From NCBI GenBank assembly GCA_001949185.1, contig BDGG01000013.1, positions 1,566,617-1,630,616 on the forward strand: a stretch of 64,000 nt of DNA, given 5' to 3'. The notes below the pieces were generated by a model. It ran no database searches and was not told where the DNA came from. It was given only the letters and a program-made list of their open reading frames with translations. This document shows positions 1 through 64,000 of the stretch, one piece after another; within the stretch, counting starts at the first letter, position 1, and every line of letters starts with the position of its first letter. The position numbers and the translations under genes were made by a program. The stretch comes from Ramazzottius varieornatus (lineage: Eukaryota; Animalia; Tardigrada).

Positions 1-3000
1 CTCGATCGAGATCCGTCTTCCTTGTTCGCTGTCGTTGACGTAAACCTCGAGATCTTCATTCATGAGTGCCGTGATGTGGACGAAAATCTTCTCGTTGAAG
101 GACTCGCTCGAATCGATGAGGATCATGGCGTCTGGACAGTAGATCTTCTCTTCGTGACGGACCATCTTGGTTAAAACATTCGTGAGGGAGTAGGCGGAAG
201 TCAGTCGATGGGCGGAAGCGGCTGTACAGTCTGGCGGAAGAGGTTCGTTCGCTCTGTTCCAGATGAAGGGCGGAATCGACTTTTCCTTTTTGCTGTTTTT
301 CGCTTGGTCTGCTGTACTGATAACGGAGGTGTTGGAATTGGCCGAACTGGCTGTCAGACTGGCGTTCGACTGATTAACGTATAACCGAGACACTTGTTCC
401 GCCGGGGTTGCATTCGGTTGATTGACCGATTGTAGATTGGCGCTGTTTTGTTCCTTGAGTTTAAAGCGCCAGTTGCATCGTTGAGCGAAGAGATTCTTGT
501 TGTTCCGTACCAGGTTTTTTAAGCTGCTCTTTCTGAGGAACATCTGGAAATGGTCGTTCTCGGGCGAGTCTAAGAATTCCGTACACTGGTTCTGGTAGGC
601 AAGTTGGCTTTGGCAGCCATACGGGAACTGTGGACTGATCTGTCCAGCTCGACGCGGGCAGCGGTAAGCGCGATTGAGGTTCTCGTCCGCCCATGTCCGG
701 ACATTCTCCATAATATTGCAGACGAAGGTGGCAAAGTCCGCCCGAGAGTGAAGGCGGGTTTCAGAACGACGGACGTGGGAATGCGAGTGTTTCTCGTGCA
801 ACGCGTAAAAGATGACGAAGATCTTCTTAGATGCCTTGTCGTAGCGGATGCTGTGGTGGAAATACTGCCGATCTGCTTCACTCAGCGCCGTCAGAAGGTG
901 CTTTTTCGTGTAGCTTACTATAGTGTAGTAGTTTTCCATGCTCAGAAGTTGGGAAAGGTAAGGTGGTGGATTTCGTACTTTAATACCACCTGGATCCAGA
1001 GGCTGCGGGTCTGGTGAGATGATAAACTCATATTTCTCTTCCTGCAAGATGGAAGACATCCTGTACCAACATAGAACTTGTGGCGCGCATCCGGTGACAT
1101 GAATCGAAATGAAAACAGTTTAGGTGGACATCTAATCAGAAAAAGGTATCAAGTGAGCAGTGGGCAAAGTAACTCAGGTGTCACGTGGTAAAATTCCNNN
1201 NNNNNNNNNNNNNNNNNNNNNNNNNNNNNNNNNNNNNNNNNNNNNNNNNNNNNNNNNNNNNNNNNNNNNNNNNNNNNNNNNNNNNNNNNNNNNNNNNNNN
1301 NNNNNNNNNNNNNNNNNNNNNNNNNNNNNNAGAGACGTCAGAGCAGCCAAATCTGAGCTAGCCCGTAATCTCTCAACAAGCGGGAATTTCACCACGTGAC
1401 ACTTGAGTTACTTTGCCCACTGCTCACTGCTCACTGCTCACTGCTCAAGTAATGGTTTCCGAACTCTTTCAACCAGAGTGGACTTGACCAAGCCTTGGTC
1501 GGACCAATTGGTCAAAGTTTTGGCCAATATTGGTCAAGTAAAACTGGCCAATGGTCAAAGAAACTGTGTCTTTGGTCAAATTATTGACCATGGGTGTGGC
1601 CCATTGGCGAACGATTTCGGCCAACTGGTCAAACTTTGGCCAACGTTTTATCCAATTTGGCTTTTGGTCAAAGTTTTTGGCCAAAAACTTCGACCATTGG
1701 TCACGATTTTAGCAAAAAGTAGGGAAGGAGTCTTACGTCATCCTTGAGCCTGTGTCGACGTTTTACTACAATGATTGAATGAAAGCTACCAATACACAGA
1801 TGCATGCATACTACATACGAACCAGTGAACTCGGAATGTGCTTCTTGATCTGGGCAGAAGTCCTCCACGCCGACATGGCTTCAGCCAAGCTATTGACGTG
1901 TTCATCATCCGCGATGAAGAAGCTTGGCATACTGGCAATCTTCTTCTTGATGATGCGAAACATTTTGTCAATCCATTGTCTGGCGTATATCAGCTTGATC
2001 TCCGGCCTAACCAACGCCCTCAGCAGCTTTTGGCCTGTTGCAGCATCGAGTCCGGCCGGAATCTCCGCTGACAGATGTTCAAGCGTCTTCGGATCCAAAC
2101 CCAGTCTTTTCAGTACACTCGCCATCCTACAGACAAGCTTATACTGTTACAAGTAGAAAAAAAATCTAATCTTACAAACTCGGGACTGACGAAATCATGC
2201 ATGGTCTTACTGTGGCTCGGTTCTGGAGAGTTGGTACAACTCATGCCGTGAGTTCACCTGAGGCGTTATGATTCGCTGTCGGCGAGAAATGGTGGAGATG
2301 ATACCTCTCTGGTATAAATCCATCTCCAAAGACTTGATGTAATCTTGGACCAGCAACTTGAAATCCGGCGGTTTGTCCAAAGGAGTAGGCGGTGGCGTAG
2401 AATCAGGCGTAGAGCCGTCAGGAGTGACAGCTGGGATGTTTGTAACCGGTGATACCACCGTTGGGGCAAGGCTTGCTGGCGTGCTTTGAAGCGCAGGTTT
2501 GGACAAAGTCTGAGGAACGGTTGCGCCAGGTTGAACTTGACCATCGGGTAGCGGAACTGGAATGCTGACATCAGGCACCGGCTCGGGCGGTGGTGGCTGA
2601 CTCAAAATGTACCCTCGTTCAGCCAAGTCCGCCATAAAGTCGAAGACGTCTCTGAAGTCTGGGTGATCGATCTTATCCCGTTCCTCTTTCCTGAAGCGCG
2701 GTATATGCTGCACCGCTAAACTACTGTTGTAGAACTGGAAGAGCGTCTTGGCTTTGACAACTTGATACAATAGGCTACCCAGCCGTTCACCAGTTTCACG
2801 TGCGATGCGGATAAACTGTTCTTTGCTTGTGTGTTCGGTCATGTCACATTTGGCTTGGAGAGCCAGTGGGCACAGCTGGTTGACAGTGGCGCCTGGTGAA
2901 CCATTCTCCAGGTTGCGGTCGACTTCAGTCCAGAACTTGGTGAGTGCCTCGTTCTGTTGCACGGGACGCCGCACCCACAGGAGGTTGCTGAGGCGGAGAG

Positions 3001-5031
3001 GTGGAGCGCTGCGTTGGCGCAGGAACTGAATTTTCACCAGGCATGTAATGGGAGCTTTCTGATTATTCATCTCGTCAACGATGCCCGCGTCGGTGAAACC
3101 TTGGAGGATGATGTAGCGCACCATCTGGTTTCTCGAAGTTGGGAACGCCGGAACACCGTAAAGCCTGCAACAGGATAAAAAGCATGCACAAAAAGCGACA
3201 GCCTGGGAGTCTTTTTTCGCCACGTTCGCGATATTCACCTAATAACTTGACACTGTTAAAGAAATCCCCTAGAATATCCGTTAGTTGGAAACCACCTATA
3301 GTCCGGACCTGGTTTTTCCTACGTAGTTCACTCACCCAAGTTTGGTTGATAGCGCGTGGCTCAGTTTCGGTAAACCATCCACCCCGACGATACTAGCCAG
3401 CAACAGTCCTTGCATCTTCTGCATCTCGGTCGCACCTTCGTCCGTCGTATCAACTGCCAGGCCATCACCCATGACCACTGTAGCAGGTTTGGTAGCCTTT
3501 ACCACTTCAACATCACCCATCAAATCGTCCATCACAGTCTTGGCAGCGGTGTCTCCCGGGATCACACTTCCGGAATGCGTGTGCTTCGCGTTCTTCTTCG
3601 CTTTCTTCTTCTTTGTGCGCTCCTGTACACCGACATCCACCTCGAGATCTTCTTTCTCCGAAAGGATATCCACAACCTCAACTGGAATCTCTCCTCGAGC
3701 TCGGGCCTTCGATCGTTTCTGTTGAGCACGTTCAGCTGGTACTTCAACGTACAAGGATTCCACCAAGCATTCATCGTCCTCTAACGGTGGTGGATCGGTT
3801 CTTTCCTCTTCCACTCCGCCTTTACCCTTTCCAGGTAGTTTGCCTTTCCCAATGGAGGCCGATGCCGTTGCTAGCTTCGCAGTACCCGGGACAACCGGTT
3901 GTGGTCCAGCTGGTCCTTTGTGATCCTTATATCCCTTCAGCATAGCGCTCTTGGAGGGATGTGGGGGCTGTGCATGATCGTCTGGTTTAGCCTTGTCAGG
4001 GAATTCTCTAGCGGCTCGGACTGCGTTAAATAGCTCTTTGTCGGATTTCTTGAGCAGAAGGAGCTTGTACTTGATCAAGAGTACGAGTGTAGGGATCGTT
4101 GGCGCACGTAGTACTTCCTCGAGAGGTTTATCCTTGTCGAGGAACCGCAGCTCCTCGAAAAGATCATCAGCAAGTGAGTGCGGTCGCATTACCGGTACCG
4201 GTGGCGCACCGGGCTGGCCGGCAGTAACCGACTGGCCTGTCAGAGAAAAAAATCATGTTGGTAAGCTTCATCCAGTGACGGAGATGAGCCTCGTTCTGCA
4301 TCGGAAGTGAATAGGCAAGCCGGGATTCGAAACGTACAACATCCTTGTATCATAAGTGACGCAGTCTTCCAGCCAATGGAAACGAATAGATGCGCCACTT
4401 TCGATGGCAATGCTTACGTTGCGTCTATCGGCCTCCCAAATGAAGTCTTGTGGATTGTTTGGACTCACCGGTCTTTACCTTGATGCCCATCATTCTTGGC
4501 CGGTTTATTGACGCTTGATTTCGAACCGCTCATCTTACTCACAGGTCTTGCCATATGCGTTTTGCTGTTTGCCCCAAGTTCGTTCGGATTCTGCTGACTC
4601 TCCAACAACGCTCTCTGAGCCTCTTCCTTCTCCTTCTGTCGTTGCAATTCCTCATCAGCCTTCTTCTTCGCGATCCTTTCCTTCTCAAGCTTTTCCTTTT
4701 CCCACCTGCTCAGATTCTCCTCTGGCGCAAAAGGTGTACGATGCTGTTTCAACAAGTGAGTCGCCTCTTGTAACAAGTCATCCTTCTTAATAGCGATTAC
4801 ACTGTTACCCTTTACACAATCAGCCATCAAGTCAACCAGCAAACTTTCCACGGGACTGTTTTCCACTACCATACCGATCACCGGCCACCAGTTCTTGTGG
4901 ACCAACTGCTCATTTGTGATAACCATAGGTGGCGCAGGTGGACCTTCTGGCGTCTGACGACCTTTCTTGCCTTTAGGTGGTGCTGCTTTTCCTTTACCAT
5001 CCGCTGCAGGTTCAGCGCCTTTACCTGCCAT
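1..5031 (-). CDS. SPAG17: SPAG17/PF6-like axonemal central-pair protein, 5' part; spliced; runs off the left edge
   Basis: Exons ~5031-4469, ~4236-3337, ~3238-2211, 2126-1823 and 1041-<1. I checked the last two junctions as phase-compatible GT-AG joins; the first two are approximate. The 1041-1 frame is open to the window edge and absent from the ORF track. Segments QLVHKNWWPVIGMVVEN, TLVLLIKYKLLLLKKSD, RYIILQGFTD..PITCLVKI, LTKFW and LGSLLYQVV...FYNSSL..QHIP align in order with the SPAG17 N-terminus as I recall it (no search run). Confidence 0.7.
1153..1427. mobile_element. MITE with ~45-bp terminal inverted repeats, spanning an N-gap, inside a SPAG17 intron
   Basis: gtgagcagtgggcaaagtaactcaggtgtcacgtggtaaaattcc (1153-1197) matches the reverse complement of 1383-1427. 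It is followed by a short (CTGCTCA)n run. Confidence 0.7.
1474..1712. repeat. TTGGTCAA/TTGACCAA-rich MITE family, copy 1 (one end only)
   Basis: Starts AGAGTGGACTTGACCAAG like the copies at 43317 and 57771. The body is full of TTGGTCAA/TTGGCCAA motifs. Confidence 0.65.
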
Positions 5032-5375
5032 CTATATGGGATCAATAGAACAACAAGAGAAAACCGTCAAAGACCGCTACCCATGTCTCACATTTTACGC
5101 CTAAGCTTCTTCTCTGTTTGGGTCTCTTTTAACGAGCAGTAAAGTCTTGAAAACAAGTTATATTCGGCATGGTAGATCGTTTATTGATGCATGCCTTCGA
5201 GCTGCTAAACCCTGGCAACACTTTATGATTAGCGGCACAGTACTAATCGCATAGTAGAAGAATTGTACCGTCTGTTTGCATTATATAAAACAGATGGGAA
5301 AACAAAAAGCCATGACAAGAACGGGCAGCTCTGAAGTTACATTATGATACGCACTGAATCATAACGTTGTTAAAT

Positions 5376-6307
5376 TTACTGAATCAGTTCACCGGTGGTC
5401 TCGTTTCCTCGTTCGATAGCTTCGATAGTGACTTCCAGCAGTGGATAGCCACTGATGCCTGGAATCTCGTTGAAAACTTGAATGACTCGTTCGACTGAGG
5501 TGTTGATACCGGTCAGAGGACTCCATTGCAGCATGGTGGAACCTGTGGAATTAAAAGCTCTTTGGTACAAGGTCAAGAAGCAGAAATATGCAATGAAACT
5601 GACCGATTGTGGGGCTAGAAGGGTGAATGTCAATCTGAGGAACTCCAAGCATCCATGAGCCGAGGTAGGCGCGAGCGCGATGATGCACTTCACCGTTAGC
5701 GCCGACTGTCATGTTGGAGTACACCGTCATACGGGCTTTGGGTGCCCACACCACGTCTCCGGTACTGAAAATCTGGCAGATATCTTGCTCTTTAGAGAAG
5801 AAGGGCGTCAGAGGGTCAGCGCTACAACGATATACCAGCTAAAGAACAGAAAACTAGATGCACGAATTCACTTACCTCTGCCAGATGGTAATATCGGGAA
5901 TCCACATGTCCTTGATGGGGAAAAAGATGGTGGTCAGGTTGCCGAACTCTTCCGGGGACCATGACAGTCTGGGATCATTCCATCTGAGATCTACCGACAT
6001 ACCGGCTTGCAGAACATTCGTACGTTCTTTCTGTAAGATTCAGAGCAACATGATTAGTGTGAAACAATGTGATAGTGAAACTTGGTATAAACTTATCCTG
6101 TCTTCTCACCAGCTTTTCGAGACCGAACAAATGCATATTGACCCATACAGTAGGTCCGCCGATATCCGCGCCTGGGCGAACGTAGATGTCATTGGCGTTC
6201 CTCAAGTCGCGGAGGAGAGCCGTGGTCATGGCTGACCTGGCCGACTTCTCTTGACCGGCGACCAGCGCGGCCATTGTGCATAATATGACCACCTTGCCCA
6301 AACCCAT
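5376..6307 (-). CDS. Secreted pentameric ligand-gated ion channel extracellular domain (AChBP-like), with no TM domain and no Cys-loop
   Basis: Four exons (6307-6110, 6030-5876, 5821-5604, ~5557/5542-5376), phases compatible. Signal peptide MGLGKVVILCTMAALVAG, then VRP..PTVWVNM, WNDPRLSWSPEEFGN, MWIPDI, GDVVWAP, LGSW, YP..EVTI, then a stop codon. AATAAA on the minus strand at ~5180. Confidence 0.8.
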
Positions 6308-7204
6308 TTTGAAGGTACACCGAAGTCAGACGACGTTCCGTCAGTGAAGAACTAGCAGAGGACTGATATAGCGTTCTGAAGGTAGTGTTTGGAAGAAAGT
6401 GATCTCCAGGTACAACAGGTGGACTGGCTGAAGGCGTAATGGAAAAGCGGCGCAAACAACAGCATTTCTTGCCAATAGCTTATGCGGTAGAATGTTTCGG
6501 TAAGTCGATGTATACGCATAACAACTATTGAAGTGCCGCAACAGTTTTCCCGGTATATGGTAGGTAAGTGCCAAATGCGGAATCATGGTCGTTTACAAGT
6601 ACAACAAAACTATCGACGGAAATTCCCTATCCGTTTGATGAGCTTTATACTGTACGCATACTCGGCAATTCCTAACGCATTTGGTATGTGTTCCACGGCC
6701 GTAAAAAACACTCTACATGCCGGCGAATCAGGTATGCAACCGGTTCTCTCCACTGGAGGTACTTCGCGGGTTGGCGAACGATAAACAATGGTCTCACACC
6801 GAAGGATCTCGTGGAATCTACGGACACTGTAGCTTCAAACCTTTAATTGAAAGGGCATTCGAGTGTCACACAAGCAGCCAAGGTACTCCCAAACAGGGTT
6901 CTTTGGAGTTCTCCCATCCGTCAGCTTTCTAGCAAAGAGCAAAGTTTCGACCTGGCCAACATCGTAAGAAAAGACAACGACATTCTTTGATGTTTTGTAA
7001 ACCGATGCCGAATTTTGGGTGATACCGAAACAAAGTTTATTCTATGCACTTGCTCTATTAATAAAATGGGTAGAAAGAAGAAGAAGGATGAATAATCTGA
7101 CGCATGTTAATCAGACTCTTCATGGAGGACTGATACTACCCCGAATTCTACTAGTGAAACACAAAGTAGACTGCTTATGCTATACTGTACATATTCGCTA
7201 GTTT

Positions 7205-7609
7205 CTATCCGAGATTGCCCAGAAGTCCTTTCCCGGCACCCAGAGCCGCACCTGCCGCTGCTCCTTGCTTAGCCGAAACCCCTACAAACACGGAGAATAA
7301 TTATCTTGGTATACTTTCCTGGGATTCCGGTAAGTAAGATAAACGTTTTGTATGCGGAGTTGAAGTAATATACTTTTACTTACCAGGTAAAATAGCGCCG
7401 ATGAGGGCTCCTATCGCTCCACCTTTGATTCCACCGCTGAGGATACCTCGCTTCTCTCGTTGCACATTCTCGTCGACCGGAAGGCAACCTAAAAATGTAT
7501 TCAATAAAGAACCAGCTCACAGCGCTTTTACAAACCAAATTCCTTTGTACTCACTGGCGGATAAGACGAAAACCGCCAGAAGGGCGAACAGAGCGTGCCG
7601 GAGTGCCAT
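7205..7609 (-). CDS. Glycine-zipper prepropeptide A (putative antimicrobial peptide precursor)
   Basis: Exons 7609-7555, 7488-7384, 7281-7205 give MALRHALFALLAVFVLSAS-CLPVDENVQREKR-GILSGGIKGGAIGALIGAILPGVSAKQGAAAGAALGAGKGLLGNLG*. Confidence 0.8.
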
Positions 7610-8085
7610 GGTAGGAAAACCTGGAATGTAAACGAGACGAACCCGGAAATCTGGCTGACCTAACGAAATCAATTGCAATGAAAGGAGAGTAACGGCAAAC
7701 TACGAAACCTCCTGTATTTTTTCTTATGTCGACCTGGTGTCTACATATCCGCATATATCGCCCAAGGCCGTTGGTGCGCGAGCCACCATAACATGACCAA
7801 GAACTTTGACATTTACACAAGAAAATCAATGTCATGTACGTATAAAGTCGCGTACGTATACAATGCCAAGATGGTAAGCATGTTATTGGAATTAATACAT
7901 AGGTATTACGTATACACATATGAGCGCCACAATGTTGTTCAGATCCGACAAAAAGTGTCTGCTGCCCAAAAATATCTCAGTTCTAGATGAGGGCGGAGAA
8001 GTGAGCAGGCAAGGAGGAACTCAGCTAAAAGTGAAAGACCGGCAAAATACCGACAATTATGGTAGAGCAATTACGTAGCCCTTCC

Positions 8086-8510
8086 TTATCCAAACATGCC
8101 GCTAAGACCGGACTGGTGTTTTTGGACATTCTTTATTGCTCCGGCTCCGGCTCCCAGAGCAGCACCAGCTTTCATACCGGTCCCGCAAGAAACACCTACG
8201 AAAGACGTAGCCGGTTGGTTAGCAGATAAACAGAAAGCGAGTGTATACCTCAAGGAACTTACCAGGAAGAATACAACCGAGAGCTCCACCCAGCAGCGCA
8301 CCTTTGATCCCACCAGTCATAATACCCCGCTTTTCTCGTAGCTCATTGACCGGCAAACAACCTACAAGCAAGAGAAAATTTAGAACCTTCTCAAGCTGGG
8401 TATATCGTTGGAAAAACTTCCTCAAATCAAGGGTATATAAAGCAAAACTTACTGGTAGACAACACGAAGAGGGCCAAGAAGAAAAACAAAACTTGATGAT
8501 AGACAGCCAT
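8086..8510 (-). CDS. Glycine-zipper prepropeptide B
   Basis: Exons 8510-8453, 8361-8263, 8195-8086 give MAVYHQVLFFFLALFVLSTS-CLPVNELREKR-GIMTGGIKGALLGGALGCILPGVSCGTGMKAGAALGAGAGAIKNVQKHQSGLSGMFG*. Confidence 0.8.
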
Positions 8511-8987
8511 TTTGCAAAATGGATTGGTATAACGCGAACTCGGATATCGCCGGAGGCCTCTGCGGTAAGCGGAAAGGAAACTGGGGAAAGTTTGGACGTT
8601 TGAAAGTTGCGTCAAGAAATTCAGGTATTTATGTCGCATGCGGTACGAGACTTATATCAGTTTATGCTTTCGCGCGGTGGGCAAACGCCACTTCGCTAGC
8701 CACTCTGTTCGTCATCGCCACTCATGCTAGGTAAGCAAATTAGACCACTCCATTTCTTGAAATTTTACAACGTAAATATTGAATAAACTTCTCAGAGGTG
8801 CTCAGAGTACAAGTGCAGTCATCAAGGAACAAAACTCCAGCCGAACAACAACAAACTTGATAAGACGGATGTTGGCTGATTCAGATTATGCTGTACACTA
8901 AACCTATACAGTGTTCATTCGTTATGAAAATTCAACATGGAAGCTAGTGGACACAAGTTAAACCAGACTGAGATAAACCGGCAGAAT

Positions 8988-9291
8988 CTATCTACCATTC
9001 AACACTTTACTGATCATATGCATCGCACCAGCTCCTAAGGCTCCTCCCGCAGCACTCTTCTTCGCATCCCCACCCAAAACTTTACCGAGTACTCCGCTAA
9101 TGGCTCCGCTGACCAACATGTCTTTGGCTATCCCACGTTTCTCGCGCAAATCCTGGACGGGTAAACAGTCTACAATGGAAGGAAAGACATAACGAAGGCC
9201 AACCAGAAGCCGAAACAGAAACTCTGTTACACTTACGGGCGGAAGCGATGAGGACGACGAGCAAGATGAGTGAAACTTTATGGCATTCCAT
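8988..9291 (-). CDS. Glycine-zipper prepropeptide C
   Basis: Exons 9291-9237 and 9169-8988 give MECHKVSLILLVVLIASAH-CLPVQDLREKR-GIAKDMLVSGAISGVLGKVLGGDAKKSAAGGALGAGAMHMISKVLNGR*. Confidence 0.8.
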
Positions 9292-9825
9292 GGTCGAGCC
9301 TAAAAGAATTTTGCACTGGAAGAAGGTCTGGATTATCACAGAAAGTCGATGGAAGGACGGCTCCGTAAAGGTTGATCAAAAATTCGGAATGGTCGGAAAA
9401 ACAACTATGCTGATAGGTATTCTGAGTTAGGTTTTACAGCGTATTGACTATGACTTACTTCCTATCGAAGCCACTTATGTTTATTTGAAAAGCCAGATAA
9501 TGATCGGTGACGGTGCTCAGAGCGCGGAAAATCCGGTTGCGGACTAAGAAACAGACCACGAGACTTTTTCATACAATAAACAAAACGACCCACAAAGCCA
9601 CACGTACAGCATACGTACTGTCGATCAAAGTTGAGTCAACAACCTGTTGAATTTACGAATCGAGCGACGCAAACCAAAAGCACTCAGCGAACTCTTATCA
9701 TTCCACTTTATTTATAATAACAACCATTCAGTGTACAACAGGGCATAAAATCTGCCTAAAAAGATAAAAATACTGACGTCTGGAATACTGTCAGAACGAT
9801 GAGAAAGCTAAAAGTATTCTCAATG

Positions 9826-12800
9826 TCAAATCGTCAACCAAGAGCCATATTGTTCAGCCGTGCTTTTGATACATTCCATCAAGGATTCTTCAATGCCCAT
9901 TGTCACAGCAGTCTCACTTCTAAAACAAGGTTTTTTGGTCGAGTCACCAATTAAAATAAAACGTTGAGCAAGCATTAAAAAGCCATACAAGGAAGGCTGA
10001 AGCATCTGCGAGGCTTCATTGACCAGACAGACATCGAAGAACCGATGCATCAACGCCGGTTGTCGGAGTGTTCCGTTGGTGGTGGCCACTACGTTGGCTG
10101 ACCGAACGGTCTGAGCGAAAATGTCATAGTTGGTCTGAGAAGCGAGAACTTCCGGGGAGAGGTCCTTGAGCTCGGTGTGCATGCGAGAAGCCGGGCCAAG
10201 GCGAAGAAGCTTCACCGAAGAGTTGGTCTTCGCAGAAAGGAGGATATTGTCGAGTGTGGAACCGTTCGCGGAGAGGAAGAGAACGGACTGCTCACATCCG
10301 ACGAGTATCTGGAGAAGACTGGAGACGAAGGTGTTCGAATCTGGAATAAAAACAAAATGTGAAAAAAAAGCAAAAAGGATTCACGTTCGGAAAATCGAAC
10401 GGAAGCCGCCATGTTGCCAGCCGCAACCAGCGCGCATTTGATGCAACCCGTTTATTATCACCGAGGTCCCTCGTGCGCATTTGCCACTACGACTCGGGTG
10501 GAGATAAACCGAATCGAAAAACTCTGCGCATCATTCGAATTAGACCGGTAATGTAGAAGTTACCTGCGCAATTTTTGGTGTCGATGAAGACATAGTCGAG
10601 GCTCAGCAGACACTTCACCACGACCGCTTGTTGTTCTCTTGGGAGGATCCTGATCAGACACCGCGTATCCAGTAGCTGTTTCTTCGGCATCTGTGTCGCG
10701 ACCTGCGGCTTCTCTTTGTCCAGAAATAGCTTCCTTAACCTATCGTTCTTCTCCCCCTGCTCCATCAACTTCATCAAGCCATCGTACGCTCCTGCCATCG
10801 ACGACGCCGAGTAGATGTATTTGTCTACACGAAGGAGTCGACTTTTCAGTTTCGGATCTTGAAAAAACCTGTCAGCTTGAACCTACAAATGACATGAAAA
10901 TACTTTCAACAAGGGGGAAAAGCAAAGGGGGAACTCTTGCATTTCGGGACTGCAGGAGGAAGTTAAACGGGAGACCCTTACCTGTAGTTTCGTCAACGGG
11001 CTTTTCTCAATGGAAGTGATTGTACAGTAATCAATCACTACACCGTCGTTGTTGTCTTCTCGCAACAGAACTAAGTCGCCCACGCTGAGTGAAGTATTCG
11101 TTGGGAAAGGTGCAGCGAGGGTGTAGGATAGGAGCTGGTTGGGTGTGGGGGAGATGTCGGTGATGCGGAGACCGCTGACGGAATGTGGGGCCTTGTCGGA
11201 GGAGACTTCACCGTCTTTCTTTAACCAGAGATCGAGCACGGAAGACTTTTGAGAGGAATGCTGCGTCTCGATGTACAGTATAAGCATCCAGCGCTCGAAG
11301 TAGGAGAGATGAACATCGGTCAAGTGCGAAGTCTTGGCTTTGAGGAGCTGATGAATATAATGCCCATCCGGCAAAGTCTGAAGAAAAAACACACTGTTTC
11401 AAAAATCACAACAATCAAATAATCATCAAGACTGTAGAAAATCGAAGAAACGAAGAAAATCAGAAAATAACAATAAGGTAATGGTATTTAGGAATAATAA
11501 CTGTAATGAAAAATGGAGCTTTATAGTATCTTAAAGGAACTCGCCAAGCACTCTTCCCTCTTGTGGCGCACGCATACAGTAATACTGGTTGAAACATTGC
11601 GCCACTTGGAAGAACAATCTGTTCGGCTCTGAACTGTTGTCCAAAGTGGCGAGCATTTCCGGTGTTAAAGCTGGAAACGTGCGCCATTGGGAAATGAATT
11701 TGATCAAGTTAGTTTGCGGAGCCCCTAAATAACAAATTCAAATTCTAGATCCGTTTTTGAAGGTACACCTGGATAACGTTTCGTGGTTCTTCCACTTGTT
11801 TGTAAAACAAGGAGCACATGGTCGACAGCTGACACTGCGAGCATATTCTTTCGCTGTCAATCGGTGGTGGAAGGTTCATGACGGCTTTTCCTTGAACGAA
11901 ATGACATCGCTTCAGGTAGTTGCTGATATCATTCCTCATCCTCACCAACGCGCTCAGCTCCGCCGGCTTGGCCGTCACCGTCTTCCATTCGCCGCTCTTG
12001 GCGTAGTAGAGAATCCCCTCTTTTATGTCCATCCTGTATTTCTCTGAGAGAAGAAGCGTGTACAGCAAAACTTGTCCGGTGTGCGATATTGCATAGGAAG
12101 TCTTTCCTACAATCACGAACAATTAATACAGAAATAAAATACGGTAAAAAAATATTCGATTTTGGAGATTTTTGACCAATTTTTCACCTTGCCTGTTTTG
12201 ATCTCCAAAGGTTTGATTCCACCCGGTGTCTTCAACGTCATATCCACCCTTCCTTTCACACCATACCTCGGCGACCATATCCATTCCTCGATATCCACGA
12301 TGCTCACCGCCGGATTATTGAGCTCAGTCCAAGCCCAGCTTTCGATGTTCGGAATGAACCCTGAAGCGATCTCCCTCACCCTCTCCTCATTCACATTCAA
12401 CGCATACATGTCCTGTCTATACCTCGGATCGACTAGCAACTTGTCCAGAATACTCTGCGAGGACTCAGCGACGACTCCAGACTTTACAGACACAACAAAA
12501 GCCACGGAGATACGCTGCATCAAGTCATGGACAAGTGTCCCGATGAACATTTCCATGGACGTGTCCGACCGAACGATCTCCTGTAACAGAGCTTTCCTCT
12601 CGCAGTAGTTGGCTCCACCGATGAGTGTAGGGGATATTAATGTATCCGGATGCAGGATGAGGTAGTTGGCTTGGTCGGAAACGACGCAGGTGTGAGTGTC
12701 GGGGTCAAATGTCCCAATGATAATGACAGTGTCTCCGACTGCAACCCGCGTCTGAACCCAAAATCCTTCGAGTATGCAGAACGTCTGTACATCGTTCTGA

Positions 12801-13228
12801 GCTTCAATGAAGGGTGAAATGTTCAGCACCACTGTTGATCCTTTCCGTTCGATGTGCCTCACACAAAAAAGTGGAAGCTTGGAAGATTTCCTGACGCTTG
12901 CTGAGAATGACCCCATGTTATCAATGAATCAACAGTGAAACGAAAGAACCAACCTGTTGGAGCCGTCTTCTTCTCTGTGGGTAATTTAAACGGGATTTTT
13001 GGTATGGAAGTGGGCAGATCACCTGCCGAGTTGTGCGCTTTGTTCTTGGACGGAGATTTTAGGTGGCCGAACTCGACGCATAGTCGCTTGATGGCAGGAG
13101 AATCGGGATCGTCCAGACGGCTGATGTCCGGTGTGGACAAACACAAGCTCTGGAAAAAAGATGCAAGTTTACTGTAGTGCTGGAAAGTATTAACTATGGA
13201 AAGCTTGCCTTACCTGCTGTGTCATCAT
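9826..13228 (-). CDS. DNA2: DNA2 nuclease with a degenerate, truncated helicase; multi-exon
   Basis: LILHPDTLISPT..YCERK, GTLVHDLMQ, IEEWIWSPRYGVKGRVD..PLEIKTGK, QVLLYTLL, CSQCQLSTMC (Fe-S cysteines), LRKLFLD, VVATT..FDVCLVNEASQ..FILIGD. Confidence 0.9.
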
Positions 13229-13891
13229 CCTCTTGGTCGAAGTTAGTGGGAACATTTCTCCAGATTATGAGGTAAAACAGTTAAGATTACGGGACCACAG
13301 CAAGGTGGAACTGTGGAAGAACAACAAACAAGCGGGATATTTCTACAAAGTATAACTGAAAAAATTCAAAAATCGAAGTTTTGGTTATGAACTCCCTGCG
13401 GGTAAACCGTCGAGGCTAACCGTCACGGTTAGCCCGAACTAAGCGAGATGAGCGCAGAATTGGCTTAAGCTTGTGGCAGGGCTAAAGCCCAACACAATCC
13501 CGGGCTTTGTTTCCCCTCAATAACTATATCGGGGGTTCGAGGTTTCGGCACGGCCCTATAAAAGACCTCGAAAAATTTGGTTCCCACTCGGAGACGAGAC
13601 TACAGCACGGCCCGCGCTAGAAACCAGCTTCCAGGCCTCCAATTCTATTTCTTGACTTTTTTCTTTCCAGTCCGCGAAACGAAGACCGAGCTACCTCCTA
13701 TTCGCAAATGGTGTTTTGGAGAGGCGATTGGAGATCCGGCTCTAAGGAGCTCAGCGGTAAGTGTGGATAGGAAGAAGGAGCAGCCGAGAACTGTCGTCTT
13801 CCGAATCGTTTATGGGTTACTGTATTGACTAATTTTCTGCCTTTCAGTCTGTTCAATCAACATTCAAGCGGTTGTCCATCTTCAACACTGA

Positions 13892-15495
13892 ATGGATGTC
13901 GATCAGGCCCATTCTCGCCTCGGCGCCAACTACAACGGCCACCCTGATGAAGATACCGTCGAAACCACCTTCTCGGAATCTGAAGAAGAGGAATTCGGGC
14001 CAGTGATCAGCTTGGCCGACGGGTACGTCGACGGCGACGAAGAAGAGCCGCTCTTCACTCCGCCTTTGTACATTCAGCGATACTGCCAAGTTGAGGAAAC
14101 CATCGAAGACTTCATCGCTGGTGGCAACGTGGTTACATCTCTCGTGGATCTGGGTTGCGCGGAGTTGAAGTTTCTCATTCGCGCCAAGAACGGTAGCAAG
14201 TTCAGGCGCATCGTCGGTGTCGATCAAGACGAATTCCTCCTTGGCAGCAACTCGCGCAAAATCAACCCTGGTGTCTTCGAGATGATCAACAAGCGCGATA
14301 TCCCGCTGAAGATGGAGGTTTATGCTGGGGACGCCACGGTTCCTGACGCTCGACTAGTGAATGTCGATGTGGTGTCGGCCATCGAGCTGATCGAGCATAT
14401 GGACGAACCAACGCATGTTCCTTTGGTCTCTACTGTCTTTGGTGTCATGCAACCCTTACTGGCTATCTTCACCACGCCGAATGTGGAGTACAACCCGCTT
14501 TTTCCTGGTGGAAGTATTCAGCAGAGACGACACTGGGATCATCGCTTCGAATGGACTCGCGAACAGCTCCAAGCTTGGTATGTTAGACTCGAGTCGAGGA
14601 ACGTAATCTCCCAATGATATTACTTCTGATCAATCAATAACCAATCACCTCCTTTCGTGAGGTACGGTACACTGATGCTGTGGTAACGGCGCCGCGGCGC
14701 GCTTCGTACTGCTGTAACTGTAACCACGGGGTAAAGTTGGGACATGGTACGAAGATACAGTACCGCGATGACGTATACTGTACACGCGTACAGAACTTCC
14801 GTAACTGCTGCCTGGTGTTGTTTGAATTTCGGATTTCTTTGTCGTTTATGAATGTTTCTGTCTTTTGCAGGGGCAATGACGTTGTGAAGCTTCATCCGTA
14901 CACCGTGAAGTACACTGGTGTGGGAGAAGGCCCGCCAGGTACTGCGGAGACTCACGGTTACTGTTCCCAGACTGCCATCTTCACCCGCGACCCTGCCGTT
15001 CCCCGAACCAACCATTCCATCACCGTTCTTCCCCACAAGCTGATGCGTGAAGTGGACTATCCCTGGGCACCTCCGAAGACACTCGAAGAAGAGATCCTGG
15101 AGATTATGGACGCCGAGTGTTACTCACAAGCCAAAGACCTAAAAGAAGCCGAAGAGAACGCTGGAAGGTTCAACCAGGAATGGTTCACATTCAGTGTGGC
15201 TGACTTGTATGAAGCGCGATGGAGACTGCAGTCGATGTTGAAGCCTCCCAGTCACCTGGACTACATTCGTCGGGCATTGGGCAAGAGCAGGGACGAGTCG
15301 TTGAAGTACGATGCGGAGAACGATACGGTGTCGTATCAGCTGCTGGGTCCCGAGCATTACGATGAAGACCTGTATGATGACGGACCGAATATCGATATGG
15401 GGAACTACGATCACTTGGGTCGCAAAATGGAGATGGACCAACTTGTGGAGGAACTGAACGACCCCGAGGAAAGAGACGACGACTGCTGGGGCTGA
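13892..15495 (+). CDS. HENMT1: Small RNA 2'-O-methyltransferase HEN1
   Basis: FTPPLYIQRY, VDLGCAE (SAM binding), IELIEH, TPNVEYN, RHWDHRFEWTR, intron ~14578-14870, then VGEGP..GYCSQTAIF and an acidic tail. Confidence 0.93.
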
Positions 15496-15842
15496 GAGCT
15501 GTGTCTCCTAGTACGTACGTCTTTCGTTCACGAATCTTGTCTGAATTTTGGTGACGCTCAATCGAACAATACTTGGTGTTTTGAAGATTTGAACGTAAGT
15601 TACAAGGTACATCTGCTTCGGTCTTCTCTCGTTTAAGTCTTTAGGTTTCTGCTACCAGATCTCGAGCACAATTGATTCCCTGTTTTGTGAAAGAGATTAG
15701 ATGTTGGTGTTGTCTCTCTGATACAAATACTGTTGTGGCGAAATAACTGTTGACTCGGTAACGGGCCCAGAAATGAAATAGATGGAAAATTCCGTGAAAG
15801 CTCGGGTGTGTCTGAGAGTTGATATTCAAGGTTAGGCTGACA

Positions 15843-16687
15843 ATGCCACCGAAAGCGAAGGGGAAAGGTAAGGGAAAGAAAACCCCAGTTGAGCCTCCCA
15901 AACCAGTTCCCGACCTGGAATGGGAAGAAATTCCGTACATCTGTCCCTCATACAATCAGTTGTTCAATCAGAAAATCCGAATTCGTATTCGGTCATTATT
16001 CGCCATGATGGACGTACAGAAGCAGAAACGGCTGGACACTTATCGAGCAGGACAGATGGTCAGAGTGGCTGGAATGTTTCCTTCTGATAAAGAAATGGAC
16101 GACTGGTTCCTGGAGATCGGAGCGAAGAAGGACGATGAACCAAAGGCGGGCGAGGAGGAGTTTTTGTTCGTCGAAAAGAATGCTTTGTGCGATGGAATAT
16201 ATGAGGTGTGGTCAGTTTCAAACTACGATATTTGGTAGGCCGGCGAACGGAACGTCCGATTTTGTTATGCCAGGTGGCGCACAACATCAGTTGATAACAC
16301 TGTAAGTGTGCGCCACTTGAGATAACAGTTATGTTCTTCTTATTTGCTGGTCTGTAATGTTTATTCGATTGATCCTAGTTGCTGAGACAAGGAAGGTGGA
16401 AGCCTCCTTCGCCGAAGAATGCCATAGCGGCGTGGCGGAGGTTAGACATGGCGCAGAAGGGGAAGTTCAACGCGGAGAACATAGGGGATATGTTTGCTCA
16501 GGAGGAGAAGGATAACGGCATGTCCCCAACCGAGCTGAAACGGATGATACAGTGGGTTAGTGAAATGCCGGGTGGTGAGATGGACTATGTCAACTACGTG
16601 GACTACTGGTACAAGACGCTGTTGCAGAACAGGATACCGCGACCTAAAGATCGGCAACCGCGACGACAGTTCGACGACACCATCTGA
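15843..16687 (+). CDS. EFCAB2: EF-hand dynein regulatory complex subunit 8-like (EFCAB2/DRC8)
   Basis: Two exons (15843-16206, 16379-16687). IRSLFAMMD..GQMVRVAGMFPSDKEM and LLRQGRWKP..AWRRLD..KG..MSPTELKRM..DYVNY follow the calmodulin-like EFCAB2 pattern. Confidence 0.65.
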
Positions 16688-16958
16688 GTTCCGACGAGCT
16701 GTACGTTAGCTGCGAGTGGTGACATCTTTGAGTAGCTGTGGTAACGTTCACTTACTTGAACGCTCAGGTGGCGTGAATTATTATTGTTCCGAATCTCGTG
16801 TTTACCTCTTTCCTTGTCCCTTAAGTAAGCTGTTTGGGTTTGGAAAAAAGTCGCTGTTGACAGTTGTAACTGTATCAATTGCCGTAGTAAAGTGACGAAT
16901 TTCAGAGTTGCCATCCCGCCGTCTCACCGTTCTGCTGCTCTGATAATTATCCTGAACT

Positions 16959-19421
16959 ATGTTAGGTGATATTGAGCATGGTATTCCGGACGTCGACCCT
17001 CTTTTTCGAGATCCGCACGAAATAGAGTTGTTGAAAAAGTTCTACGATAAGCATTCTTCAAGCTTCACACGGAGAGCTGCTTGTGCCGTCAACATCCTGG
17101 CTGCCGCTCGACCTCATGATCCCATCTCGCCATTCGTAAGAATTGTAAAATCAACGTAGTAAAGTGGCGAACTCCTGCTGATGTTGGATCTCGTTAGTAA
17201 TGATTTTCTGTAAGGTAGAAGTTTTCCGACCAAAGGCTCAGCAAGAGGTCACACGGCAAGTCGAAGCAAATCCTTTTTACTTTGCACCATTGGAATCAGA
17301 ACTGAAAGACATCACCATCCAGAGCGGCATCCACCTTGCTGGGAAGTTCTCGTTGGACATAGTTTTTGATTTGACATCTGAACTGCCGCAGGTAATTTGT
17401 CACCATCGCAAAGCAGTGTGGTAAGCAGCAGTACTAGACCGAAGTTACCTGACTGTCTGGGCAGGTATTTAGGATCGGTACTTTCTTCCACTTGATACGA
17501 GATGGAGTGACAAAGACCGACGTTCCGCCTGACGACCACGCGTTTCGCGAGACCGTGTTCAATAAGACCTTGATATTCGTGAAGGAATGGCAAGAAAATT
17601 TTCGTGGAACGCGGAACTCGCTTTGCGCACTCAGAGACTTTCTTGAGATGGATCACAACCTGACGTAAGTCCTTGTGCATACCTAACCATATAAACAGTT
17701 TAATCCTCAACTACTATAGATGATTATCTGAATTACAGAGAGTATTTCGATCAGAAGACAATCATTCCGGAGCCGCCGCCCAAACCTTACGATCTTTCCG
17801 GCAAAAAGATTAAAGATAAACACCCCGTAAGTTCTTACCCCCTGAACAACCTTTATTTTACAGCGGAACAACAGCATTTATTTTAGTTCTTCAAGCTACC
17901 TTGGCCGCCAAAGAAAAAACCCATTCAACGCATAAAGTACAACACTGTGGAAGATGGCTACGTCGGCATAGCGCTAGTCTCATTCTCAGCTGTGGTACTC
18001 GTGGCGAAGCAGCTCAATCTGCCTCTGCGCCGGTTCATTCGAGTCGTCGCGGCTGCGGTATTACCTGACATGGAATGGCCGGTGAAGATTCCCATGCCGA
18101 TGCTGACTGTCTTCACGAACCCAAAAGTGTCCTCGGGAAAGCTGCGCATCTTGTCCGAGGTGATGGTCACGCCCAACGGACCCTGGGAACCTGCAGAGGT
18201 AGGAATCCCTGCTGTCAGTCTTACCATAGTCGCTATGTCAAATGTCCACTCTAACGTATTACTCTACTGTATGTACTGCAGTTCTTCAGAAATGCCTATG
18301 GTATTGTGAAGAATTTCAAGGAGAGGATGACATTGAATCAGAACTGGGTACGCTACCGTGAAATAAGGTTCAACACTTCACATTCCTGTTTGTCAAACTC
18401 GACCTGATTTTTAGAGCATGGATAGTCGGGGAAGTGCCAGTTGGGGTCTTGAAAGAATAGTCGATGCCTTTGGTCCTTTACAAAAGTTGATGGACGACCA
18501 GAAGTTCAATGCCGGCTTTGCTGTAACGTTGAACACCACCGAACTAGTATCGAAAGTACGTTACTCAGATAGGAATGAAACACTCGGGTCTAATGACCTT
18601 AGCAAACATGCTAAAATCCGCAAGTGCACCTTCGTGTTTCCTGCAGGGTCAGTATGATGTGAAAGGAAAAGCCAAACCGCCGGAATCTGTCCTGAAGATC
18701 GTATCCGCACTTTTCCGAAAATACCGTGGGATGGTTGCGATCCTGAATCCCCTCAACGCGGAAGTAAGCTCATCGTTTGAACTTCCATTGCTCGTTAACA
18801 TCCGCGCAGAGCCGTCACCAATTTTTTCCACCTATTTTAGCATCGGGACAAACTAAAACCCTTCTGCGAGAAATGGGCAAAACGTCTGCGTCAACCATAC
18901 CTGTTCCACGAGAACTTTGCAGTTTTTAACGAAACATTAGCTGGCTTTCCAGCATGCTTCCGCGGCGCTCTGATCAGCATCAAGGGAGAAGACACAGTTC
19001 GCGATATTATTCTTCGGATGGCGGAAGCGCAAAGTATCAATACATTTTCTTTCTGCACCCTAGCCATTGTTTCCACGTTCAACAACAGGCATATTTCGTT
19101 TGTTTAGGTTTGGAGCTTCCGGTATGCCTACAGAATAGCACAGGTTTAACTTTCGCGGACTCATCCATCTTACTAGAAATCGGCGTCGGACTGGGCGTGG
19201 ACTACGTCAAGCTGGACGCACCTGGTCGGCCAGAAATTTTCTCAGCTGCTGAGAAGTATCTAAATATCACAGAAGCTCACTCCAACCGACAACCCAAATC
19301 ATTTTCGACAACCGTCAAGGAATTGCGTGACTCGATGCCCAAGATTTATTCGGGCTTTCCGGTTTATACTGTTAACCCTAGTGCTAGTTATGTACAAGAA
19401 AAACGCGAGAATTACCGGTAA
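16959..19421 (+). CDS. ENO4: Enolase-4-like protein (divergent, multi-exon)
   Basis: N-terminal docking-like segment (KFYDKH..ILAAARPHDP). IALVSFSAVV..LNLPLRRFI..IPMPMLTVFTNPKVSSGKLRILSEVMVTP and ILLEIGVGLGVDYVKLDAPGRPE resemble ENO4/enolase segments. Internal exon boundaries were not all resolved. Confidence 0.65.
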
Positions 19422-19820
19422 CAGAAGTCCACGAATGCAAGTTAACTTTTTCTTGAACCCCGTGTCTGACCGCCTTGCTTGAAGTCATTACGGCAAATAA
19501 AGATTGCGCGAGGAAGAGGTCTCCGGGGCTGCTTATGGTTTCTAGGAAAGAGAAGTCGTTGCGGCTATTAGGCATTTCCGCTTGCCTCACGCGTGATACA
19601 GATTTTCACCCAAAAATTCGTCATGTGGTCTTCGGTCGATTCGACGCTGCGTCTGGGGTGCTGTCTAAACTCTAAACACCTACAGACACTCGGCCGAGGG
19701 TCGCCCTGTGGACCGCAAGTCTTGGTCACGCTTTATCAACTCTAGTGCGACTATATACAAGAGATACATGAGAAAGCTGGACAGTTACGCTTCACGGATA
19801 TTCAGAGTGGTATCGGTAAC

Positions 19821-20539
19821 TTATTGAACTGCGGGTTCGGGATGTGTAGCTGGTTGCTCTAGGCTGAGTGTCTTCCGCATGAAGTCGAAAAGTAACTTGC
19901 GCTCTTGTATTTCCATGGCAAGTCGCGCTTCTCGTTCTTTCTTCTCCGTTTCCCATCGCAACTTTTCCAAGTCGAGCCTCAGTCGTTGCATTTGAAGTTC
20001 TTCCCGATGCAGCGCGATCTCTTCTCGTCGACGCAGGTCCTCGGCTCTTCGAGACTCCATGTGTTCCTTTGCCCAAGTACGGTCCTCGTCGTGGCCGTGA
20101 TGTGCCGTAGCGTGGTAGCCTTCATGAGTACCATCTGTGAAAACCGAACCATTGTACCATTGAATAACCCCAATCACTCAATCACCACCGCTAAAGCCAA
20201 CTATCGTCGCCGCTCTTCCATTCGTTGTGAAACTCAAAACGCGGTCCTAAACTTCAACATATAGTACGTTTCGTCGGGTCTGGACGAACTTTCCTGCACA
20301 ATTAGGCAAATAGCAGACGAATACCTACGTGCCGCAGAGTCGTGGTCGTGGTGCTCATGTTCATGCCCGGCGTGCTCATGCTCCGAATGTTCATGCTCAT
20401 GCTCATGTTCATGCTCATGCTCCTCTCCACCGTGCTCATGTTCGTGCTCGTGGCCCTCGTGGGTCTCGGCTTCCGGGTCGTGGGCCGCTTCTCCGTGCTC
20501 GTGCTCGTGGCCCGCCGCCGCTTCTTCGTGGTCAGCCAT
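19821..20539 (-). CDS. His/Glu-repeat protein with a C-terminal coiled coil, ~174 aa
   Basis: Exons 20539-20329 and 20134-19821 join in phase 1. (HE)n-rich N-terminal half, then RREEIALHREELQMQRLRLDLEKLRWETEKKEREARLAMEIQERK. Confidence 0.7.
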
Positions 20540-21110
20540 ATTACAGAAATTTGTGTCAAACTAATACAGTAATAATGTTCGGGAAAAACTAGTACGGAAG
20601 TAATTCCGACAACTTTGCCCTCGTTTTACGCCAGATGGAACGACCAGTCTGTCGAAGTTAGTATCTAAGTTACTGCACCCCGTACAACCATTGTCCATTG
20701 ATTGTCATCTTCGGGGACCTCAGCCTTGAACTCGTTCAAGATAATCGTACGGCGCATTTCGATTTAACTTAACACCTTGAGCACCACGCGATTTCATGCT
20801 TTGAGACTACGAGGTGGGAAAGTCACTTTCGTCTCTTTTTAACCGGTCAAAACTAGGGGGCGGCTCCAAATTGGGCCAGTCATAACCTACTCGATCGGCT
20901 AAAATTTGGGAACATGCTGTAAAGTGCGCCACCTACCAAGTCAAAACGGCCAACCTTCATGATTTTATCTTGACCACTGAGCAGATCTTTTCACGGATCT
21001 GAAACTCTTGCAAAATGGAAAAATGTTTGGTCTCAAGCTACAATTTTTTGTGGACTCTGAACCAACCGACAACCTGGCTGGGAAAAAAATTGCCTGGCTA
21101 CGACGAAATT

Positions 21111-22472
21111 TCAAGAACGGAAAAAATCCAGACAGTTTTGTAGAGCTATCGACCAGTGGCCGTTAGTTGCAGCTTGAAGAGAAGTTGATTCTTCAGGCAA
21201 ACGAGAAAAACCGAGCAGAAAAAGCTTAACTGGAATTCCGCTACATACAAATTGGTGTGCGCCAGGAAAGTGAGTTTCCCGCCCGGTGCTCAAGGTGTTA
21301 ACTGATACATGAAAAGAAGGCGGCAACGATAGGTTTTTGGGTGGCAAGTTCCGATGCGGTGACCATCTATACTTCATAAAAGACCCACCTGTTTCTGAAT
21401 TCGCTTCTCCCGAAAAGGTTGTCAAATATTCATGTACTCCATTCTCAGTTTCATTCGGGCCATCGTTGCCTTCCGGAAGCTCGTACCCAAGGTGCGGACA
21501 TTGTACCGACGAGTGTGCACGGCGCGTTCTTGTTGACGCCAGCGATTGTTTATCAGTTAAATAGGGCCTAAAGCGACGAGTTTTGTTTACCTTTACTGAT
21601 GCTCGAACAGCTGATTCTTCACTTTCTCCAGCCACGTTCACTCCACTTTCTTCCTTTATCTTGCTCAACTCTTCCAGCAACTCTCGGCGAGTTGAGTTCG
21701 TTTCGATATCGAGTCTTTCGCTCAACTTCGGGTGGCCACTATTGAAATGATGGAGTAGTTGTTCGACTCGCTTGTGACAGTTGCGCGCCGAGTATTCCCC
21801 GTCTCCGGTTGTTTCCTGCAACCTTTTAGCAACCTTCTGCCATATTCTGTTTCGAAGAGATGGGCCGATAGTGTAGACGTTCTCTTCGATGGTTATTTGA
21901 AGAACGACCACGTCAAGTTTAGCGGTCCACAAGCGTCGCATATCTTCTTCGCTTCCATCAGCTTCGTCCTCGTCTTCCTCTCCTTCCACTTGAATTTCGT
22001 CCGAGTTGCATTCATTGTCACCTTCCGGGACCCTGCTGTGACCCTGAAAAAAAGACAATTCTAGTAAAGAACGGTAAGTAGATCTATTATCGACCGAGAA
22101 TGGTACGCGCGACTTAAACATCAATCCGAGTTAAAGTTTGTATATGACGTCACCAAGCAGCAGGAATTTTTCATCAATATGCGTCACTCGTCAATGCCAC
22201 TATGACGTCATGCGTACCTCTAGCATGTCCTGGTGCTGGGATTCGATGTGTTGTTGGAAGTTGCTGTAGCCGGATTGCGCTCGAACAAGCTTTTCTTCCG
22301 GGCAGAACAGACAGATACCAGTGTGAACCGAAACCTTCTTGTTGTTTCTGGTTTGGTCGTATCGGGTTGCTTTGGACTTGAAGTATTCCAGAAAGTAATC
22401 TTTGGCGACACGGTTGACTTTCCCATCCTTCAGCTCTTCTCCATGATCCGCTATGTTGTCCTCCCCAACCAT
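21111..22472 (-). CDS. BED zinc finger + Myb/SANT-like (MADF/trihelix) DNA-binding protein
   Basis: Exon 22472-22218 (FLEYF...CLFC...YSNFQQHIESQH) is spliced in phase 0 to 22043 (WTAKLD..IWQKVAKRL..YSARNCHKRVEQLL). The 3' end is uncertain. Confidence 0.7.
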
Positions 22473-22683
22473 GTCGATTGTTACGGTACGCCCGAGGACT
22501 CCAGTGGTATGAATCTGACAAAGCCCAAGAAAGATTCAGCGATTAAACAGGACGAAAGAAACTGCGGGAAGAATCGAGCGTGTTAACTTAGCGAAGAACT
22601 GCGCAATTTAACGCACTCTACTGCCAGCGCAGCGGATAACGCCGCAGTCGATCGCATAGGCAGAGGCGGAGCGGACGAGGGTA

Positions 22684-22848
22684 CAGTGTACGACAAAACT
22701 AACCGTTAAGAATGGGCGTGACACTCCAGTTGAGCTTACTTACAACTCACCCGATGAGAATTGAGTTTTGCTGCATGTGCAAATTTCATTGGCTTTAATC
22801 ATCTGGCTCTATACACCCATTTTTAACGGTTTATTTTGTCGTACACTG
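22684..22848. mobile_element. 165-bp Tc1/mariner-type MITE, copy 1
   Basis: TA|CAGTGTACGACAAAA..CCGTTAA ... TTAACGG..TTTTGTCGTACACTG|TA. An inverted copy of the same length is at 43802-43966. Confidence 0.85.
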
Positions 22849-23119
22849 TATCAGCTGGATAGCTTTGCAGGCTGCGCCGCTACGGCGATGGGCATTCAGG
22901 CCTTCAGGGCACTGTTTTCTTGTCGACAGTTTTGAGCGTTTAGCGCTTCGTTCTTGTCTGGATAGTTTGCTACTATCCGTGGATATCGTTTGATAGCCTT
23001 ACCGATTGGAGACACAGTTGACCAGAACACGCAGCAGGAGGTTGCGTTTTGATCTGATATCTCTCCTTTGTAGATTGGAGGAAAATCGGCCCATGGTCGC
23101 TAGCACCCTTTGTTTTGGA

Positions 23120-26100
23120 ATGGCTCAGACTGAAACGGTGTGGAAGGCGGTAAATGAAATTCGCAGTCTATCAATAGCTAGTGTAGATGTAGCTTGACTT
23201 AGCTCAGCTTGACTCGACTAGCCGCAGAAGCCGTTTGACATAGCGGCTAGCCGTTATGTCAAACGGCTTGAGCCGGCTTCGGCATGGTCACTCAGCAGGT
23301 TTTTAGACGCAGATCTCCTCCATGACTCCATGTTTTTTCACAAAGAAAATTCCAGCGAACACTAAATTTTTCCGGTTCATGGATGATTCTAATTTCGAAC
23401 CTATTGTGCTTTAGAAACTACCGGGAAATTGTATTTCAGCTATTTATCGCGTACTACATCTCATAAGATCATGTCATGTTGATTAATGTCGTAATTCGTT
23501 ATAATCTGGTGGTCAAAAACCAATCAAAGCTATCTGCTGACAAGAGATTTGGTCCACTCCAACTCCAAAAGCAATAAGATGGAAAAATAGAAAAGGGTTC
23601 ACTCCATAAAACAGAGCAGACGGTATCGGCGGAACTGATTCCTGAACGCCACTGCGAAATTCGGGAACAGAGGAACTATTGTCGTACACTAGCGGTACAA
23701 GTCTGGTGCGATGACGTGATACTCTTGATTGAGACTTTTTCATTGACGATGAGGTGAACAGCTGATCGCATTTGACGTCGTTGCCGCTCCAAATTGCGCA
23801 CCATGAAGTACTACAGCTACGAGACAGCAAGCTGTCTGGTGAACCACACACACTCTTCGACGATCAGCTGATCGCCTCCTTGTCAATCAAGAATCAAATC
23901 AAAGTGCATTACATCACAGCGGTTTGGTCACGTCATTGAGACGGAGCCGTATGGCCATTGTATCCCTGTTCCTGAATTTTGTAGTGGCGTCCAGAAATTA
24001 TTTCCGCCGATGCTACCTGCATCTGTTTATACAGTGAGCTCTCTACTTATATAGCGAATTGGTTTCAGAATTGGAGTGGACCGACTGGCGTAAACCCCTT
24101 GTGAGTCCGGCCAAAGTCAAATGTCTTCATGTACGCGAGTGTGTTCGTTGCTCAATCTATCAAGGTCTGTCGCTACGCACCTAGGTACGCTGACTGTTTT
24201 CACTTCTCCGACGTCAGCTTGGATGCATGTGCGCGATACATTACGGGCGAGGCTGCGCTGCCTCCGCGGTATCGAACCGGAGTATTGACTTCCGAAGTTC
24301 CGATTCTCAAGTGCGGGTTTACGATTTATCGATATATCAGAAATATATCGATATACCGCGATATGATATTTTCATTTATCATTTTCCGCTCAGCAATATT
24401 CCGTCCGTATCGATAGTTCGATATAATATTTTTGTCATATCGAATCACTGTGATGTGATACATTTCGATAAGATACGATATATCATATTTATCCCGGCAC
24501 TACGTCTGACATAACGGCTAGCCGTTATGTTAAACGGCTGGCGGAGTCGTACGTCAAGTCGACTACAAGCCGGCTAAGCCATTTGTACAGCCGAGCTACA
24601 TCTACTCTATTAATAGCTTCTTGTGGCCAAACTTGCTGGGGCGTTGTGTCAGAAAGAATTGTTCATATAAGTTTCTCCTTCTGCAGTTTCTCGTTTGTTT
24701 CACACTGGTCTCCTACACCATCGCGCACGATGTCTCGTTAACATTCCCCGACCTACGGAACACCATCCTCAAAACCAAGTCGAAAGCTGATCCAGACATC
24801 CAGCATGCCGCTGTCGAAGACCTCATCAGACGCCTCTTCGACCCCATGGATGCTTCGCGCTTCTTGGTGGAAGTACAGCCTGAAGGACTCGGCGACCCAG
24901 CCTTCGATGCCGCCAGGGTACGGTATGTTCCCTCCAATTATTCGTCCTTCCCTGTAACCCATGTCGTGTTGTCTTTTAGGTGACAAGTTTCGGAGGTAAT
25001 GTCGTGCGTATCGTCGGAAACTCCGGCACAGCTTGTGCATTCGCATTGTACCACTTCATGAAGTACCACTGCGACTGTCAAGTGGCCTGGTCGGGTCGTC
25101 AACTGCACCTTCCTGAAAAGTTCCCAGTGGTTTCCCAACTTGTCAAGAAAGCTGATTGGTGCGAAGTCTGAACTTCCACGGCATTGCAAATTTAATAACT
25201 CCCCTTGTTGTCAGTGGTTGACTTTCCCGCGTTTAGGCTGCATTACTACCAGAATGTGTGCACTTCGAGTTACTCTTTCGCTTGGTGGGACTGGCCACGA
25301 TGGGAAGAGGAGATTGACTGGATGGCGCTACAAGGCATCAACTTCCCGTTGGCTTTCACTGGCCAAGAAGAAATATGGCGACGGGTAAGTCACAGTACAG
25401 TGTGTTCTGTGCTACATCGAAGTATGGACTGGTTTGAGAAACCTCGACTGCCGTTCAGGTGTACGCAAAGCACGGTCTAAATAATACGGATCTGGAGAGC
25501 TTCTTTGTGGGACCGGCCTTCTTAGCATGGTAAATTTTAACTTTGGCGGCCAGTTGTGTCTAATCTGCTGTTTTGGTCCGACCGGAGGGACCTATGTGTA
25601 CTGCGGTACTGTGTTCTAACCGTAGGGGTCGAATGGGAAACATCAGAAGGTGGGCAGGTCCGCTGTCGAACAACTGGTTGAGAGGGCAGCTAGATCTCCA
25701 ACACAAAATATTGGCCCGCATGACGTCGCTTGGTATGATGCCGATTCTTCCTGGATTTGGAGGCATTGTCCCGGAAGCGCTCATCAGGTATCAAGGACGC
25801 TTTTTTAAAGGCAAGACGTCTTCGGAGACTGGAACTGAGTTTTGAATTCCATCATTTCTGGTTGCTCAAATATGCCATTGTTGCAGGATTTATCCGCAAC
25901 TGAACTACAGCCGCGTGGAGTCTTGGGCGGGCTTTCCCGATAACCTCAGCAGGTAGCGTTTGTTCTTCCGCAAGATAATATAGCAGGAAAGAGCCAGCGT
26001 AGACGATAGAAGGGCAGAATATGTACAACTCTTCTGTCAGAAGTGAACTTCCTACTGATGCTATGAAACCGTGTTGATTTGCACTTTTGCAGCTCATTTT

Positions 26101-28411
26101 TGCTGGAGCCAACGGAAAACCTGTATGTCACACTCGGCCAAGAATTTATCACTGAGGTTTGTACTTGTTCTCGTACTCACCACGCTCTCCCGAGCACGTG
26201 GAAGTTGGAACGGAAGATGCAGTGAGAAGCTAGTATCCTTGCAGATGAAAAGGGAATTCGGTGACGTTACACATTTCTACAACGCGGACAGTTTTAACGA
26301 ACAGAGGCCCAACACATCGTAAGTTGTAAGGAGAACATTTGGCACCAAAAACTCTTTTGTAGTGCACGCAAGTTTATACAAAGACACCTCGGATACAATG
26401 CACAAGGCGCGCTTTCGTACGTTCCAGAGCTCAAACCTTTATAAAGAACGTTGCCGATGCGACGTTTAAAGGGATGGTGGCCGCTGATCCGGACGCTATT
26501 TGGTATGGGAAAACCCGTTGACAGAAAAATTCACAATCCAATAAGCCCCCCTACCATTGCTCATGTTTCCACGCCAGGGTGATGCAAGGATGGTTGTTCT
26601 ACTACGATGCAGATTTCTGGACACCAGGTAAGACCCAGATTGTGGTGATCTGCCGGTCAACCTGCACAGTATCGTAGCTTGTCGGTGTGATTACAGAGCT
26701 GACCAAAAGCCTTTTGACGGAGGCTCCTTTGGTAAGCTCTTCACCGTCGTTTCTGCACCCACCATGTGCACTGTCGATACAATGAAGCGGTACCTGTCTC
26801 AGGGTCGAATGATTGTTCTGGATTTGGATGCCGATGCCTTTCCCATCTGGCCTTCGACGCAGAGCTTCTACGGTCAACCATTCATTTGGTGTATGCTGCA
26901 CAACTATGGTGGGGTTCAAGGACTTTATGGGCGTATCAGCCACATCAACAAGGTATACTGTAACAGCAACGAAGCGCAAAAATTCGAGCAATCGTTGAAC
27001 GTCAACATCGTTTTTCAGGATCCTATGGAAGCCAGAAACGCATCCGGGTCGACAATGATCGGCGTTGGTCTGACCATGGAAGGTATCAACCAAAACGAAG
27101 TGATGTACGAGTTGATGAACGAGATGAGCTGGCGCACTCAACCGGTGGCAATCGACGAGTGGTACGCTCATTTTATTCCAGCGAAAACTAGCTGTACTTC
27201 CCGTCCAAATTGCCTGGTTGTGCTGACAGGATGGCAAACTTCACTGGCCGACGGTACGGTGACTCCAACGATGATGCCCATCTGACTTATCAAATACTCG
27301 GGAAGAAGGTCCTCGATCATCCGACAACCTGGGCGAACCAAGGTCGCTATATCGTAACGCGGAGACCTCATTTCAACTATCCAGAACCAGTAAGGCCAAT
27401 AACGGAGGTCCCCATCAAAACACTGGCGGTCTTTCCACGCGTCAAATGTTGTAGATGTGGTACGACCCAAAGGACGTCTTCGAATCGTTTAGCCACCTTT
27501 TACGAGCTGCCACTGTGCTAGCCAAGACGGACATGTTGCTGTACGATATCGTGGATCTGTCCAGGCAATCGCTGCAGATTGTCTTTCATTCGACGTACGA
27601 AAGGTTCCAGGCAGCTTTCGAGCAGGCAAATGTCACTTCCGTTGGGTAAGGTAAAGACGAGCAATTTAATCTAGCCAAGCTGCTACTGTATGCATTGAGA
27701 AGGTGGTTGTTTGCAGGAAGTTGGGCGACAGACTGTTGAAGATCCTGGACGACATGGACTTGATCTTGTCCACCAACAAGCAGTTCTCCCTGAATGACTG
27801 GGTGAAGTCAGCTCGTTCGTGGGCTCAGACGCCGGCTGAGCTGGCACAATACGAAGAGAACGCGCTAAACCAGCTGACGATATGGGGACCTGACGGACAG
27901 GAGCTCGACTATGCTACCAAACAGTGGTCAGGAATGGTCTCAAGGTAAGCGGGCTTTGTCATTCCATCCTTGCGGCGTCGGGAGATGGCGGGCGGACCAC
28001 AAAGTTAGGCTAGATATTGCTTGAAGGTATTATCGCCCACGGTGGAAACTCTTCATAAAGCGCGTCATGGACTCTCTGGAAAGTACAAAGCCATTTGACC
28101 AGCAAGCTTTTGACAAGGAAGTGTTTGAAAAAATCGAGCGACCGTTCACGCATCAACGTCTTAAAGACACATTCTCTTCAAAGTTTGATTCGACTGGCAA
28201 AGGTAGATAACACAGAGAATCTCGACGTTTTTCTACGAGTGCTCACATGAAAATTCCGTTTGGTATCTTACCAAGATGGTTTGTAGATGGGAATGCTTTG
28301 GCAACGGCTAAAAGACTGTTCGAGAAGTACAATAGCTTCCGGGATGTGACCGTGGAAAGAACCACTCTGACAGATTTGCAACAGAGTTGTGGAGCACGTT
28401 TGTGCAATTGA
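23120..28411 (+). CDS. NAGLU: Alpha-N-acetylglucosaminidase (GH89); many exons
   Basis: Exon 23120-23149 joined to 24687 gives the signal peptide [23 protein letters not shown]. Motifs [87 protein letters not shown]. Confidence 0.95.
23179..24609. mobile_element. Non-autonomous hAT-like element with nested MITEs, in NAGLU intron 1
   Basis: TIRs TAGTGTAGATGTAGCT / AGCTACATCTACTCTA. 8-bp target-site duplication TCAATAGC (23171-78) / TTAATAGC (24610-17). Shared subterminal CGGCTAGCCG palindromes. Nested inverted-repeat elements at ~23552-24082 and ~24310-24500. Confidence 0.75.
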
Positions 28412-28782
28412 GTTCCGTGGATATTTTATTCGTATGTTTCCCAGTAATTAACATTGAACACTGACTCCAGAAGAGATATTTTTTAAACCTTTCGTACATG
28501 TTTTTTTAAGTTTTTCATGCAGTTTACTCTACAGTTGGTACGACCAAGTCCGAGGCCAGCTCAACAGAAACAAGAACAAAATAGAAATTCTGTAACAAAG
28601 TTTCTCTTCCCGCACATTTTGATAAAGGTTCAATACCTAGTCATCGTCAACAAGGGCGAACCACGAGGGAAGATTGTCGAGGAAGGCCTCGTTGATGCGT
28701 CGTCGTTTGAAGTATTCTGGTCCGTTCAGACCGCCCCATGTCGGCACTTCAAGCTGTCGACCATGGTCGCTCGGTATCGTCA

Positions 28783-30305
28783 TTAAAACAGCAACACTGT
28801 CCGGCTGCTGACGGCGACGGGAGGGGTAACGGTTAATCCAGCTATTGCTACCTACGGCAGTGTTGGCCGTTAGTCAAAAGCTAATGAACAGATACAGAAT
28901 TCGACCTTGACTGTACGATTGGCTTACCTGAAGAAGCTCTTCGATATGCACTTCCGAAGGGTTTCGCTGTTGGCCAGCTTCTTCGTTTATTCGCTGTTGG
29001 GTAAACTGGGCGAGGAAGCGGAAGTGCGGGGAACCCCACTTGTCCAGTGAAGCTGGATCGGGTGAGAATGACACCCGGAGAACCGCTTTGAGGCGAGTTG
29101 ACCGCACGAAGACCCAGACGACTGATGATGTCTACGCCCTCCTACAAAAACGAAAAGCGTGTGCACCAAAGGCAGTTCAGCGTATTAAGGAGGATAGACG
29201 TACCACAGTTGGAATAATTGTGTAGTTGTCCGGCATGTCCATCTGCAACGAGACAAAATTGGAAAAAGCCACGCATGGCAACTCTGAGTATACGAATTGA
29301 ATGTTCACACAAAATGGTTTACGTACATCCGATTCAGTATACCGCATACTATGGCTGAATGTTTGTCCGGAGCTCTTGACCACTGTGGCAGGCGGCAGAA
29401 ACAGGACGCATTGGGAAGGCAGGATAATCTGGAAAAAAAACTCCACAGTACAGATAGTCGAAGCTGAGGAAGTAACGTTGAAACTGTGCCAAAGATGGAG
29501 TCGTTTACGTACGGTATCGAAAGACCTGGAGCGAATACCATCCTGCAGTATTCGACATGGGTTCACCAACAAGCCGGCCAAGGTACTCGTGTTGTGTGCT
29601 CCGATACTTTCGATGGGAGGGGCGCCGGATGACTCTGTTATCTCACTGCCGTCTGTTGTGTTCGAGGTCAATGAATACGGTGTTGGGGTGGCGGAGGGAC
29701 TTTCATCGCCACCTGCTGTGGAGTTGGTGGTTGATTCGGCTGTCTCGGACGACGCAGGCGTAGTATCCGACGGAGTACTTTCGTCTGTATCGGTTACCGT
29801 TGTTGACTGCGTTGTAAGGTCTGAGTACGTTTTCAAGTCTACAACAAGGAAATAACATAGAATTTAATGAAGGAGTAAGATAACAGGGAAAGTCGCAGTG
29901 ACTACCTGAAGACGAAACTGATTGTACGGTAGAGGGCGCTGTCGAGTTGGGCTGCTCGGTTACGGCTGCAGGAGCTTTAGCGCGGTCGGTCGTACTCCTG
30001 CTGGCATCGGCGACGTTTACGATGACTGCCGGATTGTCTCTGGTGACGCCGGTAGTGGAGGTACCGTTAACGAACTCAACCACGATAACACGTTTCTCAT
30101 CGTCACCCGCGGGGATGCTGATGACATCGTCCACATCTGCAACGTCAAGCGAGGCATATTGGGAGTCGAATACTGCAGGCAAAATTTGGCTGGAAAGGCC
30201 TGGACAAATCTTACCTTGATAGCTGTTTTCTAGCGGCACTCCAGATACAAATAAGCCGAATGACAAGAAGATGACAGCAGTAAATATGCCTCGGTACTTT
30301 TCCAT
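28783..30305 (-). CDS. Secreted Ser/Thr-rich mucin-like protein with a C-terminal globular (possibly SEA-like) region
   Basis: Signal peptide MEKYRGIFTAVIFLSFGLFVSG, S/T/P-rich exons with N-x-S/T sites, and several GT-AG introns. The 3' exons are only approximately assembled. Confidence 0.5.
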
Positions 30306-30790
30306 AACTATTGCACCACAAAAGATATGCTTGTGGGTTCAAACTGAAGAATTGCTTCTACTGTACCTACAAACGAACTCTTAACCAACTGACTAATGTC
30401 AAAGGAGGTTCAAGTTGCGACTGAACGCTACGACGAACGGACGACTGTAGCACCGACCTTGTAATTGGGTCGACATGTTCCAGACGGAGTAAAAGTATTG
30501 TCTGTTTGAGGTCGAACATGGACTAAGAACAGGATTTCTCTTTTGATCACCGCCTTTACGTGGCAAATACAGCCAAAATACTCTCTGGTCTTAGTGCCTG
30601 CTCACGCCTATTCTGCAGTACTGTCCACTAAAGTACGTGCATTGCTTTGTGCGTGCCTTTTGCTTTTTCAGAATAACCTTTAACCGAACTGCTCGAAGCA
30701 AGAACCACCAGTTATGCACAGAAAACTAAGTGGAAATCCTTGAATTAAGCACGTTTCATCTGCGTGCGGTGTCGTTCGGCAAGTGGAGCA

Positions 30791-32468
30791 CTAGTAAAGG
30801 TGAACACTGTCATTGCTCAAAATGTATTGAGAATTGACGTACGGCGTGTCCACGGATACACCGCCCTGTGACGAGTACGAAGTGATGGGGTTTTGTCCAG
30901 TCTGAGTTCCGTTGAGGCAGCGCCACCTGGTGATGTTGCTTTCATACTGCTCCAGAAGAAACAGCGCGAAGCCGATGACTAAGGCTGCGATCTAAAAATG
31001 TGACAGCACAGTATTGTACAGTAGAAGACTGGCCATTCTGGTTTCTAGATCCAAGACAATGAATCCGCTGCAGTAGATTGAATTTGCATACAACTACTCC
31101 AGCAAAGTAATTTCTAAAGTCAGGAAAGTCTCGTACAACGGTTTTTTTAGAATACTGGAGAACCTATTTTGGTTTTAATTTTTACCCACCGATATAAGAC
31201 TTGATCGTGTTAGTTCAACGAAGCCGGAAGTCGAGACTATCAACGGTTTCATCACTGCGCGCTGCATGAAGCTGTACAGCGCGCAAAAGTCCGCCACCGA
31301 GGTTTCAGTACCTTTGGGAAATCCTTGGATGTCATAGTAATTTCGACTGTTTATCAGCTGGTAATGATACATCAGACTTTGCACCGTCTCCGCCGTCTGA
31401 ATACTCTGTGGAATAAAAGTTCGATTACCGTCGATGAAATCACTAAACAAGACCCAGAAGCAATTCTACAGTAATTACCTGATCGTGAAGACGGATAGGA
31501 AATATCGACAGAAGCAAGAGCGTGTACACAAAAGACACACAGGACGATCCATGGAAAATGAACCATTCGACTGGTTGATTGTTGTATTGAAAGAAGGCGG
31601 CAATGGAAGAAAAAGTCACCAACAAGTGATTGATGATTCCCGCTAAAATCTGTAGCCCGAAGATGGATTCAAAATGACTGTGAAGGTTGATTAGGTCCTC
31701 GAATATCCCCCTCAGATCTTGCAGTTCCGTCTGGAAAGGTTTATACTTGAAACAAAGATCTTGCTTCATCAGTCGATCTCGAAGATCGGCCAGACGTTTG
31801 TTGAGACACGTGCAGTATTCCTTCAACACACTCGCATAAAAGGCCATCTGTACATTGATACAGAGAGCTAAGAATGCCCCGACACCGCTGATGATCACAT
31901 ATGTGGTCTCTTCGAATATTTGGACAGCTGAAATACTGGTTTGGTTGTTGGGGTTGATCGAGCCAAGAGAAGCTTTCTGTTTGAGATGGTGCATCATACG
32001 GCCGAACAAGACATATCGAAGGATGTACAAAGAAACAGGGAACGCGACAATGGCGTAGAACAATCGACGGTGCTTGATTGTTTGTCTATGTGAGACAGTA
32101 ACGTGGACTTCGAAACGTTTGAGGGCGACAAGGAAGCGGGTTAGGTGGCGAGAGTTCAGGGCGAACTGAAGAATGGCAGTACTGCTCTTCCAGTTGACCA
32201 CTACGGGTCGGAGAATGATGAGAAGGGAGATAATCTTGTTGGGACTGGTGGTGTAGTCGCGCCAAGCAGACTGGTTGTTGAAGACATTGAGGATGGCCAG
32301 GAATAGGAAGACCCAAAGAAGTAGGGTGGTGGAAAGGATGAGGATCTTGCGAGCGAGGAAGTGCGGGTAAAATGAAAGGTGTCTGCGAGTGTGCTCAAGG
32401 TTCGAGGACGGATCGGGGATCAAAAGAAGGTAGGAGAGAACGTGCCACGAAAAAGGCGGCGAGAACAT
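30791..32468 (-). CDS. Gustatory receptor family 7TM chemoreceptor
   Basis: Long hydrophobic first exon, ESIFGLQIL, VSTSGFVELTRSSLIS, and a phase-0 last exon IAALVIGFALFLLEQY. This is the typical GR C-terminal arrangement. Confidence 0.8.
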
Positions 32469-32704
32469 TTTTGTGCGATTTCCCGGATGATACAATAGAA
32501 CCTCGTTAATAACTTTCAGATCAGTTTACCGAGTGAAAGTTCCCACATCCCACTTCTTCCGAATGCGTCTATGCTGGGACATTTTTATGATCGAAAAGCA
32601 ACGCCTGCGACCCTCTCCGGCAACTTCCTACACTGTTGGTGAGAGGGGAAAAAATCAGAAGCGCGCGCGTGCCACCATCTCGAAGTGGAAGACATAATTA
32701 TGCA

Positions 32705-32892
32705 TGTACACGCACGACGAGAAAATATGGGCCAGGCGGAAAAGACGGCAAAATAGAAATCAAACCGTAAAAATGTGTCGGAAAGTGCGTTAGTGTGAAT
32801 CAGTCGCGTACGTACATGCTTCCGTACCGCCTTGGCGAAAAGGCCTGGACCATAATTTTTGGTGGCCCATAATTTTCCGTCGCGTGTGTACA
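32705..32892. mobile_element. MITE with TGTACACGCA terminal inverted repeats, copy 1
   Basis: TGTACACGCACGACGAG ... CGTCGCGTGTGTACA. Related to 35470-35678 (inverted) and 58013-58200. Confidence 0.65.
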
Positions 32893-33493
32893 GAACAGCC
32901 GAACAGGGCCATTGTACGTAACTTCTGACATGTACAGAACGCATACTTATCCTACAGTCCGTTCAAGCCCAGTGTGTGCAATGGTTTTGAAAATTCGGCA
33001 CCATCGACTGAATGTTTTTTTGTCGATATCGTAAAGTTTAGTACAGCATGGATCAGGCTTTCTGAGAAAGGTAGTATTAGATAATCTGTAGCAGGGAAGA
33101 GAAGTACTGATTTTTGGGAGTAGAAGTGGTTTGCCGGTATAAACAACCAAATTCTCGATTTTAGTTTCTTATCAAGTGAGGTGGAGGACTCTGCGTATCC
33201 TTTTAAGATCAAACAATAGCCCAAATAGTTTCACATCTTTCAAAACCAGAATGCATGTAAAAGCTGGAAAAATGGAATGCTGTAGAGAACTGACTGTTCT
33301 CAGCGCACATTTCCTCCCACCGGGTGTCAGGCTGACTCGATTTTCCAAGCAGATGTATAAACAGACGATTTATTCGGAAGAAAATAGTTTTTACCGCACA
33401 CGTGCATCAAGTCTTAAGGAAAAGCGAGAATCTGATCCCATCCAAAACATGGCGCTGTACCCAAAGACAGAGTAGTCTCTGATGCCGGAAACG

Positions 33494-35169
33494 TCAAGGA
33501 CGTACGAGTGTCTTCCCATGAGATCCCGTCATCAGGAGCAGTTCATGATGTACCTACGACATAAGTACAATGCTTTGTCTGTCGCACCCGGACAGAGCAT
33601 GAGCGTATGTTGCTTGAAGGTATTACTGGCGGGATTTCAATCCAACATACCTTGACCGCATGATCCAGGGGATATTCAGGCCCAACGAATGGACGGACGT
33701 AGCCTTCGTTGACGCCCTTCTCAAGCAACTTCTTCATGGTTCTCCATTCTTCAGGTGTCGTCTCGCTAACACGGACTCCTGTGATGATGGCAGCTTTCAT
33801 CATCAACGTCAGACAGTTGATCGCAATGGAAGTCGGCTTGGAACCCACGAGAACGATTCTCTTCCGTGGACGACCAATCAGCTCCAGATCTGACTGTAGG
33901 TTCGTGCTGGCTACCATTTCGATGATCAGATCGAAACCCTTCGGGCCAATATTGTCCTACGATGATATTCTGTCATAATTTGACCGAAGAAATAATGTGG
34001 GAGACGGGCAAACGGAACATACAAGATCGTTCCGTCAAGCGGCGCACGCCTACAGCCAGTAGCAATGGAGACGTGCGCTAGTTGAGAAAAGGATCCCGTG
34101 CGTTTCCTTTGGCGAACTCTGATGTGTAGGAGATGCACTTACCCTGACTTGCTGGACGTAGTTTTCCTTTGAGTGATCGAAGCAAAAGTGCGCGCCGCTT
34201 TGCAGTACTCGTTCAGTGCCTTCCTTGGTGCTGGCGGTCCCGAAGACATTCATCCCCTCCGCGACAGCAAACTGAACACAGGCTAGACCTACCTGACCGC
34301 TTGCGCCATGAATCAGAATACTTTGTCCGGGTTTTGCCTCTCCCCTGTCGAAAGACAGTGAAAATAATACGAGAAACCTTCTTCAGAACTAACGTGCTCA
34401 ATTAAGTTACGGCGACCGGCCGACAATCTTTCTTATCGTTCGCAAGGGCGTTCTGATCAGCCTTATTCTGCCGCGATTCTACAGAGTTTGCGTCGGAACT
34501 GAACTCGATTCACTGTGCCAAGTTTCTTCGAGGTCCCACTTACGCGATGTACATAGCTTTCAAGGCGGTATAGCATGCTGTCCCGATGGACGCACCTTCC
34601 TGGAAGGTGTAGTGGTCAGGCAAATAATGGACCTCCGGCTCGAAGGCTTTAAAGTATTCCGCGTATGCGCCCGAGGATCGAAGCTCGTGCATTATGACGA
34701 AAACACGATCTCCAATCTGACACCCCAAGTCCAATGACAACAGTTCCATTTATGCTGAGCATGAACCATAAAATGGTAATGATCTCTGATGCAGTTGATG
34801 AACTTACCTTAAAGTGTTTTACCTCTGACCCGACCTCTGCAACAGTGCCACTGGCGTCCTTGCCTGGTGTAGCCGGTAGAGGAACTTTCAGCTGCGGCAT
34901 TCCTGTACCTCGAATATGGGAATCGACCACGTTGACGCCTGCGTATGCCACTTTGATCACGACCTGTGATAAAGCATATGTGCAAAAAGATACATAGTAT
35001 TTAGTATATAACGAGATTTGTAGTTGTAGCCGGTCACGTGTACCTCGTTAGGTCCAGGCTGGGGAACAGGAACATCTTCCACACGCAAGACTTCCGGAGG
35101 TCCGTTAACGTGGTAGCGGACTGCCTTCATGGTAGACGGTAACTGCTCCCCGTTGTGTCCCATAATCAT
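33494..35169 (-). CDS. CRYZ: NADPH:quinone oxidoreductase (zeta-crystallin/MDR family)
   Basis: MKAVRYHVNGPPEVL..VPQPGPNE, AGVNVVD..PATPGKDASG, GAYAEY, FQEGASIG..TALKA, GTASTKEG..GAHFCFDH, GFDLIIEM, PLDHA. Confidence 0.85.
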
Positions 35170-35469
35170 ATTTTAGAAGTGTCGCAGTATCCTTGGTGCT
35201 AGCCAAAAGATCGCAGAATTATATTTGCCGAAAACGGTGGGTTATATTGGGCAAGCTGCCTGCTTTACAATGCGCTGAGCTTCAGTATTATCCTCGTCGG
35301 AAGTTTATCCATCGCGTCAGCTGTGGCTGCTGATATCCGCAGGGTATGACGATTACAGTAATTACTTAAGGCGCGTAACAACGCCGTTACAGCGGTAAGC
35401 CCGATGAGAATATCGGTACAGTACCGCGCCCGAAGCGAACAATCTAGCGGCAATGGATCCGAATGAGAC

Positions 35470-35678
35470 TGGTAATGCCGTACACGCAGGACGAGAAATT
35501 ATGGTACAGGCCTTTTCGCTACGGCGATACGGAAGCACGTACGTACGCGGCCGATTCACAGTAATACACTTTTCGACATTTTTCTACGGACAAAATTCCA
35601 TTTCGCCGTCCTTTCCGCCTGTCCCATAACTTTTACTGTACCATAATTTCTCGTCTTGCGTGTACAGGACATTACAGT
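35470..35678. mobile_element. TGTACACGCA-family MITE, copy 2
   Basis: Inverted ends gtaatgccgtacacgcaggacgagaaattatggtacag / ctgtaccataatttctcgtcttgcgtgtacaggacattac. The body is the reverse complement of copy 1. Confidence 0.7.
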
Positions 35679-35831
35679 AATAATCCTCACTTCTTTACTA
35701 CGTCGCACAAGCAAACTTCTAAGAACTGAAACGATCTAAGCTCTGTTTCATCTACCGATGGGTGGTACTTTTAGCCTCCTGGCCAACCCATCCAACACTT
35801 TGTATGGATTCTTTTACGGCCATAGTTCTTA

Positions 35832-36361
35832 GTTCGCGAGGCGGGTCAAGTTGGCCGTTTTAGAAAGTTAAGACCAGCTCTTGATCATCCCGCTACGGGG
35901 CAAGATCAACTGACAGGATCTCTAATCCTCTGTATGTACGATCCTCCACACGGTCGTACGCGTGAATCCGTCCCGGGTAGTGAGCACGCGGCAGACCGGC
36001 CAATCAACGGTCAGCTGTCAATCAGTCGAACAGNNNNNNNNNNNNNNNNNNNNNNNNNNNNNNNNNNNNNNNNNNNNNNNNNNTAATCAGGTAATCAATG
36101 AGACGCTGGGCTAACCGTGTGTGATTCTGCACATTCATGCTCGACTGATTGACAGCTGACGGTTGATTGGCCGGTCTGCCGCGTGCTCACTACCCGGATT
36201 CACCCGGGACGGATTCACGCGTACGACTGTGTGGATGATTGTACATACTGAGGATCAACTGAAAGGATAAGAGATCCTGTCAGTTGATCTTCCCCCGTAG
36301 CGGGATGATCAAGAGCTTATCTTAACTTTCTAAAACGGCCAAGTTGACTCGCCTCGCGAAC
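35832..36361. mobile_element. Foldback element: ~200-bp inverted arms around an N-gap
   Basis: gttcgcgaggcgggtcaagttggccgttttagaaagttaag... mirrors ...cttaactttctaaaacggccaagttgactcgcctcgcgaac with high identity. Confidence 0.75.
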
Positions 36362-36638
36362 CATCCCCACACAACCCGCCAAGGGATGTTTCACGCCTCT
36401 GATGACTCACTTCGCCAAGTTCATGAAGCATTACAGTACGATGTTCCGGTTCTGACGTTAAAATTCGGAGCAAAATTTTTGTAGTTTCAGGACTTCAGCA
36501 AAATTATGAAAACTCATCAGCCAGAAATCACAGTGGGTTCAGTAAAGATGCTAAGTAAACAGTGTTGGGAAAACAAACAAACCTTGCCATTCTCACTACA
36601 TGCTAGAATCTAGATCAAAATTAACAGACTTGATAAAA

Positions 36639-39600
36639 TCACCGTAGCTGTTGCCCTCTGGTCAGCTGAGCATAAGCTCCATCCTTTTTCAAGAGTTCTT
36701 CATGGGTACCGTGCTCCATTATTTGACCTTTGTCCATCACCAGAATGACATCAGCTTCCTTGATGGTCGACAGCCTGTGCGCAATCACTATACAAGTCCT
36801 TCCTGCACTCGCAGCTTGCAGCGCCATCTGCACACCCTGAAGACGACAAAAACATTCCTTTATATATCACGCCATTTCCGGTGGTCACTTTGTAGAGTAC
36901 AAATTCCATGGCGCTAGGTTACCTTTTCTGAGGTCGAGTCCAGTGCGGAAGTAGCTTCATCCAGCAGGAGTATCTTAGGGTCCCCTACGACGGCACGAGC
37001 AATGGAGACTCGTTGTCGTTCCCCTCCACTCAGCTGAACGCCTTTCTCCCCGACCCCGGTATCGTATCTGTCAGGTAAGTTTTGGACAAATGCGTGAATA
37101 TTGGCCACACCAGCCGCTCCGTAGATAGTTTCGTCGGGAACAGCGCTGTCTTCGGGTAGGGCGTACAGGATGTTCTCCTTGATGGTCGTGTTGAAAAGGA
37201 TAGGTTCTTGGGCCACAATGGACATGCGCGACCGAAAGTGCTCCAGGTTTAATGTTTTTATGTCCACTCCGTCGACCAGCTGCAAAGCTTACAGTAAACC
37301 ATCACAAAAAGGTGTTCTTCAGGGTTGCTTGCAGTATCGTGGTCGACTTACAATCTGCCCTTCCGATGGATCGTAGAATCGTTCGAGCAACGCCACCACC
37401 GTACTTTTTCCACAGCCGCTGGCTCCAACTATCGCCAAAGTCTGTCCGGGCCGAACGTGGAAACTCAAGCTTTTCAGGATGGGAACATCGGGACGTGACG
37501 GGTAGGTGAAGGAGACGTTGCGGAATTCAATATCCCCTTGCATATTCTGAAAAATTTCCATCGTCGCGATCTGACTATTCTATGTACAGTGTAATAGAAA
37601 ACGTACCAGTGTTTGTCCAGAAGGGTCAAAGACGTCGATGGCTGGGATTTGGTTCATCATTTTCAAAATTAACCCAGCCGATATCCTAGCCTTGGAGTAA
37701 TCAGGCAAGAATGCCGAGACTTGGCCGAACGTCATGGCTACAAAGGCTATGCCGAAGAAGACGCGAAAGACATCGGCAAACTCCATATCGCCATTTGACA
37801 CTAGGTAAAAGCCGAAGCGGAAGGCTCCAGCATACAAGAAGAAAATGATGGCTTGTGAGAAGGCATACGTTACAGCGTAGATCTTGTTGCGTCGGAGGTT
37901 GAGTCGATGCGGAAACTCGGCGTACTTCTCGAACGTTTGGTAAAAGAAAGCTTCTTGAGAAAGTGACTGGACAGTCTGGATATTTTCGATAGCCTCTGAA
38001 GCAGTCTGTAAACATTTCCAACGAACAAATCAATCTTCAAGTATATGCTGCAGCATCGTCCACACATTTTAGTTGTGACTTGGCAAAGGTATATTGAAGA
38101 GAAACGGCGCCAAAGTTCAAGCCTTTCTTCCACGTACATTTCCTGCTCGTTCAGCTTCGCGTGTATCCTTGTTCTGGTCACCGGTGTGAAACTTCATGCT
38201 GAGAGCGCCAGCAGCGACGAGAATAGGCCCGGTGCCAATGATGACCAGGCCCAGCTTCCATCCAAAGACCACAGCGATAGTGATGGCGCACGTCGCGGCC
38301 ACCAAAGAATTCACCATAATGCCCAATCGGATACCAGTCGCCTGAAGTAATTCCAGATTTTTCCCAATTCCTTATCGATATACTGTACGGGTATATATCT
38401 CTTGCGTTCAGTTTTTAGCCTACCCCTTTGATCATCGGGGCGTCCGTAGCCAACCGCGTGGTCAACTTTCCGGTCGCATGTCGCTCCTCGTCAAAATATG
38501 CCATATCCTGCCTCAAAATATTCCTGAACGCTACAAACCAAACATTCCCAAACATTGTCAAAACTACCTATCAAGCAATCAATCATAGTACATCGGAGAA
38601 TAGGACGAACGTACTGCGAAGCCGTAAGCGATGCGTCAGCTTATCCCCGCTGCTTCCAAACATGGACGTCTGCAGAAAATGTCCAAGACCCATTCCGGCT
38701 ACGACGATAGTATGCGAATACAGTTTGGTACGACAGGGTGCATGAAATACCAAAACCAACCTCCAAGGACAAGGAACATGCAAGCCCAGAAAGTAGCGGC
38801 TGCCTTCAGCGCATCCCCCGTCTGCTGAAACTCCTCAAACATCTGACTATACAGCAACGAGAAGGCCGGCATACCGCAGCCCAATAATATACTCCCACAT
38901 GTCCCTACGACGATCCATTTCACCTCTGGTGTATTTTCCCTCAATATCCGGAAGAACGTGGGCGCTTCGGCTTGTTCTTCCTTCAGTTCCCTCATCTTTT
39001 CCTCCAACGAGTCCTTTTCCGTCTCTTTCTTGTTCTTCTTGACCGACTTCTGTCTGTGGACTTTGGCTTTAGATTCACTCAGTTCTTCCTTCAGACTTCG
39101 CTGGCTGTCACGCCTCTTCGAAGTCTGCGCGTCCGTCCGATGTAAGCGTTGCAGTGTGACCAATTCGTGGTACATGGCTTTGTGACTGAGCAGTTCCTCG
39201 TGGGTTCCTTGTTCGACGACTTGGCCCTTGTCCATGACGTAGATGGTGTTGGCGTTCTGGATGGTGGACAGGCGGTGGGCGATGGCGATGGTTGCGCGGT
39301 TCTGGCAGGCTTTGTCGATGGCTACTTGGACTACGTGTTCGGACTCTGCGTCCAGGGCGGAGGTGGCTTCGTCGAGCAGAAGGATGGTGGGGTTGGTGAC
39401 GAGGGCGCGGGCAATGGCGATACGCTGACGTTGGCCACCGGAAAGCTGGCTTCCGCGTTCACCGACTGTTGTATTGTAACCCTGTAAACGAAATTTGTCT
39501 GATCTCAGGTGTTATCGACACGAATGATGATGGTAAAGAGACCGCTTCAGGATTCGGATGCCATGTACCTCCGGTAAAGTGATGATGAAACTGTGGATGT

Positions 39601-42600
39601 TAGCAGCGCGAGCAGCTTGCTCAACTTCCTCCTGTCCTACTTGTCTTCCCAGCGCGATATTGTCGGCTGCGAGAAAAGGAAACTTTTTTCATATTTTCTG
39701 ATCCTGGGAAAGCGGAACAGTGCACTTACCGATGGTGAATCCAAAGAGTACCGGCATCTGGCCGACGACTCCGATTTTTGAGCGGAGCCAGTGGACATTC
39801 AGGTCTTTGATGTCGACACCGTCCAGTAGGACCTGCCACAAGGTCCAGGTTTTATCGCAGACACTCCAATTGATAAAGAAAATGTGGTTGTCACCTGGCC
39901 TTCCTCGGGATCGTAGAAGCGTTGGAGGAGAGCAAGTAAGGTGGACTTGCCGCAGCCACTGTTTCCGACTAAAGCGATGGTCTCGTTCGGGTTAACCGAC
40001 ACATCGACGCCAGATAGCACCTGAGTACAAACGAACGGTATGACAGTGGAAAAAACGAACAGTGTTGAAGTGTTCAACACAGTCCTACGGCTAGCAAGCT
40101 AACCTGGACATCGGGACGCGTTGGATAACGGAACTTGACGTTTCTGAATTCAATTTTTCCATGACACTGCTGCGGTTTCAGCCCGCTTTCAGAGTACGCA
40201 TCGATGTTAGGAACCTGAAGGTGAAGCCGAAATTTACTTTCTGGTTCGCCGTTCGACTTGGAAACCTCTTACGCTGTCAATGACTTCAAAGACGGTGGCA
40301 GCAGCTCCCTTGGCCGTAGCGATTACAGCCAGATGTGGAGAAGCGATACCAATAGAGAAGGCTCCGATCACCACCGAGAAAATAACCGTAAAGATTTCAC
40401 CGACTTCCCTTTCGCCTTTCAGCAGCAACGTTGACCCGTACCTTCAAAAATGAGCTCTCAATAAAGTTCTATGTCAGCCGAAAATTTTCGCTCAGTTTTC
40501 CGGTCTTACCAGAAGGCCAGTGCGTAAGTTGCGTAGAGGATCATGAAGACAAGACCCATTCCAGTACCCATCACGAAGGCTTTCTTGATACCCAATTTCT
40601 CACTGGCCTCCAGTTCCCGGTCATACCTACAAGGAGGGTTTGTCGTCAGCGAAAGTGTTGAATTCAGTCTGTCCTGAACTTTGAGTTGAGTTACCGTTTG
40701 ACTTCTCTTTTCTGACCGCCGAATGCAGTCACAGTTCGGATGGAGCTTAGTACTTCCTCCGCAATGGCTCCAGCCTTGACGTACTTTTCTTGCTCCATTG
40801 TAGACGCTGATGAAATAACCTATAGCAAATATTAACAACAGCTGCTCTGAAGCAATCGTTGACAGGTAATTGATAGGGAGCTATTGGAAGATAACATACA
40901 ACGCAATTATGATTACGCCTTGTGTACCTTGGCGATAAAGGCGCCGGCTATGGCCAAGAAGGGTACCACTGACAGCATGACTAGCGTCAAGTCCCATGCT
41001 TTGTAGAAACCCACGCTGAAGCCACCGATGAACTGCGCGAATCCAAAGATGGCGAAGGACATTTTGTCACCCAGACCTTCTTTCACACGTTCCATGTCAC
41101 TATTGAACAGCATAAAAAATGTCGAAAAATGCCGCGGAATTTGGCGTGCACTATTGTCTTACTCGGAAAGGCGGGAAGTCAGCGAACCACTTTCATGACT
41201 ATCAAACCAGGCCATTTCTTGACGGAGGATCGAATGGAGAAACTTCTTGCGCATCTTGTGAATTTGTCGCTCACAGGCCGTTGTCCAACAGGCTACCTGA
41301 ATAAGCAGCGAATTTTTTGGAGTGTATAAAAGTGTCGCAGTATGGCATTGATAGCATCGTCTAGACCTATGAACAGCTGGACACTTTTCCAGGTTGCTTT
41401 CCTGACCTGAATACTGCTGGACACCAGTACGACGCATCCAATGTAAGCGTAACGTAGTACGACAATGTCCATCTTCCTGGTCATTTCGGCCATGAAGTCC
41501 GGAGGAACCCCTGTTGGGTCAATCGCACGTGATGTCCCGTCGTCGCCCATTAGCATTGTCACGAAGAAAGTCTTCAGTTCTCCTACAGAGACAAGAGATC
41601 CAGTAAAATCCACTACATCTGGTCAAATCTCTGCACCCGATTCTGGACACCAGCCTTCGACATACCATAAACGAAATTCAACATCTTTTCATCGAAAGCT
41701 TCGTCCAGTTTTCCTGGGCCAAGGTTGGAAGACTGATTGTTGACGACGTTTGGGAATGGCGTCGATGTGTTCGAGGGAGTGGAAAATAAATTCGTCATGT
41801 CGCCTACAGTTTAGGGGAATATTATCGTCAAGCTGCCCATAAATGTCCGCTTTGGTATGAATAGTGGCCAAAGAGCACCTTACCAAAAACAACGTTCATC
41901 GCTGGCCAGGCCTACAAAACAGGAGCAAAATTTCAAGAGAGCACATTCGGGAAGCTGTACAGTCTTGTCATTATTTTCGTCATTAATTTCTTGCATGTAA
42001 TCATCACACATACCAAGCCGGTTATGCATGCACAGATGCTTCCGATGATCATCAACGCTATATCCAGTCCCGTTGCAAACCGGAACTGCAAAACAAGACA
42101 TAATGAAAGTTTCAACACGTCTCCCCGTTTAGTCGGAACTTGCGCTGCTTCAAGTCTGGCCTCCGCCTGATGCAAAGATGCTCATCATCGCTCATGCATT
42201 AAGCACAGAAGTTTGAGCTTACCAGTGAAAGGAATGGCACCGGCGGGACACTCGGCTCCTTTTCCTTCTCGTCCTTCTTGTCATCTTCCGGTCCCTTCCT
42301 GGAAACGGCGAAGTAACGCCTGTTACCCATACTGTACTGAGATCATGAGAACGAGATTCGGGAGGGAGAGATTCAGATCCGGAAGTATTCACCAAAATGC
42401 TCGAGAAATTCACGGCATAGTTGCGCTACAGAGTGAATGACTCAGCCGAGAACATTTCTCGTTTTCTGTTGACACAAGCAACACACATTTTCTCGTTGCT
42501 GATTCACTCCTTGAGCTGCACGGTCTTCACCGCCAACAGGCCAAGATTGATCAGCGTGATGAACAGCTCTTATTATGCAAGCAAAACCGGCTCAAAAATA

Positions 42601-42906
42601 CAGCGTCATCGGAGTACTGTAAATCCATAATATCGATATACTGTACAGTATGCATCGACATCGCATTGCTTACTTGACTGGATCGGTGAACGTGCCATCG
42701 ATCGTCACAAAAGACCCGCGCTTTGTCTGTCCATCCATCAGGTTATCCGTGCTCGGTACATGTATGAAAGCTGGATTATCGTAACCGGTGTATGCTCCCG
42801 TAGTCCCTCCATTCGAATCAGCAGGTAACTTCGATCCAGTGTACTTTACGTTGTCCTCGTTGGACGCCGCCATATCAGTGAACATTGCGTCGCATGTGGC
42901 TACCAT
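36639..42906 (-). CDS. ABCB1: Full-length ABCB1/P-glycoprotein multidrug transporter; many exons
   Basis: Two TMD+NBD halves: [47 protein letters not shown]; second half [23 protein letters not shown]. Confidence 0.95.
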
Positions 42907-43316
42907 TCCTCATGTTCACCAGGAAGCAAATTCAGCAGCACCTTCGATTAACGTCGGGAAACTTACGAGTTTTCTGAGAAAACTTGAGAAACGTTTCGAA
43001 TGCGGCCTAGCGTTCACCTGCCGACGGTGACAAATCGTCTTTACTTTGTAGTGGTTACATCGTCCAATGCAAGAATCGAAATTGTTTCGTTATCTTTCTT
43101 CTGACTTTATCAGAGGAAACCGTATCTATCAGTAGGGCACTATGAAGTATGAAGTGTGATTTCTGTGAACTGTGATTTTTGACGGGTGTATGCGATCCCG
43201 ACAATATACGCAGTTTAATCCGAATTCCGGTTCCGGCCACGCCCATCAAGGTAAGCCACCAGGTGAAACTGTCCCTCTAGCAGGATTTTTATTTGTTCTC
43301 AGGTGGACACGACGGT

Positions 43317-43675
43317 AGAGTGAATTTGACCAAGCTCTGGTCGAAGCAATTGGTCAATTTTTCGTCCAAATTTGGACAATAAACACTTGGCCAATGGTCA
43401 ACTCTTCGGCCAGTTCTATGACCGTTGTTCAGTTTTGTGGTCAACATTTCGACCAATGGTCAAAATTTTGGCCACAAGTTTTGACCAACAGCCAAATTTT
43501 TGGCCAAAGTTTGACCAATTCGCCAAAATCGTAGACCATTGGACGAACCAATGGTCAACAGTTTGACCAAAGACGATCGGTCAATCTTGCTATAAGCATT
43601 GGCCAACATTTCGTTGAGCAATATTGGCCAAAAGTTGACTAGTTGGTCCGATGAAGAGTTAGTCAAATCCACTCT
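43317..43675. mobile_element. TTGACCAA-rich MITE, copy 2 (complete)
   Basis: AGAGTGAATTTGACC ... GTCAAATCCACTCT terminal inverted repeats; internal TTGACCAA/TTGGCCAA motifs. Confidence 0.75.
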
Positions 43676-43801
43676 GGTCTCAATATCGGTGGCTTACTCA
43701 ACAACCAACGATATGCTATCTTTTGTGCCGTGAAACCGGGGCATGGTTGGACCATCTGGACACGGTGAGGTGGATTCGTGTCCTTAAGCGATGCACGAAT
43801 A

Positions 43802-43966
43802 CAGTGTACGACAAAATAAACCGTTAAAAGTGGTTGTATGGAGCCAGATGGTTAAAGCCAATGACATTTGTGCATGCAGCAAAGCCTAATTCTCATCCGC
43901 TGAGTCGTAAGGTAGCTCAGCTGGAGTGTTACGCCCATTTTTAACGGTTAATTTTGTCGTACACTG
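43802..43966. mobile_element. 165-bp Tc1/mariner-type MITE, copy 2
   Basis: TA-flanked CAGTGTACGACAAAA terminal inverted repeats; reverse-complement homologue of 22684-22848. Confidence 0.85.
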
Positions 43967-45923
43967 TACCGCAACAATGGACGTCAGATCAGAATCGGTA
44001 ATTGATGATGGTGGACATTTTGGACCAGTCAAAAAGTCTCTTCCCTCTGTTGAAAATGCAGTCTTCCCAGCTGACCTCCAAATGCCCAATGACCGTCGAA
44101 GTACAAGGAGAAAATAGGGGAGTTGTCAGGCAGGGTGGACTTGTCAGGTCGAACTTCTGCCTTCCGTTCATCCAAATCTTCTGATTTTGAACTGCCCATT
44201 CTGTTGTGGAATTCAGGTCTGTATCTGTCAAACCAAGTTGAAATCAGAAGATTCGGATGAGTAAAACAGTTGGCAGCAGGTCGAAAGCGGCAACGCACAT
44301 TGAATTAAGCTGGCCATTGCCACTTTCGGTCGGCTACCAACTGTTTTTTCCATGCCAACAGTTAGGTCAAGTTTTGATGTGGTGGCAGCACCGGAAATGT
44401 ATGGCAAGCATAGAGATTAAGTTGCGACCCAGACTTACTAGGAAGTTCCACGTCAGTTTCGAACCAATTTCCACGTCAGAATGGGCAGTTCTCAAAGCAA
44501 TCCACAATGAATGTGGATGTCTAATTCGCTGGGACCATCTTAGCAGGAACAAGCTTACGCCAACAACCCAGGGTCTGTCGAACAAACGCTTTCATCCTGC
44601 GAAGTTCCCAATAAAATGAGCATGAACAGGCTTTTGTCATGAGGAACGATACGGGTAATTTTTGCAGGACACTTTTGCCGGAGATTTACTTTGATCTGCT
44701 CAATAGCTCGAGGTTTTAGCCACATTTTGGCCGTTCGGGCTTTCCCAATAACCTGTCGCGTGACGGGAATAGCGAAAAATGACCCTCATTAATAATATTC
44801 CTTATCAACTACCGTAGTACCGCTGCTCAGCGGTTGAATGTTAAAGGACTAGCTGGAAAGTCACGTTTTCGGAAAGACCACACTATGTTTCTGCAAGATG
44901 GTTCTTGACCTATGGAAGTTGGACGACGGGTTCAAAGAGATACGAGGAAACAAAGCAGGGCCATGGGGTGGCGACTGAATATGAGGTCGGTCGATATGAC
45001 TTTGCGTTTTCTGGGGGCAAAGTCATATCGACCGATATTTTTTGCAAATTTGTTAGTTGACGTTCAAGTTCTCCCGCATGAGTCATGTTGTGTACCAACA
45101 CTCCTTGTTCTCAGGCGGCTGGTCCTGAGCCCGTGCGTTGACAACTGGTGGAAAAGTCTTGATTCAAACCCAAACGAGAAAGTTTTTTCTACTTTTTCCG
45201 AATTTTCTTTTTCAAGAGCGAGCAAAGCAACATGGTAGCGAATTATATCATCGTGTGGAGCTAGGTGAGGACTTAACGATGCCAGTTAACAATGATCGTA
45301 TTGCGGCTTCAGGATTTTCTAAAACCGGAAAACGTGTCTTACCGCTTGTAAACGCGACCGGTAAAATGCGCCGCTTTAGTGGGCTGGCGAAAATCAAATT
45401 TCTCCCGTCTCACGGACTTCCAGAAACATTTCAATAAGTTGCCCGGTAGATCTACCGGGGTGTGTTCTATCTTTGTGTGGGATTGCTTTGCGGTGGAAAC
45501 TGTTGCTGCCCGCAAAATGAATGGTCAGATTTCCGAGACTTTGTCCATGTTTCCACTCGGAAAATTCTGGCAGCGCGCGTTGTCGGACGAAATCTAAAAC
45601 TGATTTCGAGACAGCATTCACTGGAGCATTTGTCAGAACCGTCAGCATGTGTGGAATAAAACTTGTGCGCTCAAAAAAACTGTTTTCGCAAAAGTGGTGG
45701 TTTATTTCAATAGTGACGACCTCTTTTGGATGAATTTCTAAAGGTTAACACCGATCAATAAGTTGAACCCGGGAAGCGGATCCAAAAGTTCACCGATAAT
45801 GCATCCTGTTGCAAAAAATTCGGGAGGAAAAACTTTGCTGGAACGGGAGAAAGGATTTTTTTCAAATTGGTGTCGGAAAAAGAGTAACAAGTCACACTTC
45901 CGCACCTAATATGAACTTTAGTT

Positions 45924-46154
45924 TTGTACCAGACTTCACTGTTCAAAGTTGCGTACAATGTCATACTTGATGTTCCAGAGCGGACCGCGGACTGTGTGAT
46001 CTGCTTGTCTGAGCGACCCAGCATCGCCTTTGCTCCGTGCGGACACAAGCAAGCATGTCGAAATTGTACGTCAAAGGTATTCGAAAGCGACAACCCGAAT
46101 TGTCCTACATGTCGCGCAGAGATCAGGCAGCTACTCTGTACTACGAATCTTTGA
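45924..46154 (+). CDS. C-terminal C3HC4 RING exon (putative E3 ligase); upstream exons (~44.0-45.9 kb) unresolved
   Basis: CVIC..PSIAFAPCGHKQAC.NC..NCPTCRAEI followed by a stop. Confidence 0.6.
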   Translation: MYQTSLFKVAYNVILDVPERTADCVICLSERPSIAFAPCGHKQACRNCTSKVFESDNPNCPTCRAEIRQLLCTTNL

Positions 46155-46313
46155 GTGATCAATAAAATGATCCACCACTTGTTACGGCATGGTCGCGCCG
46201 ATTCCGTGGAGAAATTGAAGCTGGGGAAAAACGCACTCCGAAGCAGTGTTGACTGCTATCTTATTCGAGAGCTCTTTTGAGGTGCGAACGAAAAAAACCA
46301 AAACATAGTGCTA

Positions 46314-46441
46314 CAGTGTACGCCCATATGGTCACCCCAAACTGGGCGGAGTTTTTGGGGGCTATAGTTGTGCCAACGTTCGATTGGTTAACTTCACTCT
46401 GACCAACGCCCAGATTGGGGTGACCAAATTGGCGTACACTG
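46314..46441. mobile_element. 128-bp TA-flanked MITE with CAGTGTACG termini
   Basis: TA|CAGTGTACGCCCATATGGTCACCCCAA ... TTGGGGTGACCAAATTGGCGTACACTG|TA. Confidence 0.75.
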
Positions 46442-46839
46442 TAGCTACAAAATTAAGCTGTGGGGGTGTCAACCAACTGATATAAAGAAGCAAATTTAGC
46501 ACTAGTTTCCGCACACAACACTGTTTCATCTTATTCTTATTCCATCGGCTACCAAAAATTTAGCATGGCCGACATCCGAAAATTGTTCTAACCACTGCCT
46601 GCACGGACCGCTCACGGCAGATGAATGCAAATGCTTGTCATGCCAACTGGTGCAGGTCAAGTTCAGGTTGATTGAATAACTCGTGCATTAATTCCTGCGC
46701 TCTTTTCCTGATAAAGGAACTACTTCATATATCTTTTAACAAGAATAAGTTTTGCATTAGAAGGACCGGGGCCTCCTCCTGCACAAAGGAATGCCATAAA
46801 CTCGCAGATTATTCGCTGGCAATCCTACGAAATATCAAC

Positions 46840-48447
46840 ATGGCGTACTTCGGGTGCGGAGCGGCTAGCTGGAACACAGTGAATTCCCATAGAAACTGTG
46901 GTTATGCGCAGATAGGGATGAAGGCAACAGCCACAGGTGCAAATGTGATCGGCTGGCTCGTTCAGCCCTGTTCGTAAAATGGGACTGAAGTTTTCTCGAC
47001 ACTATCCGATCGTGCATCAGTTCGACGAGGATGCCATACACGACAAGAACCCGTACTATATGGTGTTTGCCACCGGAATCCAAGGATGGCGTCCAAGTAC
47101 GGTAGGCTACTGTCCACAAATCTAATCTGTAGTATGTTTCACTAGAATACATAAAGGAAGTTATGCAGACATCTCATCTTCTTACAGCTATGGAAGACGC
47201 GCACATTATTCAGTTAGCTGCAGTGGGAGATGATCAGGCTTCAGCTTTCTTCGCACTATTCGACGGACATGGAGGTTCGTATTGCTTTCGCAACTCTTTC
47301 CATTCTGCCGTCGTAACTCTTTTGTTCAATGAGAAAGAACCGCTGTGCAGGGCGTATTTTTTTGCAGGACCTGACATCGCTCAGTTTGCTGCTGCGAACA
47401 TTCAGTCTAGAGTTCTTCAACATCCTAAGCTTTGTAAGTTCTCCACGACTTAAATTCTGCTGCTTCCTCTATAACACAGCTTTTCTTCTGGGAACGAAGA
47501 CGAAAATTCCTGTTACGCTTTGCGACATGCTTTGTTGGAAATCGACAAGGAAGCGTACGCCCTCGGGAACGGTAAGCGATTGGCTCATACAACCTGCGTC
47601 CATCTTGCGGGAATGACGGGGAATTCCCGCCGGCTGAAGCGTAGAGCTAACATCTGACCTTCTGTAGACAGTGAGAACCCGGAGAAATACCACTTGATCG
47701 GATGTACGGCCGTCGTCACACTGATCAAGGACAGGAAAATCTATTGTGTTGGTCAAACTTGATCTGATTCAAGCGAGGCTGACAGGAGTTACATGCCAAT
47801 AAATGATGTGACCATTTCGTTACAGGCAAATATCGCTGATTCGCGCTGTATAGCCAGTGTCAGCGGGCATGCTATCCAGCTATCCATCGAGCACAAACCA
47901 ACAGATCCTGTGGAGCTAGAGAGAGTGACTACGCACAAGGGAAACTTAAAGGGGTACGTGGAGAACGGTCGAATAAATGGAAATCTGGCGGTACCGCGAG
48001 CTCTTGGAGATTTCTACTACAAGAACAACATGGAAGGTCCCCCACACGAGCGCATAGTTACTGCGTGGGCGGACATCACTGTTCGAACCATAACAGACGA
48101 TTGGGAATTCATCGTGATGGCCTGTGATGGAATATGGGACGTAATGACCAATTCCGAGGTCGTGGAATTTGTACGGAACCGCTTCGCTCAGCACCTGGAA
48201 CCACGAAGAGTACGCCAAGATAATATTCCATTTTAATCGCACTGGTCCCTGTCCATCAATGTTTTTTTTCCAGATAGCTCAAGATCTTTTGTATACCTGC
48301 TTGGCTCCAGACACTTCCATGGGCGGACTGGGTGCGGACAACATGACGATCGAAATCATTGCCATACTTGGTGGACGGAGCTTCGAGGAGTTTTGCGAGA
48401 AATGTGCGACGGACCCAGCTGAAAACTGCCCTCTCCAGTTGAAGTGA
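46840..48447 (+). CDS. Protein phosphatase 2C (PPM family); 5' end uncertain
   Basis: QGWRP-MEDAH, FDGHGG, GCTAVV, ANIADSRC, EHKP, NGRINGNLAVPRALGDF, ACDGIWDV, GLGADNMT. Confidence 0.9.
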
Positions 48448-49303
48448 GGCATCGTCCTGTCTACTTTAACTGAATCAATGCAGGAGACCTGTCAAAACAG
48501 CCGTGGGTGTTATGTTTTCCAGTTACTACGAGGAATCCTTGGGCAACAAAGTAGGAATGAACTTGAAGTACTAAGCACTGAAACTCCGTGCTTATGCCGG
48601 CTAACTTCGGCGAAGGTCTTCCTCGCCTCTCAGCATCGGGCTAATTTCTCAGACTCGTCTTTCGGGATTTCAAGAGTTGGGATTGCTTGTCATTTTCTTC
48701 GAGTACTGGGAGTGATTTGTTTATTTGCAGTGTTTAGCGCTGCTATTTTCCTTCTTGCTGTCATCCATCTGAAGATCCTCTGTTCTTCTGCGCCATACAG
48801 TAGGCGGATGCGCTGCTTTTCATTTTTCACGTAGATCTGCATAGTTGGAATCTGCTCCTACCTTCCTGTCTTGAAAGGATCGTGATCTACCGCGTTCTTT
48901 ACAATATCTTTAGAAAATTAGTTTCGCGAGTACGAGAAGACGTCAATAAGAGAAGCGTTACTAAATCACACCTACATCAGGGCTCGAACGTAAGACATGG
49001 CCTGATACCGCGTTTTCCGGTGGAGTAGGTCGCGTCACGCTCGAATCCTTTGCTAATCGAAATTAAGTCTCCTGAAGCGTAACCAAATAGATTCTGAAGC
49101 TATTCTAGTTCTTCCTAAAAATCTTTGGTTGTTTTTTGAGTAGCCATACAGAAACCAGAAACAATCGGTTCTCCATGTTGAATGTTGTTTGTTATGCGGT
49201 CTTTCGGTAGTACGTGCTGCTCCGAGAGTTATGTTCCCTGTTCTGGGAATGGAAGTCCCTGATAAATTATCGGCAAGAACCTCTACCTTTCCGCCCGCTC
49301 AAT

Positions 49304-51897
49304 ATGATTTCTTTTCCTTGTTTACTACTGGGAGTGATCTTCCTGCCGGTACGTTCCGCCACTTGCTATTACTGTAGTTTTTCCCGCTTTTTCTGGGACT
49401 TTTTACTGCACACCAAGTTTTCAGATGTGCCTAGTAAGTCACGCGAAAACTTCTTCAGGATCTGGAGTGGCTGTCGGTAACCTTCAACAAGGTGCAGTGT
49501 AGTACACGCGAAGTTTTTCTGCCGCCTATCCGATTGTCCAAATTTACCTCTCTTGTTTCTGATAGGCCTTGCAAAAGTCTCCTCAAGTTCAGAGGAACCA
49601 GATAGCTTGAAAAACTCCGCCAGTGGGTACATCGGCTCGTTAACTAGCCTGACAACATCTGGTGGACAAGGAAGCTGGGAGGACATCTCACAGGGCGACA
49701 ACCAAAAGTCAAACTCCGTTTCGTTCGACGGAACCGGAACCGTCGATGACAATGCCAACAAAATCCGTGAGAAGTTTGACATAGTGCATCTCTTATCTGT
49801 AACACTATGGTGGCTAAAACTAACAGACTACGTATGGGTCATCGTTTCAGCAGGACTTCCCAAATCAAACGCGTCCTCATCTTATGCTTTAGCGAATGAG
49901 GACGAACGACGTTTGCTACGAGATAACCCAGGCCTCGCAAATCAGGTGAAGCCATCCTCGCGTTCAACCGGGATTACTTCGTCAAGTGGTATTGTGGGAG
50001 ACTCGGACCGCTTCAACACGGTACAAGTCCAACAAGACGACCAGGGACTGGAAACAATGATATGCCCAACGGTAACACAGACTTTGTACCTCCGTCCCAA
50101 AACGTCCACGCGAACTGTCCACTTTATCCGTCATACTGCCTCTACCGCTCAAGCTAATAACTACGATTATGTCACGGTGGGCAGTCCGAGCCAAGCAGAT
50201 CGTGACGGTGCCACAGCTAGTTTACCGGGTTCTGGTTTGTCGGACTCGTCGATCAAGGGCGGAGGTCCACCGTTGGTACCAGCGCGAACATCAGCTTGTC
50301 CTCGGCCTACCACAGAGTTCCGTAGCTTCGTTTATGTGTCGGTAAGCAAATCCAAACTTGTTCTGTGGACAAAGACGTACTATAGAAAGCATTCCGGTAA
50401 TGTTCATTCTCTGAACAAGGAAGCGAATCACGAATCAACTACATGTCAAGTGAAATTTAGTCGGGCTTTGCTCCTTTTGATCTCAGTATTCCACAACCGA
50501 ATTTGCATTTATTTTTCAGACAGTATTCGTTCCAACAACCTTGACCGATTACACAACAATTACACGCACGGTGAGCATTCCGGTCGAGAACACTTATCAA
50601 CAGGAACCTGTTACACGGTACAAGACAATTTTCGTCGACGAGGTGCAACCAAGCATGCATAAGCATCGACGACCACTCAGCGTTGCAAGATATCCTGATT
50701 CCCAACAGCTTGGAGTGGATACTGTGTTCGCCACAGTTACCGTCACGCAAATTCAGCCACAGGATTGCCCGTAGGTAAATTCAAAACCCACATCAGAATT
50801 GTATTCTTTTATCTACGTTTCATGCGCAAAGGGAAGTAGCGTGTGGTAGCGGAAGTCAACCAGCCAGGAACTACGTTCTAAACGATGATGTCCAGCCCAA
50901 TTTCGGCAGAAATACAGAGACTCTGGATTCCTACATGCACAGAACTGCGCCGAATCCTAACAAGCAGTCAGTGGAGCAAACTGAGTACCTTGAGCAGAAC
51001 GGGTACGTGGTGGCGAAGCCCAGTCAAACAGTATACGCCCTGCCACCCGGTTCTCAAATCCGGCCTACGCCAGTTAAACGTTGCCGACCAGTGATCAAAC
51101 AGCCGGTCCCAGTAAAAGTGGCGCAGTTACGGAGTAGCGTCAACAGGAAAACGTACGAAGACGACTACACCAATCTTTCCAGTGCTTCAACGAACGAGGA
51201 AGTGATCCTCGAACGCTACAAACGGACTCTGCGCGATAACCACAATCGAGCTTACGGTACAACTTGGTCATCAGTTTTCCTCAAAGAAGTTTTTGACCGG
51301 TGTCTACTTTCTAGTGAAAGACGATGGGACACCGCTGGATCCCAACGCTCCATCACTTCCACAGGAGAAATATGTTGACAATCTACCCCCCGCGTTCTCT
51401 GGTTCTCAACTGAAGGTCCCAAACCCAAGGCGAGGAAGTGCAGCGGCTATACAAGACATATTTGCGGAAAGTTGGAGTACCAGAGCTCCTCAAAGTTTCT
51501 ACAAAGAGGGGAATGTTGACGATTTTGTGGACGACGGAACGGGGACATTGGTCGAATGGGTAACCTGTTGAATCCACAGCTTGCCTTTGATCGTGCAGTA
51601 CACTGTTACGATGCTTTGACTTGTTCACGAACGTATCGACATACCGTACCGGTGTTCCAATTTTTTTCTATTCCAGTTTCCAAATGAACAGGTTCCTGTG
51701 GTCCAAAGAGATCTATCAATCAACCGTAACTTACAGGTTATTCATTTTGGGAAAAATTGTTCAGACACTCAAAACTTCGGACTAATATACTGTACTTACA
51801 ACCACGAGAGGGGAAAAGTTCCCGTAAAGAAGAGGCCATTCAGGCTAAAGAGCTAAAAACTACAGCTGGAAAAATGGCTTCGAAAGAACTTCGGTGA
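49304..51897 (+). CDS. Putative secreted low-complexity (Ser/Thr/Pro-rich) orphan protein; multi-exon
   Basis: Signal-like MISFPCLLLGVIFLP followed by a GT donor, then consecutive open segments bounded by GT-AG up to a stop at 51895-97. No recognised domain. Confidence 0.4.
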
Positions 51898-51980
51898 CGA
51901 CACAAAACGAGGTAAGGTTTCCGAGCTCAAAAACAATTTCCGTACAAAGAAGTAAACTCTCCACATCACAACAAAGAAGG

Positions 51981-52492
51981 CTAGCCGATATTGAACTTGT
52001 TCATCAGCCCACTGAGGCCTCTTGAGGATCCCGGGTTGCTGTCAGCTTCAATGGTGCGAGTGTTGTCGATGTTGGAAGGCGATGCGTTGTCGTGCTTCTT
52101 CCGCTTGAACAGCCCAGCTCCAGCGCCCAAAGCTCCTCCAGCAGCTGCTCCTTGCTTCCACGAAACCTGTAAGATATAAAAGAGGAAGGCTGGGCACTGG
52201 GTAACAGGAGGGAGGTCTCGGATAATATTTGGAAACAAGGAAGTGAGGCGAAAGAAACTTACACCAGGGATGATGGCGCCAACCAGTCCACCTAGAATCG
52301 CTCCTTTCACACCCGTCCCGACGACGCTTCTTTTGACTCTAGCTTCTTCAGATGGACCACCAGGAGATCTGCACTCTAGAAAGGAAAGACAAACTCAAAC
52401 TTCCATCAAGCCTGTGAAAGAAAGAGACTTTTCTCACCTGCGATCAAGACGCACAATGCGAGGAGGACGACGCTGGTCTTGAGGAAAGCCAT
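51981..52492 (-). CDS. Glycine-zipper prepropeptide D (dispersed member of the family)
   Basis: Exons 52492-52438, 52375-52263, 52166-51981 give MAFLKTSVVLLALCVLIAE-CRSPGGPSEEARVKR-SVVGTGVKGAILGGLVGAIIPGVSWKQGAAAGGALGAGAGLFKRKKHDN...GLSGLMNKFNIG*. Confidence 0.8.
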
Positions 52493-53189
52493 GACGATCT
52501 CTGGCGAAGGTTGGTGTGAGGATCGTATTCCGGAGAGTAGAGCAGGGACACTTCCAGTGGTTTTCGGATACCCTAGGAATATATTTGGAGAGGAAGGGTA
52601 ATTCTGATCTTCGTGAAGCGTGAACGAAGACTGAGATCCGGGTGTGAAAATCGAACAGGCGACAAGGTTTCGGGAAATCCCATGGGAGATGAATCATCGC
52701 AGTGCCAGTGGACAGTGGCCAGACGCAAACTGCTGGGCGTCGCTGGTGATGGACCACGCCCACTACGTGGACATTCATAGATTTCGTAAACTCAGTGGTG
52801 ACATCCGCACTGTGAGCCAATGTGATCACCCCGAAAAGGCCGAAAGTTTTTGGGCGTAGCTTTGGTGCATGACGCAAATAAACAGCTGATCGCTGTCAAG
52901 TGATCAGCTGTCTAAATTCACAGTACCTTTCTACTGGATAGCCTCAACCACCACAACGCCGATTTTGGGTAACCATTAACTGCGTCAAAGGTGAATGAGC
53001 TTCATCAAGTCCTAGAGACATTACGCTGCGTGCGATTTCACGAGGGTCCTCACAGCTTCACCGTCGGTCCGTCGGCATTCCCTTGGCCTGCTCCTAGATC
53101 TTAAATCACGGTCCGCATGTCGTTTTTCGACAATCATGGCGAATGATACTCAGAATTTTCTTTTCCTATTTTTCTGCGATCTATTTCCC

Positions 53190-54418
53190 GTGTGTTCTAG
53201 CCATCCAAGAAATCACAATCAGCCTGTCGTCGCGCGGTGTGATCAGCTTCGACATCAACTGGAGCATTCGCAACTTTTCATTCTTCAAAACGGTGGCCAC
53301 CGATAGACACTTCGAAGACCGACTTTTGGGCAAGTCTGTCTGGTTTCCTCATTCTGAATCTGCTCGAGAAGCCCGGAGAACATCCTTCGGACATTGGATT
53401 CTACTCTGTTGGGCTCTACTACAGTATCTAGACTACCAACATACAGGAGAGGACAACTTCAGCATCCGAGCGAACATCACAATGGGGTTGACAGATCGTG
53501 TTCCTCGAAAATACCCACAAAATTGTTCTTTCGCAAAGTTAGTCCGTCAGTCCATCAGTATTCAACTGCGTACAGTGCAGAGCTGCTTCTTCCAGCACAG
53601 TACGTTCTTCTTTCCCAGGCTTGTTGACGATGAAAGCCATTTTCTAGCTGGCTTGCAAGTTCCTAATATGAAAGTGACCTTTGTACGCAGTGGTAGTCGG
53701 AGCTGCGGAAGACCAGGAATACTGGCTCATTTCTCGCTCTTGCGGTGCAAACGGGACGGTGCTTATGAATGGCGCATTGAAGCTACGGGCAGGCATACCT
53801 ATCTCTTGTTTGGCATGACTACGCGGCCCTTGAATCAACAGCATTGCTCAATTCGGAAGCTCCCGATAACTTTCAACAGGATTTTTGTGGTTCGTACGAA
53901 ACAACCGTTGGTAGGGACTTTGTCTGGGTGTTATCCGACGGTGGGGTAAACCAAGTTTTCTTTAACCTTGATGTGAAAGACATGCTAGCTGTTGTTCCTT
54001 TTTACGTATGTTTGAGTCGAGTACGTATGGCAAAAAACCCAGACCGGACGATGCGTCATTTCCGATATCACTTCGTCGGTGCTGACCGCGCTTTTGGAGT
54101 ATGAGTACGTGTACTGTGGATTCTCGGAGGATGATATCGGAGCAGATCCGGCTGACATCTTGCTGGCAGCGGACACGTATCAGGTTTCCGACCTGGCGAA
54201 GCGCTATGAGCGGTTCCTGATGGGTCAGGTAGCGGTGAAGAACGTCGTGGACCTGGTACTGTACTCGTGACTGACGGAGTCTCCGCTCCGGTTCTGCGAA
54301 ATAGTAGGCTATCTCCGTTCGCAACAACCTGGCAGCCTTGAGGGGTTCTGGAAAGATCAATATATTGACGAAGAAGGCCAGCTCTAAGCTCGTCGACCTC
54401 TTCGACTTCCTAGGGTAG
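53190..54418 (+). pseudogene. MATH-BTB (SPOP-like) decayed copy 1
   Basis: INWSIRNFSF and YEWRIE MATH-like strands, ALLEYEYVYCG..ILLAADTYQVSDLAK, FVRNNLAAL. The homology is spread over several frames with stops. Confidence 0.55.
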
Positions 54419-54745
54419 CACATCTGACGTTTCAACAGGTAAAGTAGATGCTCCTATGGGGAACCGCCATTCGTTCTTTTACTTCAGGACGTCTGACTTG
54501 GTTGTGGCAACAAGTCGGAACAGCAATTTAGTTTGTGACCAACAGTGCTCCAGGCATGCGGAAAAGGAACAGAGCGCGGCTACCATGTTCGAAAACGGCA
54601 AAGCGGAAATCAGAATCCAAATTTTGACCGGGTGGTCGTAACCGGTTGCGGGCAAGCACAGAAACGCTCCTGCGCATGTTGGTCCGGGTTGATTGTCACT
54701 CATTGACTTGACCACCGTTGGACGGGTGGTCTCCAAGATCAAGTA

Positions 54746-55332
54746 CGAGGTGAACGGCATAATTCGGGCATGGAAATTTCCGACCCATAATTCGGGCAAC
54801 TATTTTCTCCGTAACGGCTGGACGGATCAGCGTTATTTGTAGTTTGCCGAGTGGAAAAACTTGTTTACGGTAGCCTTGTTTACGGGTATCGCTATTGTTA
54901 AAAAGCCTGCGAAATGAGATTGAGAAGGGCCACAAGAGGCGCTTGACTCGATTTATTTAGCAACCTTCGTTGACGTCATAAAGCTCGTTTGAAGTAAAGA
55001 AAGACTTTCACATGACAGGACACTGCTCGATGACGCATTTCCGCCTGCCGACGAAGTTCTGATGCGATACCGCACGGCCATTTCTCACATGTAGGCTTAA
55101 AGGCTTACTGACGTCCATAAAATGTTGAAGTTTCTCGTAAGGAAAGCTATTTCCGTGTGTGCCGAATCCCATACCGCAGAACAGAACGTTAATGCAGAAC
55201 ACAACTGTAGCACGGTTATAATCAGCGGCACACGCTAACCAGCAACCTGACACGTGCTGCCACCCCATACCGCAGGCTTTGCCCGAATTATGGGTCGGAA
55301 ATTGCCATGCCCGAATTATGCCGTTTACCTCG
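54746..55332. mobile_element. 587-bp TA-flanked non-autonomous element with ~55-bp terminal inverted repeats
   Basis: TA|CGAGGTGAACGGCATAATTCGGGCATGGAAATTTCCGACCCATAATTCGGGCAA, mirrored at 55279-55332|TA. Confidence 0.8.
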
Positions 55333-55679
55333 TACGGTCCAACTCGAAGACGGCAATCAATCAATCGATACTTCCTCAGTCTTGAAAAACCGCTTTGAAT
55401 GTAGTTAGAGCACTGAGTCTCCCGACTAGGAAAAATAGGATTCCGCAGCCATGACCAAGTTGCCAGTTCCCCCGGATTGTGGCAGGTCGCACTAGAAAAC
55501 TGCGTAATCGTTAATATTAGGCTGGCTAAATCACCCGTCCAACGCTGGATTTGACCTGCTGCACTTCCTTCGCCATGCGAACGTTCGCCGAAGACTTTTA
55601 CTGTTGACACTTGCTGCTTCGGAAACATCTTGCTCTGCTCGTAAATTCCTCCTCCTTGGTACACTCCGTAGTTGGTACG

Positions 55680-56960
55680 ACAGGATAACATGTCCAACCC
55701 AGCCAAGTTCAAGTTTGAGGAGGTTTTAACTTTTGAAGACAGAGATGCCGCATCCCGTCAACTTCGTCTTAGACTGGACCATCCCGAACTTCTCCCTCTT
55801 CCGCACGCACAAGCGGCCCGTTCCATCAATTAAACGAGTGCTGGGAAAGTCCACTTGATACCTGGACATCTATCCTCTCGATCCAAATGGTGCATACGAC
55901 TCTCCTCCAACGAAGAATGTCGGGCTTTACCTGGTCCATAGCCAGCAAGGAAATGCTCCCTTCTCCATCGGAGTCAACGCGAAGCTGGGGTTTGCAATCA
56001 TTCGTGTCACCTCTCAGAAAATATAGTGGACTAAAGTTAGCGTATGTAACGTACCAGCGACACTGACCAAGGTGTTCTTTCTTTCCTTCGCAGGGTGGTC
56101 GACGTTGCGGGTAACTTTCTGGACGGGATGCATATCCGGAGTCTGGACTACATACTCACTGGAACTGAAACGTACTGCGGAAGTCCTGTCATGGTGAAAC
56201 ATTGGCAACAATGGGGCGCACGTGCCACGGGACTCGTGGACGGGGCGCTGAAGTTGCGAGCGGAGGTGAGCTACATGTCGCTGGACGCCATCTTACCATC
56301 CCCGTCCCAGCAGCCATCTTTGGATAGTGTGGGTGATCTATAGAAGAGTTTTCATCGACTGTACGAAGGCTTTGTCAAACACGACTTGTTCTGGTGACGC
56401 CTGATGGCTTCGAAATATCTGCTGACCGAGCCGTGTTGATGGCTCGATCGCCGGTCTTTTTGGGTAACCCAGCAAGCTAATTTTTTGGTGATTGCTGACG
56501 TAAAGATTTTACCAATTACGTATCTTATCTCGATTTTTGTGTGCGTTTTTTAGGCATGTTGCAGTCGCAAATGACAGAGAATCGAACAGGTCGATGTGTC
56601 TTTCCCGACATGCCCAAGTCAGTCCTAATTCCTGTGGTCAAGTTCATGTACAACGGCTCCCTCGACGGAGGGATCGAAGACGATCCGGTCAGCGTCTTGC
56701 TCGCGGCTGACAGGTTGCAGGTTACTGGACTGGCGAAGCACTGCGAAGAGATTTTGATTGGGCAGTTGACGTCGGAGAATGTGGTGGATCTGCTGCTCCT
56801 GGCTGGCAAGGTTCCCGCACTGCCTTTGAAAGACGACCGGCTTCGCTTCGTTCGCAACAACTTGGCAGCCTTGAAGGGATCTGGAGCCATTAAGATGTTG
56901 ATGGAGAAAGCTGGTGCCGAGCTGGTCGACGAAATCATGGCTTCTGTCTCGAACGTTTGA
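55680..56960 (+). pseudogene. MATH-BTB (SPOP-like) decayed copy 2
   Basis: WTIPNF..TWTSILS MATH-like part, DGALKLRAEV, in-frame TAG at 56341, a frameshift before LVLVTPDG..RAVLMARSPVF, then an intact BTB/BACK exon 56554-56960. Confidence 0.65.
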
Positions 56961-57330
56961 GCAGGATCTTCAGAGTATCGTTTTGCATCTGTTTGCTATT
57001 TTAGATGGAGTTCCTCCTGTGCGGTTCAATGGTTTCTCCTATGTAACAAGGATACTTGGTACGTACGGTAGTAATAATGACCAATTAATCATTTGCAACA
57101 GCTTTTTTATTCGGTTCGGTACTGACTGTCTGATGATTCACCAAAGCATTTACGATCCTTCGTGTAGGGATTTCCGCTAATGACTTATGCACTAGGAAAG
57201 TTCGAGGTGAAAACATACACTCGTTTTTTACCCAGATAGGGAAATTCGTTCATCCAGGTTAAGATGGCGTATGGTTCTGATGTTCGCGATTGTCAAAGTC
57301 AAAGTCTAACCTTGGAACAAGCGCGGATTA

Positions 57331-58460
57331 TCAGACAAGCATTTGGTCTATCGATCTTCCCCGGTCACCGACGGATAAGAAATGGCGGATCGGTTCAACT
57401 TCGGATCTAACGTGCACGGACGGTTGAGTTGTGCCATAATTGTCAGGTGGCGGTACTGTCGTCAAGACAGGCATAGGCACAGGCGGGCAAATAGTACTGT
57501 TGCGACGTGTGGTTCGTGAGGAACCCCTTCGGTAAGTGTACCCCGCTTGCCGCTCCCATCGCGCCACTACGCACACTTGGAACAGCCCACAAATACTGAG
57601 GAAAACTATGAAGGCCACAACCTAATGAAAAATCGCTGGTTATCATTACGTATACGAGTACTCCAATACAAGAACTCCTGTAAATTTTGTGACACTTACG
57701 AAAAATATTCCAACGAAGATCAACAGTCTGAAATGAAACCATATTTCTTTTTTCGTTTTTGTGAGCGCATAGAGTGGATTTGATCAAGTTTTGGTCGGAC
57801 AAACTGGTCAAATTTTGGTGGACGTTTTGGTCGATTCTTTTGGCTAATGGTCAAAATGCGCCAGTTTATTTTGACCAATGGTCAAATAAACATGCGAGGT
57901 TTTGACCATTGGTCAAATATTGACCAAAAGGTCAGTCATAAATTGACCNNNNNNNNNNNNNNNNNNNNNNNNNNNNNNNNNNNNNNNNNNNNNNNNNNTC
58001 CACTCTACTTAGCGTAAACGCACGACGATGAAGTTCGGACCAGGCGATTCCGAAACAGTGGCACGGAAGTACGTATGCACGCCGCTAATTGGCTAGGAGG
58101 CACTTCCCGACAATTTTCTACGGTTGAATTTTGGCTTTGCCGTCGTTTTCGTCTGGCCAATAATTTTATTGGCCCATACTTCCTCCGCGTGCGTGTACAG
58201 AGAATGATCTGTTTTCGACATTTCGCCTACCCGACGCTGGTTCTCCCGAATCCAACTTGGTTAACAATATAGGTGCTCCATTCGCAACATTCTTTCTTGC
58301 CGTCTTCTGTTCCACAACAGAAAGCGGGAACCCTAGCTTCTGTGGTCCACTCGGGACAGGGTGACATTTCATAGTTGATCTCCCCCGTACTGGAATCGAC
58401 CCGCACACTTTCGCAACCATTTGGCGCCGTTGACAGAGTAGTTTCTGGCCCGGGATCTAG
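57331..58460 (-). CDS. Shisa/VOPP1-like single-pass membrane protein (Cys-rich ectodomain, TM, Pro-rich tail); ends uncertain
   Basis: C..CP..FCCG..ECC exon (~58460-58230), spliced across a MITE-filled intron to VAFIVFLSICGLFQVCVV and PPVPMP..PPPDNY. Confidence 0.6.
57771..58006. mobile_element. TTGACCAA-rich MITE, copy 3, with N-gap
   Basis: AGAGTGGATTTGATC ... TCCACTCT; same internal motifs as the other copies. Confidence 0.7.
58013..58200. mobile_element. TGTACACGCA-family MITE, copy 3
   Basis: CGTAAACGCACGACG ... CGCGTGCGTGTACAG; the body is similar to 35470-35678. Confidence 0.6.
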
Positions 58461-61116
58461 TCCGCTGTGGAAAAGGCTGTGGTTGAGCGCTGGATAAATA
58501 AAAGAGATCATCATTGCAAATGCGATATTCAAAGACACAGGCGAGCTCGAAGGAGTCGAACTCTAGACTTTCCAGACTGGAATAATGCGCTAACAGAACG
58601 CTAAACGATTATTATGAGATCACTACTGTATAGCGTGAATTTTTTCCCGGAATTCTTATACATAAGTCAACGGGCTAGAGTGACAGTGCGTTAGAAAATT
58701 GTTTCCACCATAGAAAGAAAATATGAGATTCCAGGAAAGTGGTTAACTAAAAGGGTTGCACGGTGTAATTAAACTTACAGTCAACGCGTGCGTGAACGAG
58801 TTTGGAGGGCTCGATTAAGATCAACGAAATAATGGCCAAAGTAAAATAATTAGTCCGATCCCGTTGGTAACTCCTCCACGTTTCCAGCAATGATACCTTC
58901 ATTACGCACGACGCACCCGGGACATCAGGAAGGAGGGAGGTGGGTTGGTGGTGGAGGAGGATATAGAAATAACTCAGAAAGGTGTCAACTTCACCGGCGA
59001 TGCCGACAACTCTGATTGATTTTGGGTGTCGTTTTACAATGCATCCGGAAACGAGCTACATTGGGATATTGTCACGCCGGATCTGTCGTTGAAGTCCCGC
59101 TGATATCTTTAATCAAAAGGAGCTCTGTGAAAAATGACGGCTGATCAAACAGACCCCAGCAGAACAGAAAGAGCAATTCATTCAGCCAGTGATGGAAACA
59201 TAACCGTGACGTTATCTACAGTTGGTATAGGGTGCTCATTGTCCACAGTGACGTCATGAGCCCTATTATCGCAACGGTGCCCAACTCATCGTCTGTTGGG
59301 ATTCTGATTCAAAGCGTAACAGCAGCTCCTCGAGAATATCTTCAAGTGGGGTGTTTCTTTTCTTTTCATCACGGCGCCATACTCATTAGAAGATTTCCTC
59401 CGTAATCGGTCTTGACGTTGAGTTTGCAAAACTGTGTCCATCAACAATAGGGGTCGTAATTATCGCGCCCACACAAAAGCCATGAATCCCGCAAAGATTT
59501 TCAAGCAACACTCAGAATGTAGCTAGAATGGTTCTCCGAGAATCGTCATTTGTGGGATGGAAACCCACTTGTTCCAGTCCTCGTAGCATGGAAATGAACT
59601 CCGGGATTGTAGAGCAAACAGACTGGCAAAGTGAAAATGCGGATTCAATGGTACTTGCAAGTCGATGCACGTAGAAATGGCTCTTGAAATATTTTTAACG
59701 ACGACACAAGGCAGGAATAAATGGCCAACTGTATATGTAATGTGCTGATGAGTGACGATAAGAAAAACAAATGGAGGAGACTTTCCTCGATGGAGAAACG
59801 ACCGACTAACCTCTTTGAGCTGGATAAAAACAAGGAAACGGCAGTCTGAACAGTTGACTTCCTGGTTGATGTCCCCTGTTCAGTTTTCCATCATCGTCTT
59901 CCATACAGCCATAAATCTCGATAAATCCGTCTTGGCAATCCCCTTTATGATACTTAACAAGAGCAGGCTTGTAGGGAGACTGTTTCCGTCCCTGTGTGCT
60001 GTGGACCCTGACGTCCCGAAAACGTCGCTGGTTAAGTTATGGTGGTTAAGGAATTCAATACAGCTGAATATCCGATAGTGTTTACTTAAAGATTTCATTC
60101 TTACTGTAACTACATAGAAAATGAGCTGTGAACTGCAACGACCATGCGCACCACGCCTTCTTCCAATAAACCAAGTGGAAGTCTCCGGCAGGAAACGGAA
60201 GTGCCCAGGGTGGTATAATTCAATGACTGGAGAAGCTTGTTGACGACGATCGAGAACATACACTAAGCCCGTGGCTTTTAATTGTAAGATCAAGCAAAGT
60301 AAGCGAACGAAAAAAGTAAGTGGAAAATTACCCAGGATCAGCTTTGAATGAAGAAGCGGTTTCTGCTTCGAAAATTATTGACCCAATGAGATGAATCGAT
60401 TCCTGAGCCGCCTAAAGTAAACTATACTACATCCTTTCGGTTACATCATGGATAACGATCCAGGCTTAAGTCCCTCAAGAGGGGAAGTGAAAAGTGCATG
60501 CAGGAGTAAACGTTAACGGAAGAGCAGTTTCTGGATCACTAGTCAGTCGTTCCCGGTCAAATTAAAGGACGCGCTAAATAGCCCAAGTTCGCGAAACCCA
60601 AATTTTCTATCTGGACCAGAAGGTGAATTAATTGCTGCGGGTTTGCTCCTTTGGTCCAGCTGATCGGTAACGTCCGTACCGACACGGACAACTTTCTAAA
60701 CAATCTTTTAGTTGAAAATTTTCCAACATACATGGCACTCAAGTTACCCATTTGACGAGCCGAACTTTAGCATACTGCAAAAGTGACTCATGATTTAACA
60801 ATGGAAATTACTTGGGTATCATCAAAAATAACTTCCAAGGACATGAATAAAGAAGCATCAGTATCATGGATCGGTTTTCATGTCAGGCGGTTACAACGTA
60901 CAAAACAAGGTAAGAAAGAGCAATGAAACGGAAGGAGAAAGCATAAGCAAGGTGTTTAACAGGCGAGAGAGACTACCTCATCAACTATACGGCCGCAGTC
61001 CAGCTGTGGCCGGAAGTAGGTGGCGCCAGTCAACCTGGACCAACCAAAATTGGCGATCAGCCGGCCGCGCTCTTGCGACTGGCCAACGATATCCTCCCTA
61101 GAAGGCGAGGCTTCTT

Positions 61117-64000
61117 TCAACGGTTCAGCAGTTCGGAATGACAGCTATCACAGACCCTGGCTGGTCCTTTGATACCCGGAAGTCCACTGGCCGTCTTACT
61201 TGAACAATCATGACAGAAGATCTCTCCGCAAGATCTGCAGTGATGCTTTCGTTGAGCCAGGCCAAAAGCCTTCCCACAGGCTGCACATTCCACAGCATGG
61301 GCATCATCGGCCCATCTTCCCCGCGACTTCAGCTTGGCGCACTCCACCTGCAGACTCTGGTGTTCCCTGCCCAATTCGTGCATGGCCGCTAGCGAATCTT
61401 CATACTTCCTCCTGATTTGAGCAATACTCGTCTGGAGCTTTTCTTGTTCACCTTCCAGCTCCACACATTTGGCCAAGGCTAAACGCTTCTCTTGTTCGAG
61501 TTCGACTAATTTAGCCGTTGTAGCTTTGTGGGCTGACTGAACTGAATGGAGGTTTCGCTCAGCGGCTTCTCGGCTGTTCTCCACTTCTTCCAACCTCACT
61601 TCGAACTTCTTTATCACCGAGTTGTGTTCTTGCGCGTCACGGCTACCCTTTTCAACAACTTCCTGAAGCTTCTTCTCAGCTTCTGACACTAAAGTGTTCA
61701 ACCGAGTCGCTTCGTTCTCCTTCTCATTCCTCAAATTCAACAAACTGTCTTCCCTGTTCCGAATCTGTACATTCTTTTCTTCCAACTGAGCCTTAAAAGT
61801 GGTCAGGCTTTCTGCCAGCTCCACTACTCTCACAGAGAGTTCACCCAGCTGTTTCTCAAGCTGACGCTTGGCGTTATCAGCATCGTGATGAGAATCGACC
61901 AACTCGTTATACTTTGCTTCCCATTCTGCTAGTTTCTCTTCCTGTTCCTTTTCCAAACTCATCCGCTCCTCTTCAAGCTTCCTCACCTCTTCATCTTTCT
62001 GAACCAGCGTTTCCCTCAGGCGTTGAAGGTCGTTCGAGAGGGTCTTGACTGAGTCTTCCTGGATCTTTAAGTTCTTGGAGACGGCTTCGATGCGTGCCTC
62101 CGTCTCGTCTTTAGCTTCCTGAAGGAGGAGTAGTCCGTCTTGAAGTACGCCTTTCCGCTCTCGTTCCTGTACCAGGTCGTCTTCGAGCTTCTTGAATGAT
62201 GTCTCGAGCTGGCTTCGGAGCTTCTCTGCTTCGGCGAGCTTGTGTTGAAGTTCGACGAGGGAAGCTTCGAGGCTTGTTCGACCCTGGGACGACAACAGCA
62301 ACTCCGACTCCTAAAATATACAAGAGACAATATTCTTCCTTATAGTTAACTGATTAAAGAAAATAACCGAGAGCTCGGCAAACGTAATTGGGAAGATCGT
62401 TTTCCAAGTGGCGCACGCCTGCAGCCAATAACACCGAAAGTGTTTGCGTTTGGAAAACCAATCTTATCGAGTCTGTTTGCCGTAATCTTAGTCCGCGGCG
62501 GCCATGCAAAATCGTTTCCAGTAAAGACAGATTCCCATATACGACGTGCCGATGACGCAAAATTGTACAAAACGGGACGCAAGTTCGATGACGCTATCGT
62601 AAGTGCCATGTTCAGCTGACTGAGCTTGATTTCGAAGCTGTATTTCAGCCAGTCGATCCGGACTCACGTCTGTCGTCATCGTACGAGACTGCACCTTTAT
62701 CAAGACATCATCGGCGAATCATACGTACTTTCTCAAACCTCACTAACCTTTTACTAATGAATATATTGCACGGGCCGCCGTTGTTCCCAGTGGAAAAACT
62801 CAGTACCTTTTGTTGACTAAGCATTTTCAGCTCGTGACGAAGCTTCGCGCTTTCCGTCTGTTCCATGAGAAGGATATGCTTCGTTCCTTCAACTTCTTCA
62901 GTCAGGCTCTTTACTTCGCTTGCAGACTTTGCTAGTTCCTTCGTTATGGTATCACCAAACGACTCCGCTGTCTGCAGCTGTTCAGAAAGGGCAGACTTTT
63001 CCGCTGTCAGGTTCTCCACTTCGGCCTTACGGACCTCCAGTGTCTTCTCAGCGTCTGCCAACTGGACCGAAACACACTTTAGTTATTACCAAAATTGAAA
63101 CTGATCGATGAAACGAGTACGTTTTGCATACCTTGTTTTCCAAGTCAGAATACTTCTGGGTTTGAGCATTCAAACTATTCTGAGCTTCGACCAGACGACT
63201 GTTGAGCAGCGTTCTCTCTGCTTCGTGCTGTTCGATCGTCACTTTCGTGGCCGACGCTTCCTTCGTGAACATTTCTTCACGGTTCTGCAACTCGACAATC
63301 TGCTTCTTCAAGTCTTTCTTCGACTGCTGCAGCGACTCCCTCTCCGCGGACAACCCCGAAACCTAAAACAGCAGACATCCCGGTTTGAAATAGAAACCAC
63401 GCCACCTGCGCACTAAGTCCAATACAAACACGGCTGACTTCTATTTCACCTAACCATATGTACAGTACCCAAACCCAGTTGAATAACTTACTTGATTGGT
63501 CAGTTCGTCCACCGTGCTTTGCAACGTCGCCGCTCTTCGTTCCAGCTCTCCTCTCGCCTTCTCGCTCTCTTTCAACTGTGCCGCCAGTTGATTCTTCTGT
63601 GTGGACTTGTCCTTCAATTCCTCTTTCATCTTCTCACTTTCCTGGTTCAGAGAAGTAATACTCGCAGTGAGTCTTTCCACTTCCGCCACGGCATTCTTCC
63701 ACTTTCCAGACACCAGCAAGACTTCCTCGCTCAAGGTCTGCAGCGTATTCTCCTGGGCTTCTTTCGCCACCTTCTCGTTCCTCCTTTCTTCCTCAAAGTC
63801 CCTCTGGATTTTCTCCAACGTCGCTTTCAGCTCTGTATGTTCATTCAATAGAGCTATTCTGTTATCTTTCTCTTCTTTTAGGCTCTGAACGAACCTAGCT
63901 TCGTTGTCTGAATTCAGTTTGATTAGCGATTCTTTGTCTGCTTTCAGCTGCGAAATCAACAGCCGAGAAGCGTCATCACCCTGGATCTTCGATGTCATCT
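61117..64000 (-). CDS. EEA1: Early endosome antigen 1 (long coiled coil + C-terminal FYVE); 5' part lies beyond the right edge
   Basis: Heptad-rich exons ending [45 protein letters not shown]. Confidence 0.88.

What the first reader, a model, noticed from the sequence alone, without database searches (positions are those of the whole stretch)
7205..9291. Tandem cluster of three spliced glycine-zipper prepropeptide genes: a candidate new antimicrobial or membrane-active peptide family
Seen in sequence: three same-strand mini-genes about 0.9 kb apart that appear only after splicing. Each has a 55-58-nt signal-peptide exon, a phase-1 intron, a conserved CLPV..REKR pro-segment, and a 46-57-aa mature peptide starting GI. 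The mature peptides carry two GxxxG/GxxxA zipper runs (GGAIGALIG / GAAAGAALGAG) and are Lys-rich with few or no acidic residues. The prepro motif is conserved while the mature regions diverge strongly. Established: R-x-K-R is the furin/proprotein convertase consensus, and 'signal + short pro-piece + dibasic site + cationic Gly/Leu-rich peptide' is the layout of frog plasticin/dermaseptin-type AMP precursors. Glycine zippers drive helix oligomerisation in membranes. Inference: a lineage-specific secreted defence-peptide family that gene callers are likely to miss. I do not recognise it as a named family.
Basis: partly seen in the sequence, partly recalled or inferred. Interest (0 to 1): 0.88.

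Follow-up and report, generated by a model that had tools for sequence, protein, structure and literature searches.

The report
Secreted glycine-zipper propeptide genes, tardigrade
Three small spliced genes of the tardigrade Ramazzottius varieornatus are real and expressed, and encode secreted precursors of glycine-zipper hairpin peptides that resemble bacterial membrane lipoproteins and bacteriocins; they are plausible but untested first candidates for tardigrade defence or stress peptides.

Summary
Three minus-strand genes (7205-7609, 8086-8510, 8988-9291) have GT..AG, phase-1 introns. All five introns are spanned exactly by spliced cDNA contigs in four runs from four studies.

The genome is Ramazzottius varieornatus. 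Gene 2 is already annotated as RvY_16564. Two paralogs on the same contig are RvY_16579 and RvY_16520.

The family is neither unnamed nor lineage-restricted:
- It has at least 11 members in this genome.
- It occurs in Hypsibius exemplaris and in two nematodes.
- Its core, helix, LPGVS turn, helix, matches bacterial YMGG-like glycine-zipper proteins (hhalign 98.4%).

An R-x-K/R-R site is invariant in 18 aligned members. 14 of 20 members end in an amidation-type Gly.

Only the C-terminal tails diverge.

Published supplementary tables show H. exemplaris homologs induced by ionising radiation and bleomycin, and one detected as protein (PMC11233135).

Function is untested. A membrane-active defence peptide is the best guess (about 0.4). 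A stress-protective membrane role is the main rival.

The scan had already flagged sister clusters on other pieces of this genome.

The parts
7205..7609 (-). Gene 1 coding region. Exons 7609-7555, 7488-7384 and 7281-7205 (stop 7207-7205); introns 7554-7489 and 7383-7282. No public protein model was seen for it.
   Evidence: Sequence and translations. Both introns are skipped exactly by spliced contigs in X1, X2, X9 and X10.
6834..7713 (-). Gene 1 transcript extent as covered by cDNA contigs. The 5' end is near 7703-7713; the 3' UTR reaches 7020-6834.
   Evidence: table 8. A template-switch-oligo tag lies behind 7703 in X2 (table 7).
7448..7459 (-). Gene 1 R-E-K-R codons, the predicted proprotein-convertase cleavage site.
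   Evidence: R..R is invariant across 18 family members.
8086..8510 (-). Gene 2 coding region (= RvY_16564). Exons 8510-8453, 8361-8263 and 8195-8086; introns 8452-8362 and 8262-8196.
   Evidence: Public model P0018 contains the three exon translations joined at these junctions.
7845..8626 (-). Gene 2 transcript. cDNA 5' ends lie at 8622/8626 and the poly(A) site at 7845.
   Evidence: table 7: template-switch-oligo tags at 8622 and 8626, and a T-run before 7845.
8327..8338 (-). Gene 2 R-E-K-R codons.
8988..9291 (-). Gene 3 coding region. Exons 9291-9237 and 9169-8988; intron 9236-9170. The whole pro-piece and mature peptide lie in one exon.
   Evidence: The only public hit was a 53-aa ORF fragment at 94% identity.
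8649..9548 (-). Gene 3 transcript extent as covered by cDNA contigs.
   Evidence: table 8.
9135..9146 (-). Gene 3 R-E-K-R codons.
51981..52492 (-). Fourth family member in the window (= RvY_16579). Exons 52492-52438, 52375-52263 and 52166-51981. It has an R-V-K-R site and a long tail after a K-R-K-K run.
   Evidence: It is identical to public model P0023.

Best explanation
The three genes, with at least eight paralogs in this genome, encode secreted prepropeptides.

The proposed pathway is:
1. The protein enters the ER and the signal peptide is removed.
2. A furin-type proprotein convertase cuts after the invariant R-x-K/R-R.
3. This releases a cationic peptide of 46-57 residues.
4. The terminal Gly, or Gly plus a basic residue, is probably converted to an amide.

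The peptide core is a YMGG-like glycine-zipper hairpin: helix, L-P-G-V-S turn, helix. Its small-xxx-small faces let hairpins insert into lipid bilayers and pack against each other. The same domain does this in bacterial outer-membrane lipoproteins such as TraT and in bacterial glycine-zipper toxins.

The most likely role is an extracellular membrane-active effector: a bacteriocin-like host-defence peptide made at a high basal level and raised further by stress.

Shown: the gene models, transcription, family membership, domain similarity and conservation of the cleavage site.

Inferred: cleavage, amidation, membrane insertion, oligomerisation and antimicrobial action.
For: **Gene models and expression**
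- All five introns are confirmed by spliced cDNA contigs in four studies.
- pN is below pS in 12 of 12 paralog exon comparisons, with dS near or above 1. The copies are old and under purifying selection.

**Processing signals**
- R..R is invariant in 18 members, including the nematode ones.
- A multi-unit precursor on contig 8 has zipper units separated by R-A-K-R and R-V-K-R.
- The genome encodes several P-domain convertases and copper monooxygenases of the amidating-enzyme family.
- 14 of 20 members end in G or G-K/R. Shuffled tails gave a mean of 5.0 and a maximum of 12 in 20,000 shuffles.

**Domain**
- AlphaFold2 predicts helix 32-51, turn 52-56 and helix 57-78.
- hhalign gives 98.4%, E 6e-15, against bacterial YMGG-like proteins.
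- Profile hits in the PDB are the Legionella OmpA-family lipoprotein and TraT.
- The ESM Atlas structural neighbours are all PF13441.

**Physical properties and precedent**
- Net charge is +3 to +7.
- Glycine-zipper proteins that kill exist: CdzC/CdzD of Caulobacter have a leader, one or two zippers and a short polar tail (PMC5380434).
- No tardigrade antimicrobial peptide was known as of 2020 (PMC7056985).

**Evidence from another tardigrade**
- H. exemplaris homologs are detected by mass spectrometry and induced by stress (PMC11233135 supplements).
Against: - No activity, cleavage or localisation data exist for any member.
- The zipper core is conserved from tardigrades to nematodes to bacteria. 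Antimicrobial peptides usually evolve fast.
- The bacterial homologs are mostly structural or stress lipoproteins, not toxins.
- The only induction seen is by radiation and bleomycin. There are no infection data.
- Charge density is modest.
- The window genes themselves fall below Pfam gathering thresholds.
- The self-association test gave no verdict.
Confidence: 0.4

Rival explanations
1. Stress-protective membrane peptides. The hairpins associate with the animal's own membranes or extracellular surfaces and stabilise them during desiccation, osmotic or oxidative/genotoxic stress. This would parallel bacterial stress-induced glycine-zipper lipoproteins of the OsmB and SlyB type.
For: - BV898_14014, BV898_14013 and BV898_15935 rise after 1000 Gy (log2FC 2.3, 2.1, 1.7) and after bleomycin.
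- BV898_14013 protein rises in all three conditions. It is one of nine 'tardigrade-specific' proteins common to them.
- An Acutuncus antarcticus homolog rises with bleomycin (PMC11233135 supplements).
- The non-tardigrade animal homologs found are from Panagrolaimus davidi and Aphelenchus avenae, both desiccation- or freeze-tolerant nematodes by my own knowledge.
- The domain is similar to bacterial envelope lipoproteins.
Against: - A convertase site and amidation-type ends point to export as free peptides, not to membrane anchoring.
- The nematode sampling is tiny and may be biased.
- No desiccation-induction record was found in the three R. varieornatus papers whose supplementary files were held as text.
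- Stress induction is also typical of immune effectors.
Confidence: 0.25
2. Neuropeptide- or hormone-like signalling precursors. The convertase site, further basic runs after the second zipper and amidated hydrophobic C-termini yield short signalling peptides. The zipper part would be a spacer or a co-released peptide.
For: - The layout is signal peptide plus invariant R-x-K/R-R.
- 14 of 20 members have amidation-type ends, many of the form hydrophobic or aromatic residue plus Gly.
- K-R-K-K or K-N-K-K runs lie between the zipper and the tail in several members.
Against: - The conserved part is the 40-residue zipper, while the tails are the least conserved region (identity 0.16). That is the reverse of a neuropeptide precursor.
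- There are many paralogs, contig word depths are high, and a homolog is detected in whole-animal proteomics with stress induction.
Confidence: 0.12
3. Recent bacterial contamination, or non-functional horizontally acquired glycine-zipper ORFs, with no role in the animal.
For: The closest non-animal relatives are bacterial: Hyphomicrobium small secreted proteins and lipoproteins that share the L-P-G-V-S-A motif. Animal and bacterial sequences intermingle in a 40-column tree.
Against: - The genes have spliceosomal introns at conserved positions.
- The cDNA is polyadenylated and capped.
- The genes lie between animal genes on a 1.66-Mb scaffold.
- The coding exons are under purifying selection.
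- Orthologs occur in other tardigrades.

An ancient transfer of the domain is not excluded, but it would not make the genes non-functional.
Confidence: 0.03

Closest known systems
Bacterial YMGG-like / Omp glycine-zipper domain proteins (Pfam PF13441, PF13488, PF05433), for example small secreted proteins of Hyphomicrobium, YiaD-type lipoproteins and TraT
   Same: - Two G/A-xxx-G helices are joined by a short Pro-Gly turn, and the L-P-G-V-S-A motif is shared letter for letter.
- An N-terminal signal peptide is followed by a Cys.
- The proteins are about 80-130 aa with a polar or basic tail.
- Profile-profile probability is 98.4%. There are PDB profile hits to TraT and an OmpA-family lipoprotein.
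   Different: - The animal genes have introns and a eukaryotic signal peptide.
- They have an invariant R-x-K/R-R convertase site just before the domain, and amidation-type ends.
- They have no lipobox.
- Most window members score below the Pfam gathering thresholds.
CdzC/CdzD contact-dependent glycine-zipper bacteriocins of Caulobacter, and class IIb bacteriocins (PMC5380434)
   Same: - Small size: 60-151 aa.
- A cleaved leader.
- One or two glycine zippers of small hydrophobic residues, flanked by Pro or charged residues.
- A short polar or charged C-terminal region.
- A proposed membrane-insertion and aggregation mechanism.
   Different: - Cdz proteins use a double-glycine leader and type I secretion, and need an immunity protein.
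- The only link is a sub-threshold PF10439 hit for one H. exemplaris homolog (E 0.005).
Frog dermaseptin/plasticin-type antimicrobial peptide precursors
   Same: The layout is the same: signal peptide, short pro-piece ending in K-R, a Gly/Leu-rich cationic peptide and frequent C-terminal amidation. This rests on my own knowledge and was not tested here.
   Different: There is no sequence relationship. The tardigrade core is a conserved two-helix domain shared with bacteria, not a hypervariable single helix. The pro-piece is not acidic-rich.
H. exemplaris BV898_14013/14014 and R. varieornatus RvY_16520, RvY_16564, RvY_16579, RvY_13330, RvY_13331, RvY_13333 ('hypothetical protein' / 'Glycine zipper domain-containing protein')
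   Same: These belong to the same family. RvY_16564 is gene 2 of the finding, and RvY_16579 is the fourth member in the window.
   Different: They are database entries without functional study. The RvY_16564 model carries a 43-aa N-terminal extension that starts upstream of the mapped cDNA 5' ends.

Membership tests
Pfam glycine-zipper clan (PF13441 Gly-zipper_YMGG, PF13488, PF05433) | HMM score at or above the curated gathering threshold | tested here: not met
   - Window exons: no zipper family at E<=10.
- P0018 (gene 2) and P0023 (gene 4): none at E<=0.01.
- P0002: 17.5-19.1 bits against cut-offs of 25-28.9.
- The threshold is met only by paralog RvY_13333 (PF13488, 27.4 vs 25) and by the A. 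avenae homolog (PF05433, 31.4 vs 24.2).
- The database's precomputed tables list PF13441 for several members.
Pfam glycine-zipper clan | Profile-level similarity to bona fide bacterial members across the whole two-helix domain | tested here: met
   - hhalign of A2 against A4 gives 98.4%, E 6e-15, over 76 columns.
- phmmer finds bacterial PF13441 proteins at E 1e-7 to 1e-3 among 1.8 billion sequences.
- NCBIfam YiaD_Gzip_OmpA, N-terminal part, scores E 3e-7.

Caveats: the composition is low-complexity, and the bacterial set was chosen from hits to the animal query.
Pfam glycine-zipper clan | Two helices with small-xxx-small repeats joined by a tight turn | tested here: met
   AlphaFold2 with an 18-sequence alignment predicts helix 32-51, turn 52-56 and helix 57-78, with mean pLDDT 66. 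G41, G45, G60, G64 and G68 are nearly invariant.
Bacterial glycine-zipper lipoproteins (OsmB / SlyB / YiaD type) | Lipobox with lipid-modified Cys as the membrane anchor | tested here: not met
   A Cys follows the signal peptide in nearly all tardigrade members. However, it lies in a C-x-P pro-piece that is separated from the domain by R-x-K/R-R, and the two nematode members lack it. Lipidation cannot be tested here.
Cdz-like / class IIb glycine-zipper bacteriocins | Criteria of PMC5380434: 60-151 aa; leader ending in G-G/A/S; one or two zippers flanked by Pro or charge; a short polar C-terminus | tested here: inconclusive
   Size, zipper arrangement and polar tail are met. The double-glycine leader and type I secretion are not: the leader is a eukaryotic signal peptide plus convertase site. 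Sequence homology to CdzC/D was not tested because no reference sequence was on hand.
Convertase-processed, amidated secretory peptides (AMP or neuropeptide precursor layout) | Signal peptide, conserved R-x-K/R-R site, C-terminal Gly or Gly-basic, and processing enzymes present in the genome | tested here: met
   - The signal exons are hydrophobic.
- R..R is invariant.
- 14 of 20 members have amidation-type ends, against a shuffled mean of 5.0.
- P-domain convertases and Cu monooxygenase genes are present.

Actual cleavage and amidation cannot be tested with these tools.
Antimicrobial peptides | Demonstrated growth inhibition or membrane permeabilisation | not testable with these tools

The most novel reading that the evidence does not exclude
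An ecdysozoan family of host-defence peptides built from a bacterial-type glycine-zipper hairpin domain, possibly acquired from Alphaproteobacteria-like donors. The domain would have been refitted with introns, a convertase site and amidation, then expanded in anhydrobiotic animals. There it would serve both as the missing tardigrade antimicrobial arsenal and as a stress-induced membrane effector linking immunity with cross-tolerance to radiation and desiccation.
Probability: 0.15. Interest if true: 0.85.

Novelty: new variant of a known kind. Interest (0 to 1): 0.6.

Why it matters
Tardigrades have no described antimicrobial peptides, and their immune effectors are an acknowledged gap (PMC7056985). 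This family gives concrete candidates that could be synthesised: they are short, cationic, probably amidated and highly expressed.

The family also shows a bacterial-type membrane-inserting glycine-zipper domain reused as a convertase-processed secreted peptide in animals. Members of the family in another tardigrade sit, unremarked, among the few 'tardigrade-specific' proteins induced by ionising radiation and bleomycin. The family may therefore bear on the stress-tolerance biology for which these animals are studied.

The work also corrects one public gene model (RvY_16564). Gene 3 lacks a public model, and none was seen for gene 1.

Tried and rejected
- **Pfam on single exons.** It found nothing, because the domain is split by an intron.
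- **Joined spliced models.** Only single exons by reference, and the public models P0018 and P0023, were used. It therefore remains unknown whether gene 1 has a public protein model.
- **Foldseek against PDB.** No match; a bare helical hairpin is uninformative.
- **Complex prediction, four copies of the hairpin.** No verdict (score 0.00), so it counts neither for nor against self-association.
- **Maximum-likelihood tree of 36 animal and bacterial domains.** Only 40 columns were usable. The tree is unresolved, with animal and bacterial rows intermingled at weak support, so no direction of transfer can be read.
- **Full-text search for the locus tags.** No papers.
- **Supplementary tables of three R. 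varieornatus transcriptome papers.** No occurrences. A fourth paper had no held files.
- **Mass-spectrometry coverage of BV898_14013.** I tried to read the cleavage state from the published coverage. The figure fits peptide sets lying wholly after the R-x-K-R site, but it does not prove cleavage.
- **Contamination.** Rejected because of the introns and the capped, polyadenylated cDNA.
- **Cuticle or structural glycine-rich protein.** Considered and set aside. The conserved unit is a 40-residue two-helix domain behind a convertase site, not a repeat array.
Full report
**1. What is in the sequence**

The finding's three genes lie on the minus strand. Their structures are:
- Gene 1: ATG at 7609; exons 7609-7555, 7488-7384 and 7281-7205.
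- Gene 2: ATG at 8510; exons 8510-8453, 8361-8263 and 8195-8086.
- Gene 3: ATG at 9291; exons 9291-9237 and 9169-8988.

All five introns begin GT and end AG. Four have the GTAAGT donor, and all are in phase 1.

Exon-by-exon translations give the following, in order:
- a hydrophobic signal sequence of 18-19 residues;
- a split Ser or His codon;
- Cys-Leu-Pro-Val;
- a few acidic or polar residues;
- Arg-Glu-Lys-Arg;
- a peptide starting Gly-Ile, of 46, 57 or 48 residues.

Each peptide has two G/A-xxx-G runs. In genes 1 and 2 the runs are separated by L-P-G-V-S. These peptides carry a net charge of +3 to +4 and are 40-54% Gly+Ala.

**2. Is it real**

Yes. I laid the contigs of four public runs from four different studies on 6600-9900. 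Every run holds one spliced contig per gene, and each contig skips exactly the five predicted introns with no mismatch. The skipped ends read CT..AC on the plus strand, which is GT..AG on the minus strand.

Several features show that these contigs are cDNA:
- Loose ends behind 7703 and 8622/8626 are the reverse complement of a template-switching oligonucleotide. I recognise it from my own knowledge of SMART-type cDNA kits. These ends mark capped 5' ends.
- A T-run before 7845 is the poly(A) tail of gene 2.

The run records themselves only guess 'RNA'. The adapter tags, the poly(A) tail and the intron removal make that guess safe.

Between paralogs, DNA similarity is confined to the coding exons. 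Synonymous sites are at or near saturation, and pN is below pS in all 12 exon comparisons. The copies are therefore old and under purifying selection.

**3. Organism and annotation**

The assembly has 55.8 Mb in 200 contigs. A paralog 117 kb before the window's start is identical to RvY_16520 of Ramazzottius varieornatus.

Public protein models exist for some members:
- Gene 2 is RvY_16564.
- A fourth member in the window (51981-52492) is RvY_16579.
- Both models join the exons at exactly the junctions found here.

The RvY_16564 model starts at an ATG at 8639. That lies upstream of the mapped cDNA 5' ends, so its 43-residue extension is probably an artefact.

For gene 3, the only public hit in the allowed length range was a 53-residue ORF fragment at 94% identity.

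**4. The family**

Six-frame searches of the genome find at least 11 members:
- five on contig 13: the three genes of the finding, RvY_16579 and RvY_16520;
- RvY_13330, RvY_13331 and RvY_13333 on contig 8, together with a multi-unit precursor whose zipper units are separated by R-A-K-R and R-V-K-R;
- one member each on contigs 2, 17 (RvY_18029) and 5.

RvY_16520 and gene 3 lack the second intron, and their reading frames run straight through L-P-G-V-S. This independently supports the splice in genes 1 and 2.

A full HMMER scan of 1.8 billion representatives, followed by cluster look-ups, adds:
- Hypsibius exemplaris BV898_14013 and BV898_14014 (adjacent genes), BV898_15936 and BV898_00127;
- unnamed metagenome or transcriptome proteins with the same layout;
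- two nematode proteins, from Panagrolaimus davidi and Aphelenchus avenae.

In an alignment of 18 animal members (A2):
- the two Arg of R-x-K/R-R are invariant;
- five Gly of the zippers are nearly invariant.

Mean pairwise identity by region is 0.32 for the signal, 0.54 for the pro-piece, 0.40 for helix 1, 0.55 for the turn, 0.52 for helix 2 and 0.16 for the tail.

**5. Relation to known families**

The nearest non-animal sequences are bacterial. They fall into two groups:
- lipoproteins that carry the precomputed domain PF13441;
- small secreted proteins of Hyphomicrobium.

Both share the turn motif L-P-G-V-S-A and the flanking zippers almost letter for letter.

The evidence for domain-level similarity is:
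- profile against profile, animal versus bacterial sets: 98.4%, E 6e-15;
- NCBIfam's YiaD glycine-zipper lipoprotein model aligns to the signal-plus-zipper part at E 3e-7;
- the profile's best solved relatives are a Legionella OmpA-family lipoprotein and TraT;
- the ESM Atlas structural neighbours are all PF13441 clusters;
- AlphaFold2 predicts the expected helix-turn-helix at moderate confidence.

By Pfam's own thresholds, however, the window genes fail. Only RvY_13333 and the A. avenae protein pass. I therefore file the family as a divergent animal branch of the glycine-zipper clan, with two caveats:
- the sequences are low-complexity;
- my bacterial set was chosen from hits to the animal query.

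A 40-column tree is unresolved and says nothing about horizontal transfer.

**6. How it probably works**

Shown: the genes are transcribed, spliced and conserved.

Strongly suggested:
- Entry into the secretory pathway.
- Cleavage at R-x-K/R-R. The site is invariant, polyprotein spacers use the same site, and convertase genes are present.
- C-terminal amidation. 14 of 20 members end in Gly or Gly plus Lys/Arg, against a mean of 5.0 and a maximum of 12 in 20,000 shuffles of the tails. Copper monooxygenase genes are present. Paralogs are not independent, so this is not a true probability.

Inferred by analogy: the released hairpin inserts into membranes and self-associates through its small-residue faces. 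The analogy rests on bacterial glycine-zipper lipoproteins and on glycine-zipper killers such as CdzC/CdzD (PMC5380434).

Gene 2 has two Cys flanking the turn, and the contig-2 paralog has a Cys pair across it. These could staple the hairpin.

The self-association test gave no verdict.

**7. Function**

No paper discusses these genes. The supplementary tables of Anoud et al. 2024 (PMC11233135) hold the only expression data found:
- BV898_14014, BV898_14013 and BV898_15935 are induced by 1000 Gy (log2FC 2.27, 2.08, 1.71) and by bleomycin (3.52, 0.97, 1.06).
- BV898_14013 was detected by mass spectrometry with three peptides and 54.6% coverage. It rose 4 h and 24 h after irradiation and after bleomycin.
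- BV898_14013 is one of nine 'tardigrade-specific' proteins common to all three conditions.
- An Acutuncus antarcticus homolog also rose with bleomycin.

The coverage figure fits peptide sets that lie wholly after the cleavage site and cover both zippers. It does not prove cleavage.

These data fit a stress-inducible effector, but they do not separate defence from self-protection. My estimates are:
- membrane-active defence peptide: about 0.4;
- stress-protective membrane role: about 0.25;
- signalling precursor: about 0.12.

A review of tardigrade immunity states that tardigrade antimicrobial peptides remain to be found (PMC7056985).

**8. Novelty and verdict**

The domain is a known kind, and several members are already database entries. 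What is undescribed is the domain's use in animals as a convertase-processed, probably amidated, secreted peptide family. The antimicrobial reading is still only a hypothesis.

The scan's first stage had independently noted sister clusters and the polyprotein on other pieces of this genome. I found the same loci by search.

Noticed in passing
window 8511-8639 (minus strand): The public model RvY_16564 begins at an ATG at 8639. That is 13-17 nt upstream of the template-switch-tagged cDNA 5' ends (8622/8626). Its 43-residue N-terminal extension is probably an annotation artefact, and the signal-peptide ATG at 8510 is the likely start.
   Followed up: partly
L019 (G000:C8:1830311-1831165, minus strand): A 333-codon open frame holds several glycine-zipper units of a 'G-P-V-G-A' subtype. 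The units are separated by His/Thr/Asn-rich spacers and by R-A-K-R or R-V-K-R sites. It looks like a polyprotein precursor of the same superfamily, and one unit passes the PF13441 cut-off.
   Followed up: partly
A2 alignment; window 7484-7486, 8357-8359, 9165-9167: A Cys in a C-x-P motif follows the signal peptide directly in nearly all tardigrade members, but not in the two nematode members. It recalls the +1 Cys of bacterial lipoproteins, but it sits in the pro-piece that the convertase should remove. Its role is unexplained.
   Followed up: no
window 8264-8281 and 8185-8193 (gene 2); L007 (contig 2 member): Two Cys flank the L-P-G-V-S turn in gene 2, and the contig-2 paralog has a Cys pair across the turn. 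This may be a disulfide staple of the hairpin.
   Followed up: no
P0029, P0030 (nematode homologs): The only named non-tardigrade animal homologs are from Panagrolaimus davidi and Aphelenchus avenae. I know both as desiccation- or freeze-tolerant nematodes. Whether this reflects biology or sampling is open.
   Followed up: no
P0015 (243 aa, ENA): An unnamed protein with two tandem zipper units, separated by a basic run and preceded by a long Arg-rich stretch. It may be another polyprotein-type member from an unidentified eukaryote, or a mis-called gene.
   Followed up: no
runs X10 and X13: Runs labelled as organisms B and C (study P4, 2022) hold these transcripts with no mismatch to the window. 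Either the same species is filed under other labels, or the samples are mixed.
   Followed up: no
window 5376-6307 and 9826-13228: The flanking genes were noted by the first stage as an acetylcholine-binding-protein-like gene and a Dna2 gene. Contigs starting at 9695-9754 show that the stretch after gene 3 is transcribed as well. I did not examine it further.
   Followed up: no
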